DNA of 64,000 bases, taken from Scyliorhinus canicula (Eukaryota). The notes under the pieces are model-generated. The model was given only the letters and a program-made list of their open reading frames with translations, was not told the DNA's origin and did not search any database. The position numbers and the translations under genes were made by a program. The stretch lies in contig NC_052150.1 of the NCBI RefSeq assembly GCF_902713615.1, forward strand, positions 98,941,441 through 99,005,440, in the 5' to 3' direction. Below are positions 1-64,000 of the stretch, in pieces; the first letter of the stretch is position 1; each line of letters opens with the position of its first letter.

Positions 1-1757
1 AATGCTTCAAAGAGTCATAGACCATCTCAACAATGGGTGGCCAAAAGGGAATTGTTCCAAGTTCAGGAATATTCAAGCAGATTGAACAGTTGTGGATGAT
101 TGTTACTTCGACTTGATCAGATAGTAATACCATTGTCTCTCTGACCCACGATTCTTAACCAAATTCATGAAGGTCACCTTGGCATTGAAAAATGCAAGAG
201 CAGAGCAAGACAAGCTGAGTATTGGCTGGGTATCAACCAAGACAGCACAGATATGATACTTGGATGCAAAACATGTCAGAAATTTCAACCTGCACAATGC
301 AAAGAAAAACTTCAACCGCATACATTGGAGACATCTCCATGGTCGAAAGTAGAAATTGATTTGTTTCATTGCAATAGTCATGATAATGTGTTAATCATCG
401 ACTACTTTGCAAATTATCCGGAAGTCATCAAGTCATCAGATCTCACATCCAGATCTGTTATAAAAGCAACAAATTAAAGTTTTGCCAGACATGGTATTCC
501 AACCACTGTCATGTCTGACCACGGGCCGTACTTTGATAGTCATGAATGGGCTGAATTCTCTTGAGAATACAACTTCCCTCACATCACTTCAAGTCATACT
601 ACCCTCAATCAAATGGTAAAGTGGAGAAAGGAGTTCATATCATGAAACAACTTCTTTACAAAGCTTTGGAATCTCATGCAGACATGAATCTAGCATTACT
701 TACCGATAGAGCAGCTCCTCTTTCCATGGGTCTATCACCAGTGCAATTGTTGATGAACAGGGATTTAAGGACTACTTTACCGTCCATTTCACTACCTGAT
801 CCAGATCATCCACCTGTGATACAAAAGATCAAACATTAACGAGATAAACAACAACTGTATTACGATCAACAAGCAAATACACTGGACACACTGCTTCCAG
901 GTGACATAGTCAGGATTAAAAAGTCCTGATTGAGGGTGGTCTGCTCCAACAAAAGTTGTTCAACAAGCAGCACCACATTCCTATGTCGTTCAATCAGCTG
1001 AAGGATCAAATGTTCAACGTAATCGACGAACATTATTGAAATTTAAACAACACAATAACATCTTTCCAGATCTACAACTCCATAAAAGTATTTTCAATGA
1101 TACAATGACAACTTTGAAAGTTTGCAAAGCTTCCCAGAGGACTGTAAACACTTCTGCGTCTCCTCTTCGTGGTTTAAGAAGGTCAACCAGAAAAAGAAAG
1201 AAGCCAGGCGGACTCAATTAGTGAATCGTACCTGCTGAACTATTTCGTTGTTGATTTTTCACTACATGACAAAGTTACATACACATCATGTATTGTAATA
1301 ATATTATACATTTTTTCCTTTGTAAATAGAAAAGAAATGTTCAAAAAAGAGAGATGTAATGATATGTATATAGGCAAGCTAGTGATGGGTTAATTATTCC
1401 ATCTCTGTGTAATTCAAACACTAGAGGGCACCACCATTTCTCTGTGTATAAATCAGACCTCAGGGAATGCTGGGTAGTTAGTAAGAGTTAGCAAAGGAGA
1501 AAGCCTGAGAACAGCACGAGTAATAGATTAGATTCGAGAGAGTTAACACGAGGATAATAGGAGTGACTACTAGATTATTGATTACTGCTAGACAGATTCA
1601 GTATTACTTTATTATTAACTATAGCTCAGTAGCGTATACGAACTTCATTTTATTAATCATTATCCAATAAATTAGTTTAGTTTCAATCTAATGACTCGTG
1701 GATTTCTTGTCATCAACTCAATGGACCATTCTGGATCAAAAGAGAAAGAACATGACA
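1..1757 (+). mobile_element. 3' part of a decayed Ty3/Gypsy LTR retrotransposon (integrase plus 3' LTR)
   Basis: Broken frames give the integrase HHCC zinc motif (IHEGHLGIEKCKSRAR...CKTCQ), PWSKVEIDLF and YPQSNGKVEKGV, with stops and frameshifts; a purine tract AAAAAAGAGAGA lies just before the LTR. Confidence 0.9.
1355..1757 (+). repeat. 3' LTR of the Gypsy element
   Basis: Begins TGTAATG right after the polypurine tract and ends CATGACA (imperfect terminal inverted repeat); TATAAA near 1447 and AATAAA near 1666. Confidence 0.75.
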
Positions 1758-2370
1758 TATTACCACCAAGGGTAATATAACAGATGGCGGCAGCAGGCTG
1801 GAAAAACGGTGTTAAAGCCGACCCCAGTGGTGACTTTCTCCAACGCATTGTTCGGGAGATTGAAAATAAAAAGCCAAGGGGAAGGTTCCATAATGTCACA
1901 ATGGCGGGGCAGACTCAGATTGAGCCCACCCACCCCCAGCAACTTGGCTTTTTAAAGATCAGGACACCATTTTTAAAGGCCACCCTAATACTGTCAGGCA
2001 TGTCCCTTTCTTCTCTGAGCGATGCACTCACCTGGGCTCCTTCAACGGGTATGTCACCACGTGTATGCCATGGGAGACCAGTCGCAATTAATTTTGGCAT
2101 GCCCTCATTCTGAAATGAATGGATTATCTAACAGCGGGTTTTGGGAGTGAGGTGGGGGGATGATCAGGTGTACAGGACTGATAATTACACTCTAATCTAT
2201 TATAATTCCAGACAATGAACGCCAGGATATTCCCGTTATATCACCGGCATGGGAGCGGGTGGCAACAATCACGGCGAGCCTTCCTGTCAACATAAAACGC
2301 AATTTGGGCCTCTTGCAAATGATTCCACTCCAATCACCATTCGCACCTAAACAGAATGGGTGTGGAAATT

Positions 2371-3504
2371 AATTTTCTATCATCATAATCCATTGACTGC
2401 ACCAATAGCCTCAGATATTACTGTCAATTCTATTTGTTGCAATCAGTAACTGTGGAAGAATTTGTATCCAGCAGAACACATACTTCATATTCATAAACTT
2501 CATCGCACCCTCAAACATTTACATTGCTGCAAGTCACACAGCCAGCATCTCACATACTTCTCACTGATTACCCATGACAGTCACATCATCCAAACAGGTT
2601 CCACAACAGTTTCTGCCACTGTACCCTCTCTCTTGCATCACAAGTTGGCAAGCGACCTGAAGCAACAGGATTTTAGTCCACGCCACATCCATTGCCCTGC
2701 ACATAATAAACTCAAAAATAAGATTATCATGAGGTGGCTGAGTTAAAATACCATGGACAGCCGTACTGAAACTTTGCTCTTTTTCCTTGCGGTATCAGAC
2801 ACCCACACCACCACCAGCATTGTATTCTCAAAGCACCTTGCCATTCGGATGGAGTTAATTCCCACTTCCTTATGCCTTTCAGGTATGGAATGGATCTGAT
2901 CGCCCAGAACCAGGCCCATGATCTCCCATGAAGCATTTTCTGCCATCACCAGTTACTGGACTCCTTCGTTATCAGAGTGTCAGTCGCAGTGGTCAGACAA
3001 CTCTCACAGGTATTATGACCTAAATATATATATTCACATTGATGCTGATGATTCTCATTGACAGCGGTATTACTTAGGATTTTGTGCAATTATTTTCCCT
3101 ACAAACCTGGTGCAACAAAACTGTAAGTGGTCAGGATTCTCTGTTTGGGAGACTAATAGGACATGATTTGCAGGCTTCATTACGCTCACGCTCGAGCGAA
3201 ACGAAGCCGATGAATAGCGGGAGAGGCCAACAACAAAAGCCGTGGCAGTTTGCAATGCCAAAGGCCCACTCCCAGAGGTGACATCACCGTACCATGGCGG
3301 GTAACCAATTATCATGACTCAAGCCCTTTTTCCATATAATTAACTAGAGCGACCCCATATCCAACGGCCCCCCATGATTCAGCGGCCTCCCCAGCAAGTG
3401 GTCAGGCTAGCGCCAATTAATACTCCTTCTGAAAACCATGAACCTGGTGGAAGAGCTTCTTTAGGGAACCGAGGAGGTGAGTAGCCATCATTGCTCACGG
3501 GCTC
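2371..3504. repeat. Donor arm of a 1134-bp inverted duplication (partner 5440-6573)
   Basis: Position x maps to 8944-x with no indels; mirrored ORFs (2462..2746+ vs 6198..6482-, 3070..3315- vs 5629..5874+); about 24 substitutions counted by eye. Confidence 0.97.
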
Positions 3505-3681
3505 AATAAAAGCCCTTGTGAACAACTAGTATGACACCTCTGTCATTTTCCTCTTGTAATTCGGGCCGACCTCTCAATCTTTCGCCCATCTCTCCAGGCA
3601 TCTATCCCCCCCGGCATGAACCCACCCTCCAATCATGGACATGTCCACGGAACTGTGTCCCATCCCCTGGTGTTCGGATGT

Positions 3682-4980
3682 TAGAACATAGAACATAGAA
3701 CACTACAGCGCAGTACGGGCCCTTCGGCCCTCGATGTTGCACCGACCTGTGAAACCAACTGAAGCCTATCTGACCTACACTATTCCATTTTCATCCATAT
3801 ATCTATCCAGTGACCACTTAAATGCCCTTAAAGTTGGCGAGTCTACTACTATTGCAGGCAGGGCTTTCCACACTCCTACTACTCTCTGAGTAAAGAAACT
3901 GCCTCTGATATCTGTCCTATATCTATCACCCCTCAATTTAAAGCTATGTCCCCTCGTGTTGGTCATCACCAACCGAGGAAAAAGACTCTTACTATCCACT
4001 ATCTAACCCTCTGACTATCTTATATGTCTCTATTAAGTCACCTCTCAGCCTTCTCCTCTCTAACGAAAACAACCTCAATTCCCTGAGCCTTTCCTCGTAA
4101 GACCTTCCCTCCATACCAGGCAACATCCTAGTAAATCTCCTCTGAACTCTTTCCAAAGCTTTCACATCCTTCCTATAATGTGGTGACCAGAACTGCACGC
4201 AGTACTCCAGGTGTGGCCGCACCAGAGTTATGTACAGCTGCAGCATGACCTTGTGGTTCCGAAACTCAATCCCCCTGCTTATAAAGGCTAGCACACCATA
4301 TGCCTTCTTAACAGCCCTATTAACCTGGGTGGCAACTTTCAGGGATTTATGTACCTGAATGCCGAGATCTCTCTGTTCATCAACACTACCAAGAATCTTG
4401 CCATTAGCCCAGTACTCTGCATTCCTGTTACTCCTTCCAAAGTGAACCACCTCACACTTTTCCGCATTAAACTCCATCTGCCACCTCTCAGCCCAGCTCT
4501 GTAGCTTATCTATGTCCCTCTGTATCCTATAACATCCTTCAGCACTATCCACAACTCAACCAACCTTCGTGTCATCTGCAAATTTACTAACCCATCCTTC
4601 TACACCCTCTTCCAGGTCATTTATAAAAATGACAAACAGCAGTGTCCCCAAAACAGATCCTTGCGGTACACCACTAGTAACTGAACTCCAGGATGAACAT
4701 TTGCCATCAACCACCACCCTCTGTCTTCTTTCAGCTAGCCAATTACTAATCCAAACCGCTAAATCACCTTCAATTCCATACTTCCTTATTTTCTGCAATA
4801 GCCTACCGTGGGGAACCTAATCAAACGCCTTACTGAAATCCATATACACCACATCAACAGCTTTACCCTGATCCACCTGTTTGGTCACCTTCTCAAAAAA
4901 CTCAATAAGGTTTGTGAGACATGACCTACCCTTCACAAAACCGTGTTGAGTATCGCTAATCAACTTGTTCTTTTCAAGAT
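3682..4980 (-). mobile_element. 5'-truncated CR1 LINE (RT C-terminal half plus 3' tail)
   Basis: ORFs 3775-5011(-) carry [36 protein letters not shown] and LVRPHLEYCVQFWSP; (TGTTCTA)n 3' tail; stop codons present. Confidence 0.95.
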
Positions 4981-5439
4981 GCTGCTGCATCTGTGGTGTT
5001 GCCTCCCTCATTGTTCAAGCACAGTGTCCAGGTATCAAGGAGTGATTGGGATGCTAAGCAATGGCTCCCAAATGCTACATGGCCCTGCCACCCACAGGAA
5101 TCCATGTGGGTTGTGTGAAGTGCTCACTTAACCACAACTGCCAATTTCCTTTAAGCAATAGCCTTCAGCCGCACGGCAAGAGCCCTCAGCAGTCAATGGG
5201 GATTATGGGTGGTTGGTGGAGCAGGTGGGCAGGGACGTGGGACATGCCTCTGGAGCGAGTACACATGATACAGGGGTTGGCAGGTAGTGCCGCATGAGGT
5301 TGGCCCCCCCCTCCCCCAGTTCTGCCCCAGCGCCTCTCCCCCCACACTCCCATGGCAGTCCACCCCTACGGAGGGTCCTCCACCCTCAGCTGAGGATTCG
5401 GGTGGCACGTCCAGTGCTCACGTGCTCTTTACAGGTAAA

Positions 5440-6573
5440 GAGCCCGTGAGCAATGATGGCTACTCACCTCCTCGGCTCCCTAAAGAAGCCCTTCCGTCAG
5501 GTTCATGGTTTTCAGAAGGAGTATTAATTGGCGCTAGCCTGACCACTTGCTGGGGAGGCCTCTGAATCACGGGAGGCCGTTGGATATGGGGTCGCTCTAG
5601 TTAATTATATGGAAAAAGGGCTTGAGTCATGATAATTGGTTACCCGCCATGCTACGGTGATTTCACCTCTGGGAGGGGGCCGGTGGCATTGCAAACTGCC
5701 ACGGTTTTTGTTGTTGGCCTCTCCCGCTATTCATCGGCCTCATTTCGCTCGAGCGTGAGCGTAATGAAGCCTGCAAATCATGTCCTATTAGTCTCCCAAA
5801 CAGAGAATCCTGACCGCTTACAGTTTTGTTGCACCAGGTTTGTAGGGAAAATAATTGCACAAAATCCTAAGTAATACCGCTGTCAATGAGGATCATCAGC
5901 ATCAATGTGAATATATATATTTAGGTCATAATACCGGTGAGAGTTGTCTGACCACTGCGACTGACACTCTGATAACGAAGGAGTCCAGTAACTGGTGATG
6001 GCAGAAAATGCTTCATGGGAGATCATGGACCTGGTTCTGGGCGATCAGATCCATTCCATACCTGAAAGGCATAAGGAAGTGGGAATTAACTCCATCTGAA
6101 TGGCAAGGTGCTTTGAGAATACAATGCTGGTGGTGGTGTGGGTGTCTGATACCGCAAGGAAAAAGAGCAAAGTTTCAGTACGGCTGTCCATGGTATTTTA
6201 ACTCAGCCACCTCATGATAATCTTATTTTTGAGTTTATTATGTGCAGGGCAATGGGTGTGGCGTGGACTAAAATCCTGTTGCTTCAGGTCGCTTGCCAAC
6301 TTGTGATGCAAGAGAGAGGGTACAGTGGCAGAAAATGTTGTGGAACCTGTTTGGATGATGTGACTGTCATGGGTAATCAGTGAGAAGTATGTGAGATGCT
6401 GGCTGTGTGACTTGCAGCAATGTAAATGTTTGAGGGTGCGATGAAGTTTATGAATATGAAGTATGTGTTCTGCTGGATACAAATTCTTCCACAGTTACTG
6501 ATTGCAACAAATAGAATTGTCAGCAATATCTGAGGCTATTGGTGCAGTCAATGGATTATGATGATAGAAAATT
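5440..6573. repeat. Inserted arm of the 1134-bp inverted duplication
   Basis: Reverse complement of 2371-3504; flanked by a 28-bp direct repeat (5409-5436 and 6577-6604, one mismatch). Confidence 0.97.
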
Positions 6574-6603
6574 CAAGTCCAGTGCTCACGGGCTCTTTAC
6601 AGG

Positions 6604-8301
6604 TGGCCTTTGATGCCCCTGATAGGCATCTTCTGGGGGTTTTGGGGCCGAAGAGCCCTGGCTCACTTGTCAGCAGCACATGCACAGCCGTGCTGCCCTG
6701 TCCCTTGTGCTGGTGGGAGATGCAACCTCATCAGAGGGGTGGAACTCGGGGGAGCTGGTGGCTACCGTCACCACTCCATGGGATGGGTCCGGGTAGCCAC
6801 CCAGCACCCACTCCTCCTGGTTCAAGTCCCAGCTACCCCGGCATCATCTGGCTCTGCCAGCCCTAGCTGCTCCCCGATGTCTGCATCAACGTGATGACTC
6901 CCTCGGCGATGCTCCTCAGTGACTGGGCTATGCTCTGCAGTGTGTCGACAATTCCCACCTGTGACTGGGACAAGCTCCGCAGCGACTCAGCCAATCCCAT
7001 CTGATATCGGGATATTTCCCACAGAACCTCATGAAGGTCAGCCTGGTACTAGGCCACGTGCCCCAGCAAGTTGGACAGTCTGCTGAGACCCTCAGCCATA
7101 GCCATCACCCACTGTGATATGCCATGGACACCTTCACTAATGGTGTTGATGTTGTGCACCAGGTTCTCCACCACGGTCACCACCCTAGCAGTGTTGGCTT
7201 CGGTGCCACTCATTGCCGGCAACAGCTCCAGCCCCCGTAGCCTCTGGGACTCCTCAATGTGACTATGGACCCTCTGACATCTCCCTCTGAATATCATGGC
7301 CGCTCCCTAAGGTGTCCATCAGCTCTGGGATGACCTCTTCCATCAGGATGGACCCATCTGGGTTTTGGGATCCAGAAGACCTCCGACTGCTGTCTTGCCT
7401 GTACATCAGCAGAGTATGGTGCTCACCAGATTGAGCCTCAGCAGCCTATCCAATAACATGACCCAACAAGGTACGTCTATCTGCGCTGGGAGGTTGAGGA
7501 TGACAGCTGTGATGCAACTATGATGGTGGCATCCTCGGAGCTCTCCTACGAGGTGATCTCCTGCGAGTTAGGAGAGGGGGCCGCCCGGGATAGGCCGCGC
7601 CGCCGGCTGGAGGACCTGTGGGAGAATGGACATGTGGTCAGTGGGAGGGATGGGTCAGTCAGTAAGGCAGTAACAACTCACGTTTGACAGATTCTCCTGG
7701 TGGAGCCCGGTGGTTCCTCACCTCTGTGGTGTCCACCAGCCTCCGCATTGGTGACCGCTCTGTCCTCGGCCACCCCTGTCACCTCCAGGGCATGCTCCTC
7801 AAAGGCAATGAGGACTCTAATGTCAATCACACCTCTGCCAGTCTGAGTCTTCTCCCGCCGATTGTGGGGGAGATTTTCCTGAGGAGACACAGAGAGGGCA
7901 TTGCTAACCACACCCGTGGTTCACAGTGGTGGGAGGGGGGTGTGAAGGAAAGGTTTGGGGGGTGTTGAAGAGAGAGGGGGGTGGACGTCGCATGGAGATT
8001 TGGGAGGTGGATGTTCACGTGGGGGCAGAAAGGTCTCGGGAGGTGGGGCGACATTGGTGTCTACTCACCCGTGCTGCCAATTGTAGGTTGTTGAACTTTT
8101 TCTGTCACTGGAGGCCAGTCCTCCAGGAAACACTCCCGGTGTTCATAGGTGCCACCACCTCATCCCAGGTAACACTGGCTGCCCTGTGACTGACCCTCCG
8201 GGACCCTCAGGGAACAGGACATTCCTCCTGGCTTCATCTGCTTCTAGGAGCCTCCCCAGGTCAGCGTCCCTGAACCTTGGGGCCGGACTCCTCGGCGCCA
8301 T
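6604..8301 (-). pseudogene. Spliced Harbinger Myb/SANT-like (NAIF1/MSANTD-type) DNA-binding ORF, frameshifted
   Basis: ATG 8301 MAPRSPAPRFRDADLGRLLEA...; WDEVV...RTGLQ*QKKFNNL; donor GTGAG at 8068; exon 7878-7722 ENLPHNRREKTQTGRG...FEEHALEVTG; next acceptor CAG before 7615. 3' limit is approximate. Confidence 0.75.
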
Positions 8302-8676
8302 TGTTGCAAGCTGGCTGGGGTTGGCTGAGCGAGTGCTGCTTCGGTGCTGCTTGACCTCGATAGCACTGGCTGGCGAGCCTTAATTTATGGTGAGAACCCT
8401 GCAGGGCCTTGTTAAGTGGACCAATTAACTTTGAATTGGGTTGCCAGCCTTGCTGGGTAGAGTGTTGGAAAGCTGGCAGCAGTTCCCACTTGCTACCACA
8501 CATAAATCTTTCCAGAGAATCGTGTCCGAAGTGTTGATACGGGTACTGAATTGCGAGCAGTTCGCCTTCCTGTTGGGCGTGTTATTCAGGGAGTAATTCA
8601 GACATGCTGATGGGCCAGCACTCTGCCCATCTGAATTTGGAGCAATTCCCACTCCCGCCGGTGTCTGATTCATGTG

Positions 8677-8980
8677 GGGCCAGAATTGTGCTGGAGAGCT
8701 CGACAACTGGAGCTGTTCAGAAGCACTCCGCTCCACACATACTCTCATTCCAGCCAAGGAGATGGCATCCAGGAGACCTGCACCCCGAGTTCTGGACCGT
8801 GATCTGAATGCAGTGGAGGAGAGGCGGGCCAACCCTATTCCCCAGGGTGGGCAGGAGGCACCATGCCTGCCATTGTGAGCCGGGCCTGGGAGGAAGTGGC
8901 AGAGGTGGTCAGTGCTGCCAGTTTGAACAGGTGGACCAGCACTCAGTGTCGAAAGAAGATTAATTACTTCCTTAGGGCAT
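8677..8980 (+). mobile_element. 5' fragment of a second Harbinger-type element with Myb/SANT exon 1
   Basis: MASRRPAPRVLDRDL... then (frameshift) AWEEVAEVVSAASLNRWTSTQCRKKINY; TIR-like GGGCCAGAATT at about 8677. Confidence 0.7.
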
Positions 8981-9618
8981 CCCTCATCGCACGCCGGAGA
9001 ATCCTGCTCGGCTGGCGATGGGTAGCACCACCCACAGCGGCAGACTGGCTGGCAGACCTGGCGGAATTTCTCCAACTGGAGAAGATCAAGTTCACCATCC
9101 GAGGGTCGGGCAAGGGCTTCCTCAAAGAGTGTGGACCATTCATCAGCCTGTTCCAAGGCCTGTTTGAGGCCATCAGCAACTAAGAAAGGGGGGGGGGGGA
9201 GAGAGAGAGAAGGAGGAAGACAAGGGAAGCACACACAAGAGAAAGGGGCGGGGGGGGGCGGAGGGTGGTGGGGGGGGCGGAGGGTGGTGGGGGGTGAGGA
9301 AGCGAACCCAAGGGAAGCACAAAATGAAGCACAAGGACGAGGGGAGGAAGTAAAGGGCCATGCAGCTCCCACCCCGCCAACAATAAAAACGAAAATCCCC
9401 AGCAGAAAGAAACGGAGCACAATACGGGGTTTCACAGGGCAGACAGCAACACTAAGAGGGGAACTAAACTACCAATGAGGGAAGGGGGGGGGGGGGGGGG
9501 GGAGTTCATATAAAAACCCTTGTAAACAATACACAAACTTGTTTGTAAATACCAGATACACATGAACTGTTTCTCTGCAAAAACTGGAAAACAGAAATAC
9601 AAATATATATATTTTTTA
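8981..9618 (+). mobile_element. 3' end of an L1/Tx1-type LINE (ORF2 C-terminus and G/A-rich 3' UTR)
   Basis: SLIARRRILLGWR...WLADLAEFLQLEKIKFTIRGS, homologous to 12080-12260. Confidence 0.8.
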
Positions 9619-9949
9619 ATTGATGCGATTGCTCAACATTTAAATTGGAAGAGAATGTAGCCAAGGCCAGATCCACAGTCAGTAGAATTGGTTAAGATCC
9701 AGGTCCAAATAAAACAGTTAGAAAGGCAGCAAAACCAGAGAGAAATGGAAATGAAAATGAAGTGAGAGGAAAGAGTGAATGAGAGAAAGGAAAAGGAAAG
9801 AGAAATGGAGAGAGAGCAAAAGAAAAAGAAATGGAAGTGAGGAAGTTAGAATTAGAAAAAGACTTCTAGCTAAATGTACTGGAAAGGGGTGGGTACCTTC
9901 CAGAATGTGAAGGGGAACCTCGCCCTAGAACATAACTTTGTGATGGATC

Positions 9950-10593
9950 AGGCGGGATTCTCCGAAACGGAGAGAAACAGCCGACGCTGGAGTGAAACCC
10001 AGAGTGTTTCACTCCGGTGTCGGAGGCCGCTCCTCGCCCCCTATTCTCCCCCCACTGGGGGGGCTAGGAGCGGCGGTGCGCGATTCTCGGGCTCCGGGCC
10101 TTGACGCTTCCGTCAAAGCGGCGCGCCGAGAATGACACGGCCGGCAGCGCCTAAGTGACATCAGCCGCGCATGCGCAGGTTGGCCGGTGCCAACCCGCGC
10201 ATGCATTGTTGCTGTCTTCCCCTCATGGCGGTTTGATCTTGCGGGGCGGCGGAGGGAAAAGAGTGCATCTCTCGGGCCAGACATCTGATGAGCACGCCCG
10301 TGGTGCTCGATCCTCCCTCTGCCCCCCACAGGCCCCACACTTACCGGTCGCGTGATGTTCACGCCGGCAGTGACCAGGTGTGGTTGACGCCGGCGTGAAC
10401 CGGTCGGGTTCGTCAGGCCACTCGGCCCATACGGGCCGGAGAATCGCCGGTCGCCGTGAGAAACGGCGAGCAGCGATTCTTCGAGCGGCGTGTCGCAAAA
10501 CGCTGCACGCCATTTTTGGGGGAGTGGGAGAATCAAATGGGCGTGTCGTGATTCGCCCGGCCCTCCCGGCGTGGGGAGTGAAGAATCGCGCCC
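9950..10593. mobile_element. Harbinger-type MITE, family A (CpG-rich)
   Basis: TIRs AGGCGGGATTCT / AGAATCGCGCCC; reverse-complement homolog of 51691-52398; interrupts Gypsy gag. Confidence 0.85.
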
Positions 10594-10646
10594 GATGTTT
10601 TTAAGTTAATATCGGCTCTCCCAAAATTTGAAGAGAAAGAAGTTCT

Positions 10647-12405
10647 TTAGGGCTTTCTAGGAAATAGCCACCCAAATGAGGTGGACAAAAGAGAAGTGGA
10701 CTTCTCGGGATACAAACTGAATGTCGGGAAACGCGAGGTATTCCCAGTGAATGAGCTGGGACAGTGGGCTAATTTAGGGGGAATGCCATTTACGGTAGCG
10801 AGGAATAGGCTTAGGTATTTAGGTATTAGGTAGCGAGGGAATAGACGGGACTCCATCAGTGGAACTTAACAAAGCTGGTGGAGGAGGCCAGGGAGGATCT
10901 TAGGATCTTAGGTGGTGGGATACACTGTACTTAACGTTGGCGGGGAGTGTCCAAGTGGTGAAAATTAATATTCTGCCGAGGTTCTTGTTTATTTTTCAGG
11001 CTCTCCCGATCTTTATACCAAAGGCCTTTTTTAGTGGACACGATCATCTTGGACTTTGTATGGGCGGGGAAGGTGCCGAGGGTGGGGAGGACCCTGCTAC
11101 AGAGGCAGCAGAGGGGATTGGCATTGCTGAACTTGCTTCATTATTATTGGGCAGCGAATGTGGACTAGGTGCGGCGGTGGTAGGAAGGAGAAGGGGTAGA
11201 GTGGGTGTTAGGATGGAGGAGGAATCTTGTAAGGGGTCTAGTTTTAGGGCTATGGTGATGGCAGTGTTGCCAATGGCTCCGAGTAGGTATTCAGGGAGCC
11301 CAGTGTTGCAGTGCACGGTGAAGATATGGAATCAGCTGAGGAAGCATTTTAGGGTGGAAGGGATGTCGATGCTAATGCCGTTGTGCATTGGATTTGAGCC
11401 GGGGGGGAGGGGGATGGATAGTGTATACAGGAGGTGGAGGGAAGTGGGGCTGGTCAAGGTGAGGGATTTTTATTTGGAGGAGCTAAGGGAGAGGGTAGAG
11501 CTGTCGAGGGGTAGTGAGTTCAGGCATCTGCGGGTTAGGGACTTTGCATGAAAGGTTTGGAGGGGGTTCCCTAGATTGCCGGGATACACCCTGCTGGAGT
11601 GACTGCTGCTTCCGGATGTGGAAGGGGAGGCAAAAATTGGGGGACATATACAAGTGACTGGGGAGTAGGGAAGCAAGCGGGTGGTGAAGATCAAGGAGAA
11701 ATGGGAAGCGGAGTTGGGAATAGAGATCAATTGGGGAGTATGGAGGCACTGCGAAGGGTAAATGGGACCTCCTCTTGTGCAAGGATGAGCCTGATACAGT
11801 TTAAGGTGGTGCACAGGGTGCATATGACTCGGGCAAGAATGAGTGGGTTCTTTCGGCATTAGCAGTTGAGTGTGAGAGGTGTGGGCGGGTGCCAACGAAT
11901 CATGCGCACATGTTTTGGTGTTGTGAATAATTGGGAAGATTCTGGGTGGGAGTGTTCCCGATCCTAGCCAGGATAGTAGAGGAGGGAGTGGACCCAGACC
12001 CTTTGTTGGCGATATTTGGGGTTTCAGAGAAGCTGGAGCTCATGGAGAGGAGGAAGGCCGATATCTTGGCCTTCACTATCTGATTGCACAGAGACGAATT
12101 TTGCTGGAGTGGTGGTCGGTATCGCCACCGGGGGTAGCAGCATGGTTGGGTGACCTGTATGACTTCCTGAGGTTAGAGAAGATAAAGTATGAGTTAAGGG
12201 GCTCAGCAGGGGAGTTTGAGAAAAGGTGGGGGATGTTTGTGACCGTATTTGAGGAGCTGTTCATCACGGGGAGGGGGTGGGTGGGGGGGGGGTGAAAAAG
12301 AGGAAAACTCTGTACAGACTGTATAGTTGATTGTTGGTTTCCTGGGTGTTTATTGGCTGGAATCTGCTTTGATTCATGTTTGCAATAAAATGCATTTTAA
12401 AAACA
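10647..12405 (+). mobile_element. 5'-truncated L1/Tx1-type LINE ORF2
   Basis: FSGYKLNVGK, YLGI, VKINILPRFLFIFQALPIFIPKAFF, QFKVVHRVH, CERCGRVPTNHAHMFW, LYDFLRLEKIKYELRGS; AATAAA and A-rich tail at about 12385-12410. Confidence 0.9.
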
Positions 12406-12815
12406 AAGAAAAGTGGACATTACCCCTGCAGAGTATGGAGGACATACTTATGTTGTCTTGTTGGAGCAGGACTGAGGGACTATGACTCGGTGAAAAAGCT
12501 TTTCTAAATGCACATGAATTGGTTCCCAAAGCATATCGGCAAAAATTCTAGAATTTGAGAGAAAGCTGGGATAGACATATGCAGAATTTAAGAGGGTTAA
12601 ACAGAACAAATTTAGTAGATGGGTATGGGCTTTGGGAGTTGCAACTACCGAGAGATCTTTTCTTAGAGGAGTTTAAGAATTCCTTACCTTCAATAATAAG
12701 AACCCATGTTGAAGACCAAAGGGTACAAACTACTAGGCAAGCAGTAATTATGACTGACAATTCTGAGCTAATCCATAAATTTAAACCTTTGTTTCATCAC
12801 CCTCATAGTTTTTCA

Positions 12816-12980
12816 GGCAGCATGGTGGCGCAGTGGATAGCACTGCTGCCTCACGGCGCCGAGGTCCCAGGGTTGATCCCAGCTCTAGGTCACTGTCCAT
12901 GTGGAGTTTGCACATTCTCCCCGTGTTTGCCCTCACAACCAAAGATGTGCAGGGTAGGTGGATTGGCCACGCTAAATTAA
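12816..12980 (+). mobile_element. Truncated tRNA-derived V-SINE (short variant)
   Basis: A-box TGGCGCAGTGG, degenerate B-box, V-core TGTGGAGTTTGCACATTCTCCCCGTG. Confidence 0.85.
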
Positions 12981-13507
12981 AAGTTGAGGTATTTGTGAAT
13001 GGGATGAGTGGAGGCTTTACTCCAATTCCATTGTATAAAGTGCAGAAGGAGTGTGATTTAGTGTCAGGTCCGCTCGTTGTTGGAGTGGTTAAGGAATTCC
13101 CAGTGGAAGAAATGGGCTTAGTTCTGGGGAACAATTTAGTGGGAGTGAAGTTTGTAGCTTCATCCATGGTGAGCCCAGAGGAAGTACTGCAGTTAGCACC
13201 TGAAATGCCGACTGAAGGGCATGCGGGAGCTAGGAAACCCATTGGGCAGTACAGGACTCAGAGAAAGAGATGTTGATGGCTGTTGGGCACATTTCAAGTG
13301 ACCACGGCAGCGAACCAGGTCCCGAGCCTTTTCAGACTGACGGTGACCGTAATTCGACAAGAGTCTTGACTTTGACTCTGATGTTGTTGCACGAACGTTG
13401 ATAAGGAGGGGTCAGGTGGTAGTTTTGACATCGACCTAGGTCCTGGTTACAAAGTGATGGTGACTAGTTGTGAGAGTGATAGTAGGAAGGAAGAGTCAGG
13501 CGCCAGT

Positions 13508-13851
13508 ATCATAGAATCATAGAATTTACAGTGCAGAAGGAGACCATTCAGCCCAATCGAGTCTGCACCGGCCCTTGGAAAGCGTCCCCGACTGAAGCCC
13601 GCACCTCCACCCTATCCCCGTAACTCCACCCCACCTTTTTGTTTTTGGACACTAAGGGCAATTTATCATGGCCAATCCACCTAACCTGCACCTCTTTGGA
13701 TTGTGGGAGGGAACCGGAGCACCCGGAGGAAACCCACGCAGACACGGGGAGAACGTGCAGACTCCACACAGGCAGTCACCCAGCAGGGAATCGAAGCTGG
13801 GACCCTGGAGCTGTGAAGCAACTGCGCCAACCACTGTGCTACCGTGCTGCC
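13508..13851 (-). mobile_element. HE1-like V-SINE with CR1-type tail
   Basis: tRNA head, V-core GTGTCTGCGTGGGTTTCCTCCGGGTGCTCCGG, tail ...CTGCACTGTAAATTCTATGATTCTATG. Confidence 0.92.
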
Positions 13852-14572
13852 TTGACTTTGATCTCGGGTCTGACTATGATGTGATAATTAGACAATTGTT
13901 CTCGAGTAGACACATTCCAATTGAACTTGGACCACTGGCGAGCAATTCTTCCAGAACCAGTAAAGGAGTTAGTACCCTGGAGGATGTAGGTGCAGTGGAC
14001 TTGCCAAGATGTAGATTGCTACCACTTCTTGAGGTAAACCCATTGCCATTCCCTTCAGGTGAAAGGAATTCCCAGGGCAGGCTTGCCCTGAGGGCAAGTA
14101 TACCTGACTGGATAGCATCAGTTAGTCAGGATGATGACAGTATGGACCAGGGAGTGATGCCAAGCGAGTTGGTTGACCCACATCCTTTTGAAGGTTTACA
14201 GCATATCTTTGAGGTAGCAGAGGTTGATAGCCAGGAAGGTGAAGTAGTTGGCCATCAATCCTTTTTGGGAGTTAAGGGAAAGGTGGTTGCCGAATCTTGT
14301 AGTGGTTCTTCAATCACGGAGGCCAGGAAATTCCAAGCAGGTCGTAGAGTCAATGACATCCCATACTCTGATTCTGAAAGTGGGAATGCAGTTGGTGAGG
14401 TAAAAATTGCCAGCCCGGGAATAGTGCCTGTCGAGTCAACTTTGAGAGGACCGACTCCTCCGTCCAGTGTAGAGTTCAGACAATGGAGAATAAACCAGAG
14501 TTTACCCAGGCAGGTTGAAACTCACAGGGAGGTAGAAGAACAGAAGTGCACGGATCTGAGCAGCCTGTGTAC

Positions 14573-14737
14573 AGCGCTATCTGGTGGCCGGCAACGGAAA
14601 TTGCACTAATCTGAATACTTTGGACCTAGCTCCATCTGGTGGACAAAGAGCGGAATCGCACCGACTTGGAATTATTCAGTGAACTGCCATCTGTTGGTCG
14701 AAGGATGAAATTGCCCCAACCTGAACTTCTCGAGTAA
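14573..14737 (-). promoter_or_regulatory. Three tandem CTCF-like sites (core plus upstream motif), 55-bp period
   Basis: Minus strand: TGCAATTTCC-N5-CGGCCACCAGATAGCGC; TGCGATTCCG-N5-TGTCCACCAGATGGAGC; GGCAATTTCA-N5-CGACCAACAGATGGCAG. Confidence 0.7.
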
Positions 14738-15173
14738 ATCTATTTCCCAAAGGCTACAACATTTGTAGCCAAAATATTTCACAGTAGTCAAAATATATCT
14801 CAGACCTACCCTTTAATCCTTGTTTTTTTTTAAATTCCCCACCAACCTTTACCTTGTGTCTGCCTGGATGGAAGGTGGGACGGAGTCTTGGGATTAGCCC
14901 GTCTGGTAGACCATTATCCTGTTATTTCCTCATATGTTCATCCTTTCCTCTTTTTATTAATAAACAGTTTGTGAATGTTTTGCTTATAAATCTGGTGTCT
15001 GTAACTCATTGGAGCAGTCAAGGGTTATTGGTTAATTCACTTATGTTGGGACTCCGGGAGCGGAGGGGCTGGAATTGACCATGCACTCGCCCTGGGTGTC
15101 GCCACACTATCTAAAGTTTCACAACCTGGAAGAAAATACTTGCACACAGATATCATGCACAGGTCAACACAAT

Positions 15174-15745
15174 GGGCAAAATTCTCCATAAAGATGAATC
15201 AGTGTGGTAGTGAGCGGGAACTGTGCTCGGTCCAGCGAGGCCAGCAATGGTGTTCGATGTTAATTGGTCCACTTAACGAGGCCCCACGGGCATTTCTCCG
15301 CAAATGAGGTCTCACCAGCCGATTCTCCGACATCGCAGTTGCCAGCACCCAATAACAACGTCGAGCAGCATTTACTCAGCCAACCCCAGCCAGCTGGCAA
15401 TTATGGTGCCCAGGAGATTGGCCCCAAGATTCGGGAATGCAGACCTGGAGAGGCACCTAAATGCTGTGGAGGCCAGCAGAATTGTCCTGTTCCTCCGGGG
15501 ATCCCAGAATATCACCCGCAGGGTCAAGGTGGGCGGTGGCTGTAAGCTCTGAGTGTGTGAATAGGAGGACTGGCTTCCAGTGCCGAAAAAGAGGTCAACG
15601 ACCTACACCGGGCAGCATGAGTGAGGAGACACCAATGCACTCTGTTAGCGGGAGAGGATCACAAAGAAATCACTCAACGGCTAGGACTACTGGGCCTCGC
15701 ATCAAATGGTTTATTTCGCCGGCGTGGGGGGGTGACGTCTGTTAA
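15174..15745 (+). mobile_element. Harbinger 5' fragment with Myb/SANT exon 1 remnant
   Basis: TIR GGGCAAAATTCTCC; ATG 15403 MVPRRLAPRFGNADLERHLNAVEASRIVLF...RRTGFQCRK, homologous to the ORF starting at 8301. Confidence 0.75.
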
Positions 15746-16379
15746 AATCCCAGACCATCTCTCCACTGAACAAAGGAAAACATCCATTCTTAGATTTTTC
15801 AAAACAGCTACACAGCCCATTTCAGATGGACCTTTTCCAATAATAGTGATTATAGATTACATACATTAGTTATACATCCAATTAAATTTGACATAACGTA
15901 AAGTGGGTTGGTGTCTTACCAGCCCCTAACTTCATGAAGAAGTCACTCATGCTAACTGTTAAAGTTACGTCTCCTCCCTGCACCTGGAGACCTTGAGCTG
16001 ATGAGGCTACATAATGCTCGCTGTTCTGTGGAGCTGTTATCAGTGGCTGGTAAACTACTCCCTCGAAATTCCCATGTTTGTGTCCCATTCAATGCCTTGA
16101 TATCAATCATTCTTGTCTCCCTGTCTAACTCCGCTGTCTGTAATTAAATTATGTTATTCATATCAGTTTGCAAGTAACCCAGCTAATGATTGTTCAGGAA
16201 TAGGGCTAGCTCAGCTAACAGCCATTTTGTGCCCTTTCTGATATTAGTAATTCTTAGGTTATAAAATCACTAGCATTGTGTGTACGCTACCTATTCCTAC
16301 AAATTGCCTCTTATACAGGCATCTAAGCCAATGGGTACCTTTTGGCTAAAAGCCTTCTTTCTAAATCTGACTTCAACAC

Positions 16380-16800
16380 CCTCCAATCCTCCCCTCCCTG
16401 TGGTGGCCCATCCCTCTGGAGGGTTTCCCCCGCACCCAGCCAAGGGTCCCCAACCCCCCCCTGCTGAGCACTGGGATGGCAAGCCCAGCGCCCCCAGGCT
16501 CTTTGCCTGTGAGCAAAGATGGCTACTCACCTCCTGGGTTCCTTCCGTCAGGTTCATCCTTTTCCAAAGGAGTACTAGTCGGTGTCAGCATGACCACTTG
16601 ATGGGAGGCCAATGAATGAGGGGACGCAATTGGATAAGGGGTGGTTCCTGTTAGTTTTATGGAAATAGGGCTTAAGTGGTGATAATTGGTTCCTCGCCAC
16701 GCGGAGATCCAGATTTCGCCGATGGGAGTGGGCCAGTTGCATCACAAACTGTTTGGCGGCTGGTTCAGTTCTTGTTTTCGGCTTTTCCTGCTTTGTTAGC
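16380..16800. mobile_element. Harbinger subterminal fragment
   Basis: Similar to 5455-5730 (GATGGCTACTCACCTCCT...CCTTCCGTCAGGTTCAT...TATGGAAA..GGGCTT.AGT..TGATAATTGGTT). Confidence 0.6.
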
Positions 16801-18626
16801 CCGGCCTAGGGATTGTTTTGTTAATCTTATTCAGGTACTGCAAAATGCTATTTAATTGCTGCCATGGCAGTGGTCTTGTATTGTTTAGATCATGGGTACA
16901 TTTTTAATAAACACAACTTTAAAAAGCCTGAAGCAATTTACAATGAGCCATGCACCAAATCGGAAGATCGCAGCATTGACAAAAAATGCAATACTTTGTG
17001 CCAAACCATAGCTGAAGCCATCGAAGAGGGCTTTTGAGACAGAGGTCCTGCAAAAATGGATGGGCTGGCCACAGAAGTGGCATGGGCCGGAGGGAGGGGG
17101 GGATGTTTGGGAGGGGGGGGGAGGATGGGTGAATGTCGTGGGTGGGTTTGGCCCAGGTCCCCAGTACAGTCAGCGCTCGCCACTTCAGTGTCCCCCCACC
17201 ATCCCTCTCGATGCCAACCGACCCCCCCCCCACCCCAACCCCGCCGCCCATCAGCATCTCCGGCACCCCAAGGGATCCGATGGGACCAAACGGCCAGCTC
17301 GCATGCATACATAACCCAGGTGGATGTGGAAAGTGTTATCGTGGGCAGGAGTCAGATGTTGTCAAGCGGTGCGGAGCACCAGAGCTTATTGCAAAACAGG
17401 TTGTCATCATCGCCCAATGCAGACCCATGCCCCATAGTGAGGCAGGTAGGAATCCCGGAGTGGGTTGCTTGGGTTGGAGTGTTGTGGGGTAGGGGTGGAA
17501 TGGGATATCCATTACAATGGCCAGGCCCCTAGGCGGCGAACCTGCAGACGATTACATCATCCCATGCGCATCAGTCCAGACACACAAGTTGCCTGCCCGG
17601 GCCCCATGCACTACGCCTCCTCCCCCTCCCCCACGTCCACCACATCAGACGAGGCCTGGCATACATCCCCTTCCTTCAGCACGTCGCTCCTCTGCTGCAC
17701 GATGTTGTGGAGGACGCAGCAGGCCACCAAGATGTGACCGACTGTCCAAGCGCTATATTGAAGGGCCCTCCAGAGTGGTCCAGGCACCTGAACTGCATCT
17801 TCAGGATGCTGAAGCATCACTTGATCACGCCCCTGGTCATGGCATGGGCACTGTTGTAGCGGGTCTCCGCGTTGATCTGTGGCCTCCGTGTAAGCATCAT
17901 CAGCCACAATCACAGCGGATAACCCCCATCGCCCAAGAGCCAAGCCCTCAGCTTGATGTCAGGAACCGCCGAGTTTGCCAGGATGACTGCGTCATGCACA
18001 CTGCCTGGATATGGGACGCAGGCATGCATGATGTGCATCTGATGGTCACACACCAGCTGCACATTCATCGAATAGAGCCCTTTCGGTTTGTGAAGAGTGG
18101 CCTGTCATCTGCAGGTGCTCTTCAGGTGACATGCATCCCCTGGACCTGGGGATCTCGGTGCTGATGGCGAACCTGGCTGCCCGGGCATCCTGGTTAGCTC
18201 GGTCCACATTGAGTTTGATGTATTGTGCTGAGTGGACAGATAAGGCCTCTGTTATGACACGGATGCAGCTGTCCACCGGGGACTGAGAGATTCCGGACAG
18301 GTCACCATGTAGAAGTTTAGGGTGACTGCCACCTTGACAGCCACTGGGAGGGAGTGTCCTCCACATTCCCCAGCCGAACCAGGTGTGCCATGATCTGGTA
18401 GACATGTCGCATTGTTCCCCTGGAGCAACCGGAGTCTTCGGCAGCATGCCCGGGCTGGCAGGCCCTCGAATGACAGGCGGTGCCGGTATACCTAGGGGCC
18501 TCATGTGGCGGCTCCTTCGCACCTCCTCCTTGGCCTGTTGGGCGGCCGGCTCTGCATCCTCACCGGCTGCCTCCTGTTCCTCTCGGGCAGGCTCCGCTAC
18601 TGCAGGTTCATCCCTTGGGCAATTCA

Positions 18627-20965
18627 TAAGAACATAAGAACATAAGAACTAGGAGCAGGAGTAGGCCATCTGGCCCCTCGAGCCTGCTCCTCCATTCAAT
18701 GAGATCATGGCTGATCTTTTGTGGACTCAGCTCCACTTTCCGGCCCGAACACCATAACCCTTAATCCCTTTATTCTTCAAAAAGCTATCTATCTTTACCT
18801 TAAAAACATTTAATGAAGGAGCCTCAACTGCTTCACTGGGCAAGGAATTCCATAGATTCACAACCCTTTGGGTGAAGAAGTTCCTCCTAAACTCAGTCCC
18901 ACATCTACTTCCCCTTATTTTGAGGCTATGTCCCCTAGTTCTGCTTTCACCCGCCAGTGGAAACAACCTGCACGCATCTATCCTATCTATTCCCTTCATA
19001 ATTTTAAATGTTTCTATAAGATCCCCCCTCATCCTTCTAAATTCCAACGAGTATAGTCCCACTCTACTCAACCTCTGCTCATAATCCAACCCCTTCAGCT
19101 CTGGGATTAACCTAGTGAATCTCCTCTGCACACCCTCCAGTGCCTGTACGTCCTTTCTCAAGTAAGGAGACCAAAACTGAACACAATACTCCAGGTGTGG
19201 CCTCACTAACACCTTATACAATTGCGACATAACCTCCCTAGTCTTAAACTCCATCCCTCTAGCAATGAAGGTCAAAATTCCATTTGCCTTTTTAATCACC
19301 TGTTGCACCTGTAAACCAACCTTCTGTGACTCATGCACTAGCACACCCAAGTCTCTCTGCACAGCGACATGCTTTAATATTTTATCGTTTAAATAATAAT
19401 CCCGTTTGCTGTTATTCCTACCAAAATGGATAACCTCACATTTGTCAACATTGTGTTCCATCTTCCAGACCCTAGCCCATTCACTTAACCTATCCAAATC
19501 TCTCTGCAGACTTCCAGTATCCTCTGCACTTTTCGCTTTACCACTCATCTTAGTGTCATCTGAAAACTTGGACACATTGCCCTTGGTCCCCAACTCCAAA
19601 TCATCTATGTAAATTGTGAACAATTGTGGGCCCAACACGGATCCCTGAGGGACACCACTAGCTACTGATTGCCAACCAGAGAAACACCCATTAATCCCCA
19701 CTCTTTGCTTTCTATTAATTAACCAATCCTCTATCCATGCTACTACTTTACCCTTAATGCCATGCATCTTTATCTTATGCAGCAACCTTTTGTGTGGCAC
19801 CTTGTCAAAGGCTTTCTGGAAATCCAGATATACCACATCCATTGGCTCCCCGTTATCTACTGCACTAGTAATGTCCTCAAAAAATTCCACTAAATTAGTT
19901 TGGCATGACCTGCCCTTTATGAACCCATGCTGCGTCTGCCCAATGGGACAATTTCTATCCAGATGCCTCGCTATTTCTTCCTTGATGATAGATTCCAGCA
20001 TCTTCCCTACTACCGAAGTTAAGCTCACTGGCCTATAATTTCCTGCTTTCTGCCTACCTCCTTTTTTAAACAGTGGTGTCACGTTTGCTAATTTCCAATC
20101 CACCGGGACCACCCCAGAGTCTAGTGAATTTCGGTAAATTATCGCTAGTGCATCTGCAATTTCCCTCGCCATCTCTTTTAGCACTCTGGGATGCATTCCA
20201 TCAGGGCCAGGAGACTTGTCTACTTTTAGCCCCATTAGCTTGCCCATCACTACCTCCTTAGTGATAACAATCCTCTCAAGGTCATCACCTGTCATATCCT
20301 CATTTCTATCAGTCGCTGGCATGTTATTTGTGTCTTCCACTGTGAAGACCGACCCAAAAAACCTGTTCAGTTCCTCAGCCATTTCCTCATTTCCCATTAT
20401 TAAAACTCCCTTCTCATCCTCTAAAGGACCAATATTTACCTTAGCCACTCTTTTTTGATTTATATATTTGTAAAAAGTTTTAATGTCTGTTTTTATATTC
20501 TGAGCAAGTTTACTCTCATACTCTATCTTACTCTTCTTTATAGCTTTTTTAGTAGCTTTCTGTTGCCCCCTAAAGGTTTCCCAGTCCTCTAATCTCCCAG
20601 CAATCTTTGCCACTTTATATGCTTTTTCCTTCAATTTGATACTCTCCCTTATTTCCTTAGATATCCACGGTCAATTTTCCCTCTTTCTACCGTCCTTCCT
20701 TTTTGTTGGTAAACCTTTGCTGAGCACTGTGAAAAATCGCTTGGAAGGTTCTCCACTGTTCCCCAACTGTTCCACCATAAAGTCTTAGCTCCCAGTCTAC
20801 CTTAGCTAGTTCTTCTCTCATCCCCTTGTAATCTCCTTTGTTTAAACACAAAACACTAGTATTTGATTTTACTTTCTCACCCTCCATCTGTATTTTAAAT
20901 TCCACTATATTGTGATCGCTCCTTCCGAGAGGATACCTAACTATGAGATCATGAATCAATCCTGT
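18627..20965 (-). mobile_element. Young 5'-truncated CR1 LINE
   Basis: (TTCTTATG)n tail at 18625-18648; putative 7-bp TSD CAATTCA (18620-18626 and 20966-20972). Confidence 0.97.
18727..20634 (-). CDS. CR1 ORF2 reverse transcriptase, uninterrupted over 635 codons but lacking most of the endonuclease
   Basis: [57 protein letters not shown] (FADD variant); frameshift upstream near 20690. Confidence 0.9.
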   Translation of the reverse strand: MKEKAYKVAKIAGRLEDWETFRGQQKATKKAIKKSKIEYESKLAQNIKTDIKTFYKYINQKRVAKVNIGPLEDEKGVLIMGNEEMAEELNRFFGSVFTVEDTNNMPATDRNEDMTGDDLERIVITKEVVMGKLMGLKVDKSPGPDGMHPRVLKEMAREIADALAIIYRNSLDSGVVPVDWKLANVTPLFKKGGRQKAGNYRPVSLTSVVGKMLESIIKEEIARHLDRNCPIGQTQHGFIKGRSCQTNLVEFFEDITSAVDNGEPMDVVYLDFQKAFDKVPHKRLLHKIKMHGIKGKVVAWIEDWLINRKQRVGINGCFSGWQSVASGVPQGSVLGPQLFTIYIDDLELGTKGNVSKFSDDTKMSGKAKSAEDTGSLQRDLDRLSEWARVWKMEHNVDKCEVIHFGRNNSKRDYYLNDKILKHVAVQRDLGVLVHESQKVGLQVQQVIKKANGILTFIARGMEFKTREVMSQLYKVLVRPHLEYCVQFWSPYLRKDVQALEGVQRRFTRLIPELKGLDYEQRLSRVGLYSLEFRRMRGDLIETFKIMKGIDRIDACRLFPLAGESRTRGHSLKIRGSRCGTEFRRNFFTQRVVNLWNSLPSEAVEAPSLNVFKVKIDSFLKNKGIKGYGVRAGKWS

Positions 20966-22348
20966 CAATTCAAGATCGTAACAGCCTCAATGAATCCCGC
21001 AGGGTTGCAGTGAAGGATGAAGGCCATCATTACTGGTTGAATTCTGATGTCCACTGGGTTTGTAAGGCCGACATGTTAGCATGACGCGTACCCCAGTGAT
21101 CAACCAGGTCCACCAGGCCACAGGGTGGCTCAGGTCTGCAACCTGTCCCTGCAGCTCCCCCTCCCCCCACTACCCCCCATTCCTACAACCCACCCCCAGC
21201 TGTTGCCCCTACACCATGCCCTTCACGCCCTGGCCCGTCGGTGCCCAACACTGCAGATCCTCGGGGACCTGGCTCCCGTCCCTACTGCCAGGTGTCTGGT
21301 AGCTGGCCATACCTATTCCGGCGGTACGCTCCATGGCAACCATCCAGTGTGCTCCTGCAGGGACTACTGTTGACAGTGCCCTTTGGTGTGCCAGGTGATG
21401 CCCTGGTGGCGAGTGGCACCCGGCTGGGGGGTGGGGGGATGGGGGGGAGGATAAGAGTTGGATGGGTGGAGGATGGGGCATGAGGAGGTGGGTGGAGGGT
21501 GAAGGCTAGGGTGGTGGGGCACCCATACGAGCACAACCACGGGCCACGGTGGGCGGTCAGCGGGGTGGGGAGGAAGACGGCTGCCTTGCAGGCTGCGGCA
21601 ATGGATATCAGTGTTTGAACATCCCGGTTTTGTGGGGTGTCACCCGATCCTATCGCCCATCCCCCTGTCACCAGCCCCCCTCCCCCCCTGCTGCTCCAGG
21701 GTTTATCTCCCCCACCGCACCACCACCCCCACCTACCACCCCGGCAATACCAGTGGCAGAACCAGCAGTCCATGGTCATGCCTCTACATGACCTGCCGTC
21801 TCTCTCTCCCTCATCACCCACAGCGCCTGTTACCCAATTTTTAAAACCACAAGCGAACCTTGGATATCGCCCGCCATGCTCGAACCCTAACCCGCCCAGC
21901 CCGACCACACAGCCCACCTGGCCAACCCCTACCACCCCCCCAGCCGTAGAAGAAGGCCCCCCGGGTAGCAGCACCGATCCCAGATGAGTGTGGTGGCGTT
22001 GGACATTGTCCGCATCCAGCATGCCAGGTTCCTGACCAAGAGGACTACACTGCCCCACGCTATCAGGAGCTCAGCCCATCGGGGGCAGAGCATTGTGGGT
22101 GGGCCAGCTGATGACACGCTAACAGCCTTGCGACTGTGCGCGGTGGCAGCGTGCGACACGATGACGGCAAATTGGATGGGATGAAGCATTGCAAACGGGC
22201 GTCAAACCAGCGCCTGCCCCAAATCCAGCATTGGAAACCATTCTCCGCCTGATTGCCGATCCTGATTTCGGCGTCGAGCTACAGAGAATCCCGCCATTTG
22301 TCTGATTCTCTGTGTTAAAAGGTTAGGTTATGACACAGGTCTGCCAGA

Positions 22349-22690
22349 GGGCAGCACGTGGCACAGTGGTTAGCACAGTTTCTTCACAACTGTAGGGTCC
22401 CAGGTTCGATTACCGCTTGGGTAACTGTTTGTGCGGAGCCTGCACATTCTCCCCGTGTCTGCGTGGGTTTCCTCCGGGTGCTCCAGTTTCCTCTCACAGT
22501 CCAAAGATGTGCAGGTTAGGTGGATTGGCCATGCTGAATTGCTTTTAGTGACCAAAAAAGGTTCGGTGGGGTTACTGGGTTACGAGGATAGGGTGGAGAT
22601 GTGGGCTTAAGTAGGGTGCTCTTTCCAAGAGCCGGTGCAGACTCGATGGGCCGAATGGCTTCCTTCTGGACTGTAAATTCAATGATTCTA
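22349..22690 (+). mobile_element. HE1-like V-SINE with CR1-type tail
   Basis: A-box TGGCACAGTGG, B-box GGTTCGATT, V-core, tail CTGTAAATTCAATGATTCTA. Confidence 0.92.
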
Positions 22691-23086
22691 ATATAAAGTG
22701 CAGTGATCATCTGATGAATTATGCTGGAGTAAGCGCAAGATTTTCCCGGAAATCAGAAAAAGATGATGGCAGGCGGGAAAAGCAGCGTTGAGAAAGCGAA
22801 CAGCGATGGCAACTTTTCCCACCATAATCAGGGGATTACTTGTAATTGTACGTTGGTGATCCCCCTCAGAGCTGTGAAAAACTGGAAGGTAATCCAAAGA
22901 GGAGATAGAGAGCACAGAGTCTCACTCTGCGGATGACCTACCCCTCTACATCTCGGACACACAAAGCAACATGGAAGGGAACATGAAGCTCCTGAGAGAG
23001 TTTGGAGCCATCTCGGGCGACAAGCTCAACCTGAGCAAGTGTGAAGTCTTCCCTGTGATCCCGAAAAGGGGAGGGACAAAGCTGAC

Positions 23087-23379
23087 TGTGGTGATATGAC
23101 TAGGAGGTTTACGGTAGTGCTGCCATTGGTGCAGAGGACTCGCTGCCCATTGGCTCAGGCAGGTCATGTATCTCTCTGCCAATTGGATGAGGCTAGTCAT
23201 GTGACTGCTCACCGATTGGCCGAGAGGCCGGTAGCCCCTCCTACGAGGCGGGGTATAAGAACTCGTAGGACCCGGCAGTCGGCCTTTCCATGTAAGTCGA
23301 CTGCCGGGCAAACAACTAATTAATTAAAGCCTGATATTGGGAACTTCTTCACGACTCGGGTCCAATTGATGGCACATCA
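23087..23379 (+). mobile_element. Solo LTR (Gypsy)
   Basis: TGTGGTG...CACATCA; perfect 5-bp TSD CTGAC; TATAAG and ATTAAA inside. Confidence 0.9.
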
Positions 23380-24208
23380 CTGACAGGACTAACATTCAAG
23401 TGAGCCCAATACAAATTCAGCTATGTGGAGACCCAGATATCCCACGACTGGACACCGATGCACAAATAGAACCTGACCAGTCTGGTGGAAGAAGTTAAAA
23501 CTGACCTACTGAGATGGAACACGTTCCCGATCTCCCTGGGATGCAGACGATCAAGGTGAACGTACTGCCCACGTTTCAGATCCATACTGATCTACATCCC
23601 AAATGCCTTCTTTAACTCGGTCAACAGAATTATCAAGGCGTTTGTTTGAGGAGTTGAGGGGGTGGGGCCGGGGAGAAAGAACCCAAGGATCTCCAAAAAG
23701 GTCCCGCAGAGAAAAAGAAGCATGGGGGACCTGGCTCTCCCAAATCTACAATACTACCACTGGGCAGCCATTCACAGAAAAAAGAGTGAGGGGATCGGGG
23801 AAAGAACCAGAACGGAATGGGTGAGAATGGAGGAGAGCTCCTGTACAGTGATGCCCCTCCAAGCCCTCACCACAGTGGCACTCCCAGCCCGCCAGCCAAA
23901 CACTCAAGAAGCCCAGTGGTGGCAGCCACACTCAGAACCTGGAATCAAATGAGAGAGCACTTTGGCCCAACCAAAATGTCTATTATGGCCCCCATCTGCG
24001 GCAACCAGAGGTTGGTGGCAGGCATGTTGGGCGCCATCTTTAACAGGTGGAGACAGTACGGGGAGATGCTGAATGTTCAGGACTTCCATACAGAGGACAG
24101 ACTTGCGACATTCGAGGAACTGACAGAAACTATTCAACGGGAACAAAATGAGAACTTCCTTCGCAAGGAGACAGCAATATACTCATGGACACCAAGACAT
24201 TCAATGTT

Positions 24209-24431
24209 TTTTTTTAATTTAGAGTACCCAATTATGTTTTTCTCCAGTTAAGGGGCAATTTAGCGTTACCAATCAACCTAACTTGCACATCTTTGGGTTG
24301 TGGGGGTGAAACCCATACAGACACGGGGAGAATGTGCAAACTCCAGATGGACAATGACCCAGGGCAGTGATTGAAACCCAGGGCCTCAGCGCCGTAGGCT
24401 GCAATGCTAACCACTGTGCCATGTGCCGCCC
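24209..24431 (-). mobile_element. Short V-SINE variant with poly(A) tail
   Basis: 15-bp TSD AAGACATTCAATGTT (24194-24208 and 24432-24446). Confidence 0.9.
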
Positions 24432-25204
24432 AAGACATTCAATGTTAAAGGAACTACTGGACGTGGGCAATCTGGCAGCGGGGAGCTGTGGGGAGCTGTT
24501 CAGATGAGTGGTGGAAGGAGCACGCTCCCCACTGGATGAGACAAGGGAAAAATGGGAGGAAGAATTAGGGATTGAAATAGGGTGGTGGCTCTGGAGCGAA
24601 GCACTAAACAGGGCCAACTCTACATCTACTTACGCAAGGCTAAACCTCATGCAACTTGAAGTGGTGCTCAAGCACACCTAACCAGAACCCAAATGAGCAG
24701 GTTCATCTCAGAAGTGGAGGACAAGTGTGAACAACCCAAGAACAAGGCCACAAAGACAGGGCCCTGCGGCAGGGACAAAGGGTCCCAGGTCAGAATGGGC
24801 CCGGACAAGGCCTAACCACTCAGTACGGGGAAGGGCACCAATCCCCCCCATGATGTCTGTAAGCATCGTGCTTGGCATTCATCCTTAATCTTTAGCTTGA
24901 CTGAGATCTTCTTCATGTTTCCCAGCTCTCCATTAAAGACAATGGCATGTTTCTTTAATATCCTCGGTAGACCTGCTTTGGACTCCGACGTGAGGTTCGA
25001 CTTGGCTTAGTACATCTTGATTCTCTGCAGCCAGTTTCTCCACATTAGGCCTGGATAGTCACCTTTAACGCCATGCAGGGACAAATCTGAGGTCTATCCG
25101 TTTACCTCCATATTTACATTGATATGGCCCCTCAATAGAACCACTCCCCCAGAATAAGTTTTTAGTATCATCTTTGCGGGTTTAAGATGATATGTCTTAA
25201 GTTA

Positions 25205-27730
25205 GGAACATAGGGACAGGAGTAGGATATTCATCCCCTCGAGCCTGTCCTGCCTTTCAATGAGATTATGGTTGGTCTGTGGCCTAACTCTACGAGTTTC
25301 AATTGCTGTTTGTGGGAGAGAGTTCCAAACCTCCACCATACTTTAAGTGAAGAAGTTCTTCCTAACATCTCTCGTGAATGGTGTGGCCCTAATCTTTAGA
25401 CTATGCCCCCCACTTTTAGAATCTGCAACCAGTGGAAATATTTATCTTTATTGCCTTGTTTTTCTCTGTTAATATCTTAAATATATCGATCAGATCACCT
25501 TCTAAATTCTAGGGAAAATAGGCCTAATTTGTGTAATCTCTCTTGGGCAGCGCAGTAGCCTTGTGGATAGCACAATTGCTTCACAGCTCCAGGGTCCCAG
25601 GTTCGATTCCAGCTTGGGTCACTGTCTGTGTCGAGTCTGCACATCTTGTGTGTGCATGCGTTTCCTCCGGGTGCTCCGGTTTCCTCCCACAGTCCAAAGA
25701 TGTGCAGGTTAGGTGGATTGGCCATGATAAATTGCCCTTAGTGTCCAAAATTGCCCTTAGTGTTGGGTGGGGTTACTGGGTTATGGGGATAAGGTGGTGT
25801 TGACCTTGGGTAGGGTGCTCTTTCCAAGAGCCGGTGCAGACTCGATGGGCTGAATGGCCTCCTTCTGCACTGTAAATTCTATGATATCTATGAATTTAAC
25901 ACCCGTAGGCCAAGTATCATTTTTGTAAATCTGCGTTGTACTCCCTCCAAAGTCAACATATCCTTTTCAAGGTGTAGTGCCTAGAACTGCTCACAGTACT
26001 CCAAGTGGGGTCAAACCAGGGTTTTGTACAGCTGAGGCATAACTTCTGTGTCTCTGTACTACAATCCTCGAGATATAAATGCTCCCATTCCATTAAAGTT
26101 TTTGATTATTTTCTGCACCTGTTTGTGGTATTTTAAGTTCCTATGCACCTGAACCCCAAAGTCTCTTTGGACATCCACTGTACCTAACCACTTTCCATTA
26201 ACAAAGTACTCTGCTCTATCCTTTTTTCATTCAAAATGGATAGCCTCATACTTTCTTACATTGAATTCCATCTGCCACTAATTTGCCCAATCACCTAGAC
26301 TGCCAATATCTCCATGCAATTTTATGCTATCATCCAGGCTGACTACCATGCCACCTAACATTGTACCATTAGCAAATTTGGATATATGACTTTCTATGCC
26401 ATTGCCCAAGTCATTAATGAATAGTGTGAATAATTGAGGCCCCAACATAGATCCCTGTGGTACACCACAAGTCACCTCCTGTCAATTAGAGTAATTACCC
26501 ATTATCCCCACCCTCTGTCACCTGCCACTCAACCAATTTCATAACCATGTCAATAATTTGCCCTCAACACCATGGGTTCCACCTTAGTTAACAGTTTCTC
26601 AAGTGGAACTTCATCAAATGCCTTCCGAAAGTCCATATAAACAATATCTACAGACATTCCTCTGTCCAGCTCCTCTTCAAAAAATTCAGTAAGATTAGTC
26701 AAGCATAACCTCCCTTCATGAATTTATGCTGGCTCTTCCTGATTGGTTGAATATTTCAAGTGTTCAGTTATCTCATCCCTGAGTATAGACTCCAGCAATT
26801 TCCTCGCCACATATGTTAGGCTAACTGGTCTGTAATTCCATGGTTTCCCCCTTTCACCCTTCTTAGAAAGTTGAGTGACATGTGCAATTTTCCAATCCAG
26901 AGAGACTTCACCTGAATCTGGAGAACTCTGGAAGATTATAGTTAGGATATAGTTAGGGTGACAATGTGCTTCACCCTCAAGTGAAAACCATAAGGTCCTG
27001 GGACTTTTCATTCCTTACTTCCATTAATTTCCTAGCTACTTGATGTTGTACTTATGTTAATTGTATTAAGTCTCTGTACTCTATTGATTGTTAATTTTTT
27101 CATGACTTCCGGCAAATTATCCTCCTTTTCTACTGTAAATGCTGAGGCAAAGTAATTGTTCAACATGTTCACCATTTCTCTATTCTCAATGACAATATTT
27201 CCATTTTCAGCATTTAGTGAGCCGACGTTGACCACCCGCTTTCCCCCTATATAACTATAACATTTTTTCTTATTGATTGTGATGTCGCTTGCAAGTTTCC
27301 TTTCATAATCCATTTTAGTACTCTTATAAACTGCTTTGTGACTCTTTGCTGGTCTTTGTATCTTTCCCATTCGTCCAGAGATGTGTTATGTGTTGCATTT
27401 TTGTAAATCCTTTTAATTTTACGCTGTCCCTAACCTCTTTCGTTGTCCATCCATGGCTGTTTTTTTGTGTGAAGTGGAGACTTATCCTTTCAGGGGTATA
27501 CACTCGCTCTGTATATTGCTAAAATTATTTTAAAAATATTCCCCACTGATCATCAGTTATTCGGCCCATTAACAGATCTTCCCAGTTTACCATGGACAGT
27601 CTCTGTCTTATCCCATTAAAGTCAGCCTTATCCAAGTCCAAAATTCTAGTATCTGAAACACGTGTTTCCCTTTCAAACGTTACATTGAATTCAACATGTT
27701 GTGATCACTATTTGATAAATGTTCACGCAC
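25205..27730 (-). mobile_element. Old CR1 LINE, decayed, containing a SINE
   Basis: GVPQGSMLGPQLF, NYRPVSLT, LNNYFASAFTVE; many stops. Confidence 0.9.
25545..25892 (+). mobile_element. HE1-like V-SINE with CR1-type tail
   Basis: B-box GGTTCGATTCC, V-core, tail CTGCACTGTAAATTCTATG. Confidence 0.92.
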
Positions 27731-27989
27731 ATAAATTTAAAGTTTTGTTCGTTAACAAAGCTTTGTGTTCTTTATTCAACACCATGCATCTGAGCCATCC
27801 AGGTAAGGCAGAATAGAGAATACAACACCCATGGTCCCTTATAGTCCCATGACAATTTAGTGCAAACTCATGCCAATTCTTGACCCCCTACAATCTACCT
27901 TTGCCCTTATAGCCTCTGTGCCAACTCACCCAGTTCCACCACAGGTAGATTACGTTCCATCAGGAGCCATGCTGAGCTGAAATAAATTG

Positions 27990-29335
27990 AAGTTCCATAC
28001 ATCTATTACAGACATCACCATATTGAAAAACGCTCATTCATTAAAACCCATTCCATACATATTCACCAGGACCACTGGCATTCCCTCCAGCTTTCCACTG
28101 ACCTACTTATATGCCTACTTCCCAGATCGGCCACAATACTACCCACCTCAAAAGCCACTCTTTTATTAACTAACATTGCCACCCCCTTGTCTTCATGTTT
28201 AGCCCCGGGTGGAACACCTGCCCCATCCATCCCTGCCTCAGCCTCGTCTGAACACCCAGCTTCAGGTGCATCTCCTGCAGAAACACAACGTCCGCCGTCA
28301 GACTCCTCAAATGCATGAACACATGTGTCTGTTTAGCTGGCGCATTCATCCCTCTCACATTCCGCATGACCAGCCGGGTCGGGGAGCTTCCCGACACCCT
28401 CCCTTGCCGATCAGCCATATCCCTTTTTAAGCAATCCCCTGACCTGCGTCACCCACTCCTCCAGGTTCGTCCTCGATGGTCGGCGCCATCTCTCCCTTCC
28501 CCACGGTGTCACATCAACCACACCCATGTCAGAAACCCTCCTCTCTCATACCAAATAACCAACCCCATCTCCCCCCCACCCTCTTGGCAACCCTCCACTT
28601 CGCTCCCGTTAACTAGCCTGCCCAGCTAGCATGGTGGCTCCTGTCCAAGGCCTCTGACTTCCTCATCCTCCTCCAGTTCCCCCCTCCTGCCCCCCATCCT
28701 CCCATCCACCAACAAACAAAGAGAAACGAAAGGCACACTCATCATCACAGCTCCCCGTTGAAACACACTCCATGTGCCCCACAATGAACACAAAGTTTAT
28801 CTCCAAAGTTCAATGGTTTCACACTCCTTCCAGTCCATGGTCCCTCAAAATCTATCGCCTTCGCTCACAAGTCAAAATAAATTTCCTTGATTCCATCATT
28901 TCCATCCACAAGCGGGAAGAGTACAAAACCCCGAACTTCACCCCTTCTTAAAGTGGGCAGCCTTTGTCTGGTTGTACTCAGCCCTCCACTTCGCCAGCTA
29001 TGCACTCATGTCCTGGTAGACCCACAGCTCACTCCCTCCCAGGTGCATTTCTTGATCTAACTCGCCCACTTCAGAATCTTTTTTTAGTCCAGAAATCGAT
29101 GCAGCCTCACCATCATCGCCCTTGCCAGTTTTCCCACCTGTGGCCTCCTCTTCAGTGCCCTATCCACCTCGAGTGGCTGGTCGAAGGCCCCCTCCCCCAT
29201 CAACGTCTCCAGCATGCTCACCACATATTTGCCGGCTTCTGCTCCCTCAATGCCCTCAGGCATCCCGACAATCCTCAAAATCTGCCTTCTTGAGTGCTTC
29301 TCAAGGTCAGCCCTTGATCTTATTTCCATTAAACA
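27990..29335 (-). mobile_element. L1-type LINE fragment: ORF1 C-terminal part and start of the ORF2 endonuclease
   Basis: ORF1-like SRRQILRIVGMPEGIEG...LEVDRAL; endonuclease RNVRGMN...DVVFLQEMHL. Confidence 0.85.
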
Positions 29336-29543
29336 TCGGACCAACCAACTACACCTCAGCCCCAATGTTAGCAGATATTGTCAATAGTTCCCTCGCTTCA
29401 GATATCATCCCTCTCTCCATCAAATCTTCTACCATCACTCCTCTTTTCAAAAAAATACAAAGTTTTTCCTTGCAAAGTTTATCCTTGCAAACTTCAATCC
29501 GAACTCCAACCTCCCTTTCCACTCCAAAACCTTTGAATGTGTT

Positions 29544-29822
29544 TGTGGTGAATACATTCACCATAATGTATGCATGATACCATAACCTGTAACCTGTGAC
29601 CTGTAAGTGGTGATATGAACTGCTTCCAGGTACTGTACTGTACCATACTACCCGACTAGCCATTCTCGGCTATGCCATAGAGAACGGAGTCCTAGGGCTC
29701 GACACAATCGCATGCGCCCCCTCACAGAACCCTCCCTTCTCCACAGCCTCAAGGCCTTCATGACTAATAAAGCCTACTGTTCACTTGCTCTCTCTGCCTC
29801 ACGGTGAATTGAAGGTATATCA
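29544..29822 (+). mobile_element. Solo LTR (Gypsy)
   Basis: TGTGGTG...TATATCA; perfect TSD GTGTT; AATAAA at 29766. Confidence 0.9.
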
Positions 29823-29956
29823 GTGTTGTTGCCTCGCAAACCGGTTGCCATCTTCTCCAGAATTCAATGCTTTAAACCCTCCAATCAGATTTTAGCCCCG
29901 GCACAGTTCTGAAAATTGCTCTCACTAAAGTTACAAATTAGATTGTATGTGAGTGT

Positions 29957-30364
29957 TGTCATAATATCCACTCATGGATATAATGAGATGCAGACAGGCA
30001 GTGATTGACACACAGGATAACCAATGAACACACACGATAGAACAACCAATCACCAGACAGGACACTACCACTATAAAACGCACGAGGCATTAAGACTCTG
30101 CCTCTTCTCACTGGATACAGCTACAGAGATAGTTAGAGTGCACAAGGCCATGAGCACCTTCTCCATGTGACAGAGAGCTAGTCTGGTCAAGCCAGTCTGA
30201 GGTTATCAGTTTAGATTAATAGAGTGTCAACCTACAGCAGATTGTGTACAGCAACAAGCAAGTTCAATAAAACAGTGTTGGACCATCTCCTGTGTCGGAA
30301 GCCTGATTCGAGTCTCACTGCATTCAGTTGCAGTCGATGTTAGACCAACTCAGATAACACATCA
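29957..30364 (+). mobile_element. Solo LTR
   Basis: TGTCAT...CACATCA; TSD AGTGT/GGTGT; two CCAAT boxes, TATAAAA at 30073, AATAAA at 30266. Confidence 0.85.
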
Positions 30365-30662
30365 GGTGTCACAAAGGTGAACCTTCCCTCACCCCCTTCA
30401 TACTTTTCAGCTTGTTGGCAGCCTTTGACAGAGATAACCACAACATTCTCCTCAAATCCTCTTTGCTGCTGCCCAACTGGGTGGGACTGCTCTCACGTGA
30501 TTCCATTCTTATCCATATAATCGTAGACAGAAAATCACTTCTCTTACTCCCCGAACCATGAACTAAATATCCTCAAATATATATCCTTGGTCCTTTCCAA
30601 TTTCTCATCTGCATACTGCTCCTTGATTACATCATCCAATGGCACGATGTTAGTTTTTACAT

Positions 30663-31386
30663 TGTTACACTCATTGGACTTTACATGTTTTAAAATGTCT
30701 CCTTTAACTTAAGGTCAAATTGGGATTTGTAGAAGAATGCCAGCTCAGAGAAAAACGTATGAGGTCTGGTTTCCCTGGCGTGAAACTCACACATAAACCT
30801 CTTGAAATCAAGGGACAGTTTTCAAACTTGTACACAATTACTCACAAAGGAGGGACAGCTGCTTCGTGCGACACGGAGAAAGTAGAGGAACAAAGCAGTT
30901 ACTGTGATGGTGAAGCAGGATGATTTTTACGAGTTTTGTTTTCTGTCCAGAAAGTACACACTGGGAAATTTAAGGAACAAGAAATCATCAAGCTGGGCCT
31001 TGCTGGTGAAAGTCGAATCCAGAAGACTCAGCTGAGTGTAACAACTTTCGAAAGACACTTGATGTTTTGACTCAGCACAGCAGGGCGAATTGAGCCTGCC
31101 GGAGGGCCAGGGGTAACTTTGGACTTGATCTTGTAATGCAACACATCTGGCAGAGTGCGTTGCTCAGCAAAATAAGGTTTCTGACGTACTGTGATTGTGT
31201 TCTTTCATTAACGTGGAAGTACCTTTGCTTCAGTGAAATGTATTTGTTAACTGTTAGCAAATATTTGATTGATGTAGATTTTAGTGTTTTACAACAAAAG
31301 TCTTAAAAGGTGAATTCTTGTCCTTTGGTATTTTCTGTTGGTCATTTGGTTAATTCCTCTTTTTTTTGAGACAGAGATTGCCAACA
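30663..31386. mobile_element. Probable solo LTR
   Basis: TGTT...AACA termini; 4-bp TSD ACAT/ATAT; interrupts L2 just before its YADD-like motif. Confidence 0.65.
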
Positions 31387-31976
31387 ATATGTCAGCGGAC
31401 AACAACCAGCTCCCCCTCACCACCGCTTCCTATGACTACTCCACTGTTACTAAGTTATCAGACTGTTTATCAAAACAAGCAGAAATTTCCATCAATTAAA
31501 TATTGGGAAGGCTGAAGCCATTGTTTTCAGCACATCTGCTGCTCTGCTGAAACCCTCATTATTACCTTTGCTTCCTCTAGACTGGACTATACCAATACAC
31601 TCTAGCTAGTCTCCCATATTCTATCCTCTGTAAACTTTAAGTCATCCAAAACTCTGCTGTCCACAGCTTACATGTGCAGTTAAGTCCCATTCGCCCTTTG
31701 ACCCTGAAGTTGCTAACTGACGCTGGCTCCCGGGAAAGTTATGGAAGGCTTTAAAATTCTCACCCTTGTTTTCAAATCCCTCCAAGGCCTTGCCCTTCCC
31801 CATCTCTGTAATCTCAGTCAGCCCACAACCCTCTGAGGTATTTGTGCTCCTCTAATTCAGTTCTGTTTTCATTCCCTATTATTATTGTTCCAAAATTGGT
31901 GGCCACGCCTTCAGTTGCCATGGCCCAAGCTCTGGAATTCCTCCCTACACCTCTCCACCTTGCTATCCTCATTTAA

Positions 31977-32199
31977 AAAAAAAAAATTTTGAGTAACCAA
32001 TTCATTTTTTTCCAATTGAGGGGTAATTTAGCGTGTTCAATCCACCTACCCTGCACATCTTTGGGTTGTGGGGGTGAAACTCACGCAAACACGGGGAGAA
32101 TGTGCAAACTCCACACGGACAGTGACCCAGAGCTGGGATCGAACCTGGGACCTCGGCGCCATGAGACTGCAGTGCTACAACTGCGCCACCGTTCTGCCC
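31977..32199 (-). mobile_element. Short V-SINE variant with A/T-rich tail
   Basis: 16-bp TSD TGCTATCCTC(A/C)TTTAA (31961-31976 and 32200-32215). Confidence 0.9.
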
Positions 32200-32884
32200 T
32201 GCTATCCTCCTTTAAGACCAGCGATAGGCAACCGAGGGCTGGTGAGTGGTCCACATGAGTCGACCTTCTTCTCAGTGGGCCACAACATTGCAATCGGGCA
32301 TGTCACTAACTGTGAACCCATGAAGATGATTAAATAGATTCAATCCAGAGGAGGTTTACAAGAATGGTCCCAGGGATGAGAAATCTCAGTTATGAGGATA
32401 GATTGGAGAGTTTGGGATTGTTCTCCTTGGAGAGAAGGTGAAGGGGAAATTTGACAGGGATGTTTAAAATCATGAGGGGTTGGACAGAGTAGACAGGAAG
32501 AAACTGTTACTGCTTGTAAAAGGATCAAGAACAGGAGGGCTGAGGCACGATCAATTACTCAAAGACAAGAGTTGGATGTAATCGAGGCTTTATTACACTA
32601 AGATGTGTGGCCTCCTACAGCAGCTGGCGAAGAGGCTGCTGTACTGGGAGCACACTTCATACACCGCCTACTGGGCGGAGCCAGCAGGCAGGGGACTAAC
32701 CGCATACCTGTAGTACAGGGCCTTACCACAAAACACCTACACCGACATCCTCTATATACAATATATACATCAGTGGTGACCACCACATTCACCCCCTGTT
32801 AAGATCGAGTCCGGCGGGGGTCGTGGAGAACTATATACAGGTAGACTTTTCAAAAAATTGAGTCCAGCAGGGTGGAGGAGAAAA

Positions 32885-35800
32885 TTATGTACAGAGGGAT
32901 GGTGTTTTAAAAGCCCAGATCATGTTACAGATTGATCTGCCGTTAGGAGCGCTGCAATGCTGGCGGTGATTCCGGTGTGAGTTTGGTCTTCGGTGACTCC
33001 GGGAGCGTGTCAAAATCCTCTTCATCCTCGGGTGTGGGCAAGGGGAGGATGGATTATCCTGGGGCGGGGTTTGCGGCTGGGCTCGTCGGGGGAGGGGAGG
33101 GTGGTGCTGGGTGGGAGGGGGAGCGTGTGGGGAACCAGCTGGTGCCAGGTCCCTGAGGGAGACAGTATCTTGCCGGCCGTCGGGGTACGCAACGTGGGCG
33201 TACTGTAGGTTGGCGTGAAGTAGCTGTACCCTCTCAACCAACGGGTCCGCCTTGTGGATCATACGTGCTTACAGAGGAATACGGGTCCTGGATCTGCGAG
33301 CCAAGTCGGGAGCGGACTTCCTGGGGACAGCAAAGAGACGATCATGGGGTGTTTCATTAGTCGCGGTGCACAGGAGCGACCGAATGGAGTGCAGGGCGTC
33401 GGGATGGACCTCCTGCCAGCGGGAGGCCGGGAGATTTCTGGACCATAGGGCCAGCTGGACGGCCCTCCAGACCGTCCCATTCTCCCTCTCCACCTGTCCG
33501 TTTCCCAGGTGATTATAGCTGGTCGTCCTGCTCGAGGCAATGTCCCTGTTGAGCAGGAACTGACGCAGCTCATTGCTCACGAATGAGGATCCCCTGTCGC
33601 TGTGGATGTAGGCGGGGAAACCGAATAGAGCGAAGATGGTGTTGAGGGCTCTGATGACTGTGGCAGACGTCATGTCGGGGCATGGGATGGCAAAGAGGAA
33701 TCTGGAATACTCATCGACCACACTGAGGAAGTATGTGTTATGGTCGATGGAGGGGAGGGGCCCTTTGAAGTCCACGCTGAGGCGTTCAAAGAGGTGGGAG
33801 GCCTTCACCAGGCACGCACGGTCTGGCCGGTAGAAGTGCAGTTTACACTCCGCGCAGACCTGGGAGTCCCTGGTGATCATCCTGACTTCCTCAATGGAGT
33901 AGGGCAGATTGCGAGCCTTGATGAAATGGGAAAACGTGTGACCCCCGGGTGACAGAGGTTGTCGTGCAGAGTTCGGAGTCGGTCCACTTGTGCGCTGGCA
34001 CATGTACCTCGGTTTAGGGCATTGGGGGGCTCGTTGAGCTTACCGGGGCGATACAAAATCTCGTAGTTGTAGGTGGAGAGCTCGATCCTCCACCTCAAGA
34101 TTTGATCCTTTTTGATCTTGCCCCGCTGTGTATTGTTGAACATGAAGGCTACCAACCATTGGTCAGTGAGGAGAGTGAATCTCCTGCCGGCCATGTAATG
34201 CCTCTAATGCCGTACAGCTTGAACGATGGCTTGGGCCTCTTTTTCGACGGAGGAATGCCGAATTTCGGAGGCGTGTAGGGTTTGTGAGAAAAATGCCACG
34301 GGGCTGCCTGCCTGGTTGAGGGTGGCAGCTAGAGCGACATCTGATGCGTCGCTCTCGACTTGAAATGGTAACGTCTTGTCGACTGCGTGCATCGCGGCCT
34401 TGGCGATGTCAGCATTAATATGGTTGAAGGCCTGGTGAGCCTCGGCCGTCTTGGGAAACAGAGTGGATTGAATGAGTGGACTGGCCTTGTCCGCATAGTT
34501 TGGGACCCACTGAGTGTAATAAGAGAAGAACCCCAGGCATCATTTGAGGGCCTTGGGACAGTGAGGGAGGGGAAGTTCCATGACGGGGCGCATGCGGTCG
34601 GGATCAGACCCCAGAACTCGGTTCTGCACCACATAGCCGAGGATGGCTAAGCAGTTCGTGCTGAATACATACTTCTTCTTGTTATAAGTTAGGTTGAGGA
34701 GAGTGGCGGTGTGGAGAAATTTGGCAAGGTTGGTGTCATGGTCCTGCTGATCGTGGCCGTAGATGGTGACATTGTCCAGGTACGGGAAGGTGGCCCGCAG
34801 TCCGTACCGGTCAACCGTTCGGTCCATTTCCCGTTGGAAAACCGAGACCCTGTTGGTGGCGCCAATGGGAACCCTGAGAAAGTGGTAAAGGCGGCCGTCT
34901 GCTTCGAAGGCAGTGTATGGGCGGTCCGCCTTACGGATGGGGAGCTGGTGGTAGGCGGATTTCAGGTCCACAGTTGAGAAGACCCGGTACTGTGCAATCT
35001 GATTGACCATATCGGATATGCGCGGGAGGGGTTACGCGTCGAGCTGCGTGTACCTGTTGATGGTCTGGCTGTAGTCCACAACCATCCTGTGTTTCTCCCC
35101 AGTTTTCACCACTACCACTTGGGCTCTCCAGGGGCTGTTGCTGGCTTCGATGATGCCTTCCCAAAGCAGTCGCTGGACTTCGGACCTGATGAAGATCCTG
35201 TCCTGGGCGCTATACCATCTGTTCCTGGTGGCGATGGGTCTGCAATCCGGAGTTAAGTTTGCAAATAGGGAAGGTGGGTTGACTTTTAGGGCTGCGAGGC
35301 CGCACACAGTAAGGGGTGGTAGGGGCCCGCCGAATTTCAGTGTTAGGCTTTGGAGGTTGCACTGGACATCCAGGCCGAGTAGCAGGGTAGCGCTGAGGTT
35401 GGGGAGGATGTAGAGGCGGAAGCCGCTGAACTCCATGCCCTGGACGGTGAGGGTGGCTATGCAGTACTCCCGGATTGCCACAGAGTGGGACCCAGAGACC
35501 AGGGAGATTCTACGGTTGGCGGGAGCAGTTCCTTACCATATCGGGATGAATTAAGCTCTCGCTGCTCCCGAAGTCCAGCAGACAGGAGAACTCGTGCCCA
35601 TCGATTTTCACGTTGGTGGAAGCAGTTGATAGGTTGTGTGGGCGAGGCTGGTCAATTGTGACCGAGGCGAGACATGGCTGGTCATCGGTGATGGCAGGCG
35701 ATGAGGTGCCTGGGGGGCATGGGTCCTGGTAAAATGGCGGTGCCTACGGGCCGTACGTATCGTGAGGAAGACAAGATGGCGGCGCCCAATGATCCTGGGG

Positions 35801-37490
35801 AGAACAAAGTCGGGGATTCTCCTCTACCCGGCGGGGCGGGGGTCCCGGCATGTTGGGGTGGCATGAATCACTCAGACGTCGGGCAGCCCCAAAGGTGCGG
35901 AAATCTCCGCACCTTTGAGGGCCAAGCTCTCACATTGAGGGGCTAGGCCCACGCCGGAGTGGTTCCCGCTCCGCCGGCTGGCATGAACGGCCTTTCGCGC
36001 CATGCCAGCCGGGGCCGAAAGGACTTCGCCGGCCGGCGTAAGCCCGCGTATGCGCCGGAGTGTCAGCGGCTGCTGACATCATATCGGTGCATGCGCAGGG
36101 GAGGGGGTCTCTTCCGCCTCTGCCATGGTGAAGAGAAAAAGAGTGCCCCCATGGCACAGGCCCGCCCGCCGATCGGTGGACCCCGAATGCGGGCCAGGCC
36201 ACCGTGGGGGCAGCCCCCAGGAACAGATCATGCCGCGCCCCCCACCAGGACCCTGGCGCCCGTCTGCACCGCCAATCCTGCCGGTAAGGTAGGTGGTTTA
36301 ATCTACACCGGTGGGAGAGGCTTGTCAGCAGTGGGACTTTGGCCCATCACGGGCGGGAGAAGCGCTGCGGGGGGGGGGGCCCGCCGACTGGCACGGCACG
36401 ATTCCCGCCCCCGCCGAATCTCGGGTGGTGGAGAATTTGGGACACGGTGGGGGTGGGATTGACGCCGGCGGGGGGTTGGAGAATCCCGCCCAAGATAGCG
36501 ACGCCCACGGGCCGCATGTAGTGGGGTTTGAACAGGATGGCGGCAGATCACGGGCCACATGTGGTCCGAGGGGGGGGAAGATGGCCGCATGTAGTGGGGT
36601 TTGAACAGGATGGCGGCAGATCACGGGCCACACGTGGTCCGAGGGGGGGAAGATGGCGGCAGCCACTGGTCGCACGTGGGGGGAAGTCGGAACAATAGCA
36701 GTGACTGCGCGGGCCTGGCACACCGCGGCAAAGTGTCCCTTTTTGCCACAGGCCTTGCAAAGGGTGCTCCGGGCCGGGCAACGCTGTCGGGGGTGTTTAG
36801 GCTGCCCACAGAAGTAACATTTGGATTCCCCAGGGTTGACTGGCTGCTGCGCGGCACAGGCGTGGGGTTGGCTGAGGGGTGTTCGCTGGTGAGGTCCACG
36901 ATGGAGCGGCCATCTGCTGAGTCCATGATGCACAGGAGGGGTGTACCGCGCTGCCAGGGGCCTAGGCCTGGATGTTGCGCGAAGCAACCCTAAGCGAGAG
37001 CGCTAGCATTTCAGTCTCCACAAGGTTGAGCGTGGCCCCTTCTAAGAGGCGCTGTCAGATGTAATTGGACCCTATCCCTGTGACAAAAGCGTCTCTCATG
37101 AGCAAGTTGGAGTGTTCCATGGCCGTGACGGCCTGACAGTTACAGTCTCTAACTAGGGGAATCAGGGCACGCCAGAAATTATCCACTGACTCACCAGGAA
37201 GTTGACGACGAGTGGAGAGGATGTGCCTGGCGTAGAGCGTTAGTCCGCTGAGCGTAGTTTTCTTTCAGTAGCGCCATGGCTTCTGCGTAGGTCAACACAT
37301 ACTGGATAAGTGGAAAGAAGTTGGAGCTCAGCCGCGTGAAGAGGATCTGAATCTTCTGAGCTTCTGGAATTTTGTCAGGCACAGATCCGATGTATGCTTC
37401 GAAACAGACTAGCCAATGTTGAAAGTCCTTTTTGGCGTTGTCGGATTGCGGATCCAGCTGCAGGCGATCCGGCTTGATGCAGAGGTCCAT
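32885..37490 (-). pseudogene. gag-pol of the Gypsy provirus, frameshifted and MITE-interrupted
   Basis: ATG 37490 MDLCIKPDRLQLDP; knuckles CYFCGQPKHPRQRC...CKACGKKGHFAAVC; protease LLDFGSSES; RT DLKSAYHQ/YLDN; RNase H ESDASD; integrase DFKGPLP, SDRG, GNGQVEREN. Confidence 0.93.
35809..36491. mobile_element. Harbinger-type MITE, family B
   Basis: TIRs GTCGGGGATTCTCC / GGAGAATCCCGCCC; reverse-complement homolog of 45094-45660; 3-bp TSD AAA/AAG. Confidence 0.88.
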
Positions 37491-37765
37491 CTTCTGAAAA
37501 CTTAGTGTAATAAATTGATGCACGATCAATTACACAAAGACGGGAGTTGGATGCAATCAAGGCTTTAATACACTAAGATGTGTGGCCTCCTACAGCAGCT
37601 GGCGAAGTGGCTGCTGTACTGGGAGCACACACATTTACTCCGCCTACTGGGCGGAGCCAGCAGGCAGGGAACTACCCCCGTACCTGTAGTACAGGGCCTT
37701 ACCACAAAACACCTACATCCTCTATATACAATATATACATCAGTGGTGATTACCACAAGGGCACA

Positions 37766-38410
37766 GGGCCACAATTCAGCAATTCACCCGCTGTGCCTGG
37801 CGCAGATCCAGGCACAACGGGTGAATCGCACGAGAGCCCCAAGCTGGGCCCCGCACTGAACGCAAGTCATCAGACTTGCTCTGCCTGGCGTATCTGCATC
37901 TTGCCCTCGCTGGGCGAGATCCAAATCTGAATATCTAAATGAGCCGCCAGTCACCCGGCATACCTGACCAGGGCACCGTTTAGTAACAGCATGCGGGGGG
38001 AGGGGGGGGGGGGGTGCTCCCAGGCCAATCGAGACACACGAGTGATCAGGGACAGGGCAGGGTTGTACCCTGCCACTCCCCCTGTCAATGCAACCTGGGT
38101 ACACTGATGCTAGGCTGGCAATGCCAGGATGCTCCGGCTGCTGGGTTGGTACTGCCAGGGGCCGGCCCTGGTGCTTTGCTACTGTGGGTGGGGGGGGGGG
38201 GAGATTTCCAGGGGCCTTCCCAAGGTGTGGGGGGGGGGGGGAGGAACTTGAAAGGGGGGTGTGGGAAAATCGGGGCAGCTGGTCAAAATGGCACCCCAAT
38301 CTGTGAACAGCAGAAATCTCTCAATGCGGCCTCGGTGGAGAGAAACTCCACGAGGTCGAAATAAACTGCAAAGTGCCATTGAATAGAGGGTGTTTCCCAG
38401 CTCTGCAGAC
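37766..38410. mobile_element. Probable non-autonomous Harbinger-type element
   Basis: GC-rich insert splitting the CR1 fragment; begins GGGCCACAATTC; AAAATGGCACCCC subterminal motif resembles the reverse complement of sequence near 48160. Confidence 0.55.
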
Positions 38411-39381
38411 TAAAAGTGATTTGCAAAAGAAGCAAATGTTATGTGAGAAAATACTTTTTCGCACGATGAGTGTTCGGGTCTAGAATGCACTGCCTGGAAG
38501 TGTGGTGGAGATACGTTTAATTAAGGCGTTCAAGAGGACGTTCGATGATTACTTAAATAGAAACAAAGTGCTGAGGTACGGGGAGAAGCGAAGATATGGC
38601 AAGAAGTCATGATGCACATTTAGCTTGTCGGTGCAGATATGATGGGCCAAATGGCCTTCTTCTAAGGCATAACAGTTCTGTGCGTCTGTGAATTCACCGA
38701 ATATTTCATAACAAGTGATAGAAAATGCCTAATCAGTCATATATTAATAGAACTATCAAATTCAAATGGTAAAAAGGAAATGCATTTTTATGCTTTCCTT
38801 ACTTAAGTACAAAAGTAACAAAAATGCACATCCTCCCATGTCCACTGGTGTCGTAACGAAGATGTTCCCCAGGATAAGGTAACTGCACTTGCATATCGAG
38901 AATTTGCAGGGCATGCCAGCTGAACTGCAGCAGCACTTTGATTGGACACAGCGGGAACACACGGCTCTCAGTCATTGTGTGTAGTCAGAATGCATCTCAC
39001 TTCACATGTCCTTTCCTTCTGTGCATATCACTTTAACAATACCGCTGTGAAAAAAAATATTCAGACGGAAACCAGAGGAGTCTGGCAACTCTGCCCATGG
39101 ACAGTAGTCAACAAAATGTCTTGTGGGCCACACACAGAACTTTGATGGGCTGCATGCAAGCCACAGATTGCCCACCATTGTTTAAGACTCTCCTTAACAC
39201 CTAACCTTCTGACCAAACCTTTGGTCATCTTGCCGACTAGTGAACGAGGAAAATCTCACTCGAATGATTGTTCTCCGTGTCCTCCGATTTAGTAGCGACA
39301 CAAACATTAAAAGTTTGTGCAATAGAATTTTTTTTAACCTTTATATCCAGTTACAGAATCCATAATTTTAGAAATTATGGA

Positions 39382-39719
39382 GGGGCCTCACGGTAGCATG
39401 ATGGTTAGCATCAATGCTTCACAGCGCCAGGGTCCCAGGTTCGATTCCCGGCTGGGTCACTGTCTGTGTGGAGTCTGCACGTCCTCCCTGTGTGTGCGTG
39501 GGTTTCCTCCGGGTGCTCCGGTTTCCTCCCACAGTCCAAAGATGTGCGGGTTAGGTTGATTGGCCATGCTAAATTGCCCGTAGTGTAAGGTTAATGGGGG
39601 GATTGTTGGGTTACGGGTATACAGGTTACGTGGGTTTAAGTAGGGTGATCATTGCTCGGCACAACATCGAGGGCCGAAGGGCCTGTTCTGTGCTGTACTG
39701 TTCTATGTTCTATGTTCTA
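39382..39719 (+). mobile_element. V-SINE with a CR1 tail matching the CR1 at 3682
   Basis: Tail CAACATCGAGGGCCGAAGGGCC...(TGTTCTA)3 is nearly identical to the 3' end of CR1 3682-3745(-). Confidence 0.92.
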
Positions 39720-40859
39720 AATGTATTTTCAAGACCACACTTGGAAAGAAAAAAAACACAATTCACACAAACTTAATATATTTTTTTAATTCTAAAAATA
39801 GTTTAAAATTGTCATGCTGTGACATGTTGCAACAATGCTACTCAAACAAATATAAAACAACAATGCTACAAAAATGTACACATTCAGTGCTAGTTACATT
39901 GTTTAAGCAACCAGACTGGTTTATTCAAAGTCAAAAAATTGTAAGGATAGCCAATTCAGTACTGATCAGTAATATTTAATAAACAAAATGCTTTAGGATT
40001 CTAATTTCCCAGCCCTGGTATCGAACATGTACATAGGCTGAATTTAACGGGAATCAGGTGCGGTGAATCAGTAAATTAGATTGCCCTGCCTTTGGGTCTC
40101 CATCATAACTTTACAAACTGTAGGGGAGGCACTGGATGTGCCATCTGCCTGTGGTCCAATTGAGGTCCTTAAGTGGGCAAATTCATCCTGCCACCCCCTA
40201 TTTAATTGGTGGCATGGGAGACCTGCACCCAATGTGTAGCATGTGGGATGTTGGATTTGGGGAGGGGGGTTGGGAGTAAGAGGGAGAGGGGGGTGTTGAT
40301 GTTGGTGGTATCTTCTTCCCATGCTCAAGTGCAATTGGAGTTGCCACCAGCACCCCCCATCGCCACCCGTAGTTTTTCCCCACATCCACCATCCCCACCC
40401 TGGTGAGATCCTGCACTTACCTGGGTTTTGGAGAATCCACTGTTCCTCTTTTTTATGCCTCCCTCCTGCCATTGGCCAGTAGCTTTATAAGGCAGATCTT
40501 CCTCCTGGAGACAGATAGAAGTCCCACCTCAGACTAATTAAAAGGCCGCCATCCGAAAAATTAATGTGGGGCAATCTGTCCAAGTGGAGGCAGGCTCAAC
40601 CCCACAATTTAAACTGGAGTGCCTGCCATAATAATCCAGCATATAATCCAGCCTCATATCTCATTCCTGAGAAATTATGTTGCATGAATAAAAAAGAATA
40701 TTGTTAAGGCTTAGTTATCAGTGAATATTTTTATTTTATAAAAGTAAATAGCTTTCTGATTAGTTTGCATTGGTGTCATGTCAATATCTGATATAGCTGG
40801 ATAATTGGTTAAAGGTGGAAAGGAATTTCACTTTGGAACTTTGATGTAAAAATTGGGCT

Positions 40860-40932
40860 GCCTCAGCTGATGAAGGAGCTATGCTCCGAAAGCTCGTGAT
40901 TTCAAACAAACCTGTTGGACTTTAACCTGGTG
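40860..40932 (+). mobile_element. Penelope-like pLTR fragment with a minimal hammerhead motif
   Basis: CTGATGA-AGGAGC-TAT-GCTCC-GAAAGCTC-GTGA followed by AAACAAACCTGTTGGACTTTAACCTGGTG, the same as 60730-60797(-). Confidence 0.8.
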
Positions 40933-42864
40933 CCGTTTATTTGTTACCACTTAAGAGAATTATTTTTACACATTCTTAAATTATTTTAGCATGTTTTTCT
41001 ATCATTAACATGAGCCCTTGCTAAAAGGTTCAAGTTCACCTATTCTGTATGTGCAAAATGTTACAGGAAACAGAATAAATACCTGTTTACAGCATTTCTC
41101 AGGTTAACTGCATGTAATGATAAATTAGCAGCAATTACAAAAAGATAACTATATCTTCCACATGTCAAACGTAAAGAATAAACCATTTGGAAATATTTTG
41201 CTTAAACAACATCTTAAGAAATATTAATTATTAACATGGTTGTATTAAACAGTAGCGACATATAGCTTTATACATGAACCAACAGAAAAACGAGAAAATA
41301 GTCTCCAATACAAAGAAATCAAAATAAATTAACAGAATGAAGATCAGATCTTAAATGATTATTTATCCTACCAAAGTCAGAATTCATAATAAATATCAAA
41401 ACTTTATTAATTGTTAGTGCAAGTTTAGAGTCTCTTAGAAAGAGAATTGACATCTCTTTGTCCATTTGTAGAATTAATGTGCGAAATTGTACCAGTTGAA
41501 TCATCAATTGCTAAATATATTGTTTTGTAAAGTGCACAGTGTTAACCAAAGAAACTCATAACAGAAGAATTACTGTCAATATCTGAACATTAAATATTAT
41601 TGCAAAACAAGCTATACCTATAATTATTCGCCAACAGCTACACTAGATATTTTTCAAATACCCTACACTTGTACCTCACACAGTTACATCAGTAGTATCA
41701 ATGCACTTTTTAGAAATATGAAAAATAATGATGTGGATAGGAAACAATAAATTGAGATTGTGTTTTTCTGGATAGAAAACAGCCTGAATATAACAACTTG
41801 AAAACTGAAGAGATATAAGAACATAATTTTGATGATTTTGATGCTTTCCAATTTTTGTTGGGGAACAAGCATTCATGTTAAAATTCTGAGGTTTGCAATG
41901 TCACTTGAATAAATGGCTTCAGGGGACATTACTTTACCAAATCAAACAATCTCTCTGAAGTAATTGCAAGAACATATTGCATATAAGAGAACATACATCC
42001 AAAAACTATTCTTCACAGTATTAGTGAACAAACACAAAATGCATCATTTGACATTCCACTGATCACCATTTAAATTCAAAAAATACCTTGAATATTTTAA
42101 GTAGGCAACTGCCTGTCCTAGAAGGGCACATGGAGGAGACTAATTTGAGGGTTAAGTGTTTTTCTGCTCAATTGGGCAACTGCAATTTCTATGTGTATAC
42201 ATAAAAAGCTATGAAAAGGAAGTAATGCATCACACAGTTCAATAATACCGCAAATAAATAGTAACTGGAACAATCCACTGAGTGGAGGGGAACCTTTCCA
42301 TATAATTATGAACATAATATTTGGTCAATCAATTATTCAAAACTTTTCACTTCTCACTCAGAAAACCCCCCTGCCTTGATGGATCATTCATTTTTCAGAA
42401 ATTATACAGCTGAAGGTTGCTTCATTCTTATTTTCTAGTTAGACTCCCATCAGTGCACCATTGAATCACTCTCAGTTTTACAGGAAAGTAAAAATACATA
42501 TATAAATATGTATATACCAGGACATATATACCCTTGCACATAAGAGGTAAATAATGACAGCTAAAGCTAGTATATGCTATTAAATAAATGCATTGTAAGG
42601 CCCAAGACTCAGCTGGCATGTCTCTTATGATGGGAGACGTAAGTTTCTAAAGAATTCATTCTCTCAAAACAAAACCTAAAGAGTTATTATAGAGGAAAGC
42701 AATAGTACTTCACAAGAAAGGAAATTGGATGGGTTGCAGAAAGAACACTTGCTTCACTACCAATTGTTTTCTGCCACTACTGAAAGTTAAAATCTATCCT
42801 TTTAACAAACTGATAGACAGGGGGAATTATTGAGTTCTAGTTTAGTTCAAGTGATATGAACACC

Positions 42865-43560
42865 ACTGGCCAGGCCAACATTTATTAATTGATCTCGAGA
42901 AGGTGGTGTTGAGTTACCTTCTTGAACTGCTGAAGGGCATGTAGCATAGGTACACCCAGAGTGCTGGTAAGGAGAATGATACAGAATTTTCAACCAGTGA
43001 AAGTGAAGGAACAGCAATATATTTCCAAGTCAGAATCATGTGTGACTTGGAGGAGAACCTTCAGGTAGTGGTGTTCCTCTGCATGTGCTGCCCATATCTT
43101 TCTAGGCAGCAGTGGTTGTGAATTTGGAAAGTGCTATCAATAGAACCTCAGTGAGTTCTTGAATATGATACACACTGAACCATGATGTGTCACTGAGGGA
43201 GGGACATAACGTTTAAGGTGGCGGATGTACTGTCAAGCAAGTATGCTGCTTGATCTGAATGATGTCAAGCTGCTTAAGTGATTTTGGGCCTGCACTCATT
43301 CAAGCAAATGAAGAGTATTTCAGCAGACTTACTGACTTGTGACTTGTAGATGGTGGACAGGCTTTGGGGAGTCAGAAGGGAACTTATTTGCAGCAAAATA
43401 TGCAGCCTCTGACCTACGCTGCTAGCTAAGTATTTATGTGGCTGGATTCTGGTCAATGGTGAGCCTCCAGAATTTTGATGATTAGCAAGTCAATGGGGGA
43501 GATAGATAGATTCTCTCTTGTTGGAGATTGTCATTGTCTGGCACTTGTGTAGTACAAATG
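42865..43560 (-). mobile_element. 3' fragment of the second CR1-group LINE family
   Basis: Reverse-complement homolog of 53170-54230 (LLTPQSLSTIYKSQV; TTCAAGAAGG..CTCA.CACC). Confidence 0.8.
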
Positions 43561-45093
43561 AATGCATATTAAAAATAGAATGAGGATAGGCAGATCAGAG
43601 GGAAAAACAGGAAGTGATTTTATTAAAATGGTAAACTGCAGTTGAATCTTCTTTGCATGCCATGCAGTTCCAATGTGTGGGAGAAGCCCTTGACTCTTAA
43701 AGATCCTACAGTCTTAAAAGGACTCCCAGTAATGAAAGTATAAGCCTGGAAAATAGACTGTAATATATTATCTTACAAATATATCAATGTCAACATCAAA
43801 GTGGCAGATGGAGGATTTTTTGAACAAAAACGCTAACTTTGTATGATAATATCACACATTATTATCCCCTTATAAAGTTAATGAACAACCACTCTTTCAC
43901 CAGTCAATTTTGTCAGTATAATATTATAAATAAATTTGCTGTGAAAATACACTGTCCATCATGAAACAACATTTCTAAAAATGGAAAGATGCAGAAATCA
44001 TGGGCAGGATTTTCAATCGGGGTTGGGATAATGTGGCTAGTTTTGGCTTCTGTCCCTGCACGGCATGCTTTAGGCATGCTTATAGGGCTACCAACCTTCC
44101 AGGATTGGCCTGGTGTTGCCAGGAATTGAAGATCAATCGCTAAAACATTGCTGTGCAATCCCTGTGGACAGTAAAGTATTTATTTTATCATTCTCTTAAA
44201 AAATTTCTCTTTACCAGCTATAAAAAAATTGAAAATGAGAAAAGGGGCTGTTTGATGCACAGTCAAGCATAATCCAATTGGATAATGAGCCTTTCTACTT
44301 TCCAACTGGAGTAGAAAGACAATATCTCAAGGATGTGCTGGCTGACTAATAACTGGAGGACAGGGACAAGTCATGCGAAGAGACCTCCAGAAATTTGTTT
44401 AATCGTACATGGCAACCCACGATGCCCACTGCAGTCATCAATTGGCACCAGCCAATTAAAGACCAGGAAAGAGGCTCCAGCATATGGGTGGTCATTTTGA
44501 GTCAGATGGGGGTGTTGACAGGGTTCTTCACTTGATCTTTGTGACCTGCTCTCTCTCCATGTTGGCTTTAAATTGGCCCAGAACAATATGGGTTGTCCAT
44601 ATTGCCAACTGGAAATTCCATTTGTGCAGGAATATGGCCTTAATAGGCTCCATAATTTACAATAAGTGCCCTTAATTGGCTATCCAGCCTGCCGGGTGAC
44701 TGATCCATCCCTAATCAGCCCTCATTCAAAATGGCTTAGTGTTGAGACTGCGGCAAAGCACTGGCACGGATATCAGTGGTGCCAATTTGAGTACTTATCT
44801 GCCTCGATCCAGACTTTGTTCCATTAAAAAATTCCAGTTCACATTTTGAAAATATAGCAATGAATATCCAAGGAGGTGTTCCTACTTGTTTGCTGTAACT
44901 TTTGTGGAAGAGCCAAGGAAGTATGAGAAACGCGCTATAAACAGCATTTACACCATTGCTTGGGTAATTTGGGTAGCTGTTCCCAAACAGTTACACTGGA
45001 TAAGTAGGAGACTCTCACTGGAAGTTTGCCCCCATGAATGGTTTTATCATTTATGTTTCCGATACTCAGTACACACTGAATTCTAGTTATCAG

Positions 45094-45660
45094 GGGCGGG
45101 ATTCTCCGACCCCCCCGCGCCGGTCGGCGGGCCCCGCGGCGATTCTCCGGCCCGCGATGGGTTAAAGTCCCATCGCTGACAGGCCTCTCCTGCCGACATG
45201 GATCAAACCACCTACCTGACCGGCAGGATTGGCGGCGCGGGCAGGCTCTGGGGTCCTGTGGGGGTGGGGGGGGGGGGGGGGGGAGGCGATCTGACCATGG
45301 GGGGGTGCCCCCATGGTGGCCTGGCCCACGATCGGGGCCCACCGATCGGCGGGGGGGGCCTGTGCTATGGGGGCACTCTTTTTCTTCTGCCTTTGCCATG
45401 GTCTTCACCATGGTGGAGGCAGAAGAGACCCCCTCCCCTGCGCATGCGCCGGTATGACGTCAGCAGACGCTGACGCTCCGGCGCATGCGTGGACTTACGC
45501 CAGCCGGTGAAGTCCTTTCGGCCCCGGCTGGCGTGGCACCAAAGGCCGTTCACGCCAGCAGGCGGAGTGGGAACCACTCTGGCGTGGACCTAGCCCTTCA
45601 GTGTGAGGGCTTGGCCCCTAAAGTGGTGGCGAATCCGCCGGGTAGGGGAGAATCCCGGCC
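45094..45660. mobile_element. Harbinger-type MITE, family B
   Basis: TIRs GGGCGGGATTCTCC / GGAGAATCCCGGCC; perfect 3-bp TSD CAG. Confidence 0.92.
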
Positions 45661-46971
45661 CAGATTTTTTTATCAACTTAACAATAAATAATTAGGAAAA
45701 TAGGAACCAAAAGGTAAATATAGATCTTACCGGTTAGACATTTTCTTCGAAACAACATTGGTAAATAGAGGTGAAAGATTTAAGCAGTCACTGGACAATC
45801 ACAGTATTCCCTTTCTTGGAGAAAAAAATAGTTTCACAGATTTCTATGCAGGATTGTTGATGATTTTGTATTCTGTTAAACTTAATTCTCTCATAGAGAT
45901 AATTAAAATCCCAACAATAATCCAATTATTTCCAGTGGTTTGTTTACGAATATTATTGCACAGAGAGTTGTGCATTGTTGGTCTAGCCCACATCTATCTC
46001 TTCAGTTCCAAGATTAGTGATTCGCATAAGTACAACATGTAACAAACAAAACGTTTTGTTAGACAACTAAATCTTCACAGAACCTGAGGATAGCTCTGCA
46101 GAGTTCACTATTTCTGAAGTCACTTAGATTTAACGCACATTGAATTTCAATTAGTTGGAGCCGGAAATGTTTTTTAAACCATCATTACCATAACAAAAGA
46201 ATATCAACGCTTGACACATTACGTGGCATCTTGATGGTTTTCTTACTGCAGCTCTTAGTAGCAGCAAAATGTTAAACCTTGTATTTAGCTGCCAATTTGA
46301 TAACATTTTTCACAAGCTTTTTGGGATTAAAGAAATGCCATCGATTGGGAAACAGAGAAGGAAACAGGTCTCGCTGTGGAAATAGTTTTCTTAATAATAT
46401 CCCTGGTGTCACTGAATTATGAAGAAAGACTGGAGAAAGTTGAGCTCTTCAGCCTTGATCGGAGGTGATTGAGGGAGGGCCCCATAGATTTCATAATAAA
46501 AAAGTGTAGAATGGGTAAATGAAAAAATCGACTAGACGTTAAACCATAACAATGGGACAAGTGAATACAGGCTTAAAATAGTGAAAGAGTAACTTGAGGT
46601 TGATGTTTTAAAGTTTGCTTCATGCAAAGTAATCAACATACAGTAGGAGAAATATGCCCGGAAAAGAAACATAAAACTTGTGAAGCGGCAGCCTGATTTT
46701 CATTTCCAATTCTGCTACCTGCAACCTGCTACCACCCCAAGACCAATTTCACCCTCCTGGAGTGGACTTCCTGGTGAGGAAACGGAAACTTTCAAATCCA
46801 TTAAGAAGCTGTTGGAAAATATGACTAAAAATGGGCACTGTTGGTTCTTCAGGATGGGTGAGCTCGGATGGATTGACATGCTTCCCTCATCCGTGTCTAT
46901 TTTGTGAGCTGGTCATTTGATCTGGAGCCCATTAAGGAGCTTAGGATTCTGTTGTTTTTTTAATGTTTCTG

Positions 46972-47088
46972 TCACAAGCCAAGCTTCTGAATTACTTGCA
47001 TTTTGTTGAAATACGCATGGTGCTCCTCTGGTTTGCCACGCCTGTATGCTGTAGTTTTTGAACTAACTATAGGTAATGAAACTTTTCC
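46972..47088 (-). CDS. ITGB8: Integrin beta-8, last coding exon (cytoplasmic tail)
   Basis: tttttcaag|GKVSLPIVSSKTTAYRRGKPEEHHAYFNKMQVIQKLGL*; YRRxKPEE matches the beta-8 tail; phase 0; not in the ORF track. Confidence 0.88.
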   Translation of the reverse strand, partial: GKVSLPIVSSKTTAYRRGKPEEHHAYFNKMQVIQKLGL

Positions 47089-47221
47089 CTTGAAAAAGAA
47101 AAGAAATTTGTACCTTCAATAGTTTTTCCCAGTATATTTCCCTCTTGATGAATTACCATAAATAACCTAAATATTCTTAAACTTTCTGGCCACTTGTAAA
47201 TCTATAACCTATTAGTTCTAC

Positions 47222-47388
47222 CTTTTGTGGAGGAGATATTTTGCAATTGTTTCCAGGATGATTTGGTTCATTTGAATTCCAGTGCATCATTATTTGCCTG
47301 ATTACAATCACAATGATTAATCCAGTAATAACCGTACCAGCAGCAAAGACAAGAAACATTGCAAGGATATTGTTGCTGGAGTAGTATT
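47222..47388 (-). CDS. ITGB8: Integrin beta-8, transmembrane exon
   Basis: ttttcag|EYYSSNNILAMFLVFAAGTVITGLIIVIVIRQIMMHWNSN...PPQK|gtag; 167 nt; IRQxxxxWNSN is a beta-8 signature. Confidence 0.93.
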
Positions 47389-48185
47389 CTGAAAAATAAT
47401 GATAAAAATAAGTCGAAAAAATTATCTTCAATGTGAGACTATATAGAGTGCATCATTGTAATTCCATAAATGCTCAAAAAAAATCAATTAATTTAAAATA
47501 TCAGTTCAAAATATCAGTTAATTTGTAAAGAATTTCTAATTACAGAATTTCTAATTATTAGATTTTGCAATGATTATTAATGAGGCAAGCACAGTCTGCA
47601 TGATAGTTTTACTCAAAATTCAAAAGACACTTTTGCAGATTATCAGCTGAGGCTTCCCTACTTTGACAATGTACTTTAATAGCCTACTCACCTATATTCA
47701 AAAGTTATTAGCTAATACAAATTAATACAATACAAAAAACCCTCAATAATATTTTACTAAAATTTCTCAATTCCTACGGCATAAAGCATTCAATTTTCTT
47801 TGCGAACAAAGCTGAGTAAGTAGGAAACTTTGAGCACAGAAAACCATGGGTTACGTAGTTGAAAATCATATTCGGCCCATTAATTTATTTCCTGCAGGAA
47901 GTGCAACTCAACTTAAAAACTGTCACCAAGTCAAATGAGGTCTACAGATCCAACATCCTGGGTGCTCCTGGTAAGGTTGACACCATGGGCACAATCTAAT
48001 GGAAATGAAAGAGATCCTGTGTCCCAGCACCTAGATAAACCCCACTATCTAATGGGACTCTGTTTTATTTGTGGGCCTCAGCAGGAATGCCCTGCACAGG
48101 CCGCACTTAGTCTCATTTCCTGCACTGAGGAACTCCACTTGCCAGTGAAGGAAGACATCGGGGTGCCATTTTTAATTCTTATACA

Positions 48186-49090
48186 ATCATAGAATTTACA
48201 GTTGTCATATGAGAGTATCTTTAAGAAATGGATATTTAAGCAATGTACCTTTAAGAAATGTAGCAGCTCATATTACTGAAGTGATGTCAGAGGGTGGGGG
48301 GAGCTGAGCTGAGCTCACTTCTGTTTTTGGTTTTAGTTTTGAGGAAAAGAGCTTGGGTGTGTCTGTGTTTGCAGTGAGCTGGATCTGCTGTGATCTCTGC
48401 CATGAAAGACTATCTCTGAATCATTTGGGTGATTTAAACTCATAATAATAATGTCTTTAACCTGGTGCGTTTCTGTTTAAAGGTGTTAAGTCTCTTGGAT
48501 GTTTAAAGGAACAACTGAAGGATTATTTAGTGTTGTATTATTTTCAGAGTTATCTTTGAAGTAAGTGGTGTTGAGTGATCCAATGTTTATTTAAAAGGTT
48601 AAGTTGAATTCATGGAATAAACATTGTTTTGTGTTTAAAAACCCACGTGTCCATAATTGTAATACCAAACCTGGAGAACAAGCCGTGTGTTTCAAAAGCA
48701 ATAATACATAAAAAGGGGAGGTTGGTTGAACTCCATGATACATTTTGGGGTTCTGAAAACGCCTCTCCCATAACATAGTGCAGAAGGAGGCCACTCGGTC
48801 CATCGTGTCTGCACTGGCTCTTGGAAAGAGCACCCCACTCAAGCCCACACCTCCACCCTATCCCTGCAACCCAATAACCCCACTGAACATAAAGACAATT
48901 TGGCATGGCCAATCCACCTAACCTGCACATCTTTGGACTGTGGGGGGAAACCAGAGCACCCGGAGGAAACCCACGCAGACACAGGGATAATGTTCAGACT
49001 CCGCACAGACAGTGATCCAAGCTGGGAATCGAACCGGGGACCCTGGAGCTGTAAAGCAACAGGGCTAACCACTCTGCTACCATGCCGCCC
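48186..49090 (-). mobile_element. V-SINE with CR1 tail, split in its tail by a solo LTR
   Basis: ATCATAGAATTTACAGT [LTR] TAGTGCAGAAGGAGGCC...V-core...CATGCCGCCC. Confidence 0.9.
48203..48775 (+). mobile_element. Solo LTR
   Basis: TGTCATATG...CCATAACA; 4-bp TSD CAGT/TAGT; AATAAA at 48616. Confidence 0.88.
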
Positions 49091-49373
49091 CGATGAGTCC
49101 CCCCTCAATGCGACACCCGACCTCCCACCCCCCCGCCAAATGCCTCAAGTCACCTATAGGGGGTCATCAAGCCCTCACACCCCAGCTAATAAGGGCAGGG
49201 CACCCTGGGCATAATGCCCGCGACACGTAAAATTCCATCTGGGCACCCTGGCAATTCCAGGGTGGCATCGCCAGTATGTCCAGGTGACATTGCCAGCATA
49301 TCCTGGTGGCATCAGGGGTTCCCAGAGCCCAGCCACCTAAAGGCACCCGATTCCCTGGAAGAACCCACCCAAG

Positions 49374-49565
49374 TGGGGCTGGTTTAGCTCACTGGGCTAA
49401 ATCGCTGGCTTTTAAAGCAGACCAAGCAGGCCAGCAGCACGGTTCGATTCCCATACCAGCCTCCCCGGACAGGCGCCGGAATGTGGCGACTAGGGGCTTG
49501 TCACAGTAACTTCATTGAAGCCTACTCGTGACAATAAGCGATTTTCATTTTCATTTTCATTTTCA
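49374..49565 (+). mobile_element. tRNA-derived SINE (non-V family) with (TTTTCA)n tail
   Basis: A-box TAGCTCACTGG, B-box GGTTCGATTCCC; flanked by CAAGTG(G) direct repeat. Confidence 0.85.
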
Positions 49566-50295
49566 AGTGGTGTTGAGTGATCCAATGTTTATTTAAAAGG
49601 TTAAGTTGAATTCATGGAATACATAAACGTTCTCCACATGACTTGATAGTCTTTCAAACGTTCCCGTTTGTGGAGACCAGTGCTAAATGGCACTCGCCTG
49701 GGGTCTCCAAAGACTAAGGGACTAGATCCCCAATGCCTTGGATCGATCCACCAAGTTCATATTAAAGTGAAACTGGCTCTTCACTTTAATATGCAAATTT
49801 ACCAAACAGAGATCCCGGCCAGGTTTGTGACATCTTGCAAGATCCCTGTAGATCCTGCGAGGCATGAGGAAGCCGGATAAATCGCACGAGAGGCCCAACT
49901 TGGGGCGTGACGTTGTCGTTAGATCGTACCCCAAGCATTATCAGAGTCTATGTTTTGAATATCAAGGAGGACCGACTTCCTTGCAAACATGTTTACAAAT
50001 CTGCAGAATAGCTCCATTCTGCAGTCATGTCCTTCAGGGAAGATGATCTGCCGTCCTTACCCGATCTGGCCGACATCTGAATCCAGACCCACAACAATGT
50101 TATTGACTCTTTAATGTCCTCTGAAATGGCCTAGCAAGCCACTCAGTTGTACCAAACCGCTCCAAAGTCAATAAAAAGGAATGAAATGGGAGAACCAGCT
50201 GGTATCGACACGGACACTGGAAATGACAAAACCAGCCCTACAGTTCTAACGTCTGGACCTTAATGCCAAAACCCAAAGAGTCGTCGCACAGACTA

Positions 50296-50604
50296 ATAAT
50301 AATAATCTTTATTAGTGTCAGAAGTAGGCTTACATTAACACTGCAATGACGTTACTGTGAAAATCCCCAAGTTGCCACACTCCGACGTCTGTTCGGGTAC
50401 ACTGAGGGAGAATTCAGAATGTCCAATTCACCTGATAAGCACATCTTTCGGGACTTGTGGGAGGAAACCAGAGCACCCAGAGGAAACTCACTCAGGCATG
50501 GAGAGAATGTGCAGACTCCATACAGTGACCCAAGCCGGGAATCGAACCCGGGTCCCTGGTGCTGTGAAGCAGCAGTGCTAACCACTGTGCTACCGTGCCA
50601 TCCC
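50296..50604 (-). mobile_element. V-SINE with a third tail type ending (ATT)n
   Basis: V-core followed by GTGGCAACTTGGGGATTTTCACAGTAACGTCATTG...AAGCCTACT, shared with SINE 49374-49565. Confidence 0.85.
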
Positions 50605-51690
50605 TAGTCAAGTAACAGCCTAACAGTCATACTCACGGAATCATTTCTTACAGATAAAGCCCCCAGACACCATCATCGCCATACCTGGTTATGTCCTGTC
50701 CTATCGACAGGACAGATCCGGCAGAGGTGGTGGCACAGTGTTATACTGTCAGGAGGGTGCTGCCCTGGAAATCCTCAACATTAACTCTGGACCTCAAGAA
50801 GCCTCATGGCATCAGACCAAACATGGTTAAGGAAACGTTCAGCTGATTGCCATGTAATGTGCTCCCTCAGCTGATGAATTAGTATGCCTCCATGTTGAAC
50901 ACCACTTTTGTGCAAGGGCGCAATATGTACTCTGGGTGGGAAAATGTCCATCACCAAGAGTGGCTCAGTAGCAGTACCACAGACCAAATTGGCCGAGTCC
51001 TAAAGAACATAGCTGCTAGGCTATGTTCAAGAGAGAGAGTGAAAGACACACCTGACATCATCCTCACCAAACTGTCTATCACAGATGCATCTGTCTATGA
51101 CAGTATTACCGCACAGCCATTTTGGAGACAACATCTCATGTTCACATTGAAGATACCTCTGTTGTGTTGTGTGGCACTACCACCATGTTAAATAGTATAG
51201 AATTCGAACACATCTATCAACCCAAGGCACAGTGTGCCATCAGTAGCAGCAGAATTGTACTCAACTATAATCTGTAACCTCATGGTCTGCCATATCCCCC
51301 AGTCTACCATTACCACCAAATCAGCGGATATGCAGTGGTACAATGAGGAGTGCAAGGAGGGCATGCCAAACAGCATAAGCAGCAAGTAATAGACGGAGCT
51401 AGGTGATTCCACAACCAACAAATCAGATCTAAGCACCGCAGTCCTGCCACATCCAGTTGTGAATAGTGGCAGATAATCAAACAACTCATTGGAGGACGAG
51501 CCCAGCATATTAGTGCAAAAGACAAGGCTGAAGTGTTCACGGCTATTTTCAGTCAGAAGTGCCGAGTGGATGCTCCATCTTGGCCTCCTCCGGAGTTCCC
51601 CAGCATCACAGATGCCAGTCTGCAGCCAATTTGATTCACTTCATGTGATATCAAGAAGTGGCTGAAGGCACTGGATACTGCAACGGTTAT

Positions 51691-52398
51691 GGCCGCAATT
51701 CTCCACTCCCCATGCTGGGTGGGGGAATCGCGGGAGGGCCGGGCGACTCACGACACGCCCCCCTGGCGCCCCCCGCGATCATCCCACCCCCCGCTCGGAA
51801 AAACGCTGCTCGCTATTTTTCACGGCGACCGGCGATTTTCCGGCCGAGCGCCCTGACGTTCCCGACCGGTTCACGACGGCGGCAACCACACCTGGTCGCT
51901 GCCGTCGTGAACATAGGCGCCGAATGCTAGTTTGAAGCTTGTGGGGGGCAGAGAGGGGAGTGAGCACCGCGGCTGTGCTCGGGAGCGGACTGGCTCGCGA
52001 TCGGTGACCACCGATCGTCGGGCCGGCGTCTCAAAGTGACGCACTCTTTCCCCTCCGCCACCCCGCAAGATCAAGCCACCACGTCTTGCCGGGCAGCGGA
52101 GGGTAAGACGGCAACCGTGCATGCGCGGGTTCGAGCCGTCAGCCGTCGTGACGTCAGCGGCACATGCCAACCTGCGCATGCGCGGCTGACGTCACTTAGG
52201 CGCCGCCGTCACGTCATTCTTGGTGCGCCGCCTTGACACAAGCGTCAAGGCCCGGCGGCCGAGAGTTACAGAGCGCCGCTCCTAGCCCCCCGGGTGGGGG
52301 TGAATAAGGTGCGAGGAGTGGCCTCCGATGCCGTCGTGAAACTTGGCCGAGTTCACGACAGTCTTCCCGATTTATCGCGGGAGGGGAGAATTCCGCCC
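51691..52398. mobile_element. Harbinger-type MITE, family A
   Basis: TIRs GGCCGCAATTCTCC / GGAGAATTCCGCCC; TSD TAT/GAT; homolog of 9950-10593. Confidence 0.88.
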
Positions 52399-53829
52399 GA
52401 TGGGTTCTGACAATATTTCAGCTATAAGACAGACGATGTGCTCCAGAACTTGCCATGCCCCTAGCCAAGCTGTTCCAGTACAATGACAACACTTACACCT
52501 ACAGGGCAATGTGGAAAACTGCCTCGGTATGTCCTGAAATGCTGGACAGATCTAACCCATTCAATTACTGCCTCATTGGTCTGCGCTTGATCATCAGTAA
52601 AGTGATGGAAGGGGTCATCAACATCAACAGCGCTATCAAGCGGCACTTACTCAGCAATAACCTGCTCAGTGACGCTAAGTTTGGGTTCTACCAGAACCAC
52701 TCAGCATCTGACCTTAGTACAGCCTTGGTTCAAACATGGACAAAAGAGCTGAATTCCTGAGGTGAGGGAAGAATGGCTGTCCTTAACATCAAAACAGCAT
52801 TTGGCCAAGTATGGCACCAAGGAACCCGAGCAAAACTGAAGTCAACAGAATTCAGGAGGCAAGTTCTCCGCTGGTGTGACTCAAATTGACCACAAAGGAA
52901 GATGGTTGCGGTGGTTGGAGGCCAATCATCTCAGCTCCAGTATATCACTGCAGAAGTTCCTCAGGAAAGTGTCCTGGGCCCAACTTCTTCAGCTACTTCA
53001 TCAATGACCTTCCTTCTATGACAATGCGAGAAGTGGGGGACGTTTGCTGATGATTTCACAATGTTCAGTACCATTCACAACTCTTCAGATATTGAACCAG
53101 CCGTGTCCAAATGCAACAATACCTGGACAATATCCAGGCTTGGGCTAACAAGGAGCAACATTCACGCCACACAAGTGCCAGGAAATGACCCTCTTCAACA
53201 AGAGAGGATCTAATCCCCGTGACATTCAATGGCATTACCATCGCTGAATTCCCCCCACTATCAACATCCTGGGGGTTACCATTGATCAGAAACTGAACTC
53301 GACTAGTCATATAACTAGTGTAGCTACAAGAGCGGGTCAGAGGTGAGGAATCCTACAGTAAGTAACTCACCTCCTGTCCTCCCACCCTCCCCCCCAAAGA
53401 TTGTCCACCATCTAGAAGGTACAAGTCAGGAGTGTGATGGAGTACTCTGCCTTTGCCTCGATGAGTGCAGCTCCAACAACACTCAAGAAGGTTGACATCG
53501 TCCTGGACAAAGCAGCCTGTTTGATTGGCAACCTATGCACAAGCATTCACTCCATCCGCCACCAATGTACAGTGGCAGCCATGTGTACCAGCTAAAATAT
53601 GGATTGCTCCTATCATCAAAGCTCCTAAGACAGCATCTTACAAACCTATGACCACTGCCATCTAGAAGGACAAGGGCAGCATACACTTAGAAACACCACC
53701 ACCGGGAAGTCCCCCTCCACGTCACTCACCACCCTGACTTGGAAACATATTGCCATTCCTTTACTGTTCCTGGGTCAAAATCCTGAAACTTCCTCCCTAG
53801 TAGTTCTATGGGTGCACCTACTACATAGG

Positions 53830-54155
53830 ACACAGAATTCCTACAGTGCAGAAGGAAGCCATTCGACCTATTGAGTCTGCACCAACCCTCTGAAAGAGCA
53901 CCTTATCTAGGCCCCCTCCCACATCCTATCGTTGTAACCCCACCTGACCTGCACATCTTTGGACACTACGGGAAAATTTAGCACAGCTAATCCACCTAAC
54001 CTGCACATCTTTGGACTGTGGGAGGAAACCGGCGCACCCGGAGAAATCCCACGCAGACACGGAGAGAAAGTGCAAACGCCACACGGACAGTCACCTGAGA
54101 CCTGGAACTCAGGTCCTTGGCTCTGTGAGGCAGCAGTGCTAACCACTGTGCCACC
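53830..54155 (-). mobile_element. V-SINE with CR1 tail
   Basis: V-core and CR1-type tail inserted in the 3' part of the LINE. Confidence 0.88.
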
Positions 54156-54959
54156 CATGAACTGCAGCTGTTCAAGAAGGCAGCTCACCACCTTCTTACG
54201 GCCAACTACAGATGGGCAATAAATGCCTACATAGCCATCAATGACCAGATCCCTTAAATGAATAAGAAAATAATCTTATGTTCTCCCCACCCCAGCATCA
54301 TCGCCTTGCCAATTAAGTCCATGGTAGGAAAAAGTTATGACAGCCTAATTTGGACCTCAAATTAAGGGTGTTGTTGCTGCCGTTATTAATCCATGCCTCA
54401 TTTAGGGACCCAACATCAGACAGTAGGATCTTTGCTGAGAGCCACCCCTACCCTTGCTGTCGACTCCCCTAGACCTTCCTCCAGTGCTACTGCCACCCTG
54501 TGAAACCCCTCCTGCCATCTCTTGTTCTGGGTCGCTCTGTGATCCTGGGCCTCGATTAGGTGTTGTTCTAGCATGGCTCTCCCAATTGCTGCCTGCTGCT
54601 GAGCAAAAGAGGTGCCAGCCTCTGACTGGCCAGGAGCTCTTGGTAGGTGGGACTTCCACCCCCTGGAATCCTGACCATATGGAAGGCCCACTGGAGACCT
54701 GTCACCTGCCTAATTGGCAGATAACGGCAATGGGTTTCCTGGAGGAGGCAGCATGGTGGCTGAGACCTCCGTGTCCCATAAAATTCCCTTCAGTGAGTGC
54801 ACCAACCCTCTGAAAGAGCACCTTATCTAGGCCCACTCCCCTACCCTACCGTCGTAACCCCACCTAACCCACACATCTTTTGACACTTTGGGAAAATTTA
54901 GCACAGCCAATCCACCTAATCTGTGCAGATGCTTTAATCCTACACATCCCATCCTCATT

Positions 54960-55283
54960 GGGCAGCACGGTAGCACAAGTGGATAGCATCGTGGATTCTC
55001 AGCGCCAGGGTCCCAGGTTCGATTCCCCGCTGGGTCACTGTCTGTGCGGAGTCTCCACGTTCTCCCCGTGTCTGCGTGGGTTTCCTCCGGGTGCTATGGT
55101 TTCCTCCCACAGTCCAAAGACGTGCGGGTTAGGTGGACTGGCCATCATAAATTGCCCTTCGTGACCAAAAAGGTGAGGAAGGGTTATTGGGTTACGGGGA
55201 TAGGGTGGAAGTGAGGGCTTAAGTGGGTCGGTACAGACTCGATGGGCCGATTGGTCTCCTTCTGCACTGTATGTTCTATGTTC
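54960..55283 (+). mobile_element. V-SINE with CR1 tail
   Basis: GGGCAGCACGGTAGC head, B-box GGTTCGATTCCC, V-core, TGTTCTATG tail. Confidence 0.92.
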
Positions 55284-56333
55284 ATTGCACAATAAAGCAA
55301 GGAGGTAAAATCAGGGTGTCAGCTTGCACTGCAGAAATCAGGACATTTCTAACAATAGCACGACTTAGGGAGTCACATACCAAACATACAATGCTGCCTT
55401 AAGTACCAGGTACACATGGTCCTCTGGCATATTATCTATTGCAGCTGTTGGTCCTATTTCAGGTCCAAGTAAATATCTCGTCTTTATTACAATTTAACAG
55501 GCATATTAAAAAATATTAATGTTAAAAAAACATCCAGACTGACCCTCAAGTTTAAAGAAGCATAAGCTGTGGGGAAAGGTTGAAATGGTTTTCAGACTGA
55601 ATTCTAGAAAAAAACAGTGCCCTTAAAATGGCCCTTATTGAAGTACGGCCTGAATAATTTTCACACAGAGAGAGGCCCCAGTCTGAGCAGAGTCACAAAA
55701 CTGTAAGTTCTGCCCCTGAACCCACCCCCAACCATTTTCGGTGGAGGGGGTTGTAAGCCTTGGGGGGCGACGATAATGTGGGAGGATTCTAAATTGCAGA
55801 TCAATGGTTCATGGAGGCAACTGCACATGGTAATGTGCAGCTGCCTCAGTCATATCTGACTTTGGCTAGCGGTATATCCAAAACCCAACTTGTGCACTTT
55901 AGACCTCGTAGGCGAAGGTTAAAGTTGCTGGAGTCTTTGGAAATGTAAGATACCGTTTTGCATATGGTCCCGGGATACCTTTTGGGAGAGGTAGTGTGCT
56001 CTTTTGGAGTGGTCAGGTAAACTTTGGAATTGCTAAATGTAGAGATGAATGTGCATAAGTGCGTAAACACATGGCAACTGAAATGTAATGAATGGGTTTT
56101 TATCAGTGAGAGTATTTTGTTTTGAAATAATGAATTCATCAACAGATACTTAAGAACTTAAATTAATCTCCACATGGCTCCTGAGGTCTGCCCATGGTGC
56201 ATACTGGTCGTGTTGCCATAGTGGGTTTATGGACAAAAGCAGCTGGCTGGGGCATGGGTTGGCCCCAAGTTGCCATTGGGCTATTAATGACCATGGGAGT
56301 GGATAGAGGGGCATAAATAGAGGGGTATAAATT

Positions 56334-56679
56334 GGGGAAGCGGTGGCGTAGTGGTATTGTCACTGGATTATTAATCCAGAGTACTATGGGATCGCAGGTT
56401 CAAATCCCGCCACTGCAGATGGTGACGTTTGAATTCATTAAAAATCTGGAATTAAAAGTCTCGTGATTACCATGAAACCATTGTCGTAAAAAGCCACCTG
56501 GTTCATTAATGTCCTTTCGGGAAGGAAATCTGCCATCCTTACGTAATCGACTAGATTACCTAATCGGGCCTATACGTGACTCCAGACCCACAGCAATGTG
56601 GTTGATTCTTAACTGCTCCTCAAGGGCAGTTAGGGATGGGCAATAAATGCTGGCACAGCCCATGAACAAATAAAAAAAA
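56334..56679 (+). mobile_element. tRNA-headed SINE sharing both 5' and 3' segments with LINE 50036-54270
   Basis: A-box TGGCGTAGTGG, B-box GGTTCAAATCCC; GGGAAGGAAATCTGCC...CCAGACCCACAGCAATGT; tail GGGATGGGCAATAAATGC plus A-run. Confidence 0.8.
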
Positions 56680-59234
56680 GGCTAGTAAGAGCCACAGATT
56701 GGCCTAGAGGGTATGACTGACTTGGGGTGGGGGAGGTGGCATGGTTTGGCATTGATAAGGTATGGACATTATTTCTGGCGGGTAAGGGCTGGGTGACTGT
56801 TTTTTTCAATTATTTTTTTCATATCTTCAACAATGTGCCGGAGTAATGAGGCTGCCTCTGAACTCTTTCTGGGGTTACCTGCCACAACTCCCAATTTCAC
56901 CCATCCTCTCAACCACCCTGAACCAGAAATTGGAACATCCAGGGCACCTTTTTCCTGGGTCAGGTTTGCGGAGCCGGGAATTGTCCTGACTCTGCGTTCC
57001 CAATGTGTCAGCGAAAATTCAGGTCTGTTTATTAAAATAATAATAATCTTTATTGTCACAAGCAGGCTTACACTATATGGATTAGGTAAACCACAGAATT
57101 ATTTGAAAGCACCAAGAAAATAGGGGCATGTTGAAATTCAACAAGAATAAATTGAGGACAGATATCCAAAAACGTCCTTACTCAAAGAATGTTCAATATC
57201 TGAAATAATCTATGAAGCAAGAGAACGAAAGCAAAGTGCAATGGGATTATTATTAACAATTAACATAATAGGATGAACTTTGCCTGACATTACTTTGTTT
57301 TTGTTTTTGTGTAGTTACATAGAACATTTACCTGGGTTTCTCAATATATAAAGGTATTCTTTTTCAGTCTCAGTTGCTACCATCTTGAATTTATATAAGC
57401 ATTTATTTTGTGCTTGAAAGATGCAGGATTGGGCTTTTTCTTCCTCTGATTCTGATACAAAACATAATTTAATGACATGATTAACAAAACAAATGTTTCA
57501 ATACTATCCCACTTTAGAAGAAATCCCAGTAGTTTTAGTTAAAGACAAATAATGTAGCTCTTTCCTGGATCACATTTACACATAAATTACACTGACATTT
57601 AGGTTCTTTGTCCAAATGAACTTGCGCTCAAATTGCCAAGCAGCTTATTTGCCTATGGTGGAAATACAAAAAAGGCAAAACAAGTCCAAAGACATCCCTA
57701 TCAATTGGGATAGTAGCATATAGTTGCAGTCTTTGGCCGTTCAAGTTGCTGAGCCCTTCAGAGCAGCTTGGGGAAGGGCAACACTGAAACCGATAATGCT
57801 TTGTCGATGTGTAGTGCAGGTATAAGTACGAAAGTCGTAAAAAATGTCAAATTTCATATCACATCATATCTCACATTCCATCTAAACAAGCACATTATCT
57901 GAGTAAATCCAGAAAATGCATAAGCTGTTCTTTTGAGTGGGGTGGGCTATGAAAATGAACTGAAGGATTTTTGCATATGTAACTCATACGCAGAGAAATA
58001 ATTGAGGAAATTTGCAGATACGGAAGTTTCAATATCAAACCAGTATAAATCAGTTATTCAGCTATTTCCTTGGGACCTAGATGCTTCACTGCCACTCTTC
58101 AGCTGTAGTTAAAGTAAAAAAGTCAAGGAAATTCAGTCAATCAAAATATCTAAAGATAATCATCTCGGAATGTCACTAGTTAGAGTTTCTGACCTAAAAC
58201 CAAAAAGGCCCTTATTTAACAATCTAATTCACCCGTTGTGACAATCCTATTTTTAAAAATTATTGTTCCCTGCTTTATTATAAGAATTCTAAAAATAATT
58301 CTGCACATTTCTCCACTTTCACTTGACAGAGTTCAGTGTTAGAACGGTGTATCTTTTCCCAAATAGAACAAAAAAGCTCAAAATTCTGGGAGCTTCAATA
58401 ACTGACCAATAATCATCCAAAATATTCAGGCATTTTGTCCATTTTAAAAGGAAAACATCCAGATGTTTCAGTTAAATAGTTACATAGTTTGCAGGAGTAA
58501 TTTGAAGACTATTTAAGTTATTTTCTTCCAAAACAAATAAGACATTTAGACATGTGCCAGAAGCTTCAATATCAATCATGTGGTAAACCGGGAAAATGTT
58601 AGATCAGGCAGCCAATTTACATCTCAGCTGACTGAATTCAATGAGATGAAAGGAAAATAAAACGGAAAGGCAATCGGACAGAGTGTGTGACGGAATGGAC
58701 GGCAGAATCCAATATCGCTTGTTTCTCAATACTGCCAAAGGTGACTTCTGTCTTTTGTTCTTTACCTCTTTTCAATGTTCTACAGATTCTAGAAAATGCA
58801 TTGGCTATCTGATCAGGAGATTTTGTACAAGCTTTTTTTCCAATAATGAGTGATATCGCAAAGCTAATTGAATGAACATCCTGTTTATTCAGTGTGTGTA
58901 CAGTTATGCTGAACTGCTTGAACTACTGCTCCATGGTGATATCATTCAAGCATTGTGAGCCAATTGCTCCTTTACAGTGTCAGAAAAGAGTGGTATTACT
59001 TCAAAAGCCAAATCTGAATATGGTGTCAAAATTTACGTGGGAAAACTCCTAACAGCCAGGATTGAGAGTAGGGAATAGGATTAGATTGAAGCAGAGATCC
59101 CAAGGGCTGTAATGTACTTGTCGGACAGATTTTGGAGGTTTTCTCTATTCTGACAACCTTGATCCACCCTGCCGATCAGTGTGAAATACACAGCACAAAA
59201 AATGAACTAGCAGAATCCAAAGAGAAACAGATAC

Positions 59235-59332
59235 CTGAAAGATGGTCCACTAGCACCATTTGAGAACATGAAATGGTACAATTAGCAGGAGACACTGCCC
59301 AGTAGTTTAACACATGGCACTGCACACACTTC
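59235..59332 (-). CDS. ITGB8: Integrin beta-8, beta-tail exon
   Basis: tttatag|(W)KCVQCHVLNYWAVSPANCTISCSQMVLVDHLS(E)|gtat; 98 nt; phases 2/1 fit both neighbouring exons. Confidence 0.88.
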
Positions 59333-60703
59333 CTATAAATAAAGTCACATAAATCTTTAGTAATGTTAAAGTAATATACATATTTCACTTCAGTGCATTT
59401 AGATATTCATACCAAATATGTGAACATTTGTACATTTTTTGTTAGTTTAAGATCCTTGACCATTATTTGAGCCAAATATCAAGATCACTGATATACATTG
59501 AGGGTTGTAAAAGGAACCATTTAAAAATATGTTTTTAAGAAACTAAAACAAGTTTGGGTTGCACATTTGATCCTCATTTGCAAGTGGAAACCACGGGCAA
59601 AAAGGACCAGTTTCAGTAAGCAATATCTCATGTTCAATCTGCATCTCTGTTACAACTGCCACCATATTGGTAAAGGTAACTTTTCAGTTGTCCTGGGCAG
59701 CTGCCAGAAGAGGCTGCTTACATATGTAAAGGAGAGGCCGAAGATAAATTTTTCAGCCCCTTGCAGAAATTGGCTTAGATTGAGGCTGCTGTATTTGGCA
59801 GTCTTCAGTGGAGTTGTGACTATGTCATTTAGCAGTGAAATCCGGAAGCACTTTTTCACCTCAGGCCATGGAAATCCAGATGAGTGTCACCAAAAAGCCT
59901 GTGGATGGTGGGTCAATTGAAACTTTCAAAACCTTGCTTTATAGATTTGTTTAAAGAAATATGGAGCAACGGTAAATAATAGAAATTGAAGTACAGTTCA
60001 GTCATTAACTGAATGACGGAACAGGCTTCAGAGGCTGTCTATTCCTGTTCCTATGGGCAGGACTTTCCAGCCTCCCCTGGACTGTATTTCCTGGTGGCAA
60101 ATGCATCCTGCCATTGGCCGGTGGAGGGATCTTCCGGTCCCAATGATGTCAATAGGTTTTCGTGTGCCCCGCATCTCTGCCGCCGGGGTGCCTACATTGA
60201 CGGGACTGGAAGGTTCCGCCAGCTGGAAGAGCCACACACCTTTGGCTTATGTTCTTGCCTACATTTGTATCATGGTTTGAATGTGCTAGGTTGACAATGG
60301 TGTTGCTGATATATACTATACTAACCTTCTGTTAGTCATGGAAGTTCACAATGTACAACAAATTCAATTTATGCAGTGCCTTTAAAGTAGAAGACATCTC
60401 GAGGCACTTCTAGTGATATAATCAAAAATTAACACCAAACAGTAGAAGGACAGAGTAGGAGAGGTGACCAAGAATCTGGTAAAACAATTGGGTTTAAACA
60501 GAGTCATAAAGAAGAGTGATATAGATGTCACTGAGTCATTTATGGCACGGAAGATCATTTGGCTTACTGAGTCCATGTCAGATCCCCACAGAGCAATCCA
60601 GTCAGACCAATTCCACCGTCCGATCCTCCTGTAAGTTTATTTCCTTCAAATGCCCATCTAATTTCCTTTTGAAATCATGAATTGTTTTCACTTCCATCAC
60701 CCA

Positions 60704-61233
60704 TGTGAGCACAGTAAGAAGTCTTACAACACCAGGTTAAAGTCCAACAGGTTTGTTTCAAACACAAGCTTTCGGAGCACTGCTCCTTCCTCAGGTGAAT
60801 GGAGAGGTATGTTCCAGAAACATTTATATAGACAAAGTCAGAGATGCCGGACAATGCTTGGAATGCAAGCATTTGCGGGTAATCAAATCATTGCAGATCC
60901 AGAGAGAGGGATAATCCCAGGTTAAAGAGGTGTGAATTGTCTCAAGCCAGGACAGTTGGTAGGATTTTGCAAGTCCAGGCCAGATGGTGAGGGGTGAATG
61001 TAATGCAACATGAATCCAAGATCCCTGTTGAGGCCGCACTCATGCGTGCGGAACTTAGCTAGAAATTTTTGCTCGGCAATTCTGCGTTGTCGCGTGTCCT
61101 GAAGACCGCCTTGGAGAACGCTTACCCGGAGATCAGAGGCTGAATGCCCTTGACTGCTGAAGTGTTCCCCGACTGGAAGGGAACATTCCTGCCTGGTGAT
61201 TGACCCCAGTCCAACGCCGGCATCTCCACATCA
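60704..61233 (-). mobile_element. Truncated Penelope-like element (GIY-YIG C-terminus plus pLTR with hammerhead)
   Basis: Minus-strand frame ITRQECSLPVGEHFSSQGHSASDLRVSVLQGG...RRIAEQKFLAKFRTHECGLNRD; flanking direct repeat CATCACCCATGTGAGCA (60695-60711 and 61232-61248). Confidence 0.88.
60763..60797 (-). ncRNA. Minimal hammerhead ribozyme motif (Penelope type)
   Basis: CAC-CUGAGGA-A-GGAGC-AGU-GCUCC-GAAA-GCUU-GUG. Confidence 0.7.
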
Positions 61234-61814
61234 TCACCCATGTGAGCAGCGAGTTGCAGGTCATTAACATTGGCTGCGTAAAAAATGTCTTCCTCTCATT
61301 TTTCCTGCATCGCATGCATGAGGGTTTCAGCCAAAATCATCTGCATTCGATGCTATAGGGAAATAAGAAGTATGTCTTTGTGAAAGAGAGGGCATTCGGT
61401 CAGAATTTCCGACAGGGTGAAGTCAGAGTCCGAGGTTGCAAAGCGTTTGGATCAGTTTGAGAGAGTGGCTGGGTATGAGGATGGTTGTGATAAAGATTTT
61501 GTGATGGGGACTAATTACAATGGTTTCTGTGTTACTGGTGTTAGACAGGAGCCAACTGCGACACATCTAACACTTGATATTGCAAGTGGGCAGGAAAGAA
61601 AGAAAATAGACTGAGGACAGTCGGCGAGAAGGACTATGGAATGTGGATGGCATCAAGGGCCATTGGGGCTTGAGAGTTGAAGAATCGGAGATTGGGGCGA
61701 TTAGAACTCAGATAGGAGAGGGAGAGATTGAGGTTGGCAGAATTGGGAACAACAATGTGGTGAGTGGGAGCTGTGAGTGGTAGAAGTTACAGCAGTGGAG
61801 TAGAGGTTTAGAGG

Positions 61815-62050
61815 AAAGGTAAAGTCACCATGGTCCCAGATGATCGTGGTCCCATAGGCTGCCCCTTTGAGGGGAAGAGCTGACTGGTGGTGATTTAACT
61901 GAAGGATCACCACGCCTCAGGCAAGGGACAAGGTTGAGAAGGCAGGGCCTTCATGAATAACCTCAGCCAGTACGGGAATTAAACTCACGATGTTGCCCTT
62001 GCTCTGCATCACGAAATGGTTGCCCAGGCCACCGAGCTAAACTGCCCCCC
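61815..62050 (-). mobile_element. tRNA-derived SINE (further family) within an L2 remnant
   Basis: Minus-strand head GGGGCAGTTTAGCTCGGTGG, degenerate B-box GTTTAATTCCC, tail GACTTTACCTTT. Confidence 0.7.
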
Positions 62051-62503
62051 TGGCACTAATACAGACACACACAGAGCTAATGGTATATCAGAGGATCCTC
62101 ACAATTATATAAACATTATATGAAACATTACATAAACCTTCTCAAGTTCAATCAGAAATGGGCACTAAATGCTGGAGAAGCTGGCAATGCCTATATACAA
62201 TGAACACATTTTTAAAATCCCTTTTTGGTGGCATTCATTACATAGGCACTGATGTGAAAGATAACATTTAAAAAACACATCTTTTTAAATATTTTTGAGA
62301 TAAAAGATGAAAGATTTTACTGAAAAAGTTAGTGCTATATAGTTTTATCGTAAAACAATCCAAAATGTATGGTCCACTATGATATATTGTGTTTGGACCA
62401 CCTCTGCTGATGTGACAAGCAAGCTATTCATTTTGATTCATTTAAGCAACTGTTAAATGTGAAAAAAAAAAATGATGTGTATGAATGAATTGCACAAGCA
62501 TAC

Positions 62504-62726
62504 CAGCTGTTTTCACAGGAATTTTCACATGTAGGGCAAACTTCACACAAATGGCCAGATGCTCTGGATTCAGTGCAATGACATCTACCACAGATACATG
62601 CCCCTCTTCCACTGCAGATTTGACCCTGCCCTGTCCTGCAGGGCATGAGGGATGATGAACAGTTACAGCTTTCACCTTCCCAGCCGGCGTAGCATTGGCA
62701 TTCCCCTCCTTTACACTCACCATTGC
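62504..62726 (-). CDS. ITGB8: Integrin beta-8, cysteine-rich I-EGF exon
   Basis: gtttcag|GNGECKGGECQCYAGWEGESCNC...CSGRGACICGRCHC...GHLCEVCPTCENSCENSW|gtat; 223 nt; earlier exons lie beyond the window. Confidence 0.95.
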
Positions 62727-63108
62727 CTGAAACAATTAAGAGACACATTAAAGTTCCAGAACACTGATTAAACAGGCATGCCAGATCTTAATTTGTTGGC
62801 TGTAGTCAAACACACAAATTCACCAGAATCAACTTCATTCATAGGTCACCTCATAGACATTCACTCTGATTTAATGACAGTGTCAGGTTTCAGATATAGT
62901 TACATTTCCCAGGAGACTGTGTGAAAACACCATGAAAACAAATTTTGTGAAATATCGGCACTTGAAATTTTATTTATTGGATTATGGTAAAATCATATTT
63001 TTATGTAAAACATTTACAAACGCAGCTACTTCGTTTGAAACCATCATTGTGGATATGTTACCAAATTATCAAATGTTTTCCTGGCAGGCAACTATATAGT
63101 TCATTTAT

Positions 63109-63334
63109 TTTTTTTTTTAAACTTAGAGTGCCCAATTCATTTTTTCCAATTAAGGGGCAATTTAGCGTGGCCAATCCACCTAGCCTGCACATCTTTGGGT
63201 TGTGGGGGCGAAACCCACGCAAACACGGGGAGAACGAGCAAACGCCACACGGCAGTGACCCAGAGCCGGGATTGAACCTGGGACCTCAGCGCCGTGAGGC
63301 AACAGGGCTAACCCACTGCGCCACCGTGCTGCCC
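63109..63334 (-). mobile_element. Short V-SINE variant with poly(A) tail
   Basis: 15-bp TSD ATATAGTTCATTTAT (63094-63108 and 63336-63350). Confidence 0.92.
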
Positions 63335-63856
63335 AATATAGTTCATTTATAATGCACATGTGAATCACCTCAGGACATATTATTGCTCCAAATAAAGGCT
63401 CTAAATAAATAAGTTGTTCATGCTTCAGTTCCTGTGGATTTTCTTTGAAATTATAATTTCTGTTGAAGGTAAGGCTGGAGGATGAGGTTCTCAGTGGGAA
63501 TTCCAGCCAGCCAAATCCAAGCCCCCCCATCACCCCCCCCCCTCTCTCAAATGTACATGCAGCAAGCATCCTTAACTTTCAGGAAGGCAGAAGTGGGGCC
63601 CATCAGACTCTGATTGGTTTTCTTGCAGAAGCCAGTCACAAAACAGGTAGCTCCTGTAAAGAAAGTGACTCTTATGGAAAAGTTCAATCTTTGTTAATTT
63701 CCTCTTCTGCCTGCTCTGATCCCTCAAAATTTCTAGATATAGCATTTGCGCGATGCCAGCTATCCTGAGACAAAGAATTCCCACACTGTCATTGTCATAC
63801 CAGCTGTTCAGGACATTCATGTTATTGGGTTCTGTGTTACTGAGATCAAACACACA

Positions 63857-64000
63857 GGACTGAATTCTCCGCTGTTGGGGTACTCCATTCTGCCGGCAGC
63901 CCGGGGGTGTCCTGACGGCGTGGGGCTGCCCCACAATGGGACACCCTGGGCTGGATTCTCCTCCGGTGGGATGCTCCGTTTTCCCGGCAGTCCGTGGGGT
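63857..64000 (+). mobile_element. Two related Harbinger-type MITE 5' ends, one apparently nested in the other
   Basis: GGACTGAATTCTCC at 63857 and GGGCTGGATTCTCC at 63948, each followed by similar sequence (CTCC.TT.T.CCGGCAG.CCG.GGG); cut off by the window edge. Confidence 0.65.

Follow-up and report, generated by a model that had tools for sequence, protein, structure and literature searches.

Pairing of the primer-binding position with the LTR in a catshark Gypsy lineage, and its predicted role in self-priming

The 64,000-nucleotide stretch of the Scyliorhinus canicula genome analysed here (the window) contains a Gypsy retrotransposon whose 5' LTR is followed by no recognizable tRNA site, and this raises the question of what primes its reverse transcription. 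An earlier note on this DNA had pointed out that the primer-binding position is complementary to the poly(A) signal region of the element's own LTR, and had proposed that one stem serves tRNA-independent priming, hides the 5' poly(A) signal, or does both. The pairing is real and lineage-wide, and the sequences suggest a second variant of self-priming, with a mechanism that we infer.

The window element and its primer-binding position

The element is a decayed Gypsy copy of 5.2 kb, located on the minus strand and flanked by a 5-bp target duplication (GCCCT). Its 5' LTR (37516..37757, minus strand, 242 nt), its 3' LTR (32541..32787, minus strand, delimited from sequence and by repeat comparison), the TG...CA ends of both, the target duplication and a polypurine tract recognized from the sequence (32788..32800, minus strand) identify it as an LTR retrotransposon, while the domain order (gag, protease, RT, RNase H, integrase) is that of Ty3/Gypsy. 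The LTRs are identical at 224 of 240 aligned bases and the window copy is therefore old. The start of gag (37191..37490, minus strand) has its ATG at 37490 and a stop ends the frame after 99 codons; the remainder of gag with two zinc knuckles, the protease, RT, RNase H and integrase (32885..37002, minus strand) is broken by stops and frame changes. These coding pieces match zinc knuckle, protease (weakly), RT, RNase H and integrase models in Gypsy order. The nearest solved structure to the RT piece is that of Ty3, and the nearest named proteins to the element are those of catsharks. No Pfam chromo match was found in the window pieces, in five homologues or in the domain lists of the 120 homologues listed. 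Two Gag zinc knuckles are present in the window element and in 88 of 90 full-length homologues. Such a pair is typical of Mag elements, and the window element may on this basis be Mag-like. Motif searches of the PMC6238403 and PMC8556966 supplements, with four files outside their scope, gave no match by which to name the clade, and the matches of an Atlas search were unnamed CCHC/Gag clusters only.

Several further features of the locus were recorded. The RT active-site motif of the window copy is YxDN, not YxDD (RT piece 34543-35031); YxDN is also found in 57 of the 120 homologues listed (P0148, P0156-P0274), many of them with full-length open frames. A 67-nt unit occurs twice, 73 nt apart, in the gag-protease region (36510-36649), and a 22-bp inverted repeat with a 7-nt loop (37779-37829) lies in the flank directly outside the 5' LTR. 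The element is flanked by inverted copies of a short interspersed repeat (32021-32164 and 39419-39579), presumably a tRNA-derived SINE, and two ARAGORN calls with unusual anticodons (Phe aaa and Asn att, at 49376-49465 and 56337-56417) are probably SINE or pseudogene pieces. Two catshark gene models (P0002 and P0151) are named nuclear envelope integral membrane protein 1a, and their N-terminal ~100 residues are the Gag of this clade, absent from four other cluster members; this may be an LTR-driven first exon or an annotation artefact.

On the element strand, the 5' LTR ends in ...GCATCA and is followed by a single A (37515) and then by TTTATTACACTAAG (37514-37501), without TGG. The partner of this primer-binding position (37501..37514, minus strand), which starts 1 nt past the LTR, is an arm of the LTR and not a tRNA 3' end. 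In the 3' LTR, 32602-32589 is its exact reverse complement (an inverted repeat of 14 nt, 100%), and the arm copy there (32589..32602, minus strand) has an intact AATAAA and is complementary to 37514-37501 at 14/14 positions. In the 5' LTR, the arm (37564..37577, minus strand), which is the predicted self-primer, has ATTAAA as the poly(A) hexamer at its end and, read 37577-37564, forms 13/14 pairs with a single mismatch and a loop of 49 nt. The gag ATG at 37490 is 25 nt past the LTR. In all of these particulars the earlier note's description of the junction, of both LTR matches and of the short leader was borne out. When the LTR was shuffled 5000 times with dinucleotides preserved, the best 14-mer match never reached 13 (the maximum, 12, occurred four times), and a fold of 37640-37480 contains the stem with z = -3.85, none of 200 shuffles being equally stable. 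The 3' end of the arm pairs 1 nt from the LTR end, a polarity and position as for a primer. The arm is directly followed by GCC (37561..37563, minus strand), just before which a cut is predicted, and then by the 5' strand of an inner helix (37553..37560, minus strand) that pairs with 37533-37526; the 3' strand of this helix (37526..37533, minus strand) lies within a G/T-rich stretch of U5.

Variation of the stem in the catshark genome and across animals

First-look DNA searches of the genome gave 5277 candidates for the junction and 32548 for the gag start, which are not copy numbers. For scoring, 113 genome loci were gathered using the window DNA and four gag queries, namely the window's own and P0001, P0003 and P0004 (67, 48 and 43% identical to the window gag); a search of the same genome with P0006 at a strict cut-off gave no match. 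Eighteen loci without a junction by pattern and five that were out of register or had fewer than 10 pairs were set aside, and 90 copies were kept. No TGG was found in any of them (0/90) in the first few bases past the 5' LTR. Arms pair with the primer position of their own copy at a mean of 13.16 of 14 positions, compared with 11.46 for shuffled partners (0 of 10000 shuffles as high), and the 41 perfectly paired copies comprise eight distinct 14-mer pair types.

Alignment A2 holds 43 of the 90 copies, which were hand-picked for diversity in a choice that favours intact copies. Within it, 97.5% of stem cells are paired and seven of the 14 pairs show two-sided change. Two-sided-change cells number 66, against 17.4 after shuffling, counts that overstate independent events as the copies are related and the cells not independent. 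Controls with the stem alignment slid out of place pair at only 31-42%, and RNAalifold recovers the stem unaided. On a tree built from gag DNA only, about 20 two-sided changes were placed at stem positions 5 and 7-12, a number to which the out-of-register row L077 may add. The arm ends in AATAAA or ATTAAA in 83 of the 90 copies, and where AATAAA has become ATTAAA in one family, the partner strand changes along with it. Both checks that the earlier note had proposed on this point thus turned out in its favour: the primer position covaries with the AATAAA region (at 7/14 pairs of the alignment, and with about 20 two-sided changes on the gag tree), and sister families share the complementarity, the 90 scored copies averaging 13.2/14 pairs. 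The inner helix, of 8 bp within the loop and joining R to U5, is paired in 91.9% of cells and shows two-sided change in two of its eight pairs (28 cells, against 6.3 after shuffling). A candidate helix between R and the gag start was rejected as it showed no two-sided change.

These data also bear on the possibility that the primer position binds a tRNA half or another host small RNA, the LTR match being secondary. Half-tRNA priming is known in some Copia lineages, according to the available text of PMC6317226, and the host tRNA set that could be compared was incomplete (42 tRNA-like sequences with nine anticodon labels). Its best matches to the primer position, 10-11/14, are within the shuffled range (maxima 11-12). 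Since 7/14 of its positions vary among families along with the LTR, the site cannot have a host RNA of fixed sequence as its partner, and we regard this explanation as highly improbable.

Distant relatives were sought with homologue P0148, of which at most 36 residues in 100 are alike at the gag start; 606 proteins were found at E 1e-100 or better among 7987 candidates. Named homologues among the 120 listed are from aphid, damselfly, psyllid, moth, isopod, sea cucumber, snail and leafhopper, and the window RT piece is 54% identical to one distant homologue. An alignment of 55 distant homologues led to 80 metagenome loci, 27 of them with a gag start and 25 scored, whereas a search of viral_contigs gave no relatives. 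Of the 25 scored loci, 17 have an uninterrupted stem, 10-18 bp long, that begins 1-3 nt past a CA, and 15 of these stems exceed all 200 shuffles. In the other eight the scan for unbroken pairs gave 7 bp or fewer; one of these, L144, folds into an interrupted stem. When the loci were grouped by eye into 14 families, RCC followed the arm in 12 of them and opened a helix stacked on the stem in nine of the 14 folds. A canonical hexamer stands at the arm end in seven of the 14 families and none is there in the other seven; in L114 and L121 the hexamer is in the loop instead. With a canonical hexamer at the arm end in only 7/14 families, it is not the poly(A) signal that is kept across animals, as far as these metagenome contigs indicate, but the stem pairing together with the junction at its 3' end.

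The same comparison weighs on the proposal of a stem whose sole role is to mask the 5' poly(A) signal, as in HIV-1, for which there is precedent in the available text of PMC2645353, priming being left to something else. In the three copies folded, the hexamer is predicted to be paired in the 5' RNA (unpaired probability at most 0.08 in 3/3) and more open in the 3' RNA, and family-level change of the hexamer in this genome is limited to AATAAA and ATTAAA, the partner following. Seven of the 14 distant families, however, keep the stem position in the absence of a canonical arm-end hexamer. A mask would not need the fixed distance of 1 nt from the LTR end and would leave the element without a primer site. 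It would also tolerate G-U pairs, yet these make up only 4 of 582 paired cells in the stem; the inner helix has 59 in 316 and the U3-R hairpin described below 60 in 736, in counts of cells that are not independent. Masking as the sole function appears distinctly unlikely. For the families of this genome, the predicted pairing of the hexamer in the 5' RNA and the prevalence of AATAAA or ATTAAA at the arm make masking plausible as a second effect, whereas the distant families without a canonical hexamer at the arm end mean that it cannot be the general purpose. Of the double inference in the earlier note, tRNA-independent priming is the part with good, indirect support, from the missing TGG, the change of the site in step with the LTR and the signs of recopying given below.

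Transcript geometry and the candidate primers

Where the RNA begins decides whether the arm could be its 5' end. In the available text of PMC7175516, the RNase H of Tf1 cuts the self-paired RNA and the primer consists of bases 1 to 11 of the transcript. In the window, an initiator-like motif (37604..37610, minus strand) gives a predicted start at 37608, 31 nt upstream of the arm, and the place of the TATA box (37631..37640, minus strand), decayed in this copy, was located from its position in other copies. Of the 90 copies, 77 have a TATA box at a distance of 59-63 nt upstream of the arm, and in 70 of these 77 the initiator follows it by 29-33 nt. The A of the initiator (YYANWYY) is placed 31 nt upstream of the arm in 72 of the 90. 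Family L103-L113 has another promoter sequence with the same TATA/initiator spacing. From these motifs the cap is predicted ~31 nt upstream of the arm, and the arm is predicted to be internal, at about +32 to +45.

The plain Tf1 geometry, with transcription beginning on the first arm base or beside it so that the arm forms the 5' end of the RNA, is the only mechanism shown by experiment in the available texts of PMC7175516 and PMC4600332, and it explains the sharp boundary of the stem; Tf-type elements can, reportedly, use more than one start site (PMC5341516). The promoter spacing argues against it, all the more as it is retained where the promoter sequence differs, and an initiator motif is found within 5 nt of the arm start in just two of the 90 copies. 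We consider this geometry improbable here. The analogy to Tf1 suggested in the earlier note therefore holds for the pairing and probably fails for the geometry.

RNA reads from four raw-read runs of two studies cover the LTR, mostly with reads that are less than 95% alike. No piles of read starts or ends on the LTR and no loose poly(A) ends were found among the reads listed for these four runs, and a sequencing-run search gave no RNA run among the holders listed. In one of the studies, ten RNA reads from two runs lack a 109-nt piece of the LTR (window 37538-37648); on the element strand the gap starts with GT and ends with TC, and it may represent one deleted copy or an unusual splice.

A second structure adjoins the arm on its upstream side. 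The predicted U3-R hairpin (37578..37634, minus strand) is an inverted repeat centred on the predicted start that ends exactly at the foot of the arm, is also present in the matching 3' LTR stretch and could be complete only at the RNA 3' end. Its stability has a median z of -3.8, with z below -2 in 75 of 90 copies, and the inverted repeat is present with other letters in the L103 family. This hairpin is relevant to an alternative in which the primer is the arm copy of the 3' LTR: the RNA 3' end would pair with the primer position, the tail would be cut after the hexamer, and RNase H would trim the upstream RNA to leave exactly the arm on the cDNA. The same arm is indeed present in the 3' LTR and the hairpin stops at its foot, and such a primer would give a sharp arm boundary, leave a full-length R for transfer and remove the plus-strand stop problem posed by 31 unpaired upstream bases. 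The covariation of the U3-R hairpin is, however, weak (5 of 20 pairs, with 339 of 500 shuffles as high) and the hairpin is not evident in distant families; the inner helix between R and U5 forms most simply in the 5' RNA, and a local loop of 49 nt should fold faster than an end-to-end contact. Priming from the 3' arm is accordingly given a minor chance.

The mechanism that we favour, and hold to be fairly likely, is priming by the 5' arm. Transcription would begin ~31 nt upstream of the arm, which would fold back on the primer position. Cleavage by the element's own RNase H directly past the arm (...AAA/RCC) would leave a 3' end aimed at U5, with the arm as primer for the copying of U5. The first strand transfer would use the short stretch of R that lies between this cut and the poly(A) site, about 12-20 nt as estimated from the usual distance from hexamer to cut. 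When the plus strand is made, the arm would be copied back into the primer position, so that both stay perfectly matched, and in the families of the catshark genome the same stem would, as a second effect, hide the 5' poly(A) signal. The start site in this scheme is predicted from motifs, and the cut and priming are likewise putative. A primer with 31 unpaired 5' bases poses a problem for this scheme, in that the arm would have to be the point at which plus-strand synthesis halts.

Recopying would leave a signature. If the arm acts as a primer, plus-strand synthesis would copy it into the primer position, and following the general scheme of LTR replication a wobble pair would become a DNA mismatch and then be repaired; perfect pairing and abrupt two-sided changes are therefore predicted. 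Between the young copy L115 and each of three 99%-identical sisters there are 44-48 substitutions in ~4200, and 26 are private to L115. Among these are a G>T that both LTR arms carry and, at the primer position, the C>A that matches it. This matched double transversion is as recopying predicts; it is one event and may also have been given by selection. The near-absence of G-U pairs and the matched double transversion favour priming. Self-priming in one geometry or another is, in our judgement, very likely, and tRNA-independent priming is well supported, indirectly, by these patterns.

Relation to known systems and implications

Like the window element, Tf1 and Tf2 of Schizosaccharomyces pombe, Tj1 of S. 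japonicus and the Tf1/sushi group including plant Tcn1 are Ty3/Gypsy elements without a tRNA site. In common with that group, the position past the 5' LTR pairs with at least 10 bases of the LTR and a structured region adjoins the predicted cut. Lin and Levin (1997, 1998) reportedly described a structured region adjoining the cut in Tf1. The elements described here differ in that the arm is 14-16 nt long, is predicted ~31 nt inside the RNA, carries or lies near a poly(A)-like hexamer and is followed by RCC, and in that the proteins have two Gag zinc knuckles and no chromodomain match. Some chromoviruses also lack a detectable chromodomain. The elements thus appear to work like Tf1/sushi and are not classed there, given the missing chromodomain match and the predicted internal primer.

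In the available texts of PMC6317226, PMC4600332, PMC7175516, PMC6934838, PMC5006619 and PMC3601003, self-priming is stated for Tf1/sushi, Tcn1 and the plant TAR elements. For the TAR lineage of plant Ty1/Copia (Houba, Osr-1) it is a prediction, based on a match of 10 bp or more that the LTR shares with the bases following it; that lineage belongs to another superfamily and kingdom, and the available text of PMC6317226 does not mention an overlap with a poly(A) signal. The HIV-1 polyA hairpin also contains AAUAAA and represses 5' polyadenylation (PMC2645353, available text). It forms at both RNA ends in a tRNA-primed virus, whereas here the partner strand, being the primer position, is not part of the LTR and is present a single time. 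Mag and other animal non-chromovirus Gypsy clades (AB-clade, C-clade, CsRN1 and MolGy; PMC6238403) likewise have short LTRs with a clear AATAAA, a single compact gag-pol, no chromodomain and a wide animal range; primer sites are not mentioned in PMC6238403 (0 matches for PBS). No description of self-priming in this clade was found in the literature searched, with most subscription journals and Repbase Reports outside its scope.

Self-priming has so far been a matter of experiment in fission-yeast Tf1 and of prediction for its chromovirus kin and one plant Copia lineage. To this are added here the depletion of wobble pairs, the double change in a single copy, the spacing of the promoter motifs, the helix at RCC and the families without a canonical arm-end hexamer. 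Pairing, its position 1 nt past the LTR, two-sided change across families and the adjoining helix are observed features of these elements. Taken together, we lean, by a little, towards an animal-wide clade of non-chromovirus Gypsy elements that would use an internal RNA primer cut at AAA/RCC ~45 nt from the cap (or from the RNA 3' end) and recopy the site in each cycle, the stem in many families also switching off the 5' poly(A) signal; this would be a second geometry beside that of Tf1. An internal primer raises the question of how RT makes its cut within the RNA and comes to a halt at the arm.

A very abundant group of families in a vertebrate genome, judging by the first-look junction candidates, with relatives across animals, thus appears to need no tRNA. 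If this is true, these elements would lack the site at which tRNA fragments silence LTR elements (PMC7472051, available text) and would be missed by tRNA-based LTR annotation. It would also bear on whether hairpin priming is old or has arisen repeatedly, a question raised in the available text of PMC3601003.
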